From: Gammaproteobacteria bacterium
Lineage (GTDB): Bacteria > Pseudomonadota > Gammaproteobacteria > Natronospirales > REEB76
Direction of reading: 5' to 3'
Assembly: GCA_049698775.1 (NCBI GenBank)
Contig: JBAVYM010000007.1
Coordinates: forward strand, 17,657-81,656
Length of the DNA stretch: 64,000 bases
The position numbers and the translations under genes were made by a program. This document shows positions 1-64,000 of this stretch, one piece after another. The notes beneath the pieces are model-generated. The model was not told the origin of the DNA, made no database searches, and saw only the letters and a list, made by a program, of their open reading frames with translations. Every line of letters starts with the position of its first letter. Positions within the stretch are counted from its first letter, which is position 1.

Positions 1-461
1 CCGCCCTGATGCACGATTTGGGCAAGGGCACGACACCCAAAGATGTATTGCCGCACCATTACGGTCACGAGGAGCGCAGCGTGCAACTCGTGGAAGCCTT
101 GTGCGAACGACTGCGGGTGCCGCGTGATTACCGCGAACTGGCGGTATTGGTGGCACGTTACCACGGCCTGGTGCATCGTGCCAAAGAATTGCGCGCGGAA
201 ACGCTGTTGAAACTGCTGCAGAACACCGACGCTTTCCGCCGGCCTGAGCGTTTTGAGCAATTCCTGCTGGCCTGCGAAGCCGACGCGCGTGGCCGCAAAG
301 GTTTGGAGGACGCGCCTTATCCGCAGGCGGCGTATTTGCGCCAGGCGTTGGACGCGGCGCGCGCCGTGAAAACGCCGGTGGCGGAATCCGGTGCGGAAAT
401 CGGCAGGCAACTGCATGCTGCGCGGCTCGAGGCCATCCGCGCGGCGCTCAGCCGCGATTGA
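1..461 (+). CDS. cca: CCA-adding tRNA nucleotidyltransferase, C-terminal HD-domain portion (5' end outside window)
   Basis: Frame of ORF 9..461 stays open to the window edge. HDLGKG, HHYGHE and ARYHG strings are colinear with the HD half of E. coli-type Cca as remembered. Confidence 0.85.
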   Translation, partial: ALMHDLGKGTTPKDVLPHHYGHEERSVQLVEALCERLRVPRDYRELAVLVARYHGLVHRAKELRAETLLKLLQNTDAFRRPERFEQFLLACEADARGRKGLEDAPYPQAAYLRQALDAARAVKTPVAESGAEIGRQLHAARLEAIRAALSRD

Positions 462-483
462 GCCCCGCTCAGTGCGTAGCCGC

Positions 484-1683
484 TTAGAGCGTATGGCTTA
501 AATCCCGCAAACTGAACCCGCGCAACGGCAGATCGAGATCCTTGAGAAAAGCCATGGCCTTGAAGCGCTCGCCCATCTCCTCCGGCAGAGTCAGCAGTTT
601 CACTTCTCGCGAAGTCTTCCAGTCAGTCGCCTGTTCCGCCAATTCCAGAGCCATCAGGAATTGCGCCTGGGTGGTGTAGCCCGCGAGCGTCAAACCTGCG
701 GCCGTGCCCGCTTCCGCCACCGCGGTGAAATCCACGTGCGCGGTAATATCCTGCAGACCGGGAAACAGGAAGGGATCGTCATGCGCGCGCTGGCGGTAAT
801 GGCACATGAGCGTGCCCATGTGGCGCTCGGGGTGGTAATAGGCGGCGCGCGTGTAACCGTAATCCACGAACAACAAGGCGCCGCGCGCGAGTGTGTCCGA
901 CAAACTATGGAAAAACGCCGGCAGCCGCGGACAAATCTCTGAGCGGTAATCCTCCACCAACGACACGGGCAAGGTGGCCTCGAACGCCCCCAGGGCGGCG
1001 TGCAATTCTGCGTGCGCCGATTGAAGTTGCCAGGCAAAACCGTTGCCTTTCGCAGTTACCTTGAATTCGTCGAAGCCGTCGTGCGACCGGCGAAAGCGGC
1101 TTACGGGCAGAGCATCCAGCACCTCGTTTGCCAGAATCACTCCGGAAAAAGCCTGCGGCAAATGTTCGAGCCATTGCACTCTTTCCAGCAGCACGGGCGC
1201 GCGTTCCGTCAACGTGCGCCGCTGGCGTTCACGCAGTTCCGCACTCACTTCAAGGATCAGGTAATGCCTCGGCAGGGATTTGCGGCGCGCAAGCTCCGCG
1301 AGCAGGTCCGCCGCCATGACACCGGAACCCGCGCCCAGTTCCAGGATATCGCCAGCACCGAGCGCCGCGAGTATTTCGGCAGACTGTAGCGCGAGGCAGC
1401 GGGAAAACAGCGGCGACAACTCCGGCGCGGTTACAAAATCCCCGGCCGCACCGAATTTGCGTGCGCCGGCGCTGTAATAGCCGAGACCCGGCGCGTACAG
1501 CGCCAGTTCCATGTAGCATTCGAAGCCGATGGCGCCGCCCTGCGCCGCGATCTCGGCCCGAATCCGCGTGCTCAGGCGTTCGCTGTGGGCGAGAGCGTCC
1601 GGCGAAGGCTCCGGCAGTTCCTGGATGGATTGGCGGATGGACAGCACGGGTTTCTGGTTTAATGAGCGCAGGCTTGAGGTCAC
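484..1683 (-). CDS. class I SAM-dependent methyltransferase, MidA/NDUFAF7 (DUF185)-like
   Basis: 399-aa ORF with ILELGAGSG SAM-binding motif. Family assignment is from memory of MidA-like proteins. Confidence 0.7.
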   Translation of the reverse strand: MTSSLRSLNQKPVLSIRQSIQELPEPSPDALAHSERLSTRIRAEIAAQGGAIGFECYMELALYAPGLGYYSAGARKFGAAGDFVTAPELSPLFSRCLALQSAEILAALGAGDILELGAGSGVMAADLLAELARRKSLPRHYLILEVSAELRERQRRTLTERAPVLLERVQWLEHLPQAFSGVILANEVLDALPVSRFRRSHDGFDEFKVTAKGNGFAWQLQSAHAELHAALGAFEATLPVSLVEDYRSEICPRLPAFFHSLSDTLARGALLFVDYGYTRAAYYHPERHMGTLMCHYRQRAHDDPFLFPGLQDITAHVDFTAVAEAGTAAGLTLAGYTTQAQFLMALELAEQATDWKTSREVKLLTLPEEMGERFKAMAFLKDLDLPLRGFSLRDLSHTL

Positions 1684-1694
1684 AAGGCAGAGTT

Positions 1695-2447
1695 ATGAGA
1701 AATGATACCCGAACGCTCAGCGGCAAAACCGCACTCATCACCGGCGCGGCGCGGCGCATTGGCGCGGTGGTCGCGCGGCGGCTGCACGCGGAAGGCATGA
1801 ACCTGGTACTGCATTACCGCAGTTCGGAACAAGATGCCAAAGCCCTGTGCCAATCCCTCAATGCGACACGTCGCGATTCGGCAGTGCTCGCGCAGGCGGA
1901 CCTGGCGGAGGTGGACGGTTTTGTTTCACTCATCAAAACCGCCCTGCAATGGGGCAGCCTCGACCTGCTGGTGAACAATGCCTCCACGTTTTATCCCACG
2001 CCCATTGGCAAGGTGAGCGAGCCGGATTGGGACAATCTCATGACCAGCAATCTCAAGGCGCCGTTCTTTCTGTCGCAGGCCGCGGCGCCGCATCTCAAGC
2101 AAAGCCACGGCGTCATCATCAACATGGTGGACATCCATGCACGCCGCCCCTTGCGCGAACACACCGTGTATTCCACCGCCAAGGCCGGCTTGGCCATGCT
2201 GACCCTTTCGCTGGCGCGGGAACTGGGGCCGGAGGTGCGCGTGAACGGCGTCGCCCCCGGTCCGATCCTGTGGCCTGCACAAGGACTCGATGAGAACGCC
2301 AAGCAAGCCATCCTCGACAACACCGCGCTCAAACGCGCCGGCTCGCCGGACGACATCGCTGGCGCCATCGTCTATCTGATGCGCGATGCGGAGTACGTCA
2401 CCGGCCAGATTCTGGCGATTGATGGAGGGCGGAGTATTGGTTGGTAG
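1695..2447 (+). CDS. short-chain dehydrogenase, pteridine reductase (FolM/PTR1-like)
   Basis: GKTALITGAARRIG Rossmann motif and YSTAK catalytic motif. Start set at ATG 1695 (MRNDTRT) because the upstream part of ORF 1461..2447 overlaps the divergent gene. Confidence 0.75.
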   Translation: MRNDTRTLSGKTALITGAARRIGAVVARRLHAEGMNLVLHYRSSEQDAKALCQSLNATRRDSAVLAQADLAEVDGFVSLIKTALQWGSLDLLVNNASTFYPTPIGKVSEPDWDNLMTSNLKAPFFLSQAAAPHLKQSHGVIINMVDIHARRPLREHTVYSTAKAGLAMLTLSLARELGPEVRVNGVAPGPILWPAQGLDENAKQAILDNTALKRAGSPDDIAGAIVYLMRDAEYVTGQILAIDGGRSIGW

Positions 2448-2556
2448 ACCATGATTCATACTCAAGTTAATGAATTTTGTACTGACTTACTCTGAAACAT
2501 TAGCATTGCCGAAGACATGGGATGAACAAAAGCGCTGCCTTGAAGTGCAAAAGGCG

Positions 2557-3393
2557 TTATTCGGCAACGCTCCGCGGACGTATATTTACAAATGATTTAC
2601 GCAAATCCCAATGACAATGCCATAGTGTCAATACAATCGAAAGCAGAATGGTCAGCATACGCGCAATATTGGCATCAGTATTCCCCAGGGCCGAATTGCC
2701 GGCACTGAACACCGTCCACCAGGAATTCATAAGTGCGTGCATAGCGATCGGTACCCAAAGGTTGTATTCCCACGTTACATACAGCCATGCAAACCAGAGG
2801 CTGCCTAGGCCCGTGATAATGAGAATACCGACAGAATCTCCGATTCCGTGTACCTCGTATAAATGGCCAATGGCAAAAAATACCGTCGGCAGAATGATCG
2901 AGAGCCAAAAGCCCATGCGCACTCGCCGGTAAAGCAGGCCAAAAGCAAAACCCCGGAACAGGATTTCCTCCGCGAAACCGGAAACAAATCCAAATACAAC
3001 TACTTGTAGCAGCACATCGACAGTAAGCGTTGCATGCCCGATCACACTGAATATGATCAGCATTGGCAAGCCTGAGAAGAAGCCCACCAGCCAGCCTGTT
3101 TTGAAATTCCCTTTTAACCCCAATTCGCACAGGGCCTGAAGTAGCGACCTGCGAAACAGGAACATGATTGCCAGAGTGCAGACTACCCACGCTACCACTT
3201 GTTGTGTGGTGTAAAGCGTAGCAAACAATAGCTGACTGTCAAATTTAGAAAGCGACAACTGATGAATGACTGTTGAAATCCCTATCCACCGCACCACTAT
3301 CTGCGGAACGACAACTAAGAACAGGAATACACCGATAATCCAGGCTATCTGAATGAGCCTATTCTTGGGTATGTGAGATCTAAGTTGAGCCAT
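2557..3393 (-). CDS. CPBP-family intramembrane glutamic endopeptidase (CAAX protease/Abi)
   Basis: Multi-TM 278-aa ORF with EEILFRG, FAIGH and HALMN motifs. GC content is visibly lower than that of its neighbours. Confidence 0.8.
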   Translation of the reverse strand: MAQLRSHIPKNRLIQIAWIIGVFLFLVVVPQIVVRWIGISTVIHQLSLSKFDSQLLFATLYTTQQVVAWVVCTLAIMFLFRRSLLQALCELGLKGNFKTGWLVGFFSGLPMLIIFSVIGHATLTVDVLLQVVVFGFVSGFAEEILFRGFAFGLLYRRVRMGFWLSIILPTVFFAIGHLYEVHGIGDSVGILIITGLGSLWFAWLYVTWEYNLWVPIAMHALMNSWWTVFSAGNSALGNTDANIARMLTILLSIVLTLWHCHWDLRKSFVNIRPRSVAE

Positions 3394-3505
3394 AGTTGAA
3401 TTTTAGCGAGAGCGTCACGCTATTCGACAATACACCCCTTGAGTAATCGAAATTGAACTTCCGCAATAAAGATGCTTGAAACGGCCTGGTAGCGATTCCG
3501 AACGA

Positions 3506-4828
3506 CTAATAAGCATTGACCAGATTTTGCCAGCCATATTTCCGGAGTGCTGGTCGCAGTGCTTCTGCACGCGATAACGCGCGTGCCGCCATCGCCGACG
3601 CCGGTCCGCAGTTACCGTTGGCGATGTAATAGAGTGCGGTCGAGAGTGAGGCTTCACTGCTGTCGCCGAGCGGATAACTCAGATCGTCCACCGCCGGGCA
3701 GGTGGGCGCGAAGCCGCTGAAATAATCTCCGAAGCCTGCCGCGTTGGTCATTTTAAAGGTCATTGGATACAGCACATTACTGCAAAAATTGAAGCCGTTT
3801 TCGCCTACCGGTTTGCCGAAGGTGGTGCTACCCACCGTCACCACGTCTATGTAAGGTTTTAGGGCGTTGATGAGCAGCTCGCTCGCTGAGGCGGTAGCGT
3901 CGGTGGTGATGATCACCACGCGGTTCAGGTTCAGCCCGTTTGTGACGGTCTGAAAGTCGAGTGTCTGATTTTGGTCCGTATGCAGGCTGTTGAAATTCAG
4001 CGTGGCAAAGGTTTGATTGGCGTCGCCGTTGCCGACGACAAGCGAACCGAGAAACTGCGCCACGGATAGCAGGCCGCCGCCGTTATAGCGCTCGTCAATA
4101 ATCAGCTCATTGTCGCCGTCCGACTGGAATTGTGCGAACGCCTGTTGCAGTTCGTCGGTGGAGGGCGTGATGAAATTCTGGAAAAAGAAATAGCCGACTT
4201 GGCGCCCCCCGGCGGTGAAGCTCTGCACCAGCGACACGTTCGGCTGGGTAATCACCGCCTCGGTGAGCGTAACGTTCTGCGTAGCGCCGCCGGGTGCCTG
4301 ATATTCGAGACTGATTGTGGCGCCCAGCTGCTCGGAACCAAAAGCAAATCCCAGCTGATTATTGGCAATGAGCGTCACCACCGGCGTACCGTTGATAGAC
4401 AGGATGTAACCGCCGCGCACAAAGCCGGCACTTGCGGCGGGACTGTCAGGATAAACGTCGGTCAACTGCAACTGGTTACCGTTGACGATCTCTTCGCTGA
4501 TGCCGACGCCGACGTACTGGCCAGCGCCGTAAAACGCCTGATTGGACGCCTGAGTAGTGATATAGCTGAAGCGGTCCAGCGGTTGGTACAGCAGCGCGTC
4601 CAGAAACGAAGTGGTGTCGCTGTAGCTTGCGGGATCAACATTGCCCGGCAAGTACTGGTTCCAGTAATACCAGGATTGCATGATGGCAAGAATTTGCTGG
4701 TTCTGGCCGGTGATCGAGCAAGTGCCGGCGGTGGTTTGCGCTTGCGACACGCCGCCTGAGCCACCGCCGCAACCGGACACCAGCAATACCAGCACACATA
4801 CCCATGAACCGGTCAGCAGCTTGCGCAT
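3506..4828 (-). CDS. S41-peptidase-like lipoprotein with PDZ-like segment
   Basis: Signal peptide with LVSGC lipobox. Contains a PDZ-like GFVRGGYILSINGTPV segment and an S41-like VVIITTDATASASELL region. Confidence 0.7.
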   Translation of the reverse strand: MRKLLTGSWVCVLVLLVSGCGGGSGGVSQAQTTAGTCSITGQNQQILAIMQSWYYWNQYLPGNVDPASYSDTTSFLDALLYQPLDRFSYITTQASNQAFYGAGQYVGVGISEEIVNGNQLQLTDVYPDSPAASAGFVRGGYILSINGTPVVTLIANNQLGFAFGSEQLGATISLEYQAPGGATQNVTLTEAVITQPNVSLVQSFTAGGRQVGYFFFQNFITPSTDELQQAFAQFQSDGDNELIIDERYNGGGLLSVAQFLGSLVVGNGDANQTFATLNFNSLHTDQNQTLDFQTVTNGLNLNRVVIITTDATASASELLINALKPYIDVVTVGSTTFGKPVGENGFNFCSNVLYPMTFKMTNAAGFGDYFSGFAPTCPAVDDLSYPLGDSSEASLSTALYYIANGNCGPASAMAARALSRAEALRPALRKYGWQNLVNAY

Positions 4829-4858
4829 GGGAAACTTCCGCGTGTTTCGACCAGCCTG

Positions 4859-5347
4859 TTATAAACCCTGAAGCACCACCGCCACAAGCGGCTGGCCGGC
4901 GGCGTCGAACGCTCGCCAGTGCTCAGCGAAACTCCTTCCGGTGAGCGGATGGCGCCGTTCGGGGGCAAGGTCCGTGAGCGGCTTGAGCACATAGGCGTAT
5001 TTGAGGATTTCCCGGCGCGGCAATTTTAGCGGGGATTCCGAAATCAAATCGCCGTATAAGAGCAGGTCCAGGTCCAGAGTACGGGGCGCAAACCGCGGAC
5101 CGCCGCGCGTGCGGCCGCATTGCAATTCGATTTCGTCCAACGCCGCATGCACACTGGCGGCGTTCTGATTGCTTTCGAACTTCACCGCCAGATTCAGGAA
5201 ATCGTCGCCCTTGAACCCCACGGCGGGATTGCGGTACACAGGCGACACGCGCAGCACGCCGAAGCGCTGGCGCAAACCCCGCACGGCTTCGCGCACCCGC
5301 CGCTCGGGTTCGACGTTGCTGCCGATGCCCACAAAAACCTCGGTCAT
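4859..5347 (-). CDS. folK: 2-amino-4-hydroxy-6-hydroxymethyldihydropteridine diphosphokinase
   Basis: 162 aa. VFVGIGSN and LDLDLLLYGD motifs are typical of HPPK. Overlaps the folB stop by 4 nt. Confidence 0.9.
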   Translation of the reverse strand: MTEVFVGIGSNVEPERRVREAVRGLRQRFGVLRVSPVYRNPAVGFKGDDFLNLAVKFESNQNAASVHAALDEIELQCGRTRGGPRFAPRTLDLDLLLYGDLISESPLKLPRREILKYAYVLKPLTDLAPERRHPLTGRSFAEHWRAFDAAGQPLVAVVLQGL

Positions 5348-5703
5348 GCGGATGGGCTGCCGCGTTCGATGCTTACGCCCACGCTCTTGCTGCCGCTGAC
5401 CGCGCCGGGTTTGTGCAGCGTGACTATCACGTGTTTGACCTTGAATTCGTCGAGGATGAGCTGGGCGACTTTCTCCGCCAGCGTTTCCACCAACTGGAAT
5501 TGCGCTTCACTCACGAACTGGGCCACGCGCTTCGCGACCGCCTTGTAATCCAGGGTGTCCTCGATGCGATCGCTTTTGGCGGCGCGGCCGATGTCGGCGC
5601 TCATGTCCAGATCGAGGCTCACGATCTGCTTGATGCGCCGTTCCCAATCGTAAATGCCGACGACGGTCTCGATGCGCAGATCGCGGATGAAAACAATGTC
5701 CAT
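5344..5703 (-). CDS. folB: dihydroneopterin aldolase
   Basis: 119 aa from ATG at 5703 (MDIVFIRDLRIETVVGIYDWER), a typical FolB N-terminus. The longer ORF 5344..5979 overlaps tsaD and was trimmed. Confidence 0.9.
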   Translation of the reverse strand: MDIVFIRDLRIETVVGIYDWERRIKQIVSLDLDMSADIGRAAKSDRIEDTLDYKAVAKRVAQFVSEAQFQLVETLAEKVAQLILDEFKVKHVIVTLHKPGAVSGSKSVGVSIERGSPSA

Positions 5704-5717
5704 GTCAGTCCTTTTAT

Positions 5718-6728
5718 TCAAGGCGCCACAAGGCTGTCCAGCGGCCAGCGCGCGGTCACAGCCAGGGAGGCGGGCTTTGCGTCTTGCGCCAGCCGCAAGC
5801 AGCCGGCGTACGCGATCATGGCGCCGTTGTCGGTGCAAAACTCGAGACGCGGATAAAACACTTCGCCGCCGAGCTGCCGCACACGTTCTTGCAGGCGCAC
5901 GCGCAACGAACGGTTCGCACCTACGCCGCCTGCCACCACCAAACGTCGCTGGCCGGTTTCCACAAGCGCACGTTCGCATTTGATCATCAGCGTATCCACC
6001 ACCGCGTCTTCGAAAGCGCGCGCCAGATCGGCTTTGGTCTGGATGTCATCCGGCGCGGTTTTGAGCGCGGTAAGCACCGCGGTCTTGAGCCCGCTGAAAC
6101 TGAAATCCAATCCTGGCCGGTCGGTCATGGGCCGCGGCAATTTGAAGCGTCCGGCCACGCCCTGTTCCGCCAGTTTTGCCAGGGCCGGCCCGCCGGGATA
6201 GGGCAAACCCAGAAGTTTCGCCACCTTGTCGAAGGCTTCGCCGGCGGCGTCGTCCACTGACTCGCCCAGGGTCCGGTATTGCCCCACACCCCGGACATCC
6301 ACCAGCAGGGTATGGCCGCCCGACACCAGCAGCGCCACGAACGGAAAGGCCGGTGATGGGGTTTCGAGCATAGGTGCGAGCAGATGGCCTTCCATGTGGT
6401 GGATGCCGATGGCGGGAATCTTCCAGGCAAAAGCCAGGGCTCGCGCCAAGCAGGCGCCCACCAACAAGGCGCCCATGAGGCCGGGGCCGGCGGTATAGGC
6501 AATGCCGTCAATCTGTTCGGGGCGGGTGTCCGCCTCGGCGAGCGCCATGCGGATCATGGGCAGCAGCTTGCGGATGTGGTCTCGCGAGGCGAGTTCCGGC
6601 ACCACGCCACCATATTCGGCATGCAGCGGAATCTGACTGTACAAGGCATGCGCCAACAGCCCGCGTTCGGCGTCATACACGGCGACGCCGGTTTCATCAC
6701 AGGAGGTTTCGATGCCCAAGACCCGCAT
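5718..6728 (-). CDS. tsaD: tRNA N6-adenosine threonylcarbamoyltransferase
   Basis: 336 aa with [15 protein letters not shown]-terminus and HHMEGH motif. Divergent from rpsU, as in many Proteobacteria. Confidence 0.95.
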
Positions 6729-6823
6729 TTCTTTGCAATTCTACACGCCGGTCGGTAAAATTCCCGCCCTTTCCGGCCGGCCCCGGGCCGTCCAAGCCAC
6801 AGATTATTGAAGGTGAGAACTGA

Positions 6824-7039
6824 ATGCCCAGCGTCCGCGTGAAGGAAAACGAGCACTTTGATGCCGCCCTGCGCCGCTTCAAACGCTCCTGCGAAAAAGC
6901 CGGCGTCATGACCGAGTTGCGCCGCCGCGAGTTTTACGAAAAGCCCACCCAGGAGCGCAAGCGCAAGCAGGCCGCCGCCGTGAAGCGCCACCTGAAGAAA
7001 CTTTCCCGCGAGCAGTCACGCCATATCCGCCTGTACTGA
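6824..7039 (+). CDS. rpsU: 30S ribosomal protein S21
   Basis: 71 aa; [27 protein letters not shown] is near-identical in pattern to S21. Confidence 0.97.
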
Positions 7040-7076
7040 TTCGGTTCGAAGTCCAGGTTCCCGAGCTATCACAGAC

Positions 7077-7109
7077 GGCGCTTTCCAGTTGAAAGCGCCG
7101 TTTCGTTTT
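7077..7109 (+). terminator. intrinsic terminator/attenuator after rpsU
   Basis: GGCGCTTTC-cagtt-GAAAGCGCC (9 bp) followed by GTTTCGTTTT. Same position as the partial terminator in the E. coli rpsU-dnaG-rpoD operon. Confidence 0.75.
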
Positions 7110-7122
7110 GGAGGTTGCACGC

Positions 7123-7569
7123 ATGTCGCTGAAAGACCGCCTTACCAATGACATGAAGGACGCACTGCGCGCCGGCAACAAACCACGTCTGTCGGTTATC
7201 CGCATGATGCTCGCGGCGGTCAAACAGCGCGAAGTGGACGAACGCATCCAGCTTGACGACACCCAGGTGCTGGCGGTGCTGGACAAGATGCTGAAACAGC
7301 ACCGCGAATCGGTGGCGCAATACGAAATAGGCAAACGCCAGGATCTGGTGGATCAGGAGCTCGCGGAAATCAAGCTGATCCAGACCTATCTGCCGGCACA
7401 GCTTTCCGAAGCCGAACTGGATCGGCTGATCATGGATGCCATCCAGTCCACCGGCGCCGGTTCCATCAAGGATATGGGCAAGGTCATGGGCCTGCTCAAA
7501 TCCCAGGTGCAGGGCCGCGCCGACATGGGCGCCGTGAGCGCGCGCATCAAGGCGAAATTGGGCGGCTGA
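7123..7569 (+). CDS. GatB/YqeY domain protein
   Basis: MSLKDRLTNDMKDALRAG... matches the YqeY family pattern. Start chosen at ATG 7123. Confidence 0.85.
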   Translation: MSLKDRLTNDMKDALRAGNKPRLSVIRMMLAAVKQREVDERIQLDDTQVLAVLDKMLKQHRESVAQYEIGKRQDLVDQELAEIKLIQTYLPAQLSEAELDRLIMDAIQSTGAGSIKDMGKVMGLLKSQVQGRADMGAVSARIKAKLGG

Positions 7570-7628
7570 CGGTTCGCGTTCGTGTCCGCGCAAATCGTGG
7601 ACGTAGTCTATTCTTGTAAAGTCCTTGC

Positions 7629-7708
7629 GGTGAGGAGTGAGGGGTGAGGAGTGAGGAATAAATGCCTTGCTCATGCCTGCTCCTCACCCTTCACGCCTCA
7701 CCCCTCAC
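7629..7708. repeat. imperfect 28-nt inverted repeat built from GTGAGGR heptads, 23-nt loop
   Basis: Left arm GGTGAGGAGTGAGGGGTGAGGAGTGAGGA (7629..7657). Right arm TCCTCACCCTTCACGCCTCACCCCTCAC (7681..7708). 24 of 28 positions are complementary. It sits 8 nt upstream of the dnaG ATG. Confidence 0.8.
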
Positions 7709-7715
7709 TGTTCAA

Positions 7716-9461
7716 ATGGCGCGTATTCCACAAGCCTTCATTGACGAACTCATCAGCCGCGTGGACATCGTGGAAGTGATTGACGCGCGCGTGCCGCTCA
7801 AAAAACACGGCCGGGAATTCACCGCGTGCTGTCCTTTCCATAACGAGAAAACCCCGTCTTTCACCGTCAGTCCCACCAAACAGTTCTTCCATTGTTTCGG
7901 CTGTGGCGTCCACGGCACCGCGCTCGGTTTTCTCATGGATTACGAACACCTGGATTTCGTGGAAGCCGTGCGCCAGCTCGCGTCCCTGGTTGGCATGGAG
8001 GTGCCACTGGACGCAGGCGAAACCCGCTCGGATCAGGTGCCGTTGTACGCCGCGCTGGATCAGGCTGCGCGTATTTACCGCGAAGCGCTCAAACACAATT
8101 CGCCGGCGATTGCGTATCTCAAACACCGCGGTCTGAGCGGCGAGATCGCGGCGGAATTCGGCATCGGTTTCGCGCCCTCAGGTTGGGACACGCTGCTCAC
8201 GGCCCTGGGCAAGGACGACGCGGCGCAAAAAAATCTGTTGGCGGCGGGGCTGGTTATCCGCAAGGATGGTGGCGGCTATTACGACCGTTTCCGCGAACGT
8301 ATCGTGTTCCCGATCCGCGACAGCCGCGGACGCATCATCGCCTTCGGTGGCCGCGTGCTGGACAAAGAGGAACCAAAATACCTGAATTCGCCGGAAACAC
8401 CGTTATTCCACAAGGGCCGGGAGCTTTACGGTTTGTATGAAGCGCGCCAGGCGCTGCGGGACATCCCGCGTTTGCTGGTGGTGGAAGGCTACATGGACGT
8501 AGTGGCGCTGCATCAGCACGGCTTGCGCTATGCCGTCGCCACGCTCGGCACCGCGACCACCGCTGATCACCTGCAACGCCTGTTCCGCGTGACCGCGGAA
8601 GTTGTGTTCTGTTTCGATGGCGACCGCGCCGGCCGGGGAGCGGCCTGGCGGGCGCTGGAAAACGTCCTGCCCGAAGCGCACGAGGGCCGGCAGATCAAAT
8701 TCCTGTTCCTGCCGGAAGGCGAAGACCCGGACAGCCTGGTGCGCAAGGAAGGCAAAGATGCCTTCGAGGCCCGCTTAAAGGATGCAGTGCCCTTGTCCCG
8801 CTTTCTCCTGGACAGCCTCGCTTCCCAAACCGACGTGAGCAGCTTGGACGGCCGGGCGCGGCTGGTGGAACTGGCCCGGCCGCACTTGGCCCGCCTGCCC
8901 GCGGGGGTCTATCGGGAAATGCTGGTGGCGGAACTCGAGCAGCGGGCCCAAGTGAATCCCGGAAAATTGTCTATGCTTAGTCAGACGCTGGCCGGGCCGC
9001 GGCCGAGGGCTGCGTCTCCAGGCCGGCCGACCCTCACGGGACCGGTCCGCAAGGCCATCGCCCTGTTGCTCAACCAGCCGGCGCTGGCGGCCTTGGCAGG
9101 CGACCCTGCAGCCCTGGAGGGCTCGGGGCTCAAGGGTGCGGAAGTGCTGAAGACGGTGCTGGAATTCGCTCTGGCCCACCCCCATATTTCCGGGGCGGGC
9201 CTGCTGGAGCACTGGCGGGACACGGAAACCGGGAGCTATTTGATGAAACTTGCCCAGGCGGAACTGGTCACCCCGGCAGAGGCCATGCCAAGCGAATTCA
9301 AGGCCGTCATGGCGGACTTGGTAGGCGGCCGACCGGATGACCGGCGCTTCATGGAATTGCGCGCGAAAGTGGAAAGCATGGGCTTTGAGGCCCTGACCGA
9401 GCCGGAAAAGCTCGAGTTTCGGCGGCTTCACATACGGCGTCCGAGCGGGCCCAAGCCATGA
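7716..9461 (+). CDS. dnaG: DNA primase
   Basis: MARIPQAFIDELISRVDIVEVI N-terminus, CPFHNEKTPSF zinc-ribbon motif and EGYMDV Toprim motif. Start at ATG 7716. Confidence 0.95.
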   Translation: MARIPQAFIDELISRVDIVEVIDARVPLKKHGREFTACCPFHNEKTPSFTVSPTKQFFHCFGCGVHGTALGFLMDYEHLDFVEAVRQLASLVGMEVPLDAGETRSDQVPLYAALDQAARIYREALKHNSPAIAYLKHRGLSGEIAAEFGIGFAPSGWDTLLTALGKDDAAQKNLLAAGLVIRKDGGGYYDRFRERIVFPIRDSRGRIIAFGGRVLDKEEPKYLNSPETPLFHKGRELYGLYEARQALRDIPRLLVVEGYMDVVALHQHGLRYAVATLGTATTADHLQRLFRVTAEVVFCFDGDRAGRGAAWRALENVLPEAHEGRQIKFLFLPEGEDPDSLVRKEGKDAFEARLKDAVPLSRFLLDSLASQTDVSSLDGRARLVELARPHLARLPAGVYREMLVAELEQRAQVNPGKLSMLSQTLAGPRPRAASPGRPTLTGPVRKAIALLLNQPALAALAGDPAALEGSGLKGAEVLKTVLEFALAHPHISGAGLLEHWRDTETGSYLMKLAQAELVTPAEAMPSEFKAVMADLVGGRPDDRRFMELRAKVESMGFEALTEPEKLEFRRLHIRRPSGPKP

Positions 9462-9495
9462 AGCAGTTGATTTACCTGGAAAAACTGAGGTTTTC

Positions 9496-9504
9496 TGATA
9501 AAAT
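9496..9504 (+). promoter_or_regulatory. possible extended -10 element (TGaTAAAAT) in the dnaG-rpoD spacer
   Basis: TGATAAAAT at 9496..9504. The -35 (CTGGAA) is poor. Sequence match only. Confidence 0.3.
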
Positions 9505-9518
9505 TAGCGGTTCACTTC

Positions 9519-9542
9519 CGGCGCCGACCAGGCGCCGTTTTT
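9519..9542 (+). terminator. terminator-like GC hairpin plus T5, 14 nt upstream of the rpoD start codon
   Basis: CGGCGCC-gacca-GGCGCCG (7 GC pairs) followed by TTTTT. The rpoD ATG is at 9556. Confidence 0.6.
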
Positions 9543-9555
9543 CGCACGAGACACC

Positions 9556-11487
9556 ATGAACGACCTGAACGAAGACAAACAATCGAAGCTCAAGCTCCTG
9601 ATCGCCAAGGGCAAGGAGCAAGGCTACCTCACGTATGCGGAAGTGAACGATCACTTGCCCAATGAGATCGTTGATCCGGAACAGATTGAAGAAATCGTTG
9701 CGATGATCAACGACATGGGCATCCCGGTGCACGAGGAAGCCCCGGACGCTGATACCCTGTTGCTGACCGATGCGGCCGCTTCCAACGCTGACGAAGAAGC
9801 TGCGGAAGAAGCTGCGGCGGCGCTCGCCGCGCTGGACGCCGAATTTGGCCGTACCACCGATCCGGTGCGTATGTACATGCGCGAGATGGGCACGGTGGAA
9901 CTGCTCACCCGCGAAGGCGAAATCCGCATCGCCAAGCGCATCGAGGAAGGCCTGACTCAGGTGCTGTCCTCGGTGGCCACCTATCCCGCTTCCTCGGCAC
10001 TGCTGCTCTCGGAATACGCCGGCGTGGCCGAAGGCCGCACCAAACTCACAGACATCATCTCCGGCTTTATTGATATGAACGCCGACATGCCGGTGCAGGA
10101 AACATCTGCCCCAGTTGCGGATGCGCCTGCTGTCACCGAAACCTTGCACACAGTGGAAGACGGCGAGGAAAGCGAGGAAGAAGAAGTTCCGGCCAAGACC
10201 AAACCCGCCAAGGCGGGCGAGGATGAGGAAAGCGACGCGGATGCAGAATCGAATCCAGCGGACACCGGACCCGATCCGGAGGAAACCGCGCGCCGCTTTG
10301 CGCAGTTGAAGAAACTGCATGACAAGGCGGTCAAGACTATCGTGAAACATGGCACCGCTCACAAGAGCACCATCCGCGTGCGCAAGCAGTTAGCCGAAAC
10401 GCTAATGCAATTGAAACTCACCCCGCGCATGACCGACATGCTCACCGGCGGTTTGCGCCATCGAGTGGACACGATTCGTGCCCACGAGCGGCAGATCATG
10501 GCCCTGTGTGTCTCCAAGGCCGGCATGCCGCGCAAGGATTTCATCAAGAGCTTTCCTGAAAACGAAACCAACACTCGCTGGATTGACCGCCAGATCAAAT
10601 CCAAACGCAAATGGTCCTCGGCGCTCGGTAGACAGAAGGAAGAAGTGATGCGGCTGCAGCACCGGCTCACCACCATCGAACACGAGGCGTATCTCTCAAT
10701 CCACGAGCTCAAGGAGATCAACCGCCAGATGTCCATCGGCGAGGCCAAAGCGCGCCGCGCCAAGAAGGAAATGGTGGAAGCCAACCTGCGTTTGGTAATT
10801 TCCATCGCCAAGAAATACACCAACCGTGGCCTGCAATTCCTGGACCTCATCCAGGAAGGCAACATCGGGCTCATGAAAGCAGTGGACAAGTTTGAATACC
10901 GCCGCGGCTACAAGTTCTCGACCTATGCAACTTGGTGGATTCGCCAGGCCATCACCCGTTCCATCGCCGATCAGGCGCGCACCATCCGCATACCAGTGCA
11001 TATGATCGAGACCATCAACAAGTTGAACCGAATCTCGCGCACCATGTTGCAGGAAATGGGCCGCGAGCCGACGCCGGACGAACTCGCGGTGAAGATGGAA
11101 ATGCCCGAGGATAAAGTGCGCAAGGTGCTCAAGATCGCCAAGGAACCCATCTCCATGGAAACCCCCATCGGCGATGACGAGGATTCCCATCTGGGCGACT
11201 TCATCGAAGATTCCTCGGTGACCTCGCCGGCGGACGCGGCCACCAATGAAAGCCTGCGGGAGCAGACGCACTCAGTGCTGGCGAGCCTTACCCCGCGCGA
11301 AGCCAAGGTGTTGCGCATGCGCTTCGGCATAGACATGAACACCGATCACACGCTGGAAGAAGTCGGCAAGCAGTTTGATGTGACCCGTGAACGCATCCGC
11401 CAGATCGAAGCCAAGGCGCTGCGTAAACTGCGGCACCCGTCGCGGTCCGACCAACTGCGCAGCTTCCTGGATGAGTCATCGTCCTAA
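9556..11487 (+). CDS. rpoD: RNA polymerase sigma factor RpoD (sigma70)
   Basis: 643 aa with an acidic region 1, [12 protein letters not shown] (region 2.3/2.4) and [27 protein letters not shown] (region 4.2). Confidence 0.98.
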
Positions 11488-11509
11488 TAAACTTGCATCG
11501 TTAATCAGC

Positions 11510-11540
11510 AAAGGCCGCATCCAGTGCGGCCTTTGTATTT
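11510..11540 (+). terminator. intrinsic terminator of rpoD
   Basis: AAAGGCCGCA-tccag-TGCGGCCTTT (10 bp) followed by GTATTT. Confidence 0.8.
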
Positions 11541-11549
11541 AAACGGTAC

Positions 11550-11558
11550 TGTTATAAT
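11550..11558 (+). promoter_or_regulatory. extended -10 promoter element (TGtTATAAT) for the tRNA gene
   Basis: TGTTATAAT lies 18 nt upstream of tRNA position 1. No good -35 element. Confidence 0.45.
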
Positions 11559-11575
11559 CCGGTCGCGAAAGATGT

Positions 11576-11888
11576 GGGCCTGTAGCTCAGTTGGTTAGAG
11601 CAGGGGACTCATCGAAATGGTGACTCTGTGTTGAAAGATGCAGATGCAAACGGGATGAATTCAGGGAAACCTTCACGGCTTGGCCACTGGCAACCCTGAG
11701 CCAAACCGGCGGTACACCGCCGGAAGGTGCAGAGACTACCTGAGGGCTGCAGCGCCCTTAATAACAGGTTCGAGCTTCCCGCACCCTACCAGCACATGCT
11801 GCGGGTGATGAGATAGTCCACCCCTACCGGAAACGGCGGGAACATGTGAATCCCTTGGTCGAAGGTTCGAGTCCTTCCGGGCCCACCA
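11576..11888 (+). tRNA. ileX: tRNA-Ile2 (anticodon CAU, lysidine type) gene split by an intron; exons 11576..11612 and 11849..11888
   Basis: The joined exons give a 77-nt cloverleaf. Acceptor GGGCCTG pairs with CGGGCCC, followed by discriminator A and an encoded CCA. The other arms are D-arm TAGCTCAGTTGGTTAGAGCA, anticodon stem GGGGA/TCCCT, loop CTCATAA, variable TTGGTC and T-arm GAAGG-TTCGAGT-CCTTC. It is closer to E. coli ileX than to elongator Met (variable loop, C4-G69 and C5-G68). Confidence 0.85.
11613..11848 (+). ncRNA. group I (IC3-like) intron in the anticodon loop, no ORF
   Basis: Inserted between CAT and AA of the anticodon loop. A GTG guide 7 nt into the intron can pair with exon CAU. 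Core strings: GGCAAC (11689), GAGCCAA (11698), GAAGGTGCAGAGACTA (11723..11738) with GACTA pairing TAGTC (11814..11818). Also a CCG-GAAA-CGG tetraloop hairpin and a terminal G at 11848. Confidence 0.75.
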
Positions 11889-12527
11889 TTACTGACGGTA
11901 ACGGAGATATATCAGCGCTGCAACTGTATCCGCGGTCCGTGTGAATATTTCAACTGGCACAGACCGGGAAGCGCATGTTTGTTTTTCAACAAGCAGCGTG
12001 TGATGTTCATTTAATTCCAGCGGAATCGTCCCCACGCCATCCAGTAAAGCTCTGCCCTTGAAACAATAGACCAATAGAGTTTCAGTGGCTGCGCGCCAGA
12101 TCAGTGTTTGTCCTGGTTGTTTCACGATCTCGAGGTGACACGTCAGTCTCGTACGCAAGATCATCACGTTGAAATCCCGCACCAGCCCGGCGAGCAACCG
12201 GCATTGGGTGTGCCACTCGCCTTTGAAGTTGAACGGCACAAATCTCTGTTCGATGCGCTGGGGCGGGGCAGCGTCAAAGCTGAGTTCCATGCCAGCGCCT
12301 TCGGCCAGCAAGATGGTACGGTCATAACCAGGGAAGCTTGAAAACTCGCAATCGGTATCTACCCCTGCGAGACTCACGCGCCAGTCGAAAGGTTTGCCGT
12401 TCAACCCCGCGTCCGCGGGGGATGCCGCGATTTCCGTGGTCAACCCCAAGCCGTTTTTCCAGCGCATGCGGCGGTAATCGGCGAGAGTCAGAAGATGCAG
12501 GCCTGTCGCGAGCGTACGCACGGTCAC
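11889..12527 (-). CDS. HutD/Ves-family protein
   Basis: 212 aa with a YRRMRWKNGLGLTTEIA motif typical of HutD. The stop codon abuts the tRNA 3' end. Confidence 0.7.
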   Translation of the reverse strand: MTVRTLATGLHLLTLADYRRMRWKNGLGLTTEIAASPADAGLNGKPFDWRVSLAGVDTDCEFSSFPGYDRTILLAEGAGMELSFDAAPPQRIEQRFVPFNFKGEWHTQCRLLAGLVRDFNVMILRTRLTCHLEIVKQPGQTLIWRAATETLLVYCFKGRALLDGVGTIPLELNEHHTLLVEKQTCASRSVPVEIFTRTADTVAALIYLRYRQ

Positions 12528-12550
12528 CTTTGCTTCGGGGACAGCCGTGT

Positions 12551-13219
12551 TCAGGGTTGGCTGTACTTGGCCTGGTAGGCCAGTCCCATGAGCAGGATGC
12601 GCAAGGTGCCCAGTAACTGCTCGGTAAGGTTCACCCGAAACAGCACAAATTCCGGCTCTTCAAGTACGGCTTCAACCACCTCGGACGATTCGGCGAGATG
12701 TTCAAAACCGATGACCAGTGCATCGAACTTGAGCAACAGGTCCGCGCCCTGGCCGGGCTTCAGAAACGGCAGGCAGGCTTCCAGCAGCGCGCCAGTGTGC
12801 AGCACGCGTTCCCTGAGTTGGGTTTTGAAACGCCGCAGTGTCGCGTGGTCCACGTTGCGTTCCAGTACCGTGTGCAGTATGGCGACGAGCCGCAGGAACG
12901 ACGGCCGGTCATCCAGTGAATCGCTCATGAGTTGCAGCACGTTGTCGAAACTCGCGTGCTGGCGGTTCTTTTCCAGACCCGCGTCCAGTTCGTCGAACCA
13001 GCGGCCGAGCTCTTCCTCGTAGAGGGCCAGGAACAGTTCTTCCTTGCTACGGAAGTACAGATACAAGGTGCCCTTGGCGAGATCCGCATCGGCGGCGATG
13101 CGGTCCATGGTGAGGGCGTCGTAAGGCGTATCGGCGAAACGTGCCAAGGCGACTTTGAGAATATCCGTGCGTCGCATTTGTTTCTGCGCGTCGGTCACGG
13201 CTCGGTTGAGATTAGCCAT
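12551..13219 (-). CDS. TetR/AcrR-family transcriptional regulator
   Basis: N-terminal HTH (ALARFADTPYDALTMDRIAADADLAKGTLYLYFRSKEELF) is a typical TetR signature. Confidence 0.9.
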   Translation of the reverse strand: MANLNRAVTDAQKQMRRTDILKVALARFADTPYDALTMDRIAADADLAKGTLYLYFRSKEELFLALYEEELGRWFDELDAGLEKNRQHASFDNVLQLMSDSLDDRPSFLRLVAILHTVLERNVDHATLRRFKTQLRERVLHTGALLEACLPFLKPGQGADLLLKFDALVIGFEHLAESSEVVEAVLEEPEFVLFRVNLTEQLLGTLRILLMGLAYQAKYSQP

Positions 13220-13234
13220 ATACGGTCTCCCTTA

Positions 13235-13268
13235 TGACTTTTGGTCATTTATAATTGACCAAAGGTCA
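13235..13268. promoter_or_regulatory. two palindromic 13-mers (TGACTTTTGGTCA, TGACCAAAGGTCA); probable TetR operators
   Basis: 13235..13247 and 13256..13268, lying 16-50 nt upstream of the TetR start codon. Confidence 0.6.
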
Positions 13269-13288
13269 CTTGTCAAGGATTTATCAAA

Positions 13289-14137
13289 TCATTCGCGGAC
13301 CAACCAGCGAATATCGTGGCTGCCGGTTTTCGGCGCCAGCACGTCTTTGAGAAAACTGAGCGCATTGTCGAGGCTCGACTCGCTCTGCCACGGCGGATTG
13401 ACCACCGCCATGCCACACCCGAAAAAGCCGGGAACCTCCGCTGGTGCCATGCGAAATTCCGCAAGCAGAATGCGGCGGATGTCTGACTGAAGTAAACCTC
13501 GCTCAAAGCGCATGACCGCCGGCACGTCTTTCATTGGATACCAAAGAGCGTAGGTTCCCATGGACCAGCGGGCATGCGCAACGCGCAATGTATCCAACAT
13601 GCGGCTGAATTCTTCCGGCTGCTCGAAAGGCGGATCCATGAGCACCAGGCCGCGCCGTTCCGCAGGCGGCAGCAGCGCTTTCAGCATTTCGTAACCGTCG
13701 CGCAGATGTATTGCCACACGCGGATCGCGGCGGAAACGATCGTGCAATACACGTTCCTCGTGGGGCTGCAATTCCGCCAGCACCAGGCGATCCTGGGCAC
13801 GAGCCAAACCAGCCGCCACCATCGGAGAACCGGGATAAAACCGCGGCGTGACACCGGGGGCAAGCCCGGGGTTGACCGTAGCGACCGCGTCGCACAATTG
13901 CATCACCGGCGCCGGTGCCGCACGCCGGCCCACCCACAGCCTGCCGATACCACCGGCTGATTCATTGGATTTTGTGGCCGCCTCGGCCGCGAGATCATAG
14001 ACGCCCGCTCCGGCGTGGCTGTCGAAATAAGACCAGGGTACGGGCTTGCGATTGAGTGCCTCCAGCAACACCGCCAGCACGGTGTGCTTCACAATGTCGG
14101 CGAAGTTGCCGGCATGGAAAGCGTGGCGGTAATTCAT
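13289..14137 (-). CDS. rlmJ: 23S rRNA (adenine2030-N6)-methyltransferase
   Basis: MNYRHAFHAGNFADIVKH N-terminus and overall length (282 aa) are typical of RlmJ. Confidence 0.9.
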   Translation of the reverse strand: MNYRHAFHAGNFADIVKHTVLAVLLEALNRKPVPWSYFDSHAGAGVYDLAAEAATKSNESAGGIGRLWVGRRAAPAPVMQLCDAVATVNPGLAPGVTPRFYPGSPMVAAGLARAQDRLVLAELQPHEERVLHDRFRRDPRVAIHLRDGYEMLKALLPPAERRGLVLMDPPFEQPEEFSRMLDTLRVAHARWSMGTYALWYPMKDVPAVMRFERGLLQSDIRRILLAEFRMAPAEVPGFFGCGMAVVNPPWQSESSLDNALSFLKDVLAPKTGSHDIRWLVRE

Positions 14138-14198
14138 AGCCTGATGATGTCACACAAAGTGTTGCTATGATGCAGCGCCACCCCATACCGCTGCTCGC

Positions 14199-15779
14199 AT
14201 GGTCCTGCTCAAACGCCTCAATCCCCTGTACTGGCTGCTGATGGTGCTGGCAGTTATTTTCGCGTGCGCGCTGTTCAATCACGGGCCGGTGCCATCCATG
14301 GAACCGCGTTTCGCGGAAGCGGTGCGCGAGATGCTGGCGCGTGGCGAATACCTGATTCCCATCAAGAACGGCGTTCCCTACATCGAATACCCGCCGCTGT
14401 ATTTCTGGCTGGGTTTGTTGGGCAAGGCCATCGGTTTGCCGCTCACGGCAGCCATCCGTCTGCCGGGTTATATCGGTTTCCTGCTGTGGGTCGGCTGGTT
14501 GGCGCGATTGCAGAAAGACCTGTTCCCCGGCTGGCCGCGCTGGCTGTTGCCGCTCACTGCCGCGGCGTTACCGGCCATCCTCTACAACTTCTTCACCGCC
14601 CAATCCGACAGCCTGCTAATTCTGGGCACACTCATCGCAATGACCGGATTCGTGCACTTTCGCACCGACCCCAAACGGCATGGTTTTCCTTGGGAATTAT
14701 GGCTGGGAGTCCTGCTGGCCACCGCCGCCAAAGGACCGGTGGGACTCGCCATCACCCTGCCGGCCATGGCCATCGAGGTAATACTCGCGGCCTTCCTGAG
14801 CACTCAGCCGGTCATGAGCGAAACTCACGGTTTCGCCGCGCGCCTGACCTGGATATTCAGGGAAGCTTGGCGCATGGCGCCCTTGCGCGGCATCGCACTG
14901 GCGCTGGTCGGCATCGTGCCTTGGTACATCGCCGCGGGCTTCACCGTGAACTGGGAATTCGTGCGCGCGGTGCTGATGTACCAGAACTTCACGCGCTTTT
15001 TTGTGGGCTTCGATCATCTGCAACCCTGGTGGCTGTACGCCCAAAGCATCTGGGGTGATTTGTTCCCGCTGTCGCTGCTGTTCCCTATCGGCATTTATTT
15101 CGGCGTCCGCCACATCCGCGAATTCCGCTGGCGTGTGCTGCTGGTGTGGGCGCTGTTCACCTTGCTGTTCTTCACCGTATCCGCATCCAAACAGAGCAAA
15201 TACATCCTGCCGGCGGCGCCGGCCATCGCGCTGCTGGCACTGGCCAGCCTCGCGTTACTGTTCAATCCGCGCTGGAAAACGATCATCCGCGGCGTGCTGC
15301 AGGGCTGGGCGGCGGCGTTCATCGTGTTCTTCGGCGCATTGGTAATCGTGTGGCTGCCGTTTCATGACCACAGCATCGGTGGTATGCAAGGCTACGAGCA
15401 GATCAAGGCGGCGGTGGCGAAAGCGCCCGGTACAATCGTGAACTTCCAGTGGCCACGGCCCATGACGCTGTACGTACTGGGCGCGCCCATGCCGTATGTG
15501 CGCTCCAGCCGTCAACTCTACGATGAGATTCGCGTGGGGAAAATCAAACCCGGCGATTACATTCTGGTGAATACCAAATACCTGCCGGACGGCGGTCAGC
15601 CAAATGACATGAAATTCCTGCCGGCTCCCGCAGCGCCGGCGTTCGCGCCAGTGCTGAAAGTCAAAGCCGAGGATCCCATGCTGCTGTACCGGGTGCTGCC
15701 GGCCGCGGCGCTAATGCCGATGCCGGTTACACCTGAGCCGGCTCCGTGGCACTGGTGGGAACAGTTCGATACGGATTGA
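14199..15779 (+). CDS. glycosyltransferase family 39 (ArnT/PMT-like) integral membrane protein
   Basis: 526 aa, polytopic. The early EPRFAEA...YIEYPPLYFW loop resembles ArnT/PMT_2 proteins. Confidence 0.65.
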   Translation: MVLLKRLNPLYWLLMVLAVIFACALFNHGPVPSMEPRFAEAVREMLARGEYLIPIKNGVPYIEYPPLYFWLGLLGKAIGLPLTAAIRLPGYIGFLLWVGWLARLQKDLFPGWPRWLLPLTAAALPAILYNFFTAQSDSLLILGTLIAMTGFVHFRTDPKRHGFPWELWLGVLLATAAKGPVGLAITLPAMAIEVILAAFLSTQPVMSETHGFAARLTWIFREAWRMAPLRGIALALVGIVPWYIAAGFTVNWEFVRAVLMYQNFTRFFVGFDHLQPWWLYAQSIWGDLFPLSLLFPIGIYFGVRHIREFRWRVLLVWALFTLLFFTVSASKQSKYILPAAPAIALLALASLALLFNPRWKTIIRGVLQGWAAAFIVFFGALVIVWLPFHDHSIGGMQGYEQIKAAVAKAPGTIVNFQWPRPMTLYVLGAPMPYVRSSRQLYDEIRVGKIKPGDYILVNTKYLPDGGQPNDMKFLPAPAAPAFAPVLKVKAEDPMLLYRVLPAAALMPMPVTPEPAPWHWWEQFDTD

Positions 15780-15780
15780 A

Positions 15781-16701
15781 TCAGGGTTTCGTTTTCAACA
15801 GCGCCTTGAGGCCGCCCCGGTAACGCGTGGTCACCAATATCACGCCCGCCAGAATCACGAACATCCCCAGCAACCGGATGCCTTCCACCTTTTCACCCAG
15901 TACCGCCCAGCCCAGCACCAAGGCAATGGCCGGATTCACATACGCGGTGGTGCTCAGCTTGTCCGGAGTCGTGTGATGGATGAGCCACACATAGGTGCTG
16001 TAGGCGAGGCATGAGCCGAACACAGTGAGATACGCGAGAGCGCCCAGGCCACGCACACTCCAATGCCAATGCGCCGGCTCGCCGATGGCCACGCCCAGGA
16101 TCACCAGTAACACGCCACCGGCAAATAACAGCATGCCGGAGAGCATGAGCGGCGATACGCTTACTGCAAAACTGCGGCCGTAAATCACGCCCGCTCCCCA
16201 GCAGACCGTGGACAGCAAAATCATGAGCTGGGCGCCGAAGTGCTCGAAGGAAAATTGCCGGCCCGGCAACAGCATCAGGATGGCACCCAGGAAACCCAGC
16301 ACCAGACCAAACTTCGCGCGCGACGAAAGTGCATGGCTTTTGGGCCCGAACGTGCCGAACCATGCCACCCACAGTGCCGAGGTCGTGGCGATGAGTGCTG
16401 CCTGATTCGACTGCACGTACACTTCCGCCCAGGTGACCAAGCCGTTACCCAACGACACCAGCAACACGCCCATAACCAGTGCGTGCAGCCAATCGCGCCT
16501 GACGCGTGGCAATCGCTCGCCGCGGACAGCGGCAATCAACATGATCGCCAACCCGGCAATGGAATTGCGTACGCCCGATAGCATGGCGGGCGGAATATCC
16601 TGCACGCCGATGCGGATGCCGAGATACGTCGAACCCCAAACTACATACACCACGGCGAAAGCCGCCAGGATTTGCAGCCGGTGGCGGGCATCGCTGGTCA
16701 T
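15781..16701 (-). CDS. EamA/DMT-family transporter
   Basis: 306 aa, about 10 TM segments, with the two-repeat EamA pattern. Confidence 0.8.
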   Translation of the reverse strand: MTSDARHRLQILAAFAVVYVVWGSTYLGIRIGVQDIPPAMLSGVRNSIAGLAIMLIAAVRGERLPRVRRDWLHALVMGVLLVSLGNGLVTWAEVYVQSNQAALIATTSALWVAWFGTFGPKSHALSSRAKFGLVLGFLGAILMLLPGRQFSFEHFGAQLMILLSTVCWGAGVIYGRSFAVSVSPLMLSGMLLFAGGVLLVILGVAIGEPAHWHWSVRGLGALAYLTVFGSCLAYSTYVWLIHHTTPDKLSTTAYVNPAIALVLGWAVLGEKVEGIRLLGMFVILAGVILVTTRYRGGLKALLKTKP

Positions 16702-16893
16702 GCAGTCCTTGGGAAAGCGGGCGTAAAGGGTGGTTATTCTACACGCGCGAAATGAGTAACGCGGAAACCGGTTGGCAGGTCTTCACCGCTTCGGATGTTT
16801 CGGAAGCCAGATACGCCGACTCCAATACCCGGGCTTGACTCAACTCGTTTTCATTCCATGCAGCCGTTGAACCGCTTGCGATTGTTCACTGGC

Positions 16894-17685
16894 TCACGGC
16901 ACATCCTGCCGCTGCTCCCGCTGCGCATCCACCTGTTTCGATCCGGGCACCAGAATACGCGCCATCAGCATACCGATTTCATACAGCAGATAGGTGGGCA
17001 CCGACAGCAAGGTCATGGATACCACGTCGGGCGGCGACAGGATCATGCCGGCAATAAAACTTCCCACCAGCGCGTAGGGCCGGAGTTTTTGCAGTTTGCC
17101 CGGCGTCGTGAATCCCGCCCACACCGCCAGCACGATGGCCACCGGCACTTCGAACGCTAGACCAAAAGCAAAAAAAATCGTGAGCACAAAATCCAGATAG
17201 GCGTTGATGTCAGTCATCACCTTGACGCCGGCCGGCGCCACCGAGGTGAGGAACGCGAATGCCACCGGGAACAGCACGAAATACGCGAACGCGACACCGC
17301 AATAAAACAGCGCCACGCTCGATACCAGTAGCGGGAAAAACATGCGCCGCTCGCTTTTGTAGAGTGCCGGCGAGATGAAACGCCATAGATGCCACAGGAA
17401 CACCGGCATGGAAAGGAACAACGCCACCATGAGCGTAAGTTTCATGGGTGTCATGAACGGCGAGGTCACGCTGGTCGCAATCATGCTGCTGCCGGCCGGC
17501 AGACGCCGCAGCATGGGTAGCGCCACAAAATCGAACACTCTGTTCTGAAACGGGAACAAGCAGAAGAACAACACCAGCAGCGTGCCGATCCACAGCAGCA
17601 ACCGGCGGCGCAGCTCCAGCAGATGAGCGATGAGCGAACTGCTCAGCAGCGGCTCGCCGCTGGAATTATCCGGCGGGGGGCTCAT
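16894..17685 (-). CDS. tatC: twin-arginine translocase subunit TatC
   Basis: LIAHLLELRRRLL followed by 6 TM segments. The start could be 17685 (MSPPPD) or 17718; either overlaps tatB. Confidence 0.9.
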   Translation of the reverse strand: MSPPPDNSSGEPLLSSSLIAHLLELRRRLLLWIGTLLVLFFCLFPFQNRVFDFVALPMLRRLPAGSSMIATSVTSPFMTPMKLTLMVALFLSMPVFLWHLWRFISPALYKSERRMFFPLLVSSVALFYCGVAFAYFVLFPVAFAFLTSVAPAGVKVMTDINAYLDFVLTIFFAFGLAFEVPVAIVLAVWAGFTTPGKLQKLRPYALVGSFIAGMILSPPDVVSMTLLSVPTYLLYEIGMLMARILVPGSKQVDAQREQRQDVP

Positions 17686-17962
17686 GCTTCGCGGCGTCCT
17701 GCGGCGCGTGCGCCGCATCGGGTTTTGCGTCGCTGAAGTTCGACGGATTACGCAGCGCGCGACGCGCGCCGTCCGTCGCCTTGCGCAGCTCCTCGGCGGC
17801 CACCTCGCGTTCGATCTGTTCAGTGAGATTGCGTACCACGGCCCGCGCCCGGCCCACCCACAGGCCCACGGTACGCGCGAGACCCGGCAGGCGTTCGGGA
17901 CCGAACACCACCAGCGCCAGCACGAAAATCAGTGCCAGCTCCCAAAAGCTACCCTCTAACAT
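17666..17962 (-). CDS. tatB: twin-arginine translocase subunit TatB
   Basis: 98 aa with an FWELALIFVLALVVFGPERLP motif. Confidence 0.88.
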   Translation of the reverse strand: MLEGSFWELALIFVLALVVFGPERLPGLARTVGLWVGRARAVVRNLTEQIEREVAAEELRKATDGARRALRNPSNFSDAKPDAAHAPQDAAKHEPPAG

Positions 17963-17968
17963 GGGCGA

Positions 17969-18178
17969 TCAGTGGGAAGTGTTCTCGGAACCGGGCTTGG
18001 ATTTGTCGTCGGCGGGTTTGTCTGACGCAGCCGGTGCGCTCTCGCTGTCGTGCACGCCCTTCTTGAAGCTGCGCACCGCCTTGCCAATATCTTCGCCGAT
18101 CTTGGGCAATCGGGCGGTGCCAAACACCAGCACCACGATAACGAGAATCAGGATGATCTTGGGGATACTGAGTTCCAT
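17969..18178 (-). CDS. tatA: twin-arginine translocase subunit TatA
   Basis: MELSIPKIILILVIVVLVFGTARLPKIGEDIGKAVRSFKKG. Start set at ATG 18178. Confidence 0.9.
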   Translation of the reverse strand: MELSIPKIILILVIVVLVFGTARLPKIGEDIGKAVRSFKKGVHDSESAPAASDKPADDKSKPGSENTSH

Positions 18179-18301
18179 AAACGCTCCTGCGGTTCCGCGC
18201 GGCGGGGCCGCAATCATTGCAAACGCGGCACACGTGGGCCGGTAGACAGCTATTTTACCCCCGTTGCACAGCTTTTATTCCGCAGCCGCGAAAGCCCGGG
18301 G

Positions 18302-19027
18302 TTATTCGGCGAGCGCGTCCGCCAATTTCCGAGCCTTGGCAAAATCCGGCATCGCGTCTGTAAACCCGGCGTCCAGCACCGCACCACTCAAGCCGCCACC
18401 CGATTTGCACAGTGTGCGGACATCCTCGAGGGATGCCAGACCGTCCACGGCCATCACCGGAATGGTGATGACCTGCGCCAGCGACAAGGCGGCGCCGAAA
18501 TCGGACCCGGAAGTGCCTTCGATCCGGACGCTGCATAGGATGCCGCTCACGCCTTCGCGCTGAAAATTCTCCGCCGCTTCCAGTAGCGTGTGCTGGGCCA
18601 GCTTCGACCAGCCCTCGGCCGCCACCTTGCCGGCCTTGGCTTCCAGCGCCACCAGAATGTGGCCCGGATATTCGAGGCATAGATCGTTGATGAAATGTGG
18701 TGCGCTCGCGGCCCGGGCGTTGAGAATCACGAATTCGGCGCCCGCGGCGAAATACTTTTCCACGGTTTCGTCGCTGCGCATGCCGCCGCTCACCTGCATA
18801 GGCACGCCGGGATAGGCGTTCACCACGTTGCGAATCACTTCAGCGTTATCCGCTTTGCCGGAGACCACGCTGTCCAGGTCCGCGATGTGCAGGCGCCGAG
18901 CGCCGGCTGCCACCCAGTGTTTTGCCATTTCCACCGGGTCATCGGTATGCGTATTGCCGCGTGTGGGTTTTCCGGCCACGATCAGGCACTTGCCGTTTTT
19001 AATCTGGATGGCCGGTATCAGCAGCAT
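18302..19027 (-). CDS. HisA/HisF-family (beta/alpha)8 barrel protein, HisA-like
   Basis: MLLIPAIQIKNGKC, HIADLD and VSGGMRS motifs are colinear with HisA. No other his genes are adjacent. Confidence 0.65.
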   Translation of the reverse strand: MLLIPAIQIKNGKCLIVAGKPTRGNTHTDDPVEMAKHWVAAGARRLHIADLDSVVSGKADNAEVIRNVVNAYPGVPMQVSGGMRSDETVEKYFAAGAEFVILNARAASAPHFINDLCLEYPGHILVALEAKAGKVAAEGWSKLAQHTLLEAAENFQREGVSGILCSVRIEGTSGSDFGAALSLAQVITIPVMAVDGLASLEDVRTLCKSGGGLSGAVLDAGFTDAMPDFAKARKLADALAE

Positions 19028-19244
19028 GGCGATTTTTCGGGTCGGGTTTGCCTTATCCCGGCCGCGTAACGTTGACGCGCCGACGCCACGGAGTTCTGAG
19101 CGACATGAGATTCATAAGGATGGTGGCAAAATTGGTTTAAGCGCGTGCAATCCAATTCAAGCAAGTCAGTCGTTTTTCAGTACTGCCTCAAGCTACCGGC
19201 AAATCCATCCTAGTCCAGACGTGGCACGCAGGCAATCCGCGTGC

Positions 19245-19700
19245 TCAGGTTTGCGTTTCAGGCGATACCCGCAGCCAGAATGTTACCGGACCGTCGTTGA
19301 CCAGCGCTACCTGCATATCCGCACCGAACAGACCGCAGCGGGTTGCAGGATAGGTTTTCACCGCCTGTTCACACAGATACGCGAATAGACATCGGCCTGT
19401 TTCGGGTGCCGCCGCCGGCGTAAAACTCGGGCGGTTTCCTTTGTGCGTGTCCGCCGCCAGGGTGAACTGCGGTACCAGCAACAGACCGCCACCGATGTCG
19501 CACAGATCCCGGTTCATGCGACTGGCTGTGTCGGGAAACACGCGATACGCCAACACTCGTTCCAGCAAACGATTTGCCTGGCTTTCACCGTCGCTGCGTT
19601 CGACGCCGACAAAGACCAGCAAGCCGCGGCCGATGGCGGCGGCTTGCCTGCCTTCCACTTCCACCGTCGCGCGGCTCACGCGCTGCAACAGGCCGATCAT
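19245..19700 (-). CDS. dtd: D-aminoacyl-tRNA deacylase
   Basis: MIGLLQRVSRATVEV..., LLVPQFTL and a GxRPSF-like GNRPSF motif. The ATG at 19700 overlaps the pip stop. Confidence 0.9.
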   Translation of the reverse strand: MIGLLQRVSRATVEVEGRQAAAIGRGLLVFVGVERSDGESQANRLLERVLAYRVFPDTASRMNRDLCDIGGGLLLVPQFTLAADTHKGNRPSFTPAAAPETGRCLFAYLCEQAVKTYPATRCGLFGADMQVALVNDGPVTFWLRVSPETQT

Positions 19701-20653
19701 GCGCGGACGAAACGAGCTGCAAAGGTATCGGTCGCTTCCACGAGCGCCGAACAGATGCCCGGCTCGCTGGAAGCATGCCCGGCGTCGGCGATCATGTGGA
19801 ACTCGGCTTCTGGCCAGGCTTTGTGAAGACGCCAAGCGGAAGCAGCGGGACATACCACGTCGTAGCGGCCCTGCACGATCACGCCGGGAATGTGACGGAT
19901 ACGCGGTGTGTCACGGATGATCTGGTCCGGGGTCAGAAAGCAGTCATTCACGAAGTAGTGGCATTCAATGCGGGCGATGGCCATGGCCATATCCGGCTCG
20001 GAAAAATGATCCACAATGGTTTTGCTCGGCAGCAGCGATGAACAGCGCGCTTCGAACAGCGACCAGGCTTCCGCCGCGTGCCGGCGCACTGCCATATCGT
20101 TGCTGGTGAGTCGCTGATAATAGGCGCGCATTAAATCACCGTGTTCCGCCGACGGAATCGGCGCCACGAACTCCTCGAAATAATCCGGAAACAAATGCTG
20201 GATACCGTTCTGGTAAAACCAGCGCAGTTCCGGCGGCGTGACCAGAAAAATGCCGCGCAGAATCAGCGCCAGTACCCGTTGCGGATGGGTTTCGGCATAC
20301 ACCAGCGCGAGCGTCGAACCCCAGGAACCGCCGAATACCAGCCAGCGTTCGATCTTGAGGACTTCGCGAATGTGCTCCATGTCCGTCACCAACGCCTGCG
20401 TGGTGTTGTGTGCGAGTTCCGCATGCGGGCGCGAACGCCCGCAACCGCGCTGATCGAACAGCACAATGCGGTAGCGTGCCGGATCGAAGAAACGCCGGTT
20501 GTCAGTGGTACAACCGCCGCCCGGGCCACCGTGGACGAATACCACCGGCATGCCTGCCGGGTTGCCGCATTCCTCCACATAAATTTCATGCGACGCCTGC
20601 ACGCGCAGGACACGTGTGGCATAGGGTTCTAGCGGAGGGAACAGTTCACGCAT
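19697..20653 (-). CDS. pip: prolyl aminopeptidase (proline iminopeptidase)
   Basis: 318 aa with HGGPGGG and GGSWGSTLAL (nucleophile elbow) motifs. Confidence 0.92.
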   Translation of the reverse strand: MRELFPPLEPYATRVLRVQASHEIYVEECGNPAGMPVVFVHGGPGGGCTTDNRRFFDPARYRIVLFDQRGCGRSRPHAELAHNTTQALVTDMEHIREVLKIERWLVFGGSWGSTLALVYAETHPQRVLALILRGIFLVTPPELRWFYQNGIQHLFPDYFEEFVAPIPSAEHGDLMRAYYQRLTSNDMAVRRHAAEAWSLFEARCSSLLPSKTIVDHFSEPDMAMAIARIECHYFVNDCFLTPDQIIRDTPRIRHIPGVIVQGRYDVVCPAASAWRLHKAWPEAEFHMIADAGHASSEPGICSALVEATDTFAARFVRA

Positions 20654-20916
20654 GGCGGTTGGTTCTGGGCTTCTCGAAGGCCTTTTACATCAAAGCTGGC
20701 GAACTACGATCCGGTGTAAGCCTTTTCCTACACACCTTACTGCCGTCCTCTGACTGCGCCAGCTCCCGGCCGGTGGCAGAGTAACACTCGCCTGCTTCGC
20801 CAGGGAATGGCGGGACAAGGATGTATGAGGGATCCGGGGCGGGGTATGGATCAGCAAGGATGCTCGCGCCCTTTATGAGTTGAATACTCAATCACCTCCA
20901 GCCATGAAGGCTTTGA

Positions 20917-20947
20917 CCCGGCGGATCCTCCGCCGGGTTTTTTATTT
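20917..20947 (+). terminator. orphan intrinsic terminator (no annotated plus-strand gene upstream)
   Basis: CCCGGCGGA-tcc-TCCGCCGGG (9 bp) followed by TTTTTTATTT. Confidence 0.7.
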
Positions 20948-21163
20948 CCCGGCCAGCTCCGCTGATTTGTGCTTTAATCGAATCCGAACCCGCCATGAGA
21001 CACCCGCTTCGGAGGCAGCGTGCTGGCATTCCTCGCATTCCGCCGGTTTTCGGTCTGGTTGATCCGACTGTATGGCGCTCTCGCTGACGGTCGCGGACCA
21101 GCATCCGGCTTTGCGCCGGCCAAGCAAGATGACCTCGACAACAGTATCAATTTCATTTCCGAC

Positions 21164-21421
21164 ATGGACGAATACGTCACCATCGCCACTTACGACAAGA
21201 CCACCGACGCGCACATCGCCATGGGGCGGCTGGCGGCGGAGGGTATTACCGCGTTGCTGTTCGACGATAACATGGTGCAAATGGACTGGCTGTATTCCAT
21301 CGCCCTGGGTGGCATCAAGCTGCGTGTCACGCGCGCCGACGAAAATGTGGCGCGGCGCGTGCTGGCCACCGATTATTCCCACGACCTCGACGACGTGGAC
21401 GTGGGCAAACCCGAGACCTAA
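21164..21421 (+). CDS. DUF2007-like small protein (putative signal-transducing domain)
   Basis: MDEYVTIATYDKTTDAHIAMGRLAAEGI... resembles the DUF2007 pattern. Start chosen at ATG 21164. Confidence 0.55.
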   Translation: MDEYVTIATYDKTTDAHIAMGRLAAEGITALLFDDNMVQMDWLYSIALGGIKLRVTRADENVARRVLATDYSHDLDDVDVGKPET

Positions 21422-22143
21422 AGTTCCAGTATCGCTTCCCGCTCCCGCGCCGACGGCTCGAATCCGCGCGGACCGTAGTGCTCGAAGATTGCCGTCACCA
21501 CGTCCTCGGGCCGTTCCACCAGCTTGAAGAAATTCAGGTCCTGCGCGTCTATCATGTGCTCAGCCACCATGCGCGTCTTCAACCACTCCGTCAGTCCTTG
21601 CCAGTACGCGCCGCCCACCAGCAGGATCGGAATGGGCCGCGTTTTGCCCGTCTGGATGAGCGTGAGGATCTCGCTCAATTCATCCAGAGTGCCGAAACCG
21701 CCCGGCAGCACCACGTACGCCGAAGCGTACTTCACGAACATCACCTTGCGTATGAAAAAATGCCGGAAGCTCAGGGAAACATCCTGATAGGCATTGGTGT
21801 CCTGTTCGCGTGGTAATTGTATGTTCAAGCCGATACTCGACGACTTTCCGGCATAGGCGCCTTTGTTGGCGGCTTCCATAAGGCCCGGGCCGCCGCCAGT
21901 CACCACCGAGAAACCCGCATCGGACAAAGCACGGCCGATTTGCTCCGCAAGAACATAGTACGGATGCCCCGGCGCGGTGCGCGCGGAACCGAAGATGCTC
22001 ACGGAAGGGCGGATGGAGGCCAATTGTTCAAAGCCTTCCACGAATTCCGCCATCATCCGGAAAATCTTCCAGGCTTCGCGGCTCGGATCGCCGTCGCCCG
22101 CCTTGCGCGATAGATGGTTATGCCGTTTGTCTTCAGGTTTCAT
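21418..22143 (-). CDS. LOG/TIGR00730-family nucleotide phosphoribohydrolase
   Basis: PGGFGTLDEL and GGGPGLME motifs. Confidence 0.85.
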   Translation of the reverse strand: MKPEDKRHNHLSRKAGDGDPSREAWKIFRMMAEFVEGFEQLASIRPSVSIFGSARTAPGHPYYVLAEQIGRALSDAGFSVVTGGGPGLMEAANKGAYAGKSSSIGLNIQLPREQDTNAYQDVSLSFRHFFIRKVMFVKYASAYVVLPGGFGTLDELSEILTLIQTGKTRPIPILLVGGAYWQGLTEWLKTRMVAEHMIDAQDLNFFKLVERPEDVVTAIFEHYGPRGFEPSAREREAILEL

Positions 22144-22169
22144 CTTGCTGCTCCGTTGCTGCTCGCACG

Positions 22170-22735
22170 TTAAAGCGGGATTATCACTCCCAGTTGCACA
22201 TCATAGTTGGTGGAAAAGTTCGCGGTGTTGCCGGCCACCGGCACGCCCGCGCCCACGCTCAACTCCAGCGCCCAGCCGTTCTCGAATGGCAGGCGGTAAC
22301 CGCCGAGTGGGCGCAGCACAGTGACATTGCCCAGCGTACCGCCGGCTCTTATTAGGTCAGCTCCAGGCCGGTGAAGGAATATTCTCCGCCATAGTCGGTG
22401 GCAAAGTTGTAGCGTCCGAACAACTTGAAATTTTCGCTGTTGCGACTCTGGCCGGAGCACGGATTGTTACCGCTGCAATTCTGGTAATCCGCGCGGCCGA
22501 TGCCGGCACCCAGTCCCGCTTCCCAGGCATCGCTGAACCAATAACCCAGATTGCCGGTCAGCGAATAGGTATTGATCCCGGTGGTGTAATACTGGTTGTT
22601 GTATGGACTGCTGCCGCCCGAAAACCCGCCTTCGCCGAGGATGATGAGATCCGTATTGCCGGCATCGGCCCAGGCCAGCGGCATACATCTCGTACACAGC
22701 AGTATCATCAGCAGAATTTTTACCAGACCGCGCAT
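22170..22735 (-). pseudogene. small outer-membrane beta-barrel protein gene split by a frameshift near 22352
   Basis: ORF 22352..22735 has a signal peptide plus alternating beta-strand pattern. ORF 22170..22460 continues the same pattern in another frame (...FTGLELT* / LIRAGGTLGNVTVL...). Confidence 0.5.
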
Positions 22736-24885
22736 CAGACCGGCGTCAGATTAGCATAGGCCACCACTAGCCATTTGGCCCCGGCCCTGAAATTCACCTG
22801 CACGCGGGCGTGCGCGCCGTTGCCTTCGTAATCCAGCACCACCCCCTCGCCGAAATTGGGATGCTGCACGCGCTGGCCGAGACTCAAGCCCGTGGGCGCC
22901 GCGTCCAGATGGCCGGAAGATGCCGCGAACGGCCGCGACACCTGCACGCGTGGGCGGATTTCCTCAATCAGTTCCGGCGGGATTTCCCGCAAGAAACGTG
23001 AGGGCACGCCGTAGGTGTCCGCGCCGTGCAGCCGCCGGGTTTCAGCGTAGCTGAGATAGAGCTCCCGCATGGCGCGGGTCATGCCCACGTAACACAAACG
23101 CCGCTCTTCTTCCATGCTTTCCAGATCTTCGCCGGAACGCGCATGGGGAAACAGTCCGTCTTCCATGCCGCAGATGAACACCAGCGGGAATTCCAGACCC
23201 TTTGCGGAATGCAGCGTCATGAGCTGCACACAGTCCTCCCAAGCTTGCGCCTGGCCTTCGCCGGCTTCCAGTGCGGCGTGCGACAGGAATGCGGACAGTG
23301 GCGTCAGGCCTTCCAGATTTTCCGGCGCAAACCCGCGCGCCGCGCTCACCAGTTCCTGCAGGTTTTCGACCCGCGCTTCGCCGCGCTCGCCTTTCTCGGC
23401 CTTGTAATGTTCCACCAGCCTGCTGGTGTGAATCACATGATCCACCTGCTCGAACAGGTCCAGTCCGCGGATCGTCCTGTCCATGTCATCAATCAATTTG
23501 GTAAACCCGCGCAATGCGCCCAAGACCCGCGGTGCAGCATCCTGTCTGTCCAACGTTGCTTGCATGACGCGCCACAGCGGCAGGTTTTCGCGACGCGCGG
23601 CTTCGCGCAAGGTGTCCAGGCTGCGCGTGCCAATACCGCGCGTGGGCAGATTGATGATGCGTTCCAAGGACGCATCGTCATCGCGGTTTTCAATCAGGCG
23701 CAGATAGGCGAGCGCGTCCTTGATTTCCTGGCGCTCGAAAAAGCGCGGACCGCCGTACACGCGATAGGGGATGGCTTCCGATAACAGCCGTTCTTCGAAC
23801 ACCCGCGATTGGGCATTGGAGCGGTACAGCACCGCGATGTCGTGACGCGCTCCGCCCTGCTCCTGCCAGCGCTTGATATGCCCGATCACAAACTGCGCTT
23901 CATCCTGTTCGTTATAGGCCGCGTACACCCGGATCGGCACACCGTCGCCACCGCTGGTCCAGAGGTTCTTGCCGAGGCGTGTGCTGTTGTTCGCGACCAG
24001 CGCGTTGGCGGCCTTGAGGATGTTGCCGGTGGAGCGGTAATTCTGTTCCAGACGCACCACGCGCGTGTCGGGAAAATCCTTCTCGAATTTCAGGATGTTC
24101 TCGATCTTGGCGCCGCGCCAACCGTAAATGGACTGATCGTCGTCGCCCACCACGAATGGCATGCTCCGCTGGCCGGCGAGCAGCCGCACCCATGCATACT
24201 GAATCGCGTTGGTGTCCTGGAATTCGTCCACCAAGATGTGACGGAAGCGCTGCTGATAATGCGCGAGCAGCGCCGCGTCATCGCGCCACAATTCCAGCGC
24301 CCGCAACAATAACTCAGCGAAATCCACCAGCCCGCCGCGCGCACAGGCTTCTTCATACGCGGCATACGCGCGCCGCATCTGCCGCTCGGAAGGATCGGAT
24401 GCTTCGGACAGATGCCTGGCACGCAGCCCGTCGTCTTTGCGGGCATTGATGAACCACTGTACCTGGCGCGGCGGAAAGCGGGCTTCGTCCAGATCCAGCG
24501 TCTTGAGCACGCGCCGGATGAGCCGGTACTGGTCCTCGGAATCCAGAATCTGGAAGTTCTGTGGCAGCTTCGCTTCGCGCCAATGTTGCCGCAGCAGACG
24601 GTGGGCGAGTCCGTGAAACGTGCCGACCCACATGCTGCGCACCGGCTGCGCCAGGATCTGCTCAATACGCCCGCGCATTTCGCCCGCGGCCTTGTTGGTG
24701 AAGGTCACGGCGAGAATGCCGTAAGGCGATACGTGCTGCACCTGGATCAGCCAGGCGATGCGATGCACCAGCACACGGGTCTTGCCGCTGCCCGCACCGG
24801 CCAGCACCAGCACTGGTTTCGCCTCTGCCGTCACCGCCTCACGCTGAGCGGGGTTCAGGGATTCGAGCAGCGGCGTGACATCCAT
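22735..24885 (-). CDS. uvrD: ATP-dependent DNA helicase II
   Basis: 716 aa with AGAGSGKT, DEFQDTN, a VGDDDQSIYGWRGA motif and a UvrD-type C-terminal tail (GQRVQHPNFGEGVV). Confidence 0.93.
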   Translation of the reverse strand: MDVTPLLESLNPAQREAVTAEAKPVLVLAGAGSGKTRVLVHRIAWLIQVQHVSPYGILAVTFTNKAAGEMRGRIEQILAQPVRSMWVGTFHGLAHRLLRQHWREAKLPQNFQILDSEDQYRLIRRVLKTLDLDEARFPPRQVQWFINARKDDGLRARHLSEASDPSERQMRRAYAAYEEACARGGLVDFAELLLRALELWRDDAALLAHYQQRFRHILVDEFQDTNAIQYAWVRLLAGQRSMPFVVGDDDQSIYGWRGAKIENILKFEKDFPDTRVVRLEQNYRSTGNILKAANALVANNSTRLGKNLWTSGGDGVPIRVYAAYNEQDEAQFVIGHIKRWQEQGGARHDIAVLYRSNAQSRVFEERLLSEAIPYRVYGGPRFFERQEIKDALAYLRLIENRDDDASLERIINLPTRGIGTRSLDTLREAARRENLPLWRVMQATLDRQDAAPRVLGALRGFTKLIDDMDRTIRGLDLFEQVDHVIHTSRLVEHYKAEKGERGEARVENLQELVSAARGFAPENLEGLTPLSAFLSHAALEAGEGQAQAWEDCVQLMTLHSAKGLEFPLVFICGMEDGLFPHARSGEDLESMEEERRLCYVGMTRAMRELYLSYAETRRLHGADTYGVPSRFLREIPPELIEEIRPRVQVSRPFAASSGHLDAAPTGLSLGQRVQHPNFGEGVVLDYEGNGAHARVQVNFRAGAKWLVVAYANLTPV

Positions 24886-24982
24886 GCGGACATTTTAACA
24901 GAGCGTAATCATGGGCTTGGCCGCGTTGGCGTTTTTATGCGGTACGCGCATGGGATTTTCCCCATCTGATAATTGTCCAAAG

Positions 24983-25966
24983 ATGAGCGTACACTCAAGT
25001 CACGCTTCTGGACGCATCCAAATGACCCCAGCTTCCTCCGTAACCCGGCGTTCACCCGCGCACCAACGCTGGCGCCTCGATGATATTCCCTGGCAGAGCA
25101 TTGACCGGGCCGCAGTCGCGGACCGGGAAATGCTGTTTTATCTCGTCACCACCGCTTCGTTCATCGAAACCGCAACCGATACCTACGCGCGCAATCTCAT
25201 CGAATACTATGCCGGCGACGCGGAAGCCACCGCGTGGCTGGAGCAGCACTGGCAACACGAGGAATTGCAACACGGTCGCGCGCTCAAGCGCTACGTGCAG
25301 ACCGCCTGGCCGGACTTCGATTGGGACAAGGTGTACCAGAAATTCTTCGCGGAGTTCTCCGCCAACTGCGTGGTCGAGGCGCTGGAACCCAGCCGCTGTC
25401 TGGAAATGGTCTCGCGCTGCATCGTGGAGATGGGCACCTCCAGCTATTACACCAGCTTGAGCCGCCTGAGCCCCGAACCGGTGTTGGGTTTGCTCGCCGG
25501 GCTGATCCGCGAGGACGAGGTGCGCCACTACAAGTATTTCTATCGTTATTTTCTGCGCTACCGCGAACGCGAGAACTTGGGCCGCCGGAAAATATTCCGC
25601 GCCATCTTGCGCCGCCTGCGGATGATTGACGGCGACGACAGCAGCATCGCCCTGAAACACGCTTACGGTATCCGTCACCCCGGCGCGCCGTTCGACAACC
25701 GTTTGTACCGCATTATCCAGAAACGCGGCCGCTACCTGATGGGACCGCACTTCCCCCACGACTCCAGTGTGAAGATGACGCTCAAACCGCTGGATCTGAA
25801 CCCGCGGGTGCAGAAAATACTGGTGCCGATTATCGTTTTCTTATCCCGTTGTCTGCTGTGGGGCGAAAGCGGTGCGCTGTTGAAGTCCCATGGCCGGATA
25901 TACGCGAATTTTTACAGTCGCGCGCGCGTGTACGCGCTCAATCAATGGGCGAGATTGGCCGAATGA
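24983..25966 (+). CDS. ferritin-like di-iron carboxylate protein (function unknown)
   Basis: Two ExxH motifs (HEELQHG and EDEVRHY). Start is uncertain (24911, 24983 or 25022). Confidence 0.55.
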   Translation: MSVHSSHASGRIQMTPASSVTRRSPAHQRWRLDDIPWQSIDRAAVADREMLFYLVTTASFIETATDTYARNLIEYYAGDAEATAWLEQHWQHEELQHGRALKRYVQTAWPDFDWDKVYQKFFAEFSANCVVEALEPSRCLEMVSRCIVEMGTSSYYTSLSRLSPEPVLGLLAGLIREDEVRHYKYFYRYFLRYRERENLGRRKIFRAILRRLRMIDGDDSSIALKHAYGIRHPGAPFDNRLYRIIQKRGRYLMGPHFPHDSSVKMTLKPLDLNPRVQKILVPIIVFLSRCLLWGESGALLKSHGRIYANFYSRARVYALNQWARLAE

Positions 25967-26790
25967 GCCGGTAAGGGGTACAGGGATTCGGGCCAGGGAA
26001 TGGGATGTTGTTGCTGCAATTTCACGATGGCGGACACCGGTACCAATTCGATGCCTTGTGCGGGGAGCTTCGGCAGTTCCGTGTTCAGTACCGCGAGCGT
26101 CGCCGGCCGCGGATGACCGATGGCCAGTGCAAAACCCTTCTTGCGTGCGATCTCCAACAAGCGATTGAACTGGTATTGCACCGCCTGCTCTGTGTTCACG
26201 TCATCCAGAAACACATCGCGGCGCGCGGCTGACAGATTGTTTTCCCGCGCGATCTGATATGCGATGCTGTCCGCCGTGGTGTAGCTGTCCACAAAGAACA
26301 AATGACCGTGGTCGCGCAGCGTCTGCATGATCCAGGCGAGATCGCCGGGGTGCATGCTGATAAGGCTGCCTTCATGATTGTTGACTCCCACGAGATGCGG
26401 GACCGCGGCCACGTCGCCGCGCACCGTATTCCGGATTTCGGTTTGCGTCATGTCGAGCGTAATGCCGCCCGCACCGAGTGGCGCGCCATCCATGGCCTGC
26501 ATCGGCAGATGCAAAAGCACTTCCTTGCCGCGCGCATGCGCGAGATCCGCGAGGCTCACGGAATACCGCGTATGCGGCAGAATGGCGCAGGCCACCGGAC
26601 CGGGCAGCTCCACGGCACGCCGTCCTTCCGCAAGCGTATTGCCGAGATCGTCAATGATGATGGCGATGACCGGATGCGCTGCCGCCGGCGTCGCGGCTGT
26701 GCAAGCCGGTGCCGATGCACAGATCAACTGCAGCGCGAACAACGGCGCCGCCAATCTGCGCCGAAATTGCCGTTGCGCGGCGCGCAGCAT
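25942..26790 (-). CDS. divergent polysaccharide deacetylase (YibQ) family protein
   Basis: Signal peptide followed by IAIIIDDLGN. Lies downstream of ctpA and envC, as in enterics. Confidence 0.75.
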   Translation of the reverse strand: MLRAAQRQFRRRLAAPLFALQLICASAPACTAATPAAAHPVIAIIIDDLGNTLAEGRRAVELPGPVACAILPHTRYSVSLADLAHARGKEVLLHLPMQAMDGAPLGAGGITLDMTQTEIRNTVRGDVAAVPHLVGVNNHEGSLISMHPGDLAWIMQTLRDHGHLFFVDSYTTADSIAYQIARENNLSAARRDVFLDDVNTEQAVQYQFNRLLEIARKKGFALAIGHPRPATLAVLNTELPKLPAQGIELVPVSAIVKLQQQHPIPWPESLYPLPAHSANLAH

Positions 26791-28109
26791 CAGCCGGGAC
26801 CGGCAGCGATGTTCAAACCCTTGAGAATGTTGAGCGCTTCGTAAAGCTGGAAATCCTGCCGCGCCAGTTGATCGCCGGCCGTGGTATTGGATGGCCCCTC
26901 CTGGGTGGGCGCGTTGTTGGCCAGGTGGCCTTCGAGATTCGCTTCCGTGAGGTTTTCATCGGCGGCGGGCGCGCTCACTTTGAAGGCCGGCACCACGATG
27001 TTCGGCTGAATGCCCTCGGCCTGGATGGAATGGCCGGACGGCGTGTAATACAGCGCAGTGGTGAGCTTGAGGGCGCCACCTTCCGGAAGCGGAATCACGG
27101 TTTGCACCGAACCTTTGCCGAACGTCTGGGTGCCGAGGATCAAGGCGCGGTGATTGTCCTGCAAGGCGCCGGCGGTGATTTCCGCCGCCGAAGCAGTGCC
27201 GCCGTTCACCAGCACCACCAGTGGCGCGCCCGAAAGAATGTCGCCAGGCGTGGCATGCCGCACAAAATTGGAATCCGGCGCACGGCCCTTGGCCGAAACG
27301 ATAATGCCACTGTTCAGAAATACATCGGATACATCCACCGCTGCGTCCAGCAACCCGCCGGGATTATTGCGCAGATCCAGGATCAGGCCCTTGAGCGGAC
27401 CCTGGTTGGTTTTGGCGAGCGCCTTCACCGCCTTGGTCACGCCGTCGCCGGTATCTTCGCTGAACTGGCTGATGCGCACGTAGCCGTAGCCCGGCTCCAG
27501 CAGGCGGCTGCGCACACTCGACACATGCACTTCGGCGCGTGTGAGCGTGAACGTGAGCGGCTTCGGCGCGCCGCGTCGTAGCACCGTCAAGGTAACGGCG
27601 GTGCCGGTTTTGCCGCGCATGAGCGTCACGGCCTGGTCCAGCGTCAAACCATCCAGCGCGGTACCGTTCACGCGCACGATCACATCGCCGGTTTCAATGC
27701 CGGCTTGGGCGGCGGGCGTCCCGTCTATGGGTGAGACCACCAGCACGGCGCCATCCTGCTGGGTGACTTCCAGGCCGAGGCCGCCGAATTGCCCGGTGGT
27801 GATGATCTGCATCTGCTGGTAATCGTTTTTGTCCAGGTACGCGGAATGCGGATCCAGGCCCGCCAGCATGCCGCGGATGGCGTTATTGATGAGCGCGGTA
27901 TCGTCCACTGGCTGCACGTAATCCTGCTTCACCAGTTGCATCACGTCCACCAGCAAACGCACCTGCTGCCAGGGCAACGGCGCCTGTGCCGGGTTTTGCG
28001 CCGGTGCAGCCGGCGGCGAAGCGGCAAACGCAAAAGGCGCACAACCGAACATAACAGTCAAAGCCAAACCGGCCGCTGCGATACGGGATTTGAAATACCT
28101 GACCGACAT
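26790..28109 (-). CDS. ctpA: carboxy-terminal processing peptidase (S41A)
   Basis: Signal peptide, PDZ domain (GIETGDVIVRVNG) and LVNGGTASAAEI plus K-containing S41 motifs. Start set at ATG 28109. Confidence 0.9.
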   Translation of the reverse strand: MSVRYFKSRIAAAGLALTVMFGCAPFAFAASPPAAPAQNPAQAPLPWQQVRLLVDVMQLVKQDYVQPVDDTALINNAIRGMLAGLDPHSAYLDKNDYQQMQIITTGQFGGLGLEVTQQDGAVLVVSPIDGTPAAQAGIETGDVIVRVNGTALDGLTLDQAVTLMRGKTGTAVTLTVLRRGAPKPLTFTLTRAEVHVSSVRSRLLEPGYGYVRISQFSEDTGDGVTKAVKALAKTNQGPLKGLILDLRNNPGGLLDAAVDVSDVFLNSGIIVSAKGRAPDSNFVRHATPGDILSGAPLVVLVNGGTASAAEITAGALQDNHRALILGTQTFGKGSVQTVIPLPEGGALKLTTALYYTPSGHSIQAEGIQPNIVVPAFKVSAPAADENLTEANLEGHLANNAPTQEGPSNTTAGDQLARQDFQLYEALNILKGLNIAAGPG

Positions 28110-28179
28110 AAAGGATTCTCCGGCTGCGAACAGCCTGCTTGAATGCCTACTCAAGATAACACGGCGTTGTCTTGCCGGT

Positions 28180-29346
28180 TCATCCCCCGGGCAAACGGCC
28201 GCGGCACCAGTCGCGCGGACTGAGCGCGGTGCCGCGATGGCGGATTTCAAAATACAGCGAGGCTTCATTTTGACCGCCGCTGTCGCCGAGCGTGGCGATG
28301 GTTTCGCCCATCTGCACCCAGTCGCCCACATGCACATACACGCTCTGGTTGTGCGCGTAGATGCTCATGTAGTTGTCGCCATGGTCCACGATCACGAGCA
28401 GGCCGAAGTGCGGCAGCCAATCGGCGAACACCACGCGTCCGTAGGACACGGCGCGCACCGGCGTACCCAGCGGCGCGGCGATGAGATCGCCGTGCGCGCG
28501 CAGCCGGCCGCCGGCGAGCGGCGCGCCGAAACTCTGGATGATGCGGCCCGCCACCGGCCAGGGTAAACGTCCGCGCAGGCTCGCGAAACGATGGTGACCT
28601 TCGAGGTCCGCGGGGATATCCGACAGTGTTTGTTGCAGGTTGGCGAGCAGGTCTTCGATGGAACGCTCGTCCTGCTTCATGCGCGCGAGCTGTGCGCCGC
28701 GAGTTTGGATGCTGGTATTGAGTTGCGCGAGCACCCGTTTGCGCGTGGCGCGGCTCTGCTCGAGCTTGGCGAGCGCTCGCGAGCGCTGATCGCGCAAGCG
28801 CGAAAGCGCGGTCAGCTGCTGCTGAACCTGGGCATTGATTGTGGCGAGTGCGTCAAGTTCGCTGCGCACCGCCTGGATGCGAGTCGCGCGCGCCTTGTTG
28901 AAATAATCGTAATAGGCTAACAGGCGGCCGATGGTGGCTGGATCCTGTGCGTTCAGCAGCAATTGCAGTTGCGAATCCCGGCCTTCCATATACGCGGCGC
29001 GAATCTGTTTCGCCAAGGCGTCTTTCTGCGCATCCAGCGCCGCCTGTTTTTGCGCCTGTTGGTGCTGCAAGGTTTTAAGGCGCGACTGGGCGTCGGCCAC
29101 AGAACGGTTAAGCCCGCGCAGATCAGCGCTTAATTGTGCAATCTGCTGCTCGCTGCCGCGCAATTGTTGCTGCACTTTGCCGCGCGTTTGGATATCGCGG
29201 TCCAGATTGGCCTGGACCTTGGCAATACGTGCGCGCAAGGTTTTGAGCTGTGCTTGCTGATCCGCGGCGGTCGCGCCGGCGGCCTTGATGCCGCCGCCCA
29301 GCAACAGAAGCGTACACAGCGCGGCGATGAGCGCGGCACGCGTCAT
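28180..29346 (-). CDS. envC: murein hydrolase activator EnvC-like (coiled coil plus LytM/M23 domain)
   Basis: Long Q/A/L-rich coiled coil followed by an M23-like C-terminus (VIVDHGDNYMSIYAHN...LYFEIRH). Start at ATG 29346. Confidence 0.85.
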   Translation of the reverse strand: MTRAALIAALCTLLLLGGGIKAAGATAADQQAQLKTLRARIAKVQANLDRDIQTRGKVQQQLRGSEQQIAQLSADLRGLNRSVADAQSRLKTLQHQQAQKQAALDAQKDALAKQIRAAYMEGRDSQLQLLLNAQDPATIGRLLAYYDYFNKARATRIQAVRSELDALATINAQVQQQLTALSRLRDQRSRALAKLEQSRATRKRVLAQLNTSIQTRGAQLARMKQDERSIEDLLANLQQTLSDIPADLEGHHRFASLRGRLPWPVAGRIIQSFGAPLAGGRLRAHGDLIAAPLGTPVRAVSYGRVVFADWLPHFGLLVIVDHGDNYMSIYAHNQSVYVHVGDWVQMGETIATLGDSGGQNEASLYFEIRHRGTALSPRDWCRGRLPGG

Positions 29347-29525
29347 GAATGGCCGGAGGCGCGGTTCGTGGTCCGATGGGCGGGAAAAGCCGGCGTAAGG
29401 CGGACGGGCATGGTGGGTTTCCAGCGCGGGTTTGGGTGATTTTAGGGCTTTTCCCCGGTCACTCAAAGGCTTATGAAACAGGCTGCTATACTACGCGCCC
29501 CTGTTTGCGAACCCGTGCCCGATCC

Positions 29526-29948
29526 ATGCCGCGTCTGCTTGAATTCGCCCGTCACCATCCTTATCTCATTGCCGCCGTCATCGTCATCATCCTGCTGTTC
29601 ATCGGCGATGAACTGCTGCGCCGGATGCGAAAATTCCGGGAAGTGGTACCGGCGGAAGGCGTACTCCTTATTAACCGGGGCGCGGCGGTGCTGGATATCC
29701 GGCCATCCAAGGATTTCGGTGCCGGCCACGTGATTGGCGCGCGCAATATCCCGGCTGCGGAACTGGATGCGCGGGTGGCGGAACTCGACAAGTTCAAGGA
29801 GCAGCCGTTACTGGTGTGCTGTGACGCCGGCCAAGCCAGCCAAAAGGCTGCCGGTACCCTCATCCAACACGGTTTCAAAGCCGTGCACACCATAAAGGGC
29901 GGCATCAAGGCTTGGCAGAACGAACATTTTCCGCTGGAGCGCGGTTAG
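29526..29948 (+). CDS. membrane-anchored rhodanese-domain protein (YibN-like)
   Basis: N-terminal TM segment followed by a rhodanese fold with active-site CCDAGQAS. Confidence 0.8.
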   Translation: MPRLLEFARHHPYLIAAVIVIILLFIGDELLRRMRKFREVVPAEGVLLINRGAAVLDIRPSKDFGAGHVIGARNIPAAELDARVAELDKFKEQPLLVCCDAGQASQKAAGTLIQHGFKAVHTIKGGIKAWQNEHFPLERG

Positions 29949-29956
29949 AGACACAC

Positions 29957-30211
29957 ATGAAACCCGTCACGATTTACAGTACCCGCATCTGCCCCTATTG
30001 CATGCGCGCGAAAGCCTTGCTGCAATCCAAACATGTGCCTTACACCGAGTTCCTGGTGGACTTGGAACCGGCCAGACGCGAGGAAATGGAAACCAGGAGC
30101 AAACGCCGCACAGTGCCGCAGATTTTCATTGGTGAACGGCACGTCGGCGGTTATGACGAGTTGTATGTCCTCGACCGCCGGGGCGAACTGGACAAGCAGC
30201 TCGCCGATTGA
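29957..30211 (+). CDS. grxC: glutaredoxin 3
   Basis: 84 aa with CPYC active site and TVPQIFI motif. Confidence 0.92.
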   Translation: MKPVTIYSTRICPYCMRAKALLQSKHVPYTEFLVDLEPARREEMETRSKRRTVPQIFIGERHVGGYDELYVLDRRGELDKQLAD

Positions 30212-30239
30212 TTCAACCCATTCATTCCAAGGAACCATC

Positions 30240-30740
30240 ATGGCTGAAAATCCCGAATCCACACCCACCACGCCCGGCAACGGTCAGGACGCCGGCAAAC
30301 AGGTGATGCTGCAACGCATCTACATGAAGGATTGCTCCTTCGAATCCCCGCACGCACCAGCGGTGTTCGCCAGCCAGATCAATCCCGACGTGAAAGTGAG
30401 CATGCGTTCCGACACCAACAAACTCGGCGATGATGCGTTTGAAGTGGTGCTCACCATCACCATCGAGGCGCAGGCGGACAGCCGCAGCGTGTTCCTGGTG
30501 GAAGTACATCAAGCCGGCTTGTTCACCATCCGCGGCTTCAACGAACAGGAGCTGGGCGCGGTGCTCGGCAGTTATTGCCCCAACATCCTGTTCCCTTACG
30601 GCCGCGAAGCGGTGTCAGACCTGGTGCAGAAAGGCAGCATGCCTACACTGCTGCTGCAGCCGGTGAATTTCGACGCCGTTTACATGCAGAGTCTCGGCCA
30701 AGCCGCCGCGCCCGCCGCTGACTCGGCGCTCCAGGCTTAA
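30240..30740 (+). CDS. secB: protein-export chaperone SecB
   Basis: LQRIYMKDCSFESPHAP and CPNILFPYGRE motifs. Start at ATG 30240. Confidence 0.92.
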   Translation: MAENPESTPTTPGNGQDAGKQVMLQRIYMKDCSFESPHAPAVFASQINPDVKVSMRSDTNKLGDDAFEVVLTITIEAQADSRSVFLVEVHQAGLFTIRGFNEQELGAVLGSYCPNILFPYGREAVSDLVQKGSMPTLLLQPVNFDAVYMQSLGQAAAPAADSALQA

Positions 30741-30754
30741 AATCGCGTCCGGCC

Positions 30755-31759
30755 GTGAACAGCGCGGCTTCCATCGGCATTCTTGGCGCCGGCTCCTGGG
30801 GCACGGCGCTCGCGATTCTGCTTGCGCGCAACGGCTTTCCGGTCAAGCTGTGGTCGGTGGAGACGAACGAACTGACGCCGCTCGTGCACCAACGCGAGAA
30901 CCGCCAATACCTGCCCGGTATCCCGTTTCCCGATGCCCTCATCGTCGAACCGGATTTGGGGAAACTCACCGCCGGCGCCGGCGATATTTTGGTGGTGGTG
31001 CCCAGTCACGGTTTCCGCGCCACGTTGAAATTGCTGGCGGAGCATCACCCCCAAAACCTGCGGCTTGCCTGGGCCACCAAAGGCTTCGAACCGGCAAGCG
31101 GCAAATTGCTGCACCAGGTCGCGCAGGAAATTTTTGGCGAACGCCTGCCGCTGGCCGTGATCTCCGGCCCCACGTTCGCGCGCGAAGTGGCTGCCGGCGT
31201 GCCCACGGCCGTGACAGTGGCTTCGAACAACGCGGATTTCGCGCGGGATTGGGCCAGGAACCTGCACGCCAAGAGCTTTCGCGCCTACACCTCCGACGAC
31301 CTTGCCGGTGTGGAAACCGGAGGCGCGGTCAAGAACGTCATCGCCATCGGCTGCGGCATCAGCGACGGCCTGAAATTCGGCGCCAATGCGCGCGCCGCAC
31401 TCATCACCCGCGGCTTGGCGGAAATCATGCGGCTCGGTTTGAAACTTGGCGCCCGCGCTGAAACCTTCCAGGGTCTCGCGGGCCTGGGCGATCTGGTGCT
31501 GACCTGCACCGACGATCAATCCCGCAACCGGCGCATGGGACTCGGCCTTGCAGCCGGCAAGACACGGGAAAGCATCGAGCGGGACATCGGCCAGGTGGTG
31601 GAAGGTGTGTATGCCGCCGAAGCCGCACATCGTCTGGCGCAACGGCTCGGCGTGGAGCTGCCCATCACCGAGCAGATTTATCGCATCCTGTATGAAAACC
31701 TGTCACCGCGAAAAGCCGTGGAAACGCTCATGGCGCGAGCGCTCAGGTCAGAAGCGTAA
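30755..31759 (+). CDS. gpsA: NAD(P)H-dependent glycerol-3-phosphate dehydrogenase
   Basis: GAGSWGTALA Rossmann motif and GVKNV motif. GTG start. Confidence 0.95.
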   Translation: MNSAASIGILGAGSWGTALAILLARNGFPVKLWSVETNELTPLVHQRENRQYLPGIPFPDALIVEPDLGKLTAGAGDILVVVPSHGFRATLKLLAEHHPQNLRLAWATKGFEPASGKLLHQVAQEIFGERLPLAVISGPTFAREVAAGVPTAVTVASNNADFARDWARNLHAKSFRAYTSDDLAGVETGGAVKNVIAIGCGISDGLKFGANARAALITRGLAEIMRLGLKLGARAETFQGLAGLGDLVLTCTDDQSRNRRMGLGLAAGKTRESIERDIGQVVEGVYAAEAAHRLAQRLGVELPITEQIYRILYENLSPRKAVETLMARALRSEA

Positions 31760-31781
31760 AGATTATTGAATACGTTTCGAT

Positions 31782-32246
31782 TTAGCGCCCACCTGCAAAA
31801 CCTGCTTGCCGCCAAGCCTCATACACGATCACGGCGACGGCATTGGAAAGATTCAGGCTGCGGTTATCGGGCCGCATGGGAATGCGCAACACGCGCTCCG
31901 GCGGCAGGGAACCCAGCAAACCTTGCGGCAGTCCGCGGGTTTCCGGTCCGAACATGAAAGCGTCGCCCGTCTGGTAGCGGGCCTCGGCGTAATTTCGGCG
32001 CCCGCGTGTGGAAACGGCGAACAGACGCGCGGGCGTTACATCTCTTATAAAGCTGTCCAGATCGGCATGTTCGTGCACGCACGCCAGCTCGTGGTAATCG
32101 AGACCGGCGCGTTTCACCCGCGCTGCGGAAAGCTCGAACCCCAATGGATAAATCAGGTGCAGCGCGGCACCCGAATTGGCGCACAGGCGTATGATATTAC
32201 CGGTGTTGGGCGGGATTTCCGGCTGATACAGGACCACGTGAAACAT
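31782..32246 (-). CDS. trmL: tRNA (cytidine/uridine34-2'-O)-methyltransferase
   Basis: MFHVVLYQPEIPPNTGNIIRLCANSG matches SPOUT TrmL. Start at ATG 32246. Confidence 0.9.
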   Translation of the reverse strand: MFHVVLYQPEIPPNTGNIIRLCANSGAALHLIYPLGFELSAARVKRAGLDYHELACVHEHADLDSFIRDVTPARLFAVSTRGRRNYAEARYQTGDAFMFGPETRGLPQGLLGSLPPERVLRIPMRPDNRSLNLSNAVAVIVYEAWRQAGFAGGR

Positions 32247-32262
32247 ATCTTCGATCCCCTTT

Positions 32263-32329
32263 CCCCTTAGGGGCGAGGGTGAGAGGGCGTCACCCCTCAT
32301 CCTAACCTTCTCCCCTCAAGGGGAGAAGG
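32263..32329. repeat. three adjacent GC-rich hairpins filling the trmL-pyrD divergent spacer
   Basis: CCCC-tta-GGGG (32263..32273). GAGGGTGA...TCACCCCTC with one bulge. CCTTCTCCCC-tcaa-GGGGAGAAGG, a perfect 10-bp stem (32306..32329). Confidence 0.7.
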
Positions 32330-32350
32330 AACCGCGAGCCTGAGCACAAT

Positions 32351-33325
32351 ATGATCAGCGACGTTTTACCCGGCTCACTTAAAACTGAATTCTGCGGTCT
32401 GACGTTCAATTCACCGCTGGTGCTGTTATCGGGCTGCGTGGGGTTCGGCGAAGAATATACGCGCGTGGCGGGGTTTTCCAACCGCGACGCCGGCGCGGTC
32501 TGTCTCAAGGGCACCACACTCAAACCGCGGCTCGGCAATCCGCCGCACCGCATTTATGAAACGCCCGCGGGTATGCTGAACGCCATCGGTCTGCAGAATC
32601 CCGGCGTGGACAACGTGGTAAAGCACATCCTGCCGGCGCTCGATTTTTCCGAAACCCGCTTCATCGCCAACGTGTCGGGCTCCACAATCGAGGAATACGC
32701 CGAGGTCACGCGCCGCTTCGACGATTCGCCGATTGATGCCATCGAAATCAACATCTCCTGCCCGAACGTGAAAGAAGGCGGCGTGCAATTCGGCAACGAT
32801 CCGGAAATGTCGGCGCGGGTGGTGAGCGCCTGCCGCAAGCTCACCAAGAAACCGCTCATCACCAAGCTCTCGCCGAATCAGACCGACATCGCGGAAAACG
32901 CGCGCCGCTGCCTTGAAGCCGGCACCGACGCCTTCGCGGTCATCAACACCTTGACCGGCATGGCGATTGATCCCGAAACCCGCAAACCGGTCATTGGCAA
33001 TGTCCAGGGCGGCCTTTCAGGTCCGGCCATCAAACCCATCGCGCTGCTCAAAGTGCAGCAGGTATATCAAGTGACCAAAGGTCACAAGGCACCCATCATC
33101 GGCCAGGGCGGAATCACCACGGTCCATGACGCGCTGGAATTCCTGATTGCCGGGGCTTCGGCGGTGGGCATCGGCACGGCGCTGTTCTACGACCCGCTGG
33201 TGTGCCAAAAGATCAACGCCGGTCTGGCCGCGTATCTGGCCAAGCATCGCGTTCATCGGCTCGCGGATTTGGTGGGCAGCCTGGATACCGGCGGGGAACG
33301 TCTGAAACCTTGTGCGGCAGGCTAA
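32351..33325 (+). CDS. pyrD: dihydroorotate dehydrogenase, class 1 (PyrD-B catalytic-subunit type)
   Basis: 324 aa. GMLNAIGLQNPG, NISCPNVKEGG (Cys active site) and GGLSGPAIKP are colinear with Bacillus PyrD-B as remembered. Confidence 0.8.
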   Translation: MISDVLPGSLKTEFCGLTFNSPLVLLSGCVGFGEEYTRVAGFSNRDAGAVCLKGTTLKPRLGNPPHRIYETPAGMLNAIGLQNPGVDNVVKHILPALDFSETRFIANVSGSTIEEYAEVTRRFDDSPIDAIEINISCPNVKEGGVQFGNDPEMSARVVSACRKLTKKPLITKLSPNQTDIAENARRCLEAGTDAFAVINTLTGMAIDPETRKPVIGNVQGGLSGPAIKPIALLKVQQVYQVTKGHKAPIIGQGGITTVHDALEFLIAGASAVGIGTALFYDPLVCQKINAGLAAYLAKHRVHRLADLVGSLDTGGERLKPCAAG

Positions 33326-33437
33326 CTTTCGCATGCAAACCGTTGTATAGACATACGATTCGTACGCAAAACACTGCTTGACTGTCTTTCCACAGCCCCG
33401 TATAAAGCACCCCAGCGTAGCCATTTTGTGGCCAACA

Positions 33438-33451
33438 CTTTGCGCACAAAG
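33438..33451. promoter_or_regulatory. inverted repeat CTTTG-CGCA-CAAAG, candidate upstream activator site
   Basis: About 90 nt upstream of the -24 element at 33532. Confidence 0.3.
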
Positions 33452-33531
33452 CTGACGGTTTCTGTCACTTGGCGAACGCAGAACGCGGCAGGATGACATT
33501 CCAGAGCTTGTAATGACGGCGCCACAGACTT

Positions 33532-33547
33532 TGGCACCGGACTTGCT
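33532..33547 (+). promoter_or_regulatory. sigma54 (-24/-12) promoter upstream of the pilus operon
   Basis: TGGCACcggacTTGCT is an exact match to TGGCAC-N5-TTGCW. Correct strand, 179 nt upstream of the pilin ATG. Confidence 0.65.
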
Positions 33548-33725
33548 TGGGTATGAATGTAGGAGAAATTCTCAGTGCCTTCATAGGGAAACTCCCAAGG
33601 CATCTGGGACACGCCCGAATGGATGCAGGGAGCAAGCCGCTCGACAAGGACGTGGGCGGCTCTGCTGTGAACACTCTAGATTCGAATGATTTTTTGTAAC
33701 CACTTCACTCACTTGGAGAACTGTC

Positions 33726-34244
33726 ATGTTGAAGCTTATGCGTACCTTCGCCTTCGCCGGCGCCGCCGGTTTGCTCATGGCCGGCAATGCCTTTGCCGGT
33801 GCTTCGCCGCAGACCACGACCTTCCTGGTTTCCGCCCAGGTGATCAAATCCTGCAATGTCACGGCCACCGCCCTGGCGTTCGGCAGCTACGATCCACTGC
33901 TGGCCACCAACACCACTGGTACATCCACGGTAAGCGTGCAGTGCACCAAGACCACGGTTGCGGCCATCGCGCTCAACGGCGGGGTGAACGGCACCTTGGC
34001 ACAGCGCATGATGAAGGACACTGTTTCCAGCAACACACTGAACTATCAGCTCTACACCACATCCGGTAATACGGCAGTGTGGGGTGACGGCACCGGCGGT
34101 ACCTCCACCCAGAGCTATACCAGCGCCAGCAATGCCACGGTGCAGCCTTTCACGGTGTACGGCACCATTACCTCGGGCCAGAACGTGACACCCAGCACCA
34201 GCAATACCTACCAGGACACCATCACCGTGACGGTGACGTTCTAA
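33726..34244 (+). CDS. SCPU-domain (Csu-type, archaic chaperone-usher) major pilin
   Basis: Signal peptide. Shows the CNVTATALAFGSYDPL pattern, a second Cys (VQCTK) and a C-terminal YQDTITVTVTF motif typical of spore-coat-U/CsuA-B pilins. Confidence 0.8.
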   Translation: MLKLMRTFAFAGAAGLLMAGNAFAGASPQTTTFLVSAQVIKSCNVTATALAFGSYDPLLATNTTGTSTVSVQCTKTTVAAIALNGGVNGTLAQRMMKDTVSSNTLNYQLYTTSGNTAVWGDGTGGTSTQSYTSASNATVQPFTVYGTITSGQNVTPSTSNTYQDTITVTVTF

Positions 34245-34277
34245 GCGAGGACCTGTGGTAGCGTCCCGGACACAGTC

Positions 34278-34991
34278 ATGAAACTGCGTGGAATTCTTCT
34301 GGTTTTGGGCTTGGCTGCGCCTCTGTGGGCGCAGGCCGGATCCTTCCAGGTGAACCCCATCGGCTTGGCGCTGTCCGCCACGCACTCCACCGGAGTGGTA
34401 ACGGTTACCAACAACAGCGACACCCCCACCGTGGTGCAGTTGCAAATCGTGGCGTGGTCGCAGGAGAACGGCAAGGACGTGTATACGCCCAGCCGCAATC
34501 TCCTCGCCACGCCGCCGATTTTCACGGTGCCGGCAGGCGGGCAACAGACCGTGCGCTTGGGGCTCATGACCAAGCCGGATGCCAGGCGGGAAACCGCATA
34601 CCGCTTGTTCCTGCAAGAAGTCCCGCCGCCCAAAACGCCTGGTATTCAAGGTTTGCAGGTGCTGCTGCGTATCGGCATTCCGGTATTTGTGGAACCAGCG
34701 GTGGAAACCGCGCCCAAGTTGCAATGGACAGCAAGACGGCTCTCCGCCACCGAGGTGAGCGTAGAGGCCGTGAATGACGGCAGCGCCCACGCCCATATCG
34801 CAAAATTAACGTTGAGCAAACGCGTGAACGGCACACCGCTGGCCGAGGTTTTCGGCGGCTACGTGCTGCCTGGAAGGCACAACGACTGGACATTCAAACT
34901 GGCCGCGCCGCTCCCGGCCGGCGAGTCATTGCAAATCACCGCTGATACCGACCGGGGCACGCTTCATGCACAACTGGTCCTGGGAAAGTAA
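34278..34991 (+). CDS. fimbrial periplasmic chaperone (PapD fold, CsuC-like)
   Basis: Signal peptide followed by SFQVNPIGLAL...VTVTNNSDTPTVVQLQI and RLFLQEVPP motifs. Confidence 0.8.
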   Translation: MKLRGILLVLGLAAPLWAQAGSFQVNPIGLALSATHSTGVVTVTNNSDTPTVVQLQIVAWSQENGKDVYTPSRNLLATPPIFTVPAGGQQTVRLGLMTKPDARRETAYRLFLQEVPPPKTPGIQGLQVLLRIGIPVFVEPAVETAPKLQWTARRLSATEVSVEAVNDGSAHAHIAKLTLSKRVNGTPLAEVFGGYVLPGRHNDWTFKLAAPLPAGESLQITADTDRGTLHAQLVLGK

Positions 34992-35084
34992 CGGCTCACT
35001 TCCGGCGGCGAATCGGTGTTTCGCAGGGGGAATTTTCGGCGCTGGCACCCAATCGGATAGTTTCCGGCCGTACTGGGTTGATCC

Positions 35085-37682
35085 GTGAACTCGCCGTTCC
35101 CAAATCGGGCACGCCGACATCACGGCGCGTTGAGGACAGGTCTGGCTGCCGGATTGCTGGTGCTCATTGCCATCATCCTGTTGTTGATTGCACACTACAA
35201 CCCATATCCATCGGCCTCATCTGCCCGGCTCTCTTCGACTTTAACGCCGGCCTCCGCAGCATCCGCGCCTGCGAACCCGGCACCGGGGCCGCCTGAAACA
35301 GCCGCGCTTCCGCGGCGGACGGGAGTGGCGCAACATTTCTATCCGGCTGCGCTTGTAACTCCGGCATCGTCCGCATCTGCCACAGCCAAGCCCCGACCCA
35401 CGGCCAGCTCAAACACTCCGGCGGCATCGCCGCCAGCGGCAACGGCCGGGCCCGTCGAGCTGTTGCTGGACGTGCACATCAACCAGCAACCCTGGCACGA
35501 AACCGCTCTGTTCCTGGGCTTCGGCAGCACTCCGAACCGGGGCTTGTATGCAAAAGGCTCCGATCTGGAACGCTGGCGTCTGCGCCTGCCAGCAGGGCAA
35601 GCGTATGTGCATGGAGGAGAAAAATATTATTCTCTGGACGCAATTCCCGGTCTCATGAACCGGGTGGATCCGTCCACTCAAAGCCTGTGGATCACAGCGC
35701 CAGCGAGTGCCTTCACCGGCACCGTCGTGGATGGCCTGTTTCTGAGCAATCCCCAACCGCAGCACACGCCTTTCGGCGGCTTCCTGAACTACGATTTTCT
35801 CGGCACCCGGAATACCGGGCTCACTTCGGTAAACGGTTTGTTTGAAACCGGCGTCTTCAACGACTGGGGTGTGGGCACCAGCACGTTTCTGGGTCAGGAC
35901 ATCAGTCATCCCCATAGCCAGTGGACCCGGCTGGATACCACGTGGACGCATGACGATCCCGACACCATGACCACGCTGCAACTGGGTGACAGCATCACCG
36001 ACGGCGGCATGACCGGACTCGCGGTGCGCATGGGCGGTATCGAGTACGGCACCAATTTTTCCACCCAGCCCTATTTCGTTACCTTCCCGCTGCCTACGAT
36101 CGGTGGCCAGGCGGCGCTGCCCTCCACCGCCCAGTTGTACGTGAACGGCATCCTCAAGAGCACTCAGCAGATACCGCCCGGTCCGTTCACCGTACCGGCG
36201 GTACCAGTGGTCACGGGCGCGGGTCAAGCGACCGTGGTGGTGCAGGACATGCTCGGGCGCCAACAGGTGATCAGTGCGCCCTTCTATGCCACCTCCAACC
36301 TGTTGAAGCAAGGATTAAATGATTATTCCTTCTCGGTGGGCGAACTGCGCAACAACTACGGCCTGGAGAGCAACGACTACGGTCCATTCGCCGCCACCGG
36401 TGTGTTCCGCCACGGTTTTAGCGGCGATTTCACCGGCGAACTGCGCGGTGAGGCTTCGCCCGGTCTGCAGGACGCGAGTCTCGGCGGCACCTACGCCACG
36501 CCTGTACTCGGCGCCGTGAATGGCGCGGTGGCTGCCAGTCACAGCACGCTTGGCGATGGCGTCTTGGGCTTGGTGAGCTTTCAGAACCAATGGCAGATTT
36601 TCAGCGCCGGCGCCAATGTACAACTGGCGAGTCCCCGGTTCACCGAGCTTGGGTACGACGGTCTGCCGGTGCCTCACAAACAGATCACCGCTGACGTGGG
36701 CGCGTTCTTCGGCCGCAACGGCTCGGTCTCGCTCACTTATCTTGATCAGGACAGTCCGCTGTTTGGCCATGTGCGGCTGGTGACCGCAAGTTACAGTGTG
36801 TCCACACTGCAAAACGGTTTTTTCAGCATCAATGCTTACCACACGCTCAGCGGCGCCAGCAATAATGGCGTAGTAGTAATGTTCACCCTGCCCTTCGGCG
36901 AACGCAGCAATGTCAGCATGGGCGTGCAGCGGCAGAACAACGTTGACCAGGCCATTGCCCAAGTGCAGGAGAGTCTGCCCGCCGGCACCGGCAGCGGCTA
37001 CCGTGTAAGCGCCGAAGTGGGTCCGGATGCCGTGAATCAGGCGGAATACGACTACCAGAACAGCGTGGGCACCTACCGCGTCGGCGCGATGAATGCAGCC
37101 GGACAGACCATCTACCAGGGCGAAGCCAGCGGCGCGCTGGCGTTCCTCGGCGAGAGCGTGTTCTCCACGCGCCAGATCACCAGCTCCTTCGGTTTGGTGC
37201 AGGTGCCGGGCATCCCCAACGTCACCGTATATGCGGACAACCAGCCGGTGGCCGTCACCGACAGTAACGGCGACGCGCTGCTGCCGGTGCTGCGGCCCTA
37301 TGAGAACAACCCGATCAGCCTGGATGCGGAAAGCCTGCCGCTGAGCGCCCAAGTGAACACGCTCAACGCCAACGCCGTGCCCCGCTATCGTAGCGGCGTG
37401 GTGGTGAAATTCCCCATCACGTCCAGCCGCGGCGCTACGTTCACCGTCAAATTGCCAAACGGCCAATTGTTGCCTGCCGGGGCTGTGATGCATATCGTGG
37501 GCCAAACCCAAAGTTTCCCCGTAGGCTTGGACGGCGAGGCGTATGTTACCGGCCTTGAATCCCACAACGTGGTGGTAGCAAGCTGGGATAATCAAAGCTG
37601 CCGGCTCAGCATCGCCATGCCGATTACCAAGGACCCGCTGCCGGATCTGGGAACCTTCATTTGCAAACTGGTGTCGCCATGA
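35085..37682 (+). CDS. fimbrial outer-membrane usher (CsuD-like) with long P/A/S-rich N-terminal linker
   Basis: 865 aa. Usher-like beta-rich body begins near LLLDVHINQQP. GTG start at 35085 gives a basic N-region plus a hydrophobic segment. Confidence 0.8.
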   Translation: MNSPFPNRARRHHGALRTGLAAGLLVLIAIILLLIAHYNPYPSASSARLSSTLTPASAASAPANPAPGPPETAALPRRTGVAQHFYPAALVTPASSASATAKPRPTASSNTPAASPPAATAGPVELLLDVHINQQPWHETALFLGFGSTPNRGLYAKGSDLERWRLRLPAGQAYVHGGEKYYSLDAIPGLMNRVDPSTQSLWITAPASAFTGTVVDGLFLSNPQPQHTPFGGFLNYDFLGTRNTGLTSVNGLFETGVFNDWGVGTSTFLGQDISHPHSQWTRLDTTWTHDDPDTMTTLQLGDSITDGGMTGLAVRMGGIEYGTNFSTQPYFVTFPLPTIGGQAALPSTAQLYVNGILKSTQQIPPGPFTVPAVPVVTGAGQATVVVQDMLGRQQVISAPFYATSNLLKQGLNDYSFSVGELRNNYGLESNDYGPFAATGVFRHGFSGDFTGELRGEASPGLQDASLGGTYATPVLGAVNGAVAASHSTLGDGVLGLVSFQNQWQIFSAGANVQLASPRFTELGYDGLPVPHKQITADVGAFFGRNGSVSLTYLDQDSPLFGHVRLVTASYSVSTLQNGFFSINAYHTLSGASNNGVVVMFTLPFGERSNVSMGVQRQNNVDQAIAQVQESLPAGTGSGYRVSAEVGPDAVNQAEYDYQNSVGTYRVGAMNAAGQTIYQGEASGALAFLGESVFSTRQITSSFGLVQVPGIPNVTVYADNQPVAVTDSNGDALLPVLRPYENNPISLDAESLPLSAQVNTLNANAVPRYRSGVVVKFPITSSRGATFTVKLPNGQLLPAGAVMHIVGQTQSFPVGLDGEAYVTGLESHNVVVASWDNQSCRLSIAMPITKDPLPDLGTFICKLVSP

Positions 37683-38212
37683 ATAATGCACTTGTCCGAT
37701 TAAAAACTTTCCTACGGCTTCGTGCGCAACGACCGCGGTGGAAATTATTCTGGATCGCGGCCTTAGGCGGTGCCGGCTTATTGCTGGCATCCGGAACCAC
37801 CTATGCGGCTCCCAATTGCACCATCTCTTCTACGGCTGTGGCGTTCGGCTCTTATGACCCTTTGAATGCCGCTGCCACTGCCGGTACCGGTACCCTTGGA
37901 TTCGTGTGCTCAGGGGGCGTTGGTGCGGGTGTTACCTACTCGATTGCGCTTAGCACAGGCAGCAGCGGCTCCTATGCCACGCGCACCATGACAAACGGCG
38001 CGAACATACTGAACTACAACCTGTATAGCACAGCGACCTACACGTCAATATGGGGTAATGGCAATGTAGGTACTGTCGTAGTCTCGGCCTCTCTCACGAG
38101 AGCCCAGGCACGAGCCGGCGTGACAATTACCGTATATGGCACCATCCCCGCGCAACAGAATGTTGTTCCCGGCAGTTACAGCGATAGCATCACGGCGACA
38201 GTAACGTTCTGA
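37679..38212 (+). CDS. SCPU-domain pilin/tip subunit
   Basis: Signal peptide, CTISSTAVAFGSYDPL, and C-terminal YSDSITATVTF. The ATG overlaps the usher stop. Confidence 0.75.
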   Translation: MNNALVRLKTFLRLRAQRPRWKLFWIAALGGAGLLLASGTTYAAPNCTISSTAVAFGSYDPLNAAATAGTGTLGFVCSGGVGAGVTYSIALSTGSSGSYATRTMTNGANILNYNLYSTATYTSIWGNGNVGTVVVSASLTRAQARAGVTITVYGTIPAQQNVVPGSYSDSITATVTF

Positions 38213-38345
38213 CAATTGCTCTCACGGCGTGTTTGATCTGGTTCAATTTGCGAGTGAGCGTATTCCGTCCAATGCCGAGCCGGCGGCAGACGTTTCGCAG
38301 TTCGCGCACGTCAAAAGCCGTCGCGCTGTATGACAATGCTCCTGC
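38190..38345 (-). pseudogene. relic of a sigma54 enhancer-binding protein C-terminus (GNVREL-like motif fused to Fis-type HTH)
   Basis: Minus-strand translation [36 protein letters not shown]. Compare [14 protein letters not shown] and [16 protein letters not shown] in the ntrC of this window. No AAA+ domain precedes it. Confidence 0.45.
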
Positions 38346-38433
38346 AGGCAAGCCGTCAGGCTCTATACTGACAACGTGCATTCCTGCTTCCCCAACGCGG
38401 ATAACGGCGCAGGCGACAAACGAGGTGCAAGGT

Positions 38434-39078
38434 ATGCTCAAAATTGTAATCGCGGATGACCACGCGCTGTTCCGGGCGGGCGTGGTCAAGCTGCTGCAAG
38501 GTATGCCGGAGGTGCAGGTGGCGGCGGAAGCATCCAGCGGACGGCAAGCGGTGGAACTGGCCGCCGCGCTGCATCCCGACATCGTGATCATGGACCTCGC
38601 CATGGGTGACCTGAACGGCCTGGATGCCACCGCGCAGATTCACGCGCAGCACGCCGATATCCGGGTGATCATTCTGTCCATGTACGCGAACGAGGAATAC
38701 GTGCACGAAGCGCTGGGTGCGGGCGCTTCCGCCTACGTGCTGAAGGAAGCCACGCCCGACGAGCTCAAGCTCGCCATCGAAGCCGTAGCGCGCGGCGGCA
38801 CGTTCCTGAGCGCCACCGTATCGCGCCAAGTCATCGAGGAATATGCCGGCCAGGCCGCCGGAAAATCTGGGCACACGCCGCACCTGACTCCCAGGCAAAA
38901 GCAGATCCTGCATTTGATTTCGGAAGGCAAGAACGTCAAGGAAATCGCCTTTGAACTCAAAGTAAGCGTCAAAACCGTCGAGAGTCATCGCGCGGTATTG
39001 ATGCAACGTCTGGGCATCCCCAACGCCGCGGCGCTCATCCGTTACGCCGCGCGCCTGTCGCCGCTCTCGAACAAATAG
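38434..39078 (+). CDS. NarL/LuxR-family response regulator
   Basis: REC domain (MLKIVIADDH...DIVIMDLAMGDLNG) plus LuxR HTH (LTPRQKQILHLISEGKNVKEIAFELKVSVKTVESHR). Confidence 0.9.
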   Translation: MLKIVIADDHALFRAGVVKLLQGMPEVQVAAEASSGRQAVELAAALHPDIVIMDLAMGDLNGLDATAQIHAQHADIRVIILSMYANEEYVHEALGAGASAYVLKEATPDELKLAIEAVARGGTFLSATVSRQVIEEYAGQAAGKSGHTPHLTPRQKQILHLISEGKNVKEIAFELKVSVKTVESHRAVLMQRLGIPNAAALIRYAARLSPLSNK

Positions 39079-39105
39079 GCGCGCCGTCATGCGGCGCAAC
39101 CGGCT

Positions 39106-39477
39106 TCAATAGTTGATGGTGAGCATGAACGGGGTGGCGACGACGCCCGCCAAGCGGCGGTGTGCAACGGATTCTGCCCACGCGTACAGCGGTATCACCC
39201 GGGTGACGTTGTTACCAACGCCGTTGAGCGTGGCGATGGCGGTCTGTGGATCAGTGCTGGAACTGAGACTGACGGAATAGCCGGTGTTTCTGGAGCAGTT
39301 CACAGCGAGAGACCCCCTGACCAGCGCCAGTTCCGGCGTGGCGATGCGGCATGCGTTGAGCACGCGCACGGAGACCACAAACTGTCCGCTCAAGTGGTTC
39401 GCCACAGCAGCAGACGAGGTCAAGACGAGCCCCGCTCCCAAGACCGCAACTGACAGGAAATGTACTGAGCGCGACAT
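39106..39477 (-). CDS. small secreted protein, possibly SCPU-like
   Basis: Signal peptide, two Cys in a pilin-like pattern (VLNACRIATPEL...LAVNCSRNTGYSVSL) and a C-terminal beta-strand FMLTINY. Weak similarity only. Confidence 0.4.
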   Translation of the reverse strand: MSRSVHFLSVAVLGAGLVLTSSAAVANHLSGQFVVSVRVLNACRIATPELALVRGSLAVNCSRNTGYSVSLSSSTDPQTAIATLNGVGNNVTRVIPLYAWAESVAHRRLAGVVATPFMLTINY

Positions 39478-39665
39478 GCTGCACTTATAGCAGGCGGTTC
39501 CGGCCCGCACCGTGAGGCAATCCCCGGAACAGGCTAGGAGTTATTCCGGGAGCGCTTTGGGGGATCCGGCTCATCCCGGTGCGGAATTGTCACGCACCGA
39601 TGCCCGGCGCGCGGGATGCTAACCTAGCGGCTGCGTTTGAGGCGGAATGGCTGGAAAACACCAAG

Positions 39666-42600
39666 ATGCAACTGATCTGGCCTGCAAGTCTGCGCGCCCG
39701 GCTGGCGGTGCTGGTGGTGATCTGCACGCTGCCGGCCGTGGCAGTGATGAGCTATACGGCGGTCGAGCGCTATGACACCGCACGCAGCTATGCCTACGGC
39801 ATCAGCAATCTGGCCGCTAATGGCGTGCTGAGCCGTTATCAGGATCTGCTATCGCGCAGCCGCGACGTGCTGTCGGTGATGGCGGGGCTGCCTGCCGTGA
39901 ACGCACCGGCGCCAGCGTGCGACCGGGCGCTGGCGGCGCTGCGCGCCCGAATGCCGCTGTACGCCAATCTGGCCGTAGTGTCGCTGGACGGCGAATTCCG
40001 TTGCAGCGCCGTGCCGTTTACCGGCACCTTCAACGCCAGCCATCGCGGCTGGTTCCAGCGCGTGCTGGCTACGCAGCGTTTCGCCAGCGGAGTGATTTCC
40101 CGCGGCTTTATCAGTCATCGCAGTCTGCTAGTGTTTTCCGCACCGCATTTCGATGCCCAAAGCCGGCTCATCGGCACGCTGAACGCGGTGATCTCGCCCG
40201 AGGTGCTGGAACCCCCGACCAATCAAACTCTCCTGACGCGCTACGGCGAAATCGCGCTGTTCAGCCGTGACGGCACGCTGCTGATGCGCTATCCGGACAA
40301 AGGGGAGTTCGTCGGCAGCGACCAGTCGCATAGTCCGCTGTTCCAGGCGCTGCTGGCTGCGTCCAACGCCCAGCGCCACTCACTGCCCGGAATTGACGGC
40401 CAGCGGCGAATTTATTCGCTGCGCCGCGTCAATACCGATGTGCCGCAGGACGCGCTGTACATCGCGAGCGGCATAGGCCGAGCCGTGTTGCAGAAAACCG
40501 CGTTTCTGCCGCTCGCGCGGGATCTGGTCATTGTCGCGCTGATTGCGGTATTCATCGTCCTGTGCGCCTGGTGGTTCATCGGCGCATTCGTGACCGGCGG
40601 CCTGCGGCCGGTATTGCGAGCCCTGCAGTACATCGGCACGGGCGATTTGAGCGCGCGCACCGGCTTCGGCGACCGACGCGGCGAGCTGGGCGTCATCGCC
40701 CGCGGCGTGGATGGCATGGCGGAGAACCTGCAGGCGCGCGTTGCGGACCAGCAGCTCGCCGAACAACGCTATGCGGAGCTGATCGAACAGGCGGTGGAAG
40801 GCGTTACCGTGCGGCGCGCGACCGGCGAATACGTGCTGGTCAACAAAGCCTTCTGCAACATGCTGGGGTACAGTCGCGAACAACTGCTGCACATGCGCAT
40901 TACCGATGTGATTGAATCCTCGGAACAGCGCGGCCACCGGCTCAAGCCGGGCGAATCGGCGCGCTTCGAATCATGGATGTACCACAAGGACGGCCATCGG
41001 GTGTTCGTGGAAGCGAGTTCCTTGCGGCTGGCCAACGGTGACATCCAGTCCGTGCAGCGCGACATTGGCGAGCGGATCGAGACGCGGCGCAAGCTCGAGG
41101 ACAGCGAGCGCCATTACCGCGAACTGGTGGAACAAGCCATCGTGGGTATTCTGACGCGCCGGCCGACGGGAGAAATCCTGTTCGTGAACGAAGCGCTCTG
41201 CCGCATGACCGGTTACAACCGCGCGGAGCTGGTTGGTATGCACATCAGCCGGCTGGTGAACGCCTCGGACGCCGAAGCCATCCGTCGCGTCGGGCAGGTG
41301 ACGGAAGGCGAAACCGTGAGCTTCCAGTCCCGCCTGCGGCACAAGGACGGCAGCATTATTCACGAGGAGCTGAGCGCGCGGCGTCTCGAAAACGGCAACA
41401 TCCAGGTCATCATCAATGACATCACCGCGCGCGTGACGGCCGAGCAGCGGCTCACGGACGAGCGCGATTTCGTGTTCCACGTGCTCGACGCCCTGCCCGG
41501 GGGTTTTTACGTGTTCAACTCCCAGGGACAATTCCTGCGCTGGAACCAGCAACTGGAGGAAATCACGGGTTACGGCATGGAAGAAATGAAACGCATCACG
41601 TCCGCCGATATCGTGCCGCCGGACCGGCGCGCCACTCACGCGCGGCTGGTTGGGGAAATTCTGAGCGGCGCGGACATGCAAGGTGAAACGGAACTCTACT
41701 GCAAGGACGGCGCGCGTATTCCGTATTACTACGTGGCGCGCCACTTTCACTGGCGGGGCCAGGATTGCGTGGTTGGCATAGGCGTGGACATCAGTGCCCG
41801 TAAACAGGCAGAGGCGCATCTTCAAGAGCAACAGCAGTTGCTCAGCGAGACGATCAACAGCCTGCCGGGCCTGTTTTCCCTGTCCACCAACCAGGGCCAT
41901 TTCCTGATGTGGAATCGCCATCTCGAACAGCTTTCCGGTTACTCCGCGGAGGAACTTGGCAACCTGAAGCCGCTCGCTCTTATCGCACCGGAGCAACGAG
42001 CACTGCTCGCCAAACACATCGCCGAGGTATTCAGCCGCGGCGAGTCCAGCGTCGAGGCGGACTTTGTGTGCCGCGACGGCCGCCGCATTCCGCATTATTT
42101 CATTGGCCGGCGCCTGACGTGGCGCGGCCAGCCCTGTGTGGCGGGCGTGGCTCTGGATATCAGTACACGCCGTGAAGCCGAGCAGCGCGCACAAATCTAT
42201 CTGGAGGAACTGCAACAACTTTCCAAGCGCCTGCTGGATATCCAGGAGGACGAGCGCAGGCAGATCGCGCGCGAACTGCACGACGAATTGGGCCAGGGGC
42301 TGAGCGCCGCTTTGCTGAACCTGGAAGACTTGGCGAGCCAGGTCAGTTCAGCTGGCTTGGCCGCGCAAATTGACCGGACCTCCGCCATCCTCGTCGAGCT
42401 CACGCAGCAGGTACGGACGCTGTCGCTGAATATGCGCCCATCGGTGCTGGACGATCTGGGGCTGGCGGCGGCGGTGCGCTGGTATCTGCGCGAGCGGGTG
42501 GAGACCACGGGCCTGAAAGTGGTACTGGACATTGATAAATCCCTGCCGCGGTTGGCGCCGTTGATTGAAACCACTTGTTTCCGGGTTTTGCAAAGCGCGC

Positions 42601-42857
42601 TTACCAATGTGTTGCGGCACGCACAGGCGCAGCGGGTCGAGGTCGGCTTGCAGCAAGCAGGCGCCGAGTTGGTGTTCACCCTCCACGACGACGGCCGTGG
42701 TTTCGACGTAAAGGCGGCGCGCCGCAATGCACTCGCCGGCAAAAGTTTCGGCCTGCTCGGCATGGAAGAGCGGGTGCGCTTGGCCGGCGGCCGGCTTGAA
42801 ATCAGCTCGAACCGGCAGGACGGCACGCGCCTGCGCATAACGTTGCCTCTGGCTTGA
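39666..42857 (+). CDS. multi-PAS sensor histidine kinase (HisKA_3/NarX type)
   Basis: Two TM segments flanking a periplasmic domain of about 270 aa, then HAMP. Four to five PAS repeats follow (recurrent xNxAxxxxxGYxxxEL segments). The C-terminal half has an H-box (IARELHDELGQ) and an HATPase domain. Confidence 0.9.
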   Translation: MQLIWPASLRARLAVLVVICTLPAVAVMSYTAVERYDTARSYAYGISNLAANGVLSRYQDLLSRSRDVLSVMAGLPAVNAPAPACDRALAALRARMPLYANLAVVSLDGEFRCSAVPFTGTFNASHRGWFQRVLATQRFASGVISRGFISHRSLLVFSAPHFDAQSRLIGTLNAVISPEVLEPPTNQTLLTRYGEIALFSRDGTLLMRYPDKGEFVGSDQSHSPLFQALLAASNAQRHSLPGIDGQRRIYSLRRVNTDVPQDALYIASGIGRAVLQKTAFLPLARDLVIVALIAVFIVLCAWWFIGAFVTGGLRPVLRALQYIGTGDLSARTGFGDRRGELGVIARGVDGMAENLQARVADQQLAEQRYAELIEQAVEGVTVRRATGEYVLVNKAFCNMLGYSREQLLHMRITDVIESSEQRGHRLKPGESARFESWMYHKDGHRVFVEASSLRLANGDIQSVQRDIGERIETRRKLEDSERHYRELVEQAIVGILTRRPTGEILFVNEALCRMTGYNRAELVGMHISRLVNASDAEAIRRVGQVTEGETVSFQSRLRHKDGSIIHEELSARRLENGNIQVIINDITARVTAEQRLTDERDFVFHVLDALPGGFYVFNSQGQFLRWNQQLEEITGYGMEEMKRITSADIVPPDRRATHARLVGEILSGADMQGETELYCKDGARIPYYYVARHFHWRGQDCVVGIGVDISARKQAEAHLQEQQQLLSETINSLPGLFSLSTNQGHFLMWNRHLEQLSGYSAEELGNLKPLALIAPEQRALLAKHIAEVFSRGESSVEADFVCRDGRRIPHYFIGRRLTWRGQPCVAGVALDISTRREAEQRAQIYLEELQQLSKRLLDIQEDERRQIARELHDELGQGLSAALLNLEDLASQVSSAGLAAQIDRTSAILVELTQQVRTLSLNMRPSVLDDLGLAAAVRWYLRERVETTGLKVVLDIDKSLPRLAPLIETTCFRVLQSALTNVLRHAQAQRVEVGLQQAGAELVFTLHDDGRGFDVKAARRNALAGKSFGLLGMEERVRLAGGRLEISSNRQDGTRLRITLPLA

Positions 42858-43057
42858 AAGCTTCCCGGGACACTCGCAGGCGGGCAAAAAATCTTCCCGC
42901 CTGGCCCTCATGGGTGTCGCGGTCTGTCAGGCTTTTTCACGGGAAAAATCAGGAATTTTCTGATAACACCCAGCCGCGTATAGGTTGATGCTTGGCCCAA
43001 GCGTAGCGGAACCTGGCCGCAGTACCGGCGAAGATGGCAAGAGCAGGGGGTATCGCA

Positions 43058-43417
43058 ATGCGCGTGCTGCTGGTGGATGACAATGACTTGTTCCTGGATA
43101 CGCTGGCCGGGCAGTTGGCGCGGAACAGCGATATTGCGATGGTGGGCCGCGCGCGCAAGAGCCGCGACGGTTTGCGGCTGGCGGAGGAACTCAAACCGGA
43201 TGTGGTGATTGTGGATTTGTGCATGCCGGACATGGATGGCCTGGAGCTGACGCAGCGGCTGAAAAGCCAGGCGCAGCCGCCGCGGGTGGTGATTCTTTCC
43301 CTGTACACCGAGTCCGAATACCGGGAGCGCGCGCGGCAAGTCGGCGCGGACGCCTATCTCGCAAAAAGTGCCGTACACGCCGATCTGGTCCCGCTGCTGT
43401 GCGCGCTGTGCAAATGA
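43058..43417 (+). CDS. single-domain response regulator (REC only)
   Basis: MRVLLVDDN...DVVIVDLCMPDMDG...AYLAKS, 119 aa, no output domain. Confidence 0.85.
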   Translation: MRVLLVDDNDLFLDTLAGQLARNSDIAMVGRARKSRDGLRLAEELKPDVVIVDLCMPDMDGLELTQRLKSQAQPPRVVILSLYTESEYRERARQVGADAYLAKSAVHADLVPLLCALCK

Positions 43418-43444
43418 CCGGACGGCCACCAACGGTTTGGCGGA

Positions 43445-44836
43445 TTATTTGTCGCTGAGCTTGCGTGTGAGTGTGTTGCGTCCGATGCCGAGCAATTTCG
43501 CGGCCTGCTGACGGCCGCCGCTGGTTTGTTCAAGCGCGGCCGTAATCAGAATTTTTTCCAGCGCCGCGGATGCGGCGGGAAAAATGCCGTTTTCGCCCCC
43601 CGCCAGTTGTTGTAGTGCCCAGGTCTGCAGTGCCATCTGCCAATCGTCATTGTCAGCATTCACGGCCTTGTGCTCTTGCAGCAATTCCACGAGATCGCCG
43701 CGATGCACGATGCGCCCGGACGCCATGAGCGTCAGCCGGCGGCAGGTGTTGCCGAGTTCACGCACGTTGCCTGGCCAATCCAGATCGTGCAGCGTCTGCA
43801 TGGCGTCGGCCGTGAGGCGCTTCGGCTCCAGTTGCAATTCGCGCGCCGCCAACTGCATGAAATACGCCAGCAGCAGAGGAATGTCTGCGCGCCGCTCGCG
43901 CAGCGCCGGCAGGCGGATTTGCACTACGTTCAGGCGGTGAAACAGATCCTCGCGGAAGCGCCCGTCCCGCACCTGCTTTTCGAGATCCTGATGGGTGGCG
44001 GCGAGAATGCGCACGTCCACCTGCACCGGCTCATGGCCGCCGACACGGTAAAACTCGCCTTCCGCCAGCACCCGCAACAGGCGCGTCTGCAAAGCGGCCG
44101 GCATATCGCCGATTTCATCGAGAAACAGCGTGCCGCCGTGTGCCTGTTCAAACCGACCCACACGCCGCGTGTTGGCGCCGGTGAACGCGCCGCGCTCGTG
44201 GCCGAAAAATTCAGATTCCAATAACTCCGCGGGAATGGCGGCGGTATTGAGAGCGATAAATGGACGCTGACTGCGCGGACTGTGGCGGTGCAACGCGCGC
44301 GCCACCAGTTCCTTGCCGGTGCCGGATTCGCCAGTGATGAGCACCGTAAAATTGGTGCCCGCCAGCCGGCCGATGCTGCGGAATACCGTCTGCATGGCCG
44401 GCGACTCGCCAATGAGTGTTTCCGCATCCGCGATTATGCTTGCGGTCACGGTATTCGGTGTCGGTGAGGATTGCAGCGCGCGTGCAATCACTTCGACCAA
44501 TTCATCCACATCGAAAGGTTTTGGCAGATATTCGAACGCGCCGCCCTGGTAGGCCGACACGGCGCTTTGCAGATCGTTCTGGGCGGTGACCACTACCACG
44601 GGTAATCCCGGATGGGAGCGGTGCAGCTCGCGCAGCAATTCGAGGCCATCTTCGCCGGGCAAGCGGATGTCGGTAATCAGAACATTCGGCGCGGCTCCCT
44701 TGAGCGCGCTGAGCACATCCGCCACGCGGCTGAAATCCCGCAGCGTATGGCCGGCCTGTTCCAGCGCTTCACGCATCACCCAGCGCAGCGCGGGATCGTC
44801 GTCCACCACCCAGACCTTATGCGGTGTCGCGTTCAT
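43445..44836 (-). CDS. ntrC: nitrogen regulation protein NR(I), sigma54-dependent response regulator
   Basis: REC domain, AAA+ domain ([22 protein letters not shown]) and Fis HTH ([13 protein letters not shown]). Start at ATG 44836. Confidence 0.95.
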
Positions 44837-45911
44837 GGCTTGTTCCAATGGGAAGCAAGATGGAAAACACGGTATTGCCCGGCACGCTGGTGCATTCGAT
44901 GAGGCCGTCGTGTCGTCGGACCAGTTCCTGGGCGATGCTGAGACCCAGACCCGAACCACCGGGTTTGCCACTCGTGAGCGGCGTAAACAAGTGCGGCAAC
45001 ATCTCCGGCGGAATGCCCGGGCCGTTGTCGGCCACGTCCACACAGGCCACCAGACGATGGCGTGTGCCGTTGAGGGTGAATTGCCGCAAGCCACGGCTGC
45101 GGAAGGTGATGACGCCGCGCTCGTCCACGGCTTCGCGTGCGTTCTTGGCGAGATTCAGCAGCACCTGGACGATCTGGTCACGGTCCAGCTGCAGCTCCGG
45201 CAGGCTGGGATCGTAATTGCGGACGATTTTGAGTTTTGCCGGCGCCGCAGCCTCCACAAGCCGCGCCACGTGTTCGAGCGGTTCGTGGAGGTTGGTGGCG
45301 ACACGGTGCGAGGGCTGCGACGGACCCAGCAGGGTATCTACCAGCGCCGTGAGCCGATCCGCCTCGTGCACGATGATGCGTGTGTATTCGAGCAGCTTCG
45401 GATCTTGCAGCCGGCGCGCCAGCAGTTGCGCCGCGCCGCGCAGACCGCCCAGGGGATTTTTGATTTCATGGGCCAGATTGCCGGTCAGGGTGCGATTGAA
45501 CGTGCTTTGCTCAGTCAGTGCCGCCTCGCGGGTGATGCGTAAATGCCGGTCCAAGGGTGTCATTTCCACCAGCAATTCCAGAGCGCCTTCGTTTTCGGCC
45601 ACGGGTGAAATCGTGCAATCCACTACGATCGTGTGAGGTGTTTTGGAGGCACCGATCTCCACCGCCAACTCCCGCTGGGTGACAGTCTCGCCGCTGGCCA
45701 AGGCGCGTTTCAGGATAGCCGCGAGTTCGCTGGCGCGCGGCAGGTTTGCCGTGAGCGCCATTCCCCGACAGCGCTGTCCGTCCAAGTTCAGCAGGGTTTC
45801 GGCCGCCGGGTTCAAATAACGCAGGTGGAGCGCATCGTCCAGCCACAGAATTCCGGTGGTTTGGTTCTCAAGCAAAAGACCAAGGAAGTTTGAGGAATTC
45901 GATTCAGACAT
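44817..45911 (-). CDS. ntrB: nitrogen regulation sensor kinase NR(II)
   Basis: PAS domain, H-box (LAHEIKNPLGG) and HATPase domain. Start is 45911 (MSES) or 45920. Confidence 0.9.
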   Translation of the reverse strand: MSESNSSNFLGLLLENQTTGILWLDDALHLRYLNPAAETLLNLDGQRCRGMALTANLPRASELAAILKRALASGETVTQRELAVEIGASKTPHTIVVDCTISPVAENEGALELLVEMTPLDRHLRITREAALTEQSTFNRTLTGNLAHEIKNPLGGLRGAAQLLARRLQDPKLLEYTRIIVHEADRLTALVDTLLGPSQPSHRVATNLHEPLEHVARLVEAAAPAKLKIVRNYDPSLPELQLDRDQIVQVLLNLAKNAREAVDERGVITFRSRGLRQFTLNGTRHRLVACVDVADNGPGIPPEMLPHLFTPLTSGKPGGSGLGLSIAQELVRRHDGLIECTSVPGNTVFSILLPIGTSHERDTA

Positions 45912-45912
45912 T

Positions 45913-45929
45913 TGCACCATTGTAGTGCA
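45913..45929. promoter_or_regulatory. NtrC-type binding site TGCACCattgtAGTGCA
   Basis: Matches TGCACC-N5-GGTGCA in 11 of 12 positions. Fills the DUF4124-ntrB junction. Confidence 0.5.
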
Positions 45930-45937
45930 AATGCACT

Positions 45938-46468
45938 TTAACGGGGCGGTTTAGGTGCCAAAATGCTCTTTTGCTGTACGTAGAAGGTGACCGGACCAGC
46001 TGACATAGAAGCTCCATTCGCAGCGTTCAGCGTCGCGGAAGCGGTATGTTCGCCGCGGGGCACGTCCTTGAAGGTCACCGACGTATTCCCGGTCGGACCG
46101 ATGGTCTGACCGTCCAGGTGATAAGTGATGGTGTCGCCATTGCGCAGCTCGGGAGCCACGCTCACGGACACGGTGACCTCATGCGTATACCAGAGATTGG
46201 CTTGACTGCCGGGCGAGGCCAGCGTGAATTGGGTATATCCGGCCATGGGCGCCGTGGGTGGTAACGGTGGCGGTGCGGGCATGTCGCTGACCGAGGGCGG
46301 TGCATAGGTCTGGGTTTTGGGGAGCTGCACCTTCTCCGCGCCAGGGTGCGGATGATCGGTGTAATGCACGTTGCCTTGGTCATCCACCCATTTGTACACG
46401 CTTTGCGCCTGGGCAAACCCGGCGCCTAAAACCAAGGCCAGCAGCAGTGTGAATGCCAGTTTGTACAT
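45938..46468 (-). CDS. DUF4124-domain secreted protein
   Basis: Signal peptide followed by VYKWVDDQGNVHYTD, the DUF4124 signature. Confidence 0.7.
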   Translation of the reverse strand: MYKLAFTLLLALVLGAGFAQAQSVYKWVDDQGNVHYTDHPHPGAEKVQLPKTQTYAPPSVSDMPAPPPLPPTAPMAGYTQFTLASPGSQANLWYTHEVTVSVSVAPELRNGDTITYHLDGQTIGPTGNTSVTFKDVPRGEHTASATLNAANGASMSAGPVTFYVQQKSILAPKPPR

Positions 46469-46687
46469 GTTTGAAGCCTAGTCAGTTTGCCGTACCTGGG
46501 CAAGTGTCTGCCAAGATAAAATAGCGTCGTGCCCACTCGGATGTTGACGTTTTGTTGACTTGAGGTCATTAAACTTCGTTAAGGAAATCCATGCACGAAC
46601 CTACTTGTAAAAATGGACTGGACGGTCTAGTCTAAGCACTTGGATTCAGTCTAACTGATTCCCCAGTTAAGCACTTGGAATGATCTC

Positions 46688-46852
46688 AACCGCCCTGAAT
46701 CTGAAGGGTGGTTTATCGGTCCCAACAGCGCACCTCCCCGGTGCGCTGAACCGGCCCCGTTTCTCCCTTTCGGGGCCGGCCGGGCGTCTCCCCAAGCGCC
46801 CGGAAGCTTGCCGGCGTACCGTTTCCCCATCCCCCGGTGCGCCGGCTTTTTT
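46688..46852 (+). ncRNA. candidate small RNA: five tandem hairpins, four with CCCC-containing loops, ending in an intrinsic terminator
   Basis: Hairpins at 46688..46713, 46726..46748 (loop TCCCC), 46751..46779 (TTTCTCCCTTT) and 46780..46803 (TCTCCCCAAG). The terminator is at 46810..46846 (12 bp, loop TTTCCCCATCCCC) followed by T6. G-U pairs and the T-run fit only the plus strand. The 5' end is unknown. Confidence 0.45.
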
Positions 46853-46907
46853 ATCCCGATTCACGCGCACATGCAAATCCCGGTTCGGATACAAATGCGC
46901 ATAAGCT

Positions 46908-48317
46908 TCAAAGGCTGAAATACATGTCGAATTCCACTGGATGGGTGGTCATGCGCAGGCGCGTGACTTCCTGCATCTTGAGAGCGATGTAGGCGTCAAT
47001 CACGTCATCACTGAACACGCCGCCCGCCTTGAGAAAGGCACGATCCTTATCGAGGTGCTCGAGCGCCATGTCCAGCGAGTAGCACACCTGCGGGATATTC
47101 TTTTCCTCTTCCGGCGGCAGGTCGTAGAGATCCTTGTCCATGGCCTCGCCCGGATGGATCTTGTTCTGGATACCATCGAGACCGGCCAACAACATGGCGC
47201 TGAAGGCGAAGTAAGGATTGGCGCTCGAATCCGGGAAACGCACCTCGATACGCCGAGCCTTGGGGTTCGCCACATACGGGATGCGGATCGAGGCGGAGCG
47301 GTTGCGCGCCGAATACGCCAGCATCACCGGCGCCTCGAAATGCGGCACCAACCGCTTGTAACTGTTGGTGCCGGCGTTGGTGAAGGCGTTCAGCGCACGC
47401 GCGTGTTTGATGATGCCGCCGATGTAATAAAGCGCGGTCTCCGACAGACCGCCATAAAGATTGCCGCTGAACAGGTTTTTGCCGTCTTTCGCGAGCGATT
47501 GGTGCACGTGCATGCCGCTGCCGTTGTCCCCGACCAGCGGTTTCGGCATGAAAGTGGCGGTCTTGCCATAGGCATGCGCCACATTCATGACCACGTATTT
47601 CAGCACCTGCACCTGATCGGCTTTCTTGACGAGCGTCCCGAAGCTCACGCCGATTTCGCACTGGCCGGCGGTCGCCACTTCATGGTGATGCACCTCAGTC
47701 TTCAAGCCCATCTCCTCGAGCGTCAGGCACATGGCGGAGCGGATGTCCTGTAGTGCGTCCACCGGCGGTACCGGGAAGTAGCCGCCTTTGATGCCTGGGC
47801 GATGGCCGATGTTGCCCCCCGCATAGGCGGTTTCCGAATTCCAGCCGGCTTCCTTGGAATCAATTTTGTAGAACGAGCCGCTGATGTCGGAGCCCCAGCG
47901 AATATCGTCAAAAATGAAGAACTCATTTTCAGGGCCGAAGTAGGCGGCGTCGGCGACGCCAGTGGATTTCAGATAGGCTTCGGCGCGCTTGGCGAGCGAG
48001 CGCGGATCGCGGCCATAACCCTGCATGGTGGCAGGCTCGATCACGTCGCAGCGCAGATTGACGGTGGCTTCCTCGAAGAACGGATCGAGAACCGCGGTAG
48101 CGGGATCCGGCAGCAGGATCATGTCGGACTCGTTGATGCCCTTCCAGCCGGCGATAGAGGAGCCGTCGAACATCTTGCCGTCTTCGAACAGTCCCTCGTC
48201 CACGCTGTCGGCCGGCACGCTCACGTGCTGCTCCTTGCCACGGCTGTCGGTGAAACGGAAATCCACAAACTTCGCGCCTTCCTTGGCAATCAGCTCGAGT
48301 ACGTCTTTGGCGATCAT
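46908..48317 (-). CDS. glnA: glutamine synthetase type I
   Basis: 469 aa from ATG 48317 ([24 protein letters not shown]). Contains the adenylylation-site region NLYDLPPEE and other GSI motifs. Confidence 0.97.
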
Positions 48318-48351
48318 GGCGAACTCCGGGACGGGGGGTGTTGTATTACAT

Positions 48352-48367
48352 AGCAAGCCGTATGCCA
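48352..48367 (-). promoter_or_regulatory. sigma54 promoter of glnA (glnAp2 type)
   Basis: Minus-strand TGGCATacggcTTGCT, with the -12 element about 35 nt upstream of the ATG. Confidence 0.75.
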
Positions 48368-48427
48368 AATTCTGGTTCTTGTTTTCTGGCACTTTGCAGG
48401 CTGCACTGCGCCCAAAAGTAGCTCGTC

Positions 48428-48465
48428 TGCACCAATACGGTGCATACCTGCACCAACGCAGGTAA
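48428..48465. promoter_or_regulatory. NtrC enhancer: one full site TGCACCaatacGGTGCA plus an adjacent half-site TGCACCAACGCAGGTAA
   Basis: 48428..48444 is a perfect palindromic match. The second site is 48449..48465. They are centred roughly 95 and 115 nt upstream of the predicted start. Confidence 0.75.
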
Positions 48466-48551
48466 ATAGCGGCTTGTGCCAGCGATTCTTTCGAGAGGTT
48501 ATACTTGGCGGCCTTTGAGCCGGGCGGGACGCCAGCCGTTATCCTACAAAA

Positions 48552-49484
48552 ATGAGCGCCAGAATCCCCGCGACTTTCCAAGACTTGATTCTCGCCATAC
48601 AGCAATACTGGGCCCGTCAGGGCTGTGTGTTGCTGCAACCGCTCGACATGGAGGTGGGGGCGGGCACCTTCCATCCCGCCACCTTCCTGCGCGCCATCGG
48701 ACCCGAACCCTGGAGCGCGGCTTACGTGCAGCCGTGCCGGCGGCCCACCGACGGCCGCTACGGCGAAAACCCGAACCGCCTGCAGCATTACTTCCAGTTC
48801 CAAGTAATTATCAAACCCTCGCCGGATGATTTCCAGGAGCTGTATCTGGGTTCACTGAAAACATTGGGCCTTGATCCGTTGGTGCATGACATCCGCTTCG
48901 TCGAAGATAATTGGGAATCGCCCACACTCGGCGCCTGGGGACTCGGTTGGGAAGTGTGGTTGAACGGCATGGAAGTCAGCCAGTTCACCTATTTTCAGCA
49001 GGTGGGCGGACTCGAATGCCGGCCCGTGTCCGGCGAAATCACCTACGGTCTGGAACGCATCGCCATGTACCTGCAGGCGGTGGAAAACGTTTTTGATCTG
49101 GTGTGGACAGACGGGCTGTTCGGTCGCGTGAAATACGGCGACGTGTTCCATCAGAACGAAGTGGAGCAATCCAGATACAACTTCGAAGAAGCAAATACCG
49201 CGAACCTGTTTGCCGGGTTCGACATCTGCGAACAGGAATGCCGGCGTCTGCTGGAAAAGAATTTGCCGTTGCCGGCCTACGAACAAGTCCTGCAGGCATC
49301 GCACACCTTCAATTTGCTGGATGCGCGTCACGCGATTTCCGTCACCGAGCGCCAACGCTTCATCCTCAGGGTACGCACACTTGCACGCGGAGTGGCCGAA
49401 TCCTATTACCAGAGCCGCGAAGCGCTTGGCTTTCCCCTATTGCATGGGGCTGCGCCCAGGAATAAGAAACCTGCTCATGGTTAA
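48552..49484 (+). CDS. glyQ: glycine--tRNA ligase alpha subunit
   Basis: 310 aa; [18 protein letters not shown] and the rest is highly conserved GlyQ. Confidence 0.97.
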
Positions 49485-51588
49485 CAAAACTCCAACTGGC
49501 ACCCAGCCTTTCCTGGTAGAGATCGGCACGGAGGAGCTACCGCCCAAGAGCTTGAAAGGTTTGGCAGAAGCTTTTCATCTCAACTTTCTTCTACAACTTG
49601 TTGACAATTTGCTCTATCCAGAGCACCCATCAGAAGGTAAATCGTTTTTCTCGCCACGGCGACTTGCCATATACGTGCCTAGAATTCTCATCGCACAGGA
49701 AAACCGTACAAAAGAGCGTTTAGGTCCAACGGTGAGTGCGGCATTTGATGAGCAGGGTCGGCCAACAAAAGCAGCGGAGGGATTTGCGAAATCCTGCGGT
49801 GTGACCGTAAGTCAGTTGGAGCGCCGCGCCACCGACAAGGGCGAACGGCTCGCCTATACACAGAAACTCAAGGGCAAAACCGCTGCTGAACTGTTGCCAG
49901 AGATCGTGCGTCAGGCACTCGCGAAGCTACCCATCCCGAAACGCATGCGCTGGGGCGCGGGCGAGGTGGAATTCGTGCGACCGGTGCACTGGGTCGTGAT
50001 GCTACTCGGCGACCGTGCGCTCAAAACCGAAATTCTCGGCGTGGTTTCCGGCAACAAAACCTATGGCCACCGCTTTCATCATCCCGCTACCATCACGCTC
50101 AAACGCCCGGCGGACTACCGCAAAACACTCGCCACCACCGGCAAAGTGCTGGTGGAAGATCGCGCGGGCACGCTGGCGAAAAAAATCGGCGCGCTCGTCA
50201 CTCAGGCGGCGAAACGCGCGCGCGGCCATGCTCAACTGGACGAAGCACTGCTGGAAGAAGTGGCCGCGTTGGTGGAATGGCCGGTGCCGGTCACCGGCAG
50301 CTTTGATGAAAAATTCCTGGCGCTGCCGGATGAAGTCATCGTGGCGGTACTGGAAACCCAGCAGCGTTATTTCCCGCTGCGCGACGCGAAAGGCAAATTG
50401 CTGCCGCGGTTTATCGCCATCAGCAACATCCAGAGCCGCAAACCGGCTGAGGTAAAGCACGGCAACGAACGCGTCATCGCGCCGCGGCTGACGGATGCCA
50501 TGTTCTTCTGGGACAGCGACCGCAAGACGCAGCTCGAATCGCGCCTGCAGGAACTGGAACGCGTGACGTTCCAGAAGGGGCTCGGCAGTCTCGCCGACAA
50601 GTCGCGGCGCGTGGCACGTTTGGCTGGAGAAATTGCTCGGGAAATTGGTGGCGACGCACAACTCGCGGAGCGGGCAGGGCGGCTCGCCAAATGCGACCTC
50701 GTCACCGGCATGGTGGGCGAGTTCCCCGAATTGCAGGGCGTCATGGGAGGCTACTACGCGCGCCATGACGGCGAACCGGAGGAGGTGGCGCGTGCCATCG
50801 CCGAACACTACCGGCCGCGCTTTGCCGGAGACGGACTGCCCGCAACAAAAACCGGCCAGGCACTAGCCATTGCCGACAAGCTCGATACCCTCGCCGGCAT
50901 ATTCGCCATCGGCCAGAAGCCCACGGGTGACAAGGATCCCTTCGGTCTGCGGCGCGCGGGCTTGGGTCTCATGCGCATCATCATTGAGCGGCAACTCAAT
51001 TTGGTTTTAGCAGGATGGTTGCGCAACGCACTCCAAGCACAGCCTGCACAGATACAGAATCAAGAAGTGCTGATACCCGAAATATATGAATTCTTACTAG
51101 ACCGATTGCGAGTCTATTTCCTGGAAACGGGCATCCGTGCCGATGTATTTGAGGCGGTGCGCGCCCGCCATCCGGGGCAGCCTCTGGAGTTCCAGCGCCG
51201 CATACAGGCCTTGAATGCATTCCTGACGCTGCCCGAGGCGACCAGCCTCACAGTCGCCAACAACCGCATTGCCAACATCTTGCGTCAGGCGGGCAAAATG
51301 GACGTGCGCGCGGTTGAAACGTCGAAGCTGCGGGAAGCAGCGGAAATATCCCTGCATACGCAAATCCAGCAATTGCAGCACGACATCCGACCGCTGCTGG
51401 CGGCCGGCGACTACACCGCAACCCTCAAAAAGCTCGTGGCATTGCGCGCTCCGGTGGATGCGTTCTTCGACAAGGTGCTGGTGATGGACAAGGATTCGGA
51501 TATCCGCGCCAACCGCCTAGCGCTGCTCGCGGAACTATCCGGTCTTTTCCTGCACACCGCCGATCTGGCGCTAATCCAGACCGATTAA
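49477..51588 (+). CDS. glyS: glycine--tRNA ligase beta subunit
   Basis: 703 aa from ATG 49477. [14 protein letters not shown]-terminus. Overlaps glyQ by 8 nt. Confidence 0.95.
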
Positions 51589-51592
51589 GCTC

Positions 51593-52134
51593 ATGCGGCT
51601 GGTAGTGCTCGACCGCGACGGCGTCATCAATTACGACTCCGACGCCTACATCAAATCGCCCGAGGAATGGATTCCGATTCCCGGCAGTCTCGATGCCATC
51701 GCGCGATTGCACCGCGCTGGTTTCACGGTTGTAGTCGCCACCAACCAGGCGGGTGTTGGGCGCGGTTTGTTTGATCTCGCAACCCTGGAAGCGATCCATC
51801 ACAAAATGCGTACCGCCGTCGAACAGGCGGGGGGTAAACTGGACAGCATTTTTGTCTGTCCGCACGCGCCCTGGGACAACTGCGACTGCCGCAAACCCAA
51901 ACCTGGCTTGCTCAAACAAATCGCCGAGCGCTTTCACATCAGCTTGCAAGGCGTGCCGGTGATTGGCGACTCGTTGAGAGACATTGAGGCCGCCGAAAGC
52001 GTCGGCGCCCGTCCGCTGCTGGTGCGCAGCGGTTACGGCGAAAAAACGCTTGCGAACCTGGATGTCCCACGCAGAGTGGAGGTATTTGCCGATCTGGCAG
52101 CGGCCGCCGCATATTTACTGCGCGAGTCCAGACC

Positions 52135-52138
<4 letters not shown>
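51593..52138 (+). CDS. gmhB: D-glycero-beta-D-manno-heptose-1,7-bisphosphate 7-phosphatase
   Basis: HAD motif LDRDGVIN and CxHxxxxxCxCRKP zinc motif (CPHAPWDNCDCRKP). Confidence 0.85.
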
Positions 52139-55331
<3,193 letters not shown>

Positions 55332-56402
55332 TTATACCATTTCGCGTATTTCTCCCTGTTTCACGTGGAACACCGATGCCGCCTTCCGGGCAATCGAGGC
55401 GGGAGGTTCGATGGCAGTCATGCAAATCTGGGCGTCCGTTTCTTCGACTTTCTCCATAAATCGCCTCAAGTGTTCTGCGTCCAGTTCTGCTGCCAGATCA
55501 TCCAGTAACAAAGTACAAACGTGCCCCGTCAACTCTTTGTACACCGCTGCCTGGGCCAGCAATAAGGCACCAGCCAAGGCCTTCTCTTGGCCACGGGATG
55601 CCCATTCCTGAGCCGCTTTCCCGTTAATTCTGATCAACATCTCAGCGCGATGCGGACCTGCCTGGGTCCTGCCTGCCAGACGGTCACCTTTGGCGCCTGC
55701 CCGCAGAGCATCCATCAAGCTCTGCGCCTCCGGCCAGCCTGGCCGGTATTCGAGGCTAATCTCGGTGCCACCCAGAGCTTGGCTCGCCCAAGCCGTGGCG
55801 GTAACCGACATGCTCGCCATATAGCGGCGTCTAAAGGCATCCAATGCCTCACCGGTGGAGACCAATTCGCTATCCCAACTTGTCACCTCTTTCTGAGATC
55901 TTCCGGTACGCAACGCCGTATTGCGTTGCCGCCGCGCCCGCTGGTAGCGACGCCAAACCTGAAAAAAGCCTGGTTCCACGTGAAACACGCCCCAATCCAG
56001 AAACTGACGCCGTTGCCGCGGGCCGTTACGAACAAGCTGGTAAGCGTGGTTATCTATCAACTGGACTGGAAAAATCTCCGCCAGTTGTGCCAGATTCTCC
56101 GGGGTCTCGCCCGCAATTTTTGCGTGCAGTTCTCCGTTCCTCCGAACCAAGCCGATTGGGATGGGTGCAGTGGGGCCGCTTATTTCGCCCGCGAGCCGGA
56201 ATTCAACAAAATTTGTTTGAATCGCATTTTCCAGACGGGCCGTTCGGAAGGAGCGACCGCGGCTCAGCAGAAAAATTGCTTCCAACAGACTGGTCTTGCC
56301 GGAAGCATTTTGACCAACGATGAGATTGAAACCAGGAGCGAACCGGAGATCAGCGGCAGCAAAACAGCGGAATTGTCGCAAGGACAGACACAATAAACCC
56401 AT
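55332..56402 (-). CDS. recF: DNA replication and repair protein RecF
   Basis: GQNASGKTSLLEAI Walker A and LLLDDLAAELD Walker B. Positioned between dnaN and gyrB. Confidence 0.95.
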   Translation of the reverse strand: MGLLCLSLRQFRCFAAADLRFAPGFNLIVGQNASGKTSLLEAIFLLSRGRSFRTARLENAIQTNFVEFRLAGEISGPTAPIPIGLVRRNGELHAKIAGETPENLAQLAEIFPVQLIDNHAYQLVRNGPRQRRQFLDWGVFHVEPGFFQVWRRYQRARRQRNTALRTGRSQKEVTSWDSELVSTGEALDAFRRRYMASMSVTATAWASQALGGTEISLEYRPGWPEAQSLMDALRAGAKGDRLAGRTQAGPHRAEMLIRINGKAAQEWASRGQEKALAGALLLAQAAVYKELTGHVCTLLLDDLAAELDAEHLRRFMEKVEETDAQICMTAIEPPASIARKAASVFHVKQGEIREMV

Positions 56403-56414
56403 AATGACCGCAGG

Positions 56415-57515
56415 TCAGAGACGCATAGGCATGACAACGTAACGGCAATGCTCATCTTCGGGCGCGCGTATCAGGCAGCTACTGTTCGCATCGGTGAGCG
56501 TGATGTGAACCTGCTCACTATCCAACGCGGACAGGGCATCCAATAAATAACTCACGTTAAAACCGATCTCCAGTTCGCTGCCCTGATACTGGATTTCCAC
56601 TTCATCTTCGGCTTCTTCTTGCTCTGGGTTATGCGCAAGCACTTTTAGATGCTTGGATGCCAGTTGTAAACGTACTCCACGGTATTTTTCGTTGGAAAGA
56701 ATGGCGGCTCGGTTCAAGGCTTCCCGTAGCAGCAGCCGGTTGGCTGTCACTATCTTGTCGCCACCCTTTGGAACAACTCGCTCGTACTCCGGGAAACGTC
56801 CATCTATCAGCTTCGATGTGAAGCGAATTCCTGGCAACTGGACACGAACATGATTTGTGCCAAATTCAATTTTTGCTTCTATTTCGTTATCTCCCAGCAA
56901 ACGCTGTAGTTCCAGCACCCCTTTACGCGGCACAATCACCTGCTGAGCGGTACCCTCTTCCAATCCGGCTTTCAGGTCACATAAGGCTAAACGGTGGCCA
57001 TCGGTAGCCACGGCCCGGAGGTGCTTTTCACCGATTTCCAGCAACAAGCCGTTTAGGTAATAGCGGACATCCTGTTGAGCCATGGAAAAGGCTGTGCCAG
57101 CGAGGATCTCACTCAAGGCCTTCTGCGGCACAGAGAAACTGCGCTGCGCGTGAATATCCTCCACCGCGGGGAAATCTGCAGCAGGCAACGTCGCCAAACT
57201 GAAGCGACTGCGACCAGAACGCAGAATGAGCTTCTCCTTGTCCACCTGCACAGCAATCTTCACCCCTTCCGGCAAGGCCCGGCAGATGTCCAAGAGCTTG
57301 CGCGCCGGAACGGTGATTTCACCGCTTTCTTGTACTTCTATCGCCGCATCGGCCACCAATTCCACTTCCATATCCGTGGCGGTAACCGATAAGCCTTTGC
57401 CATTTGCAACCAGCAGAACATTGGCCAGGATGGGCATAGTTTGGCGTCTTTCCACCACACCGGCTACGGTTTGAATCGGGACAAGCAAGGTGTCGCGGAG
57501 CGTCTCGAATTTCAT
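56415..57515 (-). CDS. dnaN: DNA polymerase III beta sliding clamp
   Basis: 366 aa; MKFETLRDTLLVPIQTVAGVVERRQTMPILANVLL and C-terminal VVMPMRL. Confidence 0.97.
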   Translation of the reverse strand: MKFETLRDTLLVPIQTVAGVVERRQTMPILANVLLVANGKGLSVTATDMEVELVADAAIEVQESGEITVPARKLLDICRALPEGVKIAVQVDKEKLILRSGRSRFSLATLPAADFPAVEDIHAQRSFSVPQKALSEILAGTAFSMAQQDVRYYLNGLLLEIGEKHLRAVATDGHRLALCDLKAGLEEGTAQQVIVPRKGVLELQRLLGDNEIEAKIEFGTNHVRVQLPGIRFTSKLIDGRFPEYERVVPKGGDKIVTANRLLLREALNRAAILSNEKYRGVRLQLASKHLKVLAHNPEQEEAEDEVEIQYQGSELEIGFNVSYLLDALSALDSEQVHITLTDANSSCLIRAPEDEHCRYVVMPMRL

Positions 57516-57736
57516 TTATCCACCTAGTCTCTTATTAAGGTTAGAAAGAAGATACCTAAAATCTGTAATAATAACTATTACCGTGAAATGAACTTTTGTT
57601 GTAATTTTACATTATAATTCAATGGCTTATAGAATATTAAACCTGTTGGATAGCGGTCTGGAAACTATGAGCCTGCTGTTTGTGGAGTGGGGATGGTTTC
57701 TGACTCCGGCATTCCGTTACAGCTTATCCACAGCCA
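57516..57736. other. candidate replication origin element (AT-rich unwinding region plus DnaA boxes) in the dnaA-dnaN spacer
   Basis: 221-bp spacer with a core of about 115 bp (57525..57640) that is strongly AT-rich. TTATCCACA at 57724..57732, TTATCCACC at 57516..57524, and TGTTGGATA (complement TATCCAACA) at 57644..57652. Confidence 0.6.
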
Positions 57737-59062
57737 TTACCCGGTCAGGGTTCTGGTCAGGGTTTGGTAATCTTCCTCTAACCGCGGGTTCAGGCTCCGG
57801 AGTTCCTGTACCTTGCGGCAGGCATGCAATACCGTCGTGTGATCCCGCCCGCCAAAGGCGTCGCCTATTTCAGGCAGACTGTGTGAGGTGAGTCCTTTGG
57901 CCAAACTCATTGCTACCTGGCGCGGCCGGGCGATCGAGCGGCTGCGTTTTTTGGATAGCATATCGCCCACGCGCACATGGAAGTAATCGGCAACGGTTTT
58001 CTGGATGTTATCCAAGGTCACCAACCGCTCCTGCCTTGCCAGGATATCCTTGAGCCACTCCCGGGTATTTTCCAAAGTCACCGCTTGACCTGTGAATTGG
58101 GCATTGGCGGCCACCCGCCGCAGGGCGCCTTCCAGTTCGCGGATGTTGGAGCTGACCCGCTGTGCAATGAAGAATGCAACGTCGCTCGGTAAAGCGACAT
58201 TTTCCCCGGCAGCTTTTTTCATAAGGATGGCCACGCGGGTCTCCAGCTCCGGCGGTTCGATGGGGACTGTCAGGCCCCAACCGAAGCGGGATTTCAGCCG
58301 TTCCTCCAGTCCCTCGACCTCTTTTGGATAGCGGTCGCAGGTCAGGATCACCTGCTGTTGACCTTCCAGTAAGGCATTGAAAGTATGGAAGAATTCCTCC
58401 TGGGAGCGTTCCTTGCCCACAAAGAATTGGATGTCATCAATGAGCAGGGCATCAAGGGTGCGATATTGGCGTTTGAACTCATTAATGGTGTTGTGCTGCA
58501 AGGCTCGCACCATATCGTTCACGAAACGCTCGGAATGCACGTAGGCCACGCGCGCTTGGGGATTGCGCTGCTGGATCAGTTGGCCGATGCTGTGCATCAG
58601 ATGGGTTTTACCCAGGCCCACCCCCCCATAGATAAATAACGGGTTGTAGGCACGGCCGGGGTTTTCCGCCACTTGGCGTGCGGCGGCAAGCGCAAATTGA
58701 TTGGATTTGCCCTCTACGAAGGTCTCGAAACTGTAGAGGGAATTGAGGCCGCTGCCGGGCGTGAGTACCGCCGCCCCGCCGCTTGTTGCCGGGCTGCCAA
58801 TAGCCGGGGGTGGTTCCTCGCGACCGGTTCCCACCTCCAACAGTACGCGGCGTTCCCGGTCTTCAGCCAAATCCCGGGCCAGTTTGGATATCCGTTGCAG
58901 GAAACGGTCACGCACCCAATCCATGACAAACCGGTTGGGCGCCAACAGGCGCAGGGTATGGGCGTCTTCTTGGGCGTGCAGGGGGCGGATCCAGGTGTTG
59001 AGCTCCTGCTCTGAGAGCTCGTGTTCCAAATGATCCATACACCGCGTCCACAGCGATGGCAT
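57737..59062 (-). CDS. dnaA: chromosomal replication initiator protein DnaA
   Basis: 441 aa with [10 protein letters not shown] Walker A and a domain IV HTH ([36 protein letters not shown]). Confidence 0.98.
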
Positions 59063-59166
59063 GCCTAAACCCCCGGCGCTTCACAATTACGGTTGATTCA
59101 GTCGGATTCGGCAGCGCTGCAGGCGGTGCTCGAAGAGAGCGGGGAGTCTATACCGGATTTTAATAG

Positions 59167-59175
59167 TTATCCACA
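59167..59175 (+). promoter_or_regulatory. consensus DnaA box TTATCCACA in the dnaA-rpmH spacer
   Basis: Exact 9-mer. A TGTTGGATA variant box follows at 59199..59207. Confidence 0.6.
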
Positions 59176-59207
59176 GGCCGGAAGGCGGCGAAACAGCTTG
59201 TTGGATA

Positions 59208-59236
59208 TTGACAGCCGCTCGATGCGCACGTCTAAT
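59208..59236 (+). promoter_or_regulatory. sigma70-type promoter for rpmH (TTGACA-N17-TCTAAT)
   Basis: TTGACA at 59208..59213 and TCTAAT at 59231..59236 (TAATAT two nt further). About 50 nt upstream of the rpmH ATG. Confidence 0.5.
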
Positions 59237-59287
59237 ATCGCGCTTTTGCCCGCGCGCCTTGGCGCGGTAGCAAACCGGAAATCCAGT

Positions 59288-59422
59288 ATGAAAAGAACCT
59301 ATCAGCCCAGCAATCTGCACCGGAAGCGCACCCATGGTTTCCGTGCGCGCATGGCCACCAAACGCGGCCGTCAGGTGCTCAGTGCCCGCCGCGCCAAGGG
59401 CCGGGCAAGCCTCTGCCCCTGA
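59288..59422 (+). CDS. rpmH: 50S ribosomal protein L34
   Basis: [39 protein letters not shown], 44 aa. Confidence 0.97.
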
Positions 59423-59499
59423 GTTCGTCCCAGAGGGGTTTTCCTCTCGAAGCGCGGCTGCGGACACCAGCGGATTTCAGCCGTGTCTTCAAAAACGGG

Positions 59500-59784
59500 G
59501 TGAGAACCGCGGATGCCTGCTTTCGGGCGCATGCCTGTCCCAACCAAGGGATGGAAGCGCGCCTCGGCATAACCGTGGCGCGCACGGTGGTGTCCAGTGC
59601 GGTCGTTCGCAACCGCATCAAACGCCAGATACGGGAAAGTTTTCGCCATAATTGGGCAAGGCTTCCGGCCCTGGACATCGTGATGCAGGCCAAACCCCCG
59701 GCCGCCGTCGCCAGCAATCAGGTAATACGCAGCAGTCTGGAACAGCATTGGCGGGAATTGATAAAGCGATGCGCAACCTCCTGA
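59500..59784 (+). CDS. rnpA: ribonuclease P protein component (true start probably upstream, near 59419-59458)
   Basis: RNR-type motif [11 protein letters not shown]. The first GTG is at 59500, but the in-frame upstream sequence encodes FPLEARLRTPADFSRVFKNG, the conserved RnpA N-terminal motif. Confidence 0.8.
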
Positions 59785-59999
59785 TTTTCCTCATCCGCGG
59801 TTATCGTTATTTTGTAAGCCCGCTGCTCGGGCCGCACTGCCGCTTCGAGCCGTCCTGCTCAGCCTATGCCATGCAGGCTATCCGGCGCTTCGGCGCGCTC
59901 TGCGGTACCGGGCTCGCAGTTCTGCGCCTGCTGCGCTGCCATCCCTTGCACTCCGGTGGCTTTGATCCTGTGCCCGATGTGAAACATCGCCATGGATAA
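59769..59999 (+). CDS. yidD: membrane protein insertion efficiency factor YidD
   Basis: [27 protein letters not shown] signature. Start at ATG 59769. Confidence 0.9.
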
Positions 60000-61728
60000 C
60001 CGCAGGCTGATTCTGTTCGCCGCGCTGATTTTCATCGCCTTTCTGATTTATCAGGCGTGGATGCAGGACTACGGGCCGAAAACGCCGCCACCCACGGCAC
60101 AAACCAGCACCCGCCCCGCAAACACTCTCACGGCTTCCACCGCGACCGCGGAGATTCCCACCGCGCCCAGCGCCACACCCTCGCAGACGGCCGCCGGCAC
60201 GGTGGCGAGCGCGGAAAAATCAACAGCTTCTGCCGCATTGCCCGCCGGCCAGAAAATCCACGTGCGCACGGATGTACTGGATGTGATCATCAATACCGCC
60301 GGTGGCGACATCCAGCAGGCGGAATTGCTGAAATACCCGGCTGAGCTGAAACAGCCTGAGCTGGTCAAAGTACTCAATAACAACGATACGGACCTGCTGA
60401 TCGCCCAATCCGGATTGCAAACCCACTCCGGTCCCATTGGCCCTACGCATCAAGCGCTGTACCAGGCGGATCAATCCCGGTATGTCCTGGCACCGGATCA
60501 ACAAATCCTTACCGTGGCGCTCACCTGGACAGACCAGCAGGGTTTGGAGGTGCAGAAGACCTATACCTTTACCCGCGGCAGTTATCAAATCGGCTTGGGC
60601 TACGTGGTCCACAACCAGTCCCCCAAACCTTGGAGCGGCGCGCAGTACGTGCAGTTTGAAAATCATTACGTGCAGGAAAGCCACAGCCTGTTCAGTGTGC
60701 AGCGCTACGACTATCAGCGCGTGGCCATGCACGACAACGACGGCTACCACCAATATGAGTTCAAGGATCTGGCGGAAAAACCGTTGAATATCACCGCACA
60801 GGGCGGTTGGACGGCGGTGGTGAATCATTATTTTCTGGCCGCGGTGATCCCCACAGACCGGCTTGCTTCACAAGACAAGGCCACGAAACCACCGGAGAAT
60901 CTGTACTACACCCGGGCGCTCGGGAACGAACATTATCTTGTCGGTACTATCACCGCGTTGAAGACCGTGGCGCCCGGCGCCAGCGCCGATTTCGCGGATA
61001 AATTCTTTATCGGCCCGAAACTGCAAACCCATCTCGCGCAAGTCGCGCCGGGCCTCGAACTCACCGTGGACTATGGCAAGCTCACCATCATTGCCGAACC
61101 GATTTTCAAGCTGCTGAATTTCATCCACAGCTTCATCGGCAACTGGGGCTGGTCTATCCTGGTGCTCACGCTGCTATTCAAGCTGGTGTTCTACCCGCTG
61201 AACCAGATCAGCGGCCGTTCCATGGCGAAGATGCGGCGCGTGCAGCCGCGTCTGAAGGCACTGCAGGAGCGCTACAAGGATGAAAAACAGAAGCTCGGCC
61301 AGGCCACCATGGAGTTTTATAAGAAAGAGAAGATCAACCCCATGGGCGGCTGCCTGCCGATGCTGGTGCAAATGCCAATCTTCTTTGCGCTCTATTACGT
61401 GCTGGTGTACAGCGTGGAACTGCGCCAATCGCCGTGGCTCGGCTGGATTCATGACTTGTCGGCGCCGGACCCCTATTACATCTTGCCCGTGCTCTATGGC
61501 GTGGTGATGTTCATCCAGCAACGTATCAGCCCGCAGCCCACCACCGACAAGATGCAGCAGCGCATCATGATGATCATGCCGCTGGGCATTGCGGTGTTGT
61601 ACGCGGTGTTGCCGTCGGGGTTGGCGATTTACTATGTGGCGAATTCAATTCTTACCATCGTCCAGCAATGGCGTATCAATCATGTGGTGGGCATGGATAA
61701 CCGCAAGCACGCGGCCAACGAGAAATGA
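59992..61728 (+). CDS. yidC: membrane protein insertase YidC
   Basis: 578 aa with N-terminal TM segment, large periplasmic domain, and a conserved C-terminal five-TM core ([16 protein letters not shown]). Confidence 0.95.
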
Positions 61729-61743
61729 CGACGGCGGTATTTG

Positions 61744-62964
61744 TTATTGCTTCAGCCGCGTTTTAATCACAACTTCTGATTCCAGCGTCTGATGCACTGG
61801 GCAGCGGTCGGCGATTTCCAGCAGTCTCTGTTTTTGCTCCGCGCTCAGCGCACCCGTGAGTTCAATCTCACGCTTGAACTGGTCAATTTTGCCAACCTTG
61901 GTTTCACACTCGGCACAGTCTTGCGCGTGAATCTTGTCGTGCGTGAGGCGCACACTGACCGCTTCCAGCGGCCATTGCTTGCGATCCGCGTACATACGCA
62001 GGGTGATGGCGGTGCAGGCGCCGAGCGCGCTGGTGAGCAGGCCGTAAGGCGACGGGCCGGTATCCGTGCCGCCCACATTCACGGGCTCGTCCGCGACCAG
62101 CAGGTGTTCACCGGCATACACCTCGGTGCGGTAATGATCCTGGTTGATGCGCACCACCACCTCACCTTCTGCCGCAGGACTCGCCGGCAGCTTCACACCC
62201 AGCTCGCCCAGGTATTTCGTGGCCCAGGCCGCCAGTAGCAGACCCACGTATTCGGAATCGGTCGGGCGCGACAGTAGATGATCGGCACCAAACAGCGACA
62301 CGAAACTCTTGGGATGCAGCGCGGCGGCAAAAATCAACCCCGCGTTGCTGATGTCCACTGTTTCGTCGGTAGGAGAATGGAAGATCAGCAGCGGTTTGCG
62401 CAGACTACGAATGTTCCGTTGCCAGTGCTGGTTTTTGAGATCGTCCAGGAAGGCTTTCTTGAAATGGAACTTGCGCCCCGCCAGCATCACGTCCGTTTCA
62501 CCTTGCTGCTCGATCACCTGACGCGCCGCGCCCAGCAGATTCGCCACATGCTCCGGATTCGCGGGTGCCGCGACCGTTGCCACGGCGACGCAGCTTTCGA
62601 TTTGGTGAGCCGCTTCCAGTGCCGCTGTGCCTCCCAGTGAATGTCCCACCAATATCTTGGGAGCAGCGTACTGTTGTTCCAGAAATTTTGCCGCCTGCAC
62701 CAGGTCGGAAATGTTGGTAGAGAGCGTGGTGTCGGCGAATACGCCCTGACTTTCGCCCAGGCCGGTGAAATCGAAGCGCAGTACCGCAATGTTCTGCCTA
62801 CACAGGGCGCGGCAGATATCCACGGCGGCGCGCACGTCCTTGCCGCAGGTGAAACAGTGGGCGTAGAGCGCGTAGGCGCGCGGTTTGCCGTGGGCGGGCA
62901 TTTCGAGCCGGCCGGCCAATTGCTGGCCAGCCGCGTTGGGGAATTTCACGGGTTCGCCGGACAT
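61744..62964 (-). CDS. alpha/beta hydrolase fused to OsmC-family peroxiredoxin-like domain
   Basis: N-terminal half has GHSLGG nucleophile elbow. C-terminal half has OsmC motifs (LGACTAITL, CPVHQTL). Start at ATG 62964; the rest of ORF 61744..63654 is antisense to mnmE. Confidence 0.75.
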   Translation of the reverse strand: MSGEPVKFPNAAGQQLAGRLEMPAHGKPRAYALYAHCFTCGKDVRAAVDICRALCRQNIAVLRFDFTGLGESQGVFADTTLSTNISDLVQAAKFLEQQYAAPKILVGHSLGGTAALEAAHQIESCVAVATVAAPANPEHVANLLGAARQVIEQQGETDVMLAGRKFHFKKAFLDDLKNQHWQRNIRSLRKPLLIFHSPTDETVDISNAGLIFAAALHPKSFVSLFGADHLLSRPTDSEYVGLLLAAWATKYLGELGVKLPASPAAEGEVVVRINQDHYRTEVYAGEHLLVADEPVNVGGTDTGPSPYGLLTSALGACTAITLRMYADRKQWPLEAVSVRLTHDKIHAQDCAECETKVGKIDQFKREIELTGALSAEQKQRLLEIADRCPVHQTLESEVVIKTRLKQ

Positions 62965-63019
62965 ATTTTCCTGCCTTGGCTTGCGGTTATGATGAAGCGG
63001 AACTTGGACTGATTTTCCC

Positions 63020-64000
63020 ATGAAATCCGCCGTATCGCCCGCAACCGACACCATCGCCGCCATCGCCACGCCTACGGGCCACGGCGGCATCGGCATCGTG
63101 CGCGTGTCCGGCCCCGGCGTTCGTGTTATTGCCAAAGCGCTGCTCGGCCAGATACCACCGGCGCGACAGGCGACATTGCGCACGTTCAGCGATGCAAGCG
63201 GTACACAACTGGATGCTGGCCTCGCGCTGTTTTTCTCCGCGCCAAATTCGTTCACCGGCGAGGACGTGCTGGAACTGCACGGCCACGGCGGACCGATGGT
63301 TCTGTCGCTGTTGCTCAAGCGCGTCTGCGAACTGGGCGCGCGCTTGGCGCGGCCGGGGGAATTTTCCGAGCGCGCGTTCTTGAACGACAAGCTGGACCTG
63401 GCCCAAGCCGAAGCCATCGCGGATCTCATAGACAGCGGCAGCGAACAGGCGGCGCGCGCCGCCGTGCGCTCGCTGCGCGGCGAGTTTTCGACGCGGGTGC
63501 GCGAACTGGTGGAAGCGCTGATTGGCTTGCGGATGTATGTCGAGGCGGCGATTGATTTTCCCGACGAGGAACTGGATTTTCTGAGCGACGGTAAAGTTGC
63601 CGCACGGCTTGACGCCATTCGCGCACGCTTCGAATCACTGAGCGCGGCCGCCACTCAGGGCAGTTTGTTGCGTGAAGGCCTGACCATGGTGATCGCAGGT
63701 CGGCCGAATGCCGGCAAATCCAGTCTCCTGAACCGGCTCGCCGGCCACGACGCCGCCATCGTCACGGAAATCCCCGGTACCACTCGCGATGTCTTGCGCG
63801 AACAGATCAATCTGGATGGTCTGCCGCTGCACGTGATTGATACCGCCGGCCTGCGCGAGAGCGGCGACGCGGTGGAGCAGGAAGGTGTGCGCCGCGCCTG
63901 GGACGCGATCCGTTCCGCCGACCGGGTGCTTCTGGTGGTGGACGATGTTCAGGGGTTTTGCACCGACGATCAACGTATTCTTGAGCAGTTTCCGCCGAAG
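63020..64000 (+). CDS. mnmE: tRNA uridine-5-carboxymethylaminomethyl modification GTPase (3' end outside window)
   Basis: My own translation from ATG 63020: [31 protein letters not shown]...[12 protein letters not shown]...DTAGLR. Open to the window edge, so absent from the ORF track. Confidence 0.93.

Follow-up and report, generated by a model that had tools for sequence, protein, structure and literature searches.

The pre-tRNA-Ile intron of Azoarcus sp. BH72 (A. olearius) is a 205-nt group I intron of subgroup IC3 that serves as the model system for structure, and it self-splices in vitro (PMC13168695). On a genomic scale, 5292 introns in bacterial tRNA genes were mapped by Williams 2020, where Ile2.5Ug is named with three other classical types, all of them already contained in the group I intron database (bioRxiv 10.1101/2020.01.27.920355). 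The paper describing tRNAscan-SE 2.0 reports 36 genomes in which an fMet or Ile2 tRNA gene is seemingly missing owing to such introns, with Acidovorax and Burkholderia given as examples for tRNA-Ile2 (PMC8450103). A review still confines the class to cyanobacteria and the alpha- and beta-proteobacteria (PMC4033280). Within the window considered here, i.e. the whole 64-kb stretch of DNA that was analysed, positions 11576-11888 very probably constitute the orthologue, by position, of ileX in E. coli. This tRNA-Ile2(CAU) gene, the product of which decodes AUA, a rare codon for isoleucine, is split by an ORF-less, 236-nt group I intron whose splicing is predicted.

Organization of the split gene

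The gene lies downstream of rpoD, and its features, along with those of the immediate neighbourhood, are as follows.

5718-6728, minus strand: tsaD
7662-9461: dnaG
9556-11487: rpoD
11511-11541, plus strand: putative rpoD terminator, a GC-rich hairpin (AAGGCCGCA-TCCAG-TGCGGCCTT) plus the T-rich TGTATTT, after the rpoD stop codon (read by eye)
11550-11558, plus strand: extended -10-like box TGTTATAAT, 17 nt upstream of the tRNA 5' end (read by eye, without a -35 match)
11576-11612, plus strand: tRNA-Ile2 exon 1, with the acceptor 5' strand, D arm, anticodon stem 5' strand and loop nucleotides C32 U33 C34 A35 U36 (ARAGORN on joined exons)
11613-11848, plus strand: group I intron, 236 nt, ending ...ACATGTG (Rfam and fold)
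11849-11888, plus strand: tRNA-Ile2 exon 2, with A37 A38, anticodon stem 3' strand, variable loop, T arm, acceptor 3' strand, discriminator A and encoded CCA (ARAGORN on joined exons)

Exon 1 terminates in ...GGGGACTCAT, exon 2 reads AATCCC...GGGCCCACCA, and the insertion point falls between U36 and A37, giving a loop of C-U-C-A-U / intron / A-A. When the exons are joined, ARAGORN recovers a canonical 77-nt cloverleaf that has a CAU anticodon, a 7-bp acceptor stem with one U-G pair, an anticodon stem GGGGA/TCCCT, a loop CTCATAA and an encoded CCA; in the unspliced 64-kb window, the same program finds no tRNA anywhere. The only coding frame inside the intron is a mechanical 42-codon TTG ORF, and there is no space for a homing endonuclease gene. 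A previous model-generated interpretation (hereafter, the sequence-only reading) had joined 11576..11612 to 11849..11888 into a canonical 77-nt tRNA around an ORF-less 236-nt intron, and both its join and its coordinates agree with these results.

The hairpin at 11511-11541 is likely the rpoD terminator, and TGTTATAAT is a possible promoter belonging to the tRNA gene itself; a promoter/terminator consensus scanner called nothing between 11400 and 12100. On the other side of the tRNA, a convergent HutD-family gene (11889-12527, minus strand) directly abuts the CCA end, its stop codon (11889-11891) following position 11888 with no spacer, and TetR-family and RsmJ genes come next on the same strand.

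Group I identity and secondary structure

The sole Rfam family matched in the window is RF00028 (Intron_gpI), with 69 bits and an E-value of 2e-15 on the plus strand (11601-11840), compared to a gathering score of 50 bits, and the alignment spans model positions 1-253 of 253. The short strings that had led to the group I call are all where they had been placed, including GGCAAC (11689-11694), GAGCCAA (11698-11704), GAAGGTGCAGAGACTA (11723-11738), GACTA (11734-11738) with its complement TAGTC (11814-11818), the GTG guide (11620-11622) and GAAA tetraloops in L2 (11633-11636) and L9 (11830-11833). The attribution of the core strings to Azoarcus in particular holds only in part: the strings are present, but they are general to the intron group rather than specifically Azoarcus, whose intron ranks 80th of 122 by crude BLAST score against the window intron, below introns of Asn, Leu and Arg tRNAs.

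Based on MFE folding alone (z = -2.4), P2, P6a, P7.1, P8 and P9 are recovered and the core is mispaired; a homology-based fold was therefore adopted, with P1-P9 built by hand under the guidance of the Williams 2020 seed alignment. The fold was then tested on a MAFFT alignment of 19 tRNA(CAU) introns (70 pairs, 1278 cells). Its elements, all on the plus strand, are listed below.

11609-11623: P1 hairpin, UCAU plus the intron C (11609-11613) with the guide GGUGA (11619-11623), loop GAAAU (homologues)
11625-11644: P2 with GAAA tetraloop L2 (11633-11636), all 8 pairs compensatory
11651-11657: P3 5' strand CGGGAUG, partner 11775-11781; 3 compensatory pairs, 98.5% of cells paired
11661-11699: P4 (11661-11666 with 11694-11699) around J4/5 AAA, P5/P5a (11670-11690) and J5/4 CAA; P4 100% paired and proximal P5 invariant in 19 sequences
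11700-11728: P6 (GCC/GGU) and P6a (CCGGCGG-UACA-CCGCCGG); of the first 6 P6a pairs 5 compensatory, cells 100% paired
11732-11738: P7 5' strand G-A(bulge)-GACUA, part of the guanosine-binding helix, forming a pseudoknot with 11814-11819; 6 pairs, invariant in 19/19
11739-11768: extra P7.1-like hairpin CCUG-A-GGGC-UGCAGC-GCCC-UUAAUAA-CAGG (covariation)
11775-11781: P3 3' strand CUUCCCG (alignment)
11782-11807: P8/P8a hairpin, compensatory in 2/5 and 4/4 pairs
11808-11819: J8/7 AUGAGA and P7 3' strand UAGUCC, near-invariant in 19 sequences
11820-11847: P9.0 (AC 11820-11821 with GU 11846-11847) around P9 (11823-11840), GAAA loop 11830-11833 (covariation)
11848: omega G, the last intron nucleotide and 3' splice site, directly after P9.0 in 18/19 homologues

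In this alignment, 94.2% of the 1278 cells are paired, as opposed to 36-43% when the 3' partners are slid, and none of 500 shuffles matches the observed value on any of five measures. Compensatory changes occur in 34 of the 70 pairs, with 8/8 in P2, three in P3, five in P6a, two in the extra hairpin, six in P8/P8a and six (i.e. every pair) in P9. P1, P4, P6 and P7 are near-invariant and speak neither for nor against the fold; P7, being invariant, carries no covariation information, and its pairing positions (11732 and 11734-11738 with 11814-11819) agree with the layout of P7 in the Williams 2020 seed alignment. Thus, the group I call is borne out by a full-length RF00028 match above threshold and by the 19-homologue fold, a P1-P9 drawing in which a consistent, covariation-backed P3-P8 core contains the P3/P7 pseudoknot; the covariance search and the folding were both checks that the sequence-only reading had proposed.

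The two splice sites are defined by P1 and P9.0. In P1, the C-G, A-U, U-G and C-G pairs are present in 19/19 homologues; the pairing of C34 (11610) with G11622 is invariant, and a U-G wobble, U11612-G11620, puts the 5' splice site after U36, where it had been predicted. In P9.0, the two nucleotides after the P7 3' strand pair with the two before the terminal G, being paired in 94.7% of cases against 3-42% for slid partners (19 homologues), with exchanges of AU/GU/GC and CG/GC/AU. Because the covarying P9.0 fixes the register, omega G is 11848, which is the terminal G that had been proposed from the sequence.

The only blemish in the intron is in P3, where U11656 faces U11776; in 17 of 19 relatives, this pair is U-G. 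Such a mismatch would be expected of a locus that is a tRNA pseudogene with a splicing-dead relic of an intron, the decoding of AUA falling instead to a further copy of the gene or to a tRNA-Ile(UAU). However, the remaining core pairs are all intact, P1, P7 and P9.0 are canonical, the exons form a perfect cloverleaf, and ARAGORN detects no other tRNA within the 64 kb. Furthermore, a metagenome scan for the T variant retrieved 29 contigs from varied samples; the 25 in which both splice sites were located have introns of 229-272 nt, intact exons, the same P3 5' strand and differing T arms. Since the U-U variant is common to 29 contigs that have diverged elsewhere while keeping their exons intact, it has the look of a polymorphism that recurs and is tolerated, and the scan speaks against it as a sign of decay. 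In surveyed genomes, moreover, an intron-bearing gene is what explains a 'missing' fMet or Ile2 tRNA (PMC8450103). A dead relic is accordingly very unlikely, and an intact, intron-bearing tRNA-Ile2 gene remains the favoured reading.

Identity of the host tRNA

The CAU anticodon by itself cannot tell tRNA-Ile2 from elongator tRNA-Met, and ARAGORN calls any CAU anticodon Met. Several features nevertheless make a tRNA-Met(CAU) host highly improbable. In E. coli, the joined exons find their best matches, at 84.4% identity from end to end, in genes that carry the annotation tRNA-Ile, and the annotation of ileX in K-12 is tRNA-Ile(CAU). The acceptor stem (GGGCCUG/CGGGCCC) contains C4-G69 and C5-G68, which Ikeuchi et al. 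2005 reportedly identified as the TilS determinants separating tRNA-Ile2 from tRNA-Met; E. coli tRNA-Met has U4-A69 and A5-U68. Among the matches listed, CC occupies positions 4-5 in each of the 20 homologous genes, and a GGGCC acceptor is common to them all. The gene also occupies the ileX position after rpoD, with the order tsaD-rpsU-dnaG-rpoD-tRNA agreeing with tsaD-rpsU-dnaG-rpoD-(mug)-ileX in E. coli K-12. Compared to the window gene, ileX thus shares a closely similar mature sequence, the C4-G69/C5-G68 pairs and the tsaD-rpsU-dnaG-rpoD neighbourhood, but it has no intron, and mug lies between it and rpoD. Finally, site and type together are classed as Ile2.5Ug in Williams 2020 (bioRxiv 10.1101/2020.01.27.920355). 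Both the tRNA-Ile2 host and its ileX-like location after rpoD, as suggested by the sequence-only reading, are in keeping with these data. AUA codons are in use in the window genes (23 in 8262 codons, including two in rpoD and one in dnaG), and so the organism needs a tRNA-Ile2 decoder.

A tRNA-Gln(CUG) product, with boundaries 2 nt upstream (intron 11611-11846), is what ARAGORN reports in its intron mode, as tRNA-Gln(ctg) i(36,236), and 11846 is likewise a G, but this option is hardly credible, as it leaves a C at -1 and no U-G wobble, breaks the covarying P9.0 register against omega G, and assigns to tRNA-Gln a body (G1-C72, A73) that is ileX-like and unlike tRNA-Gln, the identical artefact giving a Gln, Arg or Ser label to 18 of the 20 homologous genes among the matches listed.

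As it slides the boundaries, the intron mode of ARAGORN was rejected as a classifier of host tRNAs. The tRNA-Ile2 genes that it mislabels as Gln(ctg), Arg(ccg) or Ser(cga) include those of the window and of loci L006, L030, L031, L039, L040, L069, L086, L096, L098, L111-L113 and L115-L117.

Two intron classes at one site

Among the matches listed, the fetched introns fall into two structural classes. In class 1, P7 runs directly into the P3 3' strand (GACUA-GAC-GG...), J8/7 reads GAAGGSAUAGUCC, and the P3/J3-4 segment is not GGRUGAAUUC. In class 2, a hairpin stands between P7 and the P3 3' strand, J8/7 reads GAUGAKAUAGUCC, P3/J3-4 is GGRUGAAUUC, and the motif GATGAGATAGTCC marks the class. The class 1 members in tRNA-Ile2 are Azoarcus, a Polynucleobacter (L005) and L107, whereas the window intron and 17 of the 20 Ile2 loci among the matches listed are class 2; the latter class is common in the Gammaproteobacteria at the same gene and site. 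In the window, the gap between P7 and the P3 3' strand (11739-11774) is filled by a 30-nt hairpin and a 6-nt linker, unlike the helix-free junction of class 1. The gamma-type hairpin has the consensus CCUG-R-GNNC-(loop)-GNNC-UURAUNA-CAGG; its outer 4 bp are invariant, and each of the four inner pairs forms in 33-34 of 34 distinct sequences, with exchanges of GC/AU/CG and AU/GC/GU.

The Azoarcus intron, whose sequence was taken from Williams' gpI.sto, resembles the window intron in its host gene, splice site, CAU/GUG P1 with U-G, GAAA loops in P2 and P9, and P3-P9.0 core, as well as in the strings GAGCCAAG...GAAGGUGNAGAGACUA...AUAGUCC. However, it has no hairpin between P7 and the P3 3' strand, and it differs in J3/4 (AAAUU compared to AAU in the window) and in J8/7 (GAAGGCAUAGUCC compared to GAUGAGAUAGUCC). 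Azoarcus also carries canonical CCUAAG/UAUGG receptors, in P8 and P5, for docking of the GAAA loops L2 and L9; these are not evident in P8 and P5 of the window, the internal loops of which (CCCUAC/C and CCUUCAC/ACUGG, respectively) differ, by sequence comparison, from the canonical 11-nt receptor. The hairpin at 11739-11768 accounts for the extra ~30 nt relative to Azoarcus (236 versus 205 nt, a difference of 31 nt). An intron about 30 nt longer than that of Azoarcus, possibly with an additional peripheral helix, had been guessed from the sequence alone, and the helix is indeed there, conserved and with covariation.

Hairpin-bearing introns also exist in other tRNAs, as exemplified in Williams' seed alignment by Mga42.Leu.1Ug, Pam37.Asn.4Ug, Dba165.Lys.2Ug and Mba55.Phe.2Ug. 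Two cyanobacterial Asn(GUU) introns, L003 and L017, have a P7.1-like hairpin as well. All these introns share with the window the extra helix after GAGACUA, the GGGUG/GGAUG-AAUUC P3/J3-4 motif and GAUGAGAUAGUCC, and Mga42.Leu.1Ug carries ccug...uaauaa...cagg, as does the window hairpin. They differ in their host tRNA and position within the loop, the window type being specific to tRNA-Ile2. By crude BLAST score, the nearest to the window intron among the matches listed are 14 gamma-type Ile2 introns (105-213 bits), followed by cyanobacterial tRNA-Asn introns (~90 bits), with the class 1 introns L005, L107, L027 and L048 ranking 117th-122nd.

The class 1 locus L005 likewise contains both rpoD and a split tRNA gene; the two classes therefore seem to occupy one site of the same orthologous gene. 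Given that the class 2 introns are more similar to introns from other tRNAs than to the class 1 Ile2 introns, it might be that two lineages at a single rpoD-linked tRNA-Ile2 position reflect repeated, independent capture or replacement by ORF-less introns, e.g. through CAU/GUG-guided reverse splicing, although we regard this as a tentative and rather unlikely scenario. If true, it would also fit with long-term retention, in that the locking of C34 in P1 would let splicing act as a checkpoint for how much AUA decoder is supplied.

Distribution of the intron type

A scan of 185,579 species genomes with the core pattern GAGCCAA N10-40 AAGGTGNAGAGACTA yielded at least 120 loci, and the matches listed comprise introns in tRNA-Leu, Arg, Asn, Ser, Thr, Phe and others, from many phyla. 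At least 20 tRNA(CAU) genes (20 of 120 matches listed) are split at exactly the site used in the window, and their hosts, among the matches listed, are Woeseiaceae, Steroidobacteraceae, Lysobacter, Rhodanobacteraceae, Pseudomonadales-type MAGs, Burkholderiales and one Runella. Of these 20 related loci, 11 have rpoD and the split tRNA together. The closest intron found is ~83% identical to that of the window, and the best identity of rpoD to any fetched locus is ~68%, again among the matches listed. For unassigned ('?') loci, every U/G splice combination was tried in the search for split tRNAs, mostly unproductively.

With its tRNA-Ile2 host, insertion between loop nucleotides 5 and 6, U at -1 and G at omega, the window intron has the features that define Ile2.5Ug. 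It also resembles that class in being ORF-less and within ~200-300 nt, and nothing defining sets it apart; judged by sequence comparison, its ~83% identity to the nearest listed intron makes it a new sequence within an already well-documented class. The sequence-only reading had called bacterial tRNA group I introns rare, a view that is outdated in light of the 5292 mapped by Williams 2020 and the 20 or more split tRNA(CAU) genes in the genome scan.

The same core pattern occurs at no fewer than 119 loci in IMG/VR, about 27 of the matches being in tRNA genes. Several of the latter belong to dense arrays with 25-35 tRNAs per locus, and in two the host gene is a tRNA(CAU); the viral loci concerned are L252, L256, L264, L196, L241, L255 and L270. 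According to a 2014 review, phage introns are all in protein-coding genes (PMC3984707). Among contigs binned as archaeal, L075 (Methanosarcinaceae) has a 74.9-bit group I intron match outside a tRNA (1549-1783, minus strand), and two 'Pacearchaeota' contigs (L014 and L047) have tRNA-Asn introns; Williams 2020 suspected that archaeal cases of this sort were mis-binned bacterial DNA (bioRxiv 10.1101/2020.01.27.920355). In the Bacteroidota contigs L058 (6588-7173, minus strand) and L094 (3742-4305, minus strand), a group I intron is situated within the tmRNA gene, a known arrangement. In the Logan assembly of SRR27973342, which is 100% identical to the window, the contig breaks at 11719, inside the intron and before the GAAGGTGCAGAGACTA core; the break could stem from a second intron copy that shares the core in the same genome.

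Predicted splicing pathway and its order relative to TilS

Catalysis in vivo, as well as its order relative to TilS, is predicted from the known mechanism of group I introns. In the precursor, P1 would arise through pairing of anticodon nucleotides C34-A35-U36 with the guide GGUG(A) of the intron, and P3-P9 would provide the catalytic core. Free guanosine bound in P7 would then attack after U36, at the U-G wobble, following which the terminal G11848, positioned by P9.0, would take over the same pocket. Attack by the 3'-OH of U36 after G11848 would join the exons and release the intron, with the tRNA ends being processed after exon ligation. Only upon splicing would C34 become free for conversion to lysidine by TilS and for charging of the tRNA by IleRS. 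The order of these events would be largely settled by structure; i.e. because C34 is paired with the guide in P1 in 19/19 homologues, lysidine formation should come after splicing.

Implications

The locus leaves the current understanding of group I introns and AUA decoding unchanged, and what makes it of modest interest is that its intron has a hairpin-bearing architecture and that two classes of intron coexist at a single site. To our knowledge, the hairpin-bearing class has no solved structure; the conserved asymmetric loop in the class 2 hairpin (A/G opposite UURAUNA) is a candidate for a tertiary contact. The window also contributes a further gammaproteobacterial case to a class described in review as cyanobacterial, alpha- and beta-proteobacterial only (PMC4033280). 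For the organism itself, standard tRNA finders either miss the gene, ARAGORN reporting none, or call it tRNA-Gln, such that the genome would seem to be without an AUA decoder. More broadly, automated annotation of genomes with an intron-bearing tRNA-Ile2 gene will mislabel or miss the AUA decoder.

Follow-up and report, generated by a model that had tools for sequence, protein, structure and literature searches.

A predicted small-RNA gene with conserved C-rich hairpin loops in the spacer between glnA and the ntrBC operon of uncultured soil Gammaproteobacteria

Introduction

Several bacterial small RNAs (sRNAs) carry their working sequences in C-rich hairpin loops. sX13, which is encoded at the polA locus of Xanthomonadaceae, acts independently of Hfq and uses its 4C/5C loops to repress mRNAs that have G-rich motifs close to their start sites (PMC3771888). 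The cuckoo or CcsR RNAs consist of two to four adjacent hairpins with compensatory stems in which a C-rich, anti-Shine-Dalgarno-like loop motif alone is conserved, and pairing of these loops with mRNA has been proposed as their mode of action (PMC4615179). The latter RNAs are alphaproteobacterial, and both their phylum and their genomic context are unlike those of the RNA described below.

A second group of sRNAs is of interest because of its genomic position. GlnZ is an enterobacterial sRNA of the glnA 3' UTR that is cut from the glnA mRNA and therefore lies on the glnA strand, and NrsZ of Pseudomonas, encoded downstream of ntrC, depends on NtrC and sigma-54. Both sRNA genes are physically linked to glnA/ntrBC (PMC9731577).

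Here we analyse a series of hairpins between glnA and a nitrogen-sensor operon in a 64-kb stretch of DNA from a gammaproteobacterium. The whole of this stretch is called the window in the following. An original prediction had taken the hairpins for an unannotated plus-strand RNA with C-rich loops that might be tied to nitrogen control. Judged by its conservation and covariation in relatives, the hairpin series is a real, conserved small-RNA gene; it occupies the plus strand of the spacer that separates glnA from the nitrogen-sensor operon in soil bacteria that have not been cultured.

Results

Relation to described RNA families

No Rfam family was found at gathering level in the window or in four homologous loci. 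All resemblances found in a permissive search were sub-threshold, lay on the plus strand and concerned mostly small-RNA families, including types with C-rich loops; the three best scores were those of sX13 (23.0 bits, E = 0.032), Atu_C7 (22.7) and CcsR1 (22.5). With sX13 (RF02232) the RNA shares its occurrence in Gammaproteobacteria, consecutive stable hairpins, apical 4C/5C loops and a C-rich loop in the terminator hairpin. However, the score of 23.0 bits stands against a gathering score of 50, and there is no real sequence homology. In the RNA studied here, five C-tracts are spread over four conserved hairpins, against three in sX13; its predicted length is ~215-240 nt, compared with 115 nt, and it is located between glnA (or a GNAT gene) and DUF4124-ntrBC instead of at the polA locus. 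The likeness to CcsR1-4/cuckoo (RF02791) lies in variable, compensatory stems that carry a fixed C-rich loop motif, but the 22.5 bits compare with a gathering score of 65.3, and the motif that defines these RNAs, CCUCCUCCC (PMC4615179), is absent from the loops of the RNA studied here. By analogy, the RNA most likely works like sX13 and CcsR although it stands outside both families. On these comparisons we class it as a new RNA family of an established regulator type, not contained in Rfam and set in an unusual promoter context.

Genomic setting and fold

The spacer between glnA and DUF4124-ntrBC extends from 46469 to 46907 (439 bp). It is bordered on one side by glnA (46908..48317; Pfam Gln-synt_N and Gln-synt_C), and on the other by the DUF4124 gene (45938..46468), which leads an operon with ntrB (44817..45920) and ntrC (within ORF 43445..45094), all three likewise recognised by Pfam. 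Since all four genes are on the minus strand, a plus-strand RNA in the spacer is convergent with glnA; it is divergent from the DUF4124 gene, and its 3' end is 55 nt from the glnA stop codon. A group I intron was considered as a further candidate and set aside, as ARAGORN detected no tRNA around it.

The minimum free energy (MFE) fold of the plus strand (-125 kcal/mol) recovers all five hairpins of the original prediction, whose coordinates, loops, T6 run, G·U pairs and 439-bp gap were thereby verified against fold and sequence. The plus-strand fold of the region has z = -9.0 compared with 200 shuffles, and the minus-strand fold has z = -3.8. The first hairpin, H0 (stem 46688-96 / 46705-13), is specific to the window. 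It is followed by H1 (46726..46748, stem 46726-34 / 46740-48) with the loop UCCCC, by H2 (46751..46779, stem 46751-59 / 46771-79) with the loop UUUCUCCCUUU, of which CUCCCU is nearly invariant among relatives, and by H3 (46780..46803, stem 46780-87 / 46796-803) with the loop CUCCCCAA and its nearly invariant core CCCCA. H4 (46810..46852) has a stem of 12 bp (46810-21 / 46835-46), the loop UUUCCCCAUCCCC and a T6 run at 46847-52. Its GC-rich stem directly precedes the U-run on the transcribed strand, and the 9 nt past the stem contain 6-7 T in 18 of 18 homologues, compared with 0-2 on the opposite strand. By this pattern H4 with U6 is an intrinsic terminator and the predicted 3' end of the RNA. 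A simple terminator scan overlooked it due to the scan's loop limit of 8 nt.

Upstream of H1, the plus strand carries a variable 5' domain (46634..46725) with a direct repeat AAGCACTTGGA (46634-44 and 46669-79), a small hairpin, UUCCCC at 46659-64 and the hairpin 46688..46713. The first ACTTGGAAT segment is the only part of the domain that is common to the window and the loci L081 and L187, and the other relatives have an AU-rich linker of ~35 nt in its place. The hairpin 46688..46713 is thus lineage-specific.

Conservation and covariation

A covariance model, R1, was built from the four-hairpin module H1-H4. It detects a single copy in the 64-kb window (112 bits) and matches in 17 other loci with 93-158 bits (L081, L084, L105, L106, L108, L111, L121, L130, L164, L170, L179, L186, L187, L198, L214/L215, L216 and L217). 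The carriers represent one clade of uncultured Gammaproteobacteria with GlnA sequences that are 88-93% identical. A protein search gave a clade of ~75 GlnA sequences at 87-93% identity, and uncultured Gammaproteobacteria were the source of every one of them; an exact look-up of the window GlnA returned no match on record. The gene order in the clade starts from glyS-glyQ and the divergent glnA; some loci then have a GNAT gene, and past a gap come DUF4124, ntrB and ntrC. The synteny of DUF4124 is maintained in L081, L084, L214, L216 and L217. In every carrier the RNA lies between glnA (or glnA and GNAT) and DUF4124-ntrBC and is convergent with glnA.

Six carriers (the window, L081, L084, L214, L216 and L217) were reached via GlnA, independently of the search with the promoter palindrome described below. 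Sampled in this way without reference to the RNA, 11 GlnA lineages of the clade include six with the RNA and five in which it is absent (L082/83, L205, L212, L213 and L206-211), so it is dispensable or easily lost. Neither blastn nor R1 detected the RNA in the distant glnA loci L001-L080, obtained by a GlnA search of genome contigs in which the matches listed were all at ≤82% identity. In L081 and L084 the hairpin module lies opposite the glnA strand with rewritten stems and preserved C-rich loops and U-tail. A 22-nt element on the 5' side, ATGGACTGGACGGTCYAGTCTA, is common to the window, L081 and L084; a metagenome scan with its 18-nt core yielded 120 loci, 13 of which contain the RNA.

The alignment used for covariation comprised the window and the 17 loci (18 sequences, 34 pairs, 612 cells). 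Standard pairing was found in 97.1% of the cells compared with 34-44% in slid controls, and two-sided changes in 14 of the 34 pairs (55 cells) compared with at most 3 pairs in slid controls; 0 of 500 shuffles matched this value. Compensatory changes affect 6 of 9 pairs in H2 and 5 of 11 in H4. The sequences fall into two subgroups, one formed by the window, L081 and L187 and the other by all remaining relatives, and the stem of H1 is wholly different between them, with the loop CCC retained. The stems, above all those of H2 and H4, vary by compensation, while the loop cores CCC, CUCCCU, CCCCA and CCCAU..CC are nearly invariant and the apical motifs UCCCC, CUCCCU, CCCCA and CCCAUCCCC are kept. 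The proposal that the C-rich loops are the conserved working parts is borne out by this pattern. As for the hairpins forming one RNA, H1-H4 are conserved with covariation in all 17 loci and the first hairpin, 46688..46713, is not. Homologues differ by indels of 1-2 nt, and a conserved ORF is not present, in agreement with the original prediction.

It is barely credible that the region is an intergenic cluster of hairpins (terminators or REP-like elements) retained by descent and devoid of RNA function. Such a cluster would accord with GC-rich stems in a genome of 60% GC and with the patchy distribution in the clade, but not with a single copy per locus and no other in 64 kb, with 14 compensatory pairs beneath conserved loops, or with a dedicated promoter and palindromes.

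Strand of the RNA

Across the helices, the sense strand contains ~20 G·U/U·G cells and 0 A·C, to which two loop-closing C·A (in L081 and L187) are added; in the window the G·U pairs are U46787·G46796 in H3 and U46817·G46839 in H4. In 18 of 18 copies the U-run after H4 is found on the plus strand only. The surroundings of glnA differ between the subgroups. In the window, L081 and L187, glnA has no separate terminator. The larger subgroup has a bidirectional terminator of its own between glnA and the RNA, in many cases together with a GNAT gene, and the hairpins there can consequently not be a glnA 3' UTR. From the G·U asymmetry (20 vs 0-2), the U-tail, the orientation of the sigma-70 promoter and this isolation from glnA, we assign the RNA to the plus strand, as a predicted independent transcript in agreement with the original prediction. 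Folding energy was rejected as a criterion for the strand: the 3' module of 18 homologues has mean values of -73.3 kcal/mol in sense and -74.7 kcal/mol in antisense, and since both strands fold equally well across the homologues, the energy argument for the plus strand was dropped.

The equal folding of the minus strand would also suit a molecule transcribed with glnA, either as its 3' UTR or as an RNA with GGA loops, acting as a GlnZ-like sRNA or as a CsrA/RsmA sponge. The loops of that strand (GGGGA, AGGGAG and GGGGAUGGGG) contain GGA motifs, and no glnA terminator precedes the region in the window. We nevertheless regard a minus-strand molecule as very unlikely, because the ~20 G·U pairs would turn into C·A mismatches there, no hairpin on this strand has a U-tail, the bidirectional terminator or a whole GNAT gene comes first in most relatives, and the promoter points in the opposite direction.

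Promoter and relation to nitrogen control

For the plus-strand RNA, the candidate sigma-70 promoter of the original prediction, TTGTAA-N17-TAGTCT (46605..46633, plus strand), is matched by TTGCAA-N17-TAGTCT in L081 and TTGCAT-N17-TAGTCT in L187, so that the arrangement TTGYAW-N17-TAGTCT is found in three of three members of the subgroup. The start predicted from it is ~46639-46641. Position 46633, at which the original prediction begins, coincides with the final base of the candidate -10 box. An alternative extended -10 element, TGTAAAAAT (46606-46614, plus strand), would place the start at 46615-46622. A consensus promoter scan of the window called neither the 46605..46633 candidate nor the extended -10 element, and, measured against the consensus, the promoter of the window subgroup is weak. 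A clearer promoter, TTGAAA-N17-TATAGT, is found in the other relatives; it faces the RNA and ends 6-13 nt before the palindrome discussed below. The RNA most likely starts at ~46640, as judged from these elements, or at 46615-46622 under the alternative promoter.

Another candidate promoter, the sigma-54-like element at 46497..46512, was discarded. Only its GG/GC core fits, its conservation does not extend to relatives such as L084, and when read on the minus strand its spacing is short by one base. An NtrC-type site TGCACC-N5-GGTGCA was also not found near the RNA promoter. As there is no sigma-54/NtrC signal at the RNA, the proposed tie to nitrogen control is reduced to the conserved position of the gene. 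Further upstream, on the way from the RNA promoter to the divergently oriented DUF4124-ntrBC operon, there is a palindrome TGACTTGAGGTCA (TGACY-N3-RGTCA; 46556..46568). Of 126 scanned occurrences of the promoter palindrome described below, 16 have a match to this motif at a distance of 55-62 nt upstream, and all 16 are RNA-carrying loci; L081 has no match to it.

A nitrogen-regulated sRNA under NtrC and sigma-54, after the example of NrsZ and GlnZ, would explain the conserved linkage to glnA and ntrBC and the conserved upstream palindrome that the RNA has in common with the control region of the divergent DUF4124-ntrBC operon. Against this explanation, a conserved sigma-54 promoter of the GG-N10-GC type and an NtrC site are absent at the RNA and present at glnA, where the upstream region contains a sigma-54 promoter of textbook form, TGGCATACGGCTTGCT, together with sites of the NtrC type, and the promoter of the relatives is of the sigma-70 type. 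Unlike GlnZ, the RNA is encoded opposite to the glnA strand with a predicted promoter of its own, and unlike NrsZ it is located upstream of DUF4124-ntrBC and is divergent from it. We consider control by NtrC and sigma-54 improbable to a high degree.

A palindrome at the promoter

A 17-bp palindrome, GGACTGGACGGTCTAGTC (46615..46632), overlaps the candidate RNA promoter and occurs only once in the window. It has an 8-1-8 structure, GACTGGAC-G-GTCYAGTC, with the right half GTCCAGTC. The original prediction mentioned neither this palindrome nor the second one upstream. Of the RNA loci found through GlnA, L081, L084, L214 and L216 contain it, and L217 has the variant GGACTAGACGGTCTAGTCC. The palindrome fills the 17-nt spacer between the -35 and -10 boxes in the window, L081 and L187, and in the other subgroup it begins 6-13 nt after the -10 box and would cover ~+1 to +25, positions being assigned by sequence. 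It is thus predicted to lie on the core promoter in both subgroups despite the changed promoter geometry. At its one variable position, each half-site has G or A independently of the other, with G/Y in most loci, A·C (RNA sense) in L170 and A/T in L217. This half-site pattern and the predicted overlap with the core promoter in both subgroups suit an operator in DNA better than a stem in RNA. A role purely as a 5' hairpin of the RNA is less likely because of the A·C in L170 and because the best promoter of the window subgroup puts the start downstream of the palindrome; in the larger subgroup the palindrome would also form a 5' hairpin.

In metagenomes, the 18-mer GGACTGGACGGTCYAGTC is located at most 1.4 kb, and usually at most 300 nt, from a gene for a TetR_N+TetR_C_7 repressor in 59 of 107 loci that do not carry the RNA. 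Genes for HlyD, OEP and MFS, RND-like or ABC efflux proteins are its further neighbours, and it is typically found just past a TTGACA-N17-GAGAAT promoter. Since the palindrome stands beside TetR_C_7 repressors and efflux genes, we read it, by association, as a probable TetR-type operator that belongs to a TetR_C_7 subgroup not characterised so far. In the PDB, the associated repressor has its best relatives in 6g87, 8wrf and NalC (8ke8). The half-site of the characterised NalC operator is AGAACTGT (PMC3290565). As this half-site is unlike the palindrome, the cognate repressor would be an uncharacterised member of the subfamily. A literature search for the palindrome string matched primer sequences alone.

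Neither the 64-kb window nor the short flanks of the RNA loci contain a gene for a TetR_C_7 repressor. The TetR gene at 12554..13231 of the window was rejected as a source of the cognate repressor, since its product is of another subfamily (TetR_C_34, at only 38 bits). The RNA shares with TetR_C_7 (AefR/NalC-like) efflux regulons, in dozens of loci, an identical palindrome over or just downstream of a sigma-70 promoter; it differs from them in that the gene controlled would be a non-coding RNA and neither a TetR nor a pump gene is adjacent. We know of no TetR-type operator at sX13.

Discussion

We propose, with moderate confidence, that the RNA is a free-standing, trans-acting sRNA with multiple seeds, which resembles sX13 and CcsR in the use of C-rich loops and is expressed from a promoter gated by a TetR_C_7 repressor. 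The gene would extend on the plus strand from ~46640 (or ~46615) to 46852 and give a transcript of ~215-240 nt with its own sigma-70-type promoter and intrinsic terminator. By pairing with G-rich or Shine-Dalgarno-like segments close to the start codons of several mRNAs, the exposed C-rich loops would block translation. A TetR_C_7-type repressor bound to the promoter palindrome would probably gate transcription, and a small-molecule or xenobiotic signal, not NtrC, would act as the inducer. Targets, pairing mechanism and repressor are what we infer from the likeness to described systems. In a duplex scan of the loops against the 64-kb window, the hits were confined to the antisense locus and to GC-rich sites scattered over coding sequence, with no interpretable target.

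The repeated loops would also be compatible with a sponge or decoy that titrates an RNA-binding protein without pairing to mRNA. CsrB and RsmZ are protein-titrating RNAs of this design, with repeated loop motifs on variable stems, and the RNA likewise presents four to five near-identical loop motifs on variable stems. However, to our knowledge no bacterial global regulator with specificity for C-tract loops is established, and the characterised RNAs of the C-rich-loop type act via base pairing (PMC3771888, PMC4615179). For these reasons we consider titration of a protein quite unlikely and retain the trans-acting sRNA as the preferred reading.

The position of the gene raises the question of an effect in cis. 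Convergent antisense transcription, or a duplex of ~200 bp between the RNA and read-through RNA from glnA, might set the read-through from glnA into DUF4124-ntrBC and the stability of the glnA mRNA. The position between glnA and ntrBC is preserved in all loci, glnA has no separate terminator in the window, L081 and L187, and on the glnA strand an A-tract precedes H4 and no U-tail follows it. In the larger subgroup, however, the bidirectional terminator and often the GNAT gene insulate the RNA from glnA transcription, and a purely cis-acting transcript would not need invariant loop motifs on covarying stems. We therefore regard a cis role as the main function as unlikely. As glnA lacks its own terminator in the window subgroup, convergent transcription could there act in cis on read-through in addition to the trans-acting function that we favour.

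We further speculate that both functions are joined in an anti-Shine-Dalgarno sRNA wired to TetR_C_7, through which a xenobiotic or a metabolite of plant or soil origin would reprogramme a regulon of mRNAs with G-rich ribosome-binding sites and throttle read-through from glnA to ntrBC where the terminator is lacking. This extended scheme is doubtful; if true, it would be a direct link from efflux and chemical stress to nitrogen assimilation via one RNA.

The case for the existence of the RNA is strong; a connection with TetR and one with nitrogen control are proposed from association and from position. As an uncatalogued family, the RNA joins the small set of C-rich-loop sRNAs formed by sX13, CcsR/cuckoo, RsaE and RepG and extends this design to an uncultured clade of soil Gammaproteobacteria; its alignment and covariance model can seed an Rfam entry. 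Its linkage to the nitrogen-control locus glnA-ntrBC is strict, and yet no nitrogen promoter was found at it. An RNA promoter that carries a perfect copy of a probable efflux-pump-type operator seen across phyla suggests that TetR regulons which sense drugs or metabolites can take up sRNAs, and the palindrome is a usable candidate operator motif for the uncharacterised TetR_C_7 subgroup. L081 counts against the proposed reading, with ~170 nt of extra sequence and a terminator-like hairpin between the 5' element with the promoter and the loop module.

Putative regulatory sites around the RNA promoter

The 17-bp palindrome GACTGGAC-G-GTCCAGTC, which lies at the promoter of the C-rich-loop small RNA in the window, was also found at promoters adjoining genes for TetR_N+TetR_C_7 repressors in the metagenome loci L085-L204 (for example L119, L109 and L104), where efflux genes of the HlyD, OEP, MFS, RND and ABC types are likewise neighbours and the genomic contexts are numerous and different. 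At part of these loci a second palindrome, TTGGACTCATGAGTCCAA, is additionally present. Judged by this recurrent neighbourhood, GACTGGAC-G-GTCCAGTC appears to be a widely conserved TetR operator that has not been described before; it differs in sequence from the NalC site. The TetR gene encoded in the window itself (12554..13231, minus strand; TetR_N+TetR_C_34) was ruled out as the partner of this operator, as it is of the TetR_C_34 type and has no relation to the site.

A further conserved palindrome of 13 bp, TGACY-N3-RGTCA (46556..46568), lies in the stretch that separates the RNA promoter from DUF4124-ntrBC, the operon transcribed divergently. In RNA-carrying loci it is located 55-62 nt upstream of the operator, and a match accompanies 16 of the 126 scanned occurrences of the operator palindrome, all of them RNA-carrying loci. 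TGACY-N3-RGTCA may be a shared site at which a regulator acts on the RNA, on ntrBC or on both. Upstream of glnA, within 48340..48470 on the minus strand, a canonical sigma-54 promoter (TGGCATACGGCTTGCT) is found together with NtrC-type sites such as TGCACCGTATTGGTGCA. Judged by these motifs, glnA looks NtrC-controlled, whereas the RNA does not.

Variation of the RNA and its spacer

The 5' domain of the window RNA contains the direct repeat AAGCACTTGGA at 46634..46644 and 46669..46679 on the plus strand. Because L081 and L187, two other RNA-carrying loci, have only one copy each, the second copy in the window seems to have arisen by local duplication, which also supplies an additional UUCCCC at 46659-64. 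In L081 (5170..5400, minus strand), about 170 additional nt stand between the operator and the conserved loop module, in a segment comprising several hairpins and a terminator-like GGCCATGAATGGCC followed by T6. This segment may split or inactivate the RNA copy, or else it may imply an internal promoter. The 5.2-kb contig L164 carries two inverted, near-identical RNA loci (1399..1581, plus strand, and 3660..3840, minus strand) that differ by single-base indels. Their arrangement resembles an artefact of fold-back assembly more than a genuine duplication.

Two of the clade members that lack the RNA show other spacer contents. In L205 (4990..5130, minus strand) the spacer holds an apparent remnant of the GNAT gene, as judged by eye. 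The L082 spacer (4925..4975) has a different hairpin, which is followed by a T-rich tail when read on the glnA-antisense strand. These two cases suggest that the spacer has been remodelled repeatedly.

Group I intron

Elsewhere in the window, ARAGORN detected no tRNA gene within 11300..12100, the surroundings of a group I catalytic intron (RF00028; 11601..11840, plus strand). The intron matches the full Rfam model at gathering level with 69 bits and is positioned in an inter-ORF gap.
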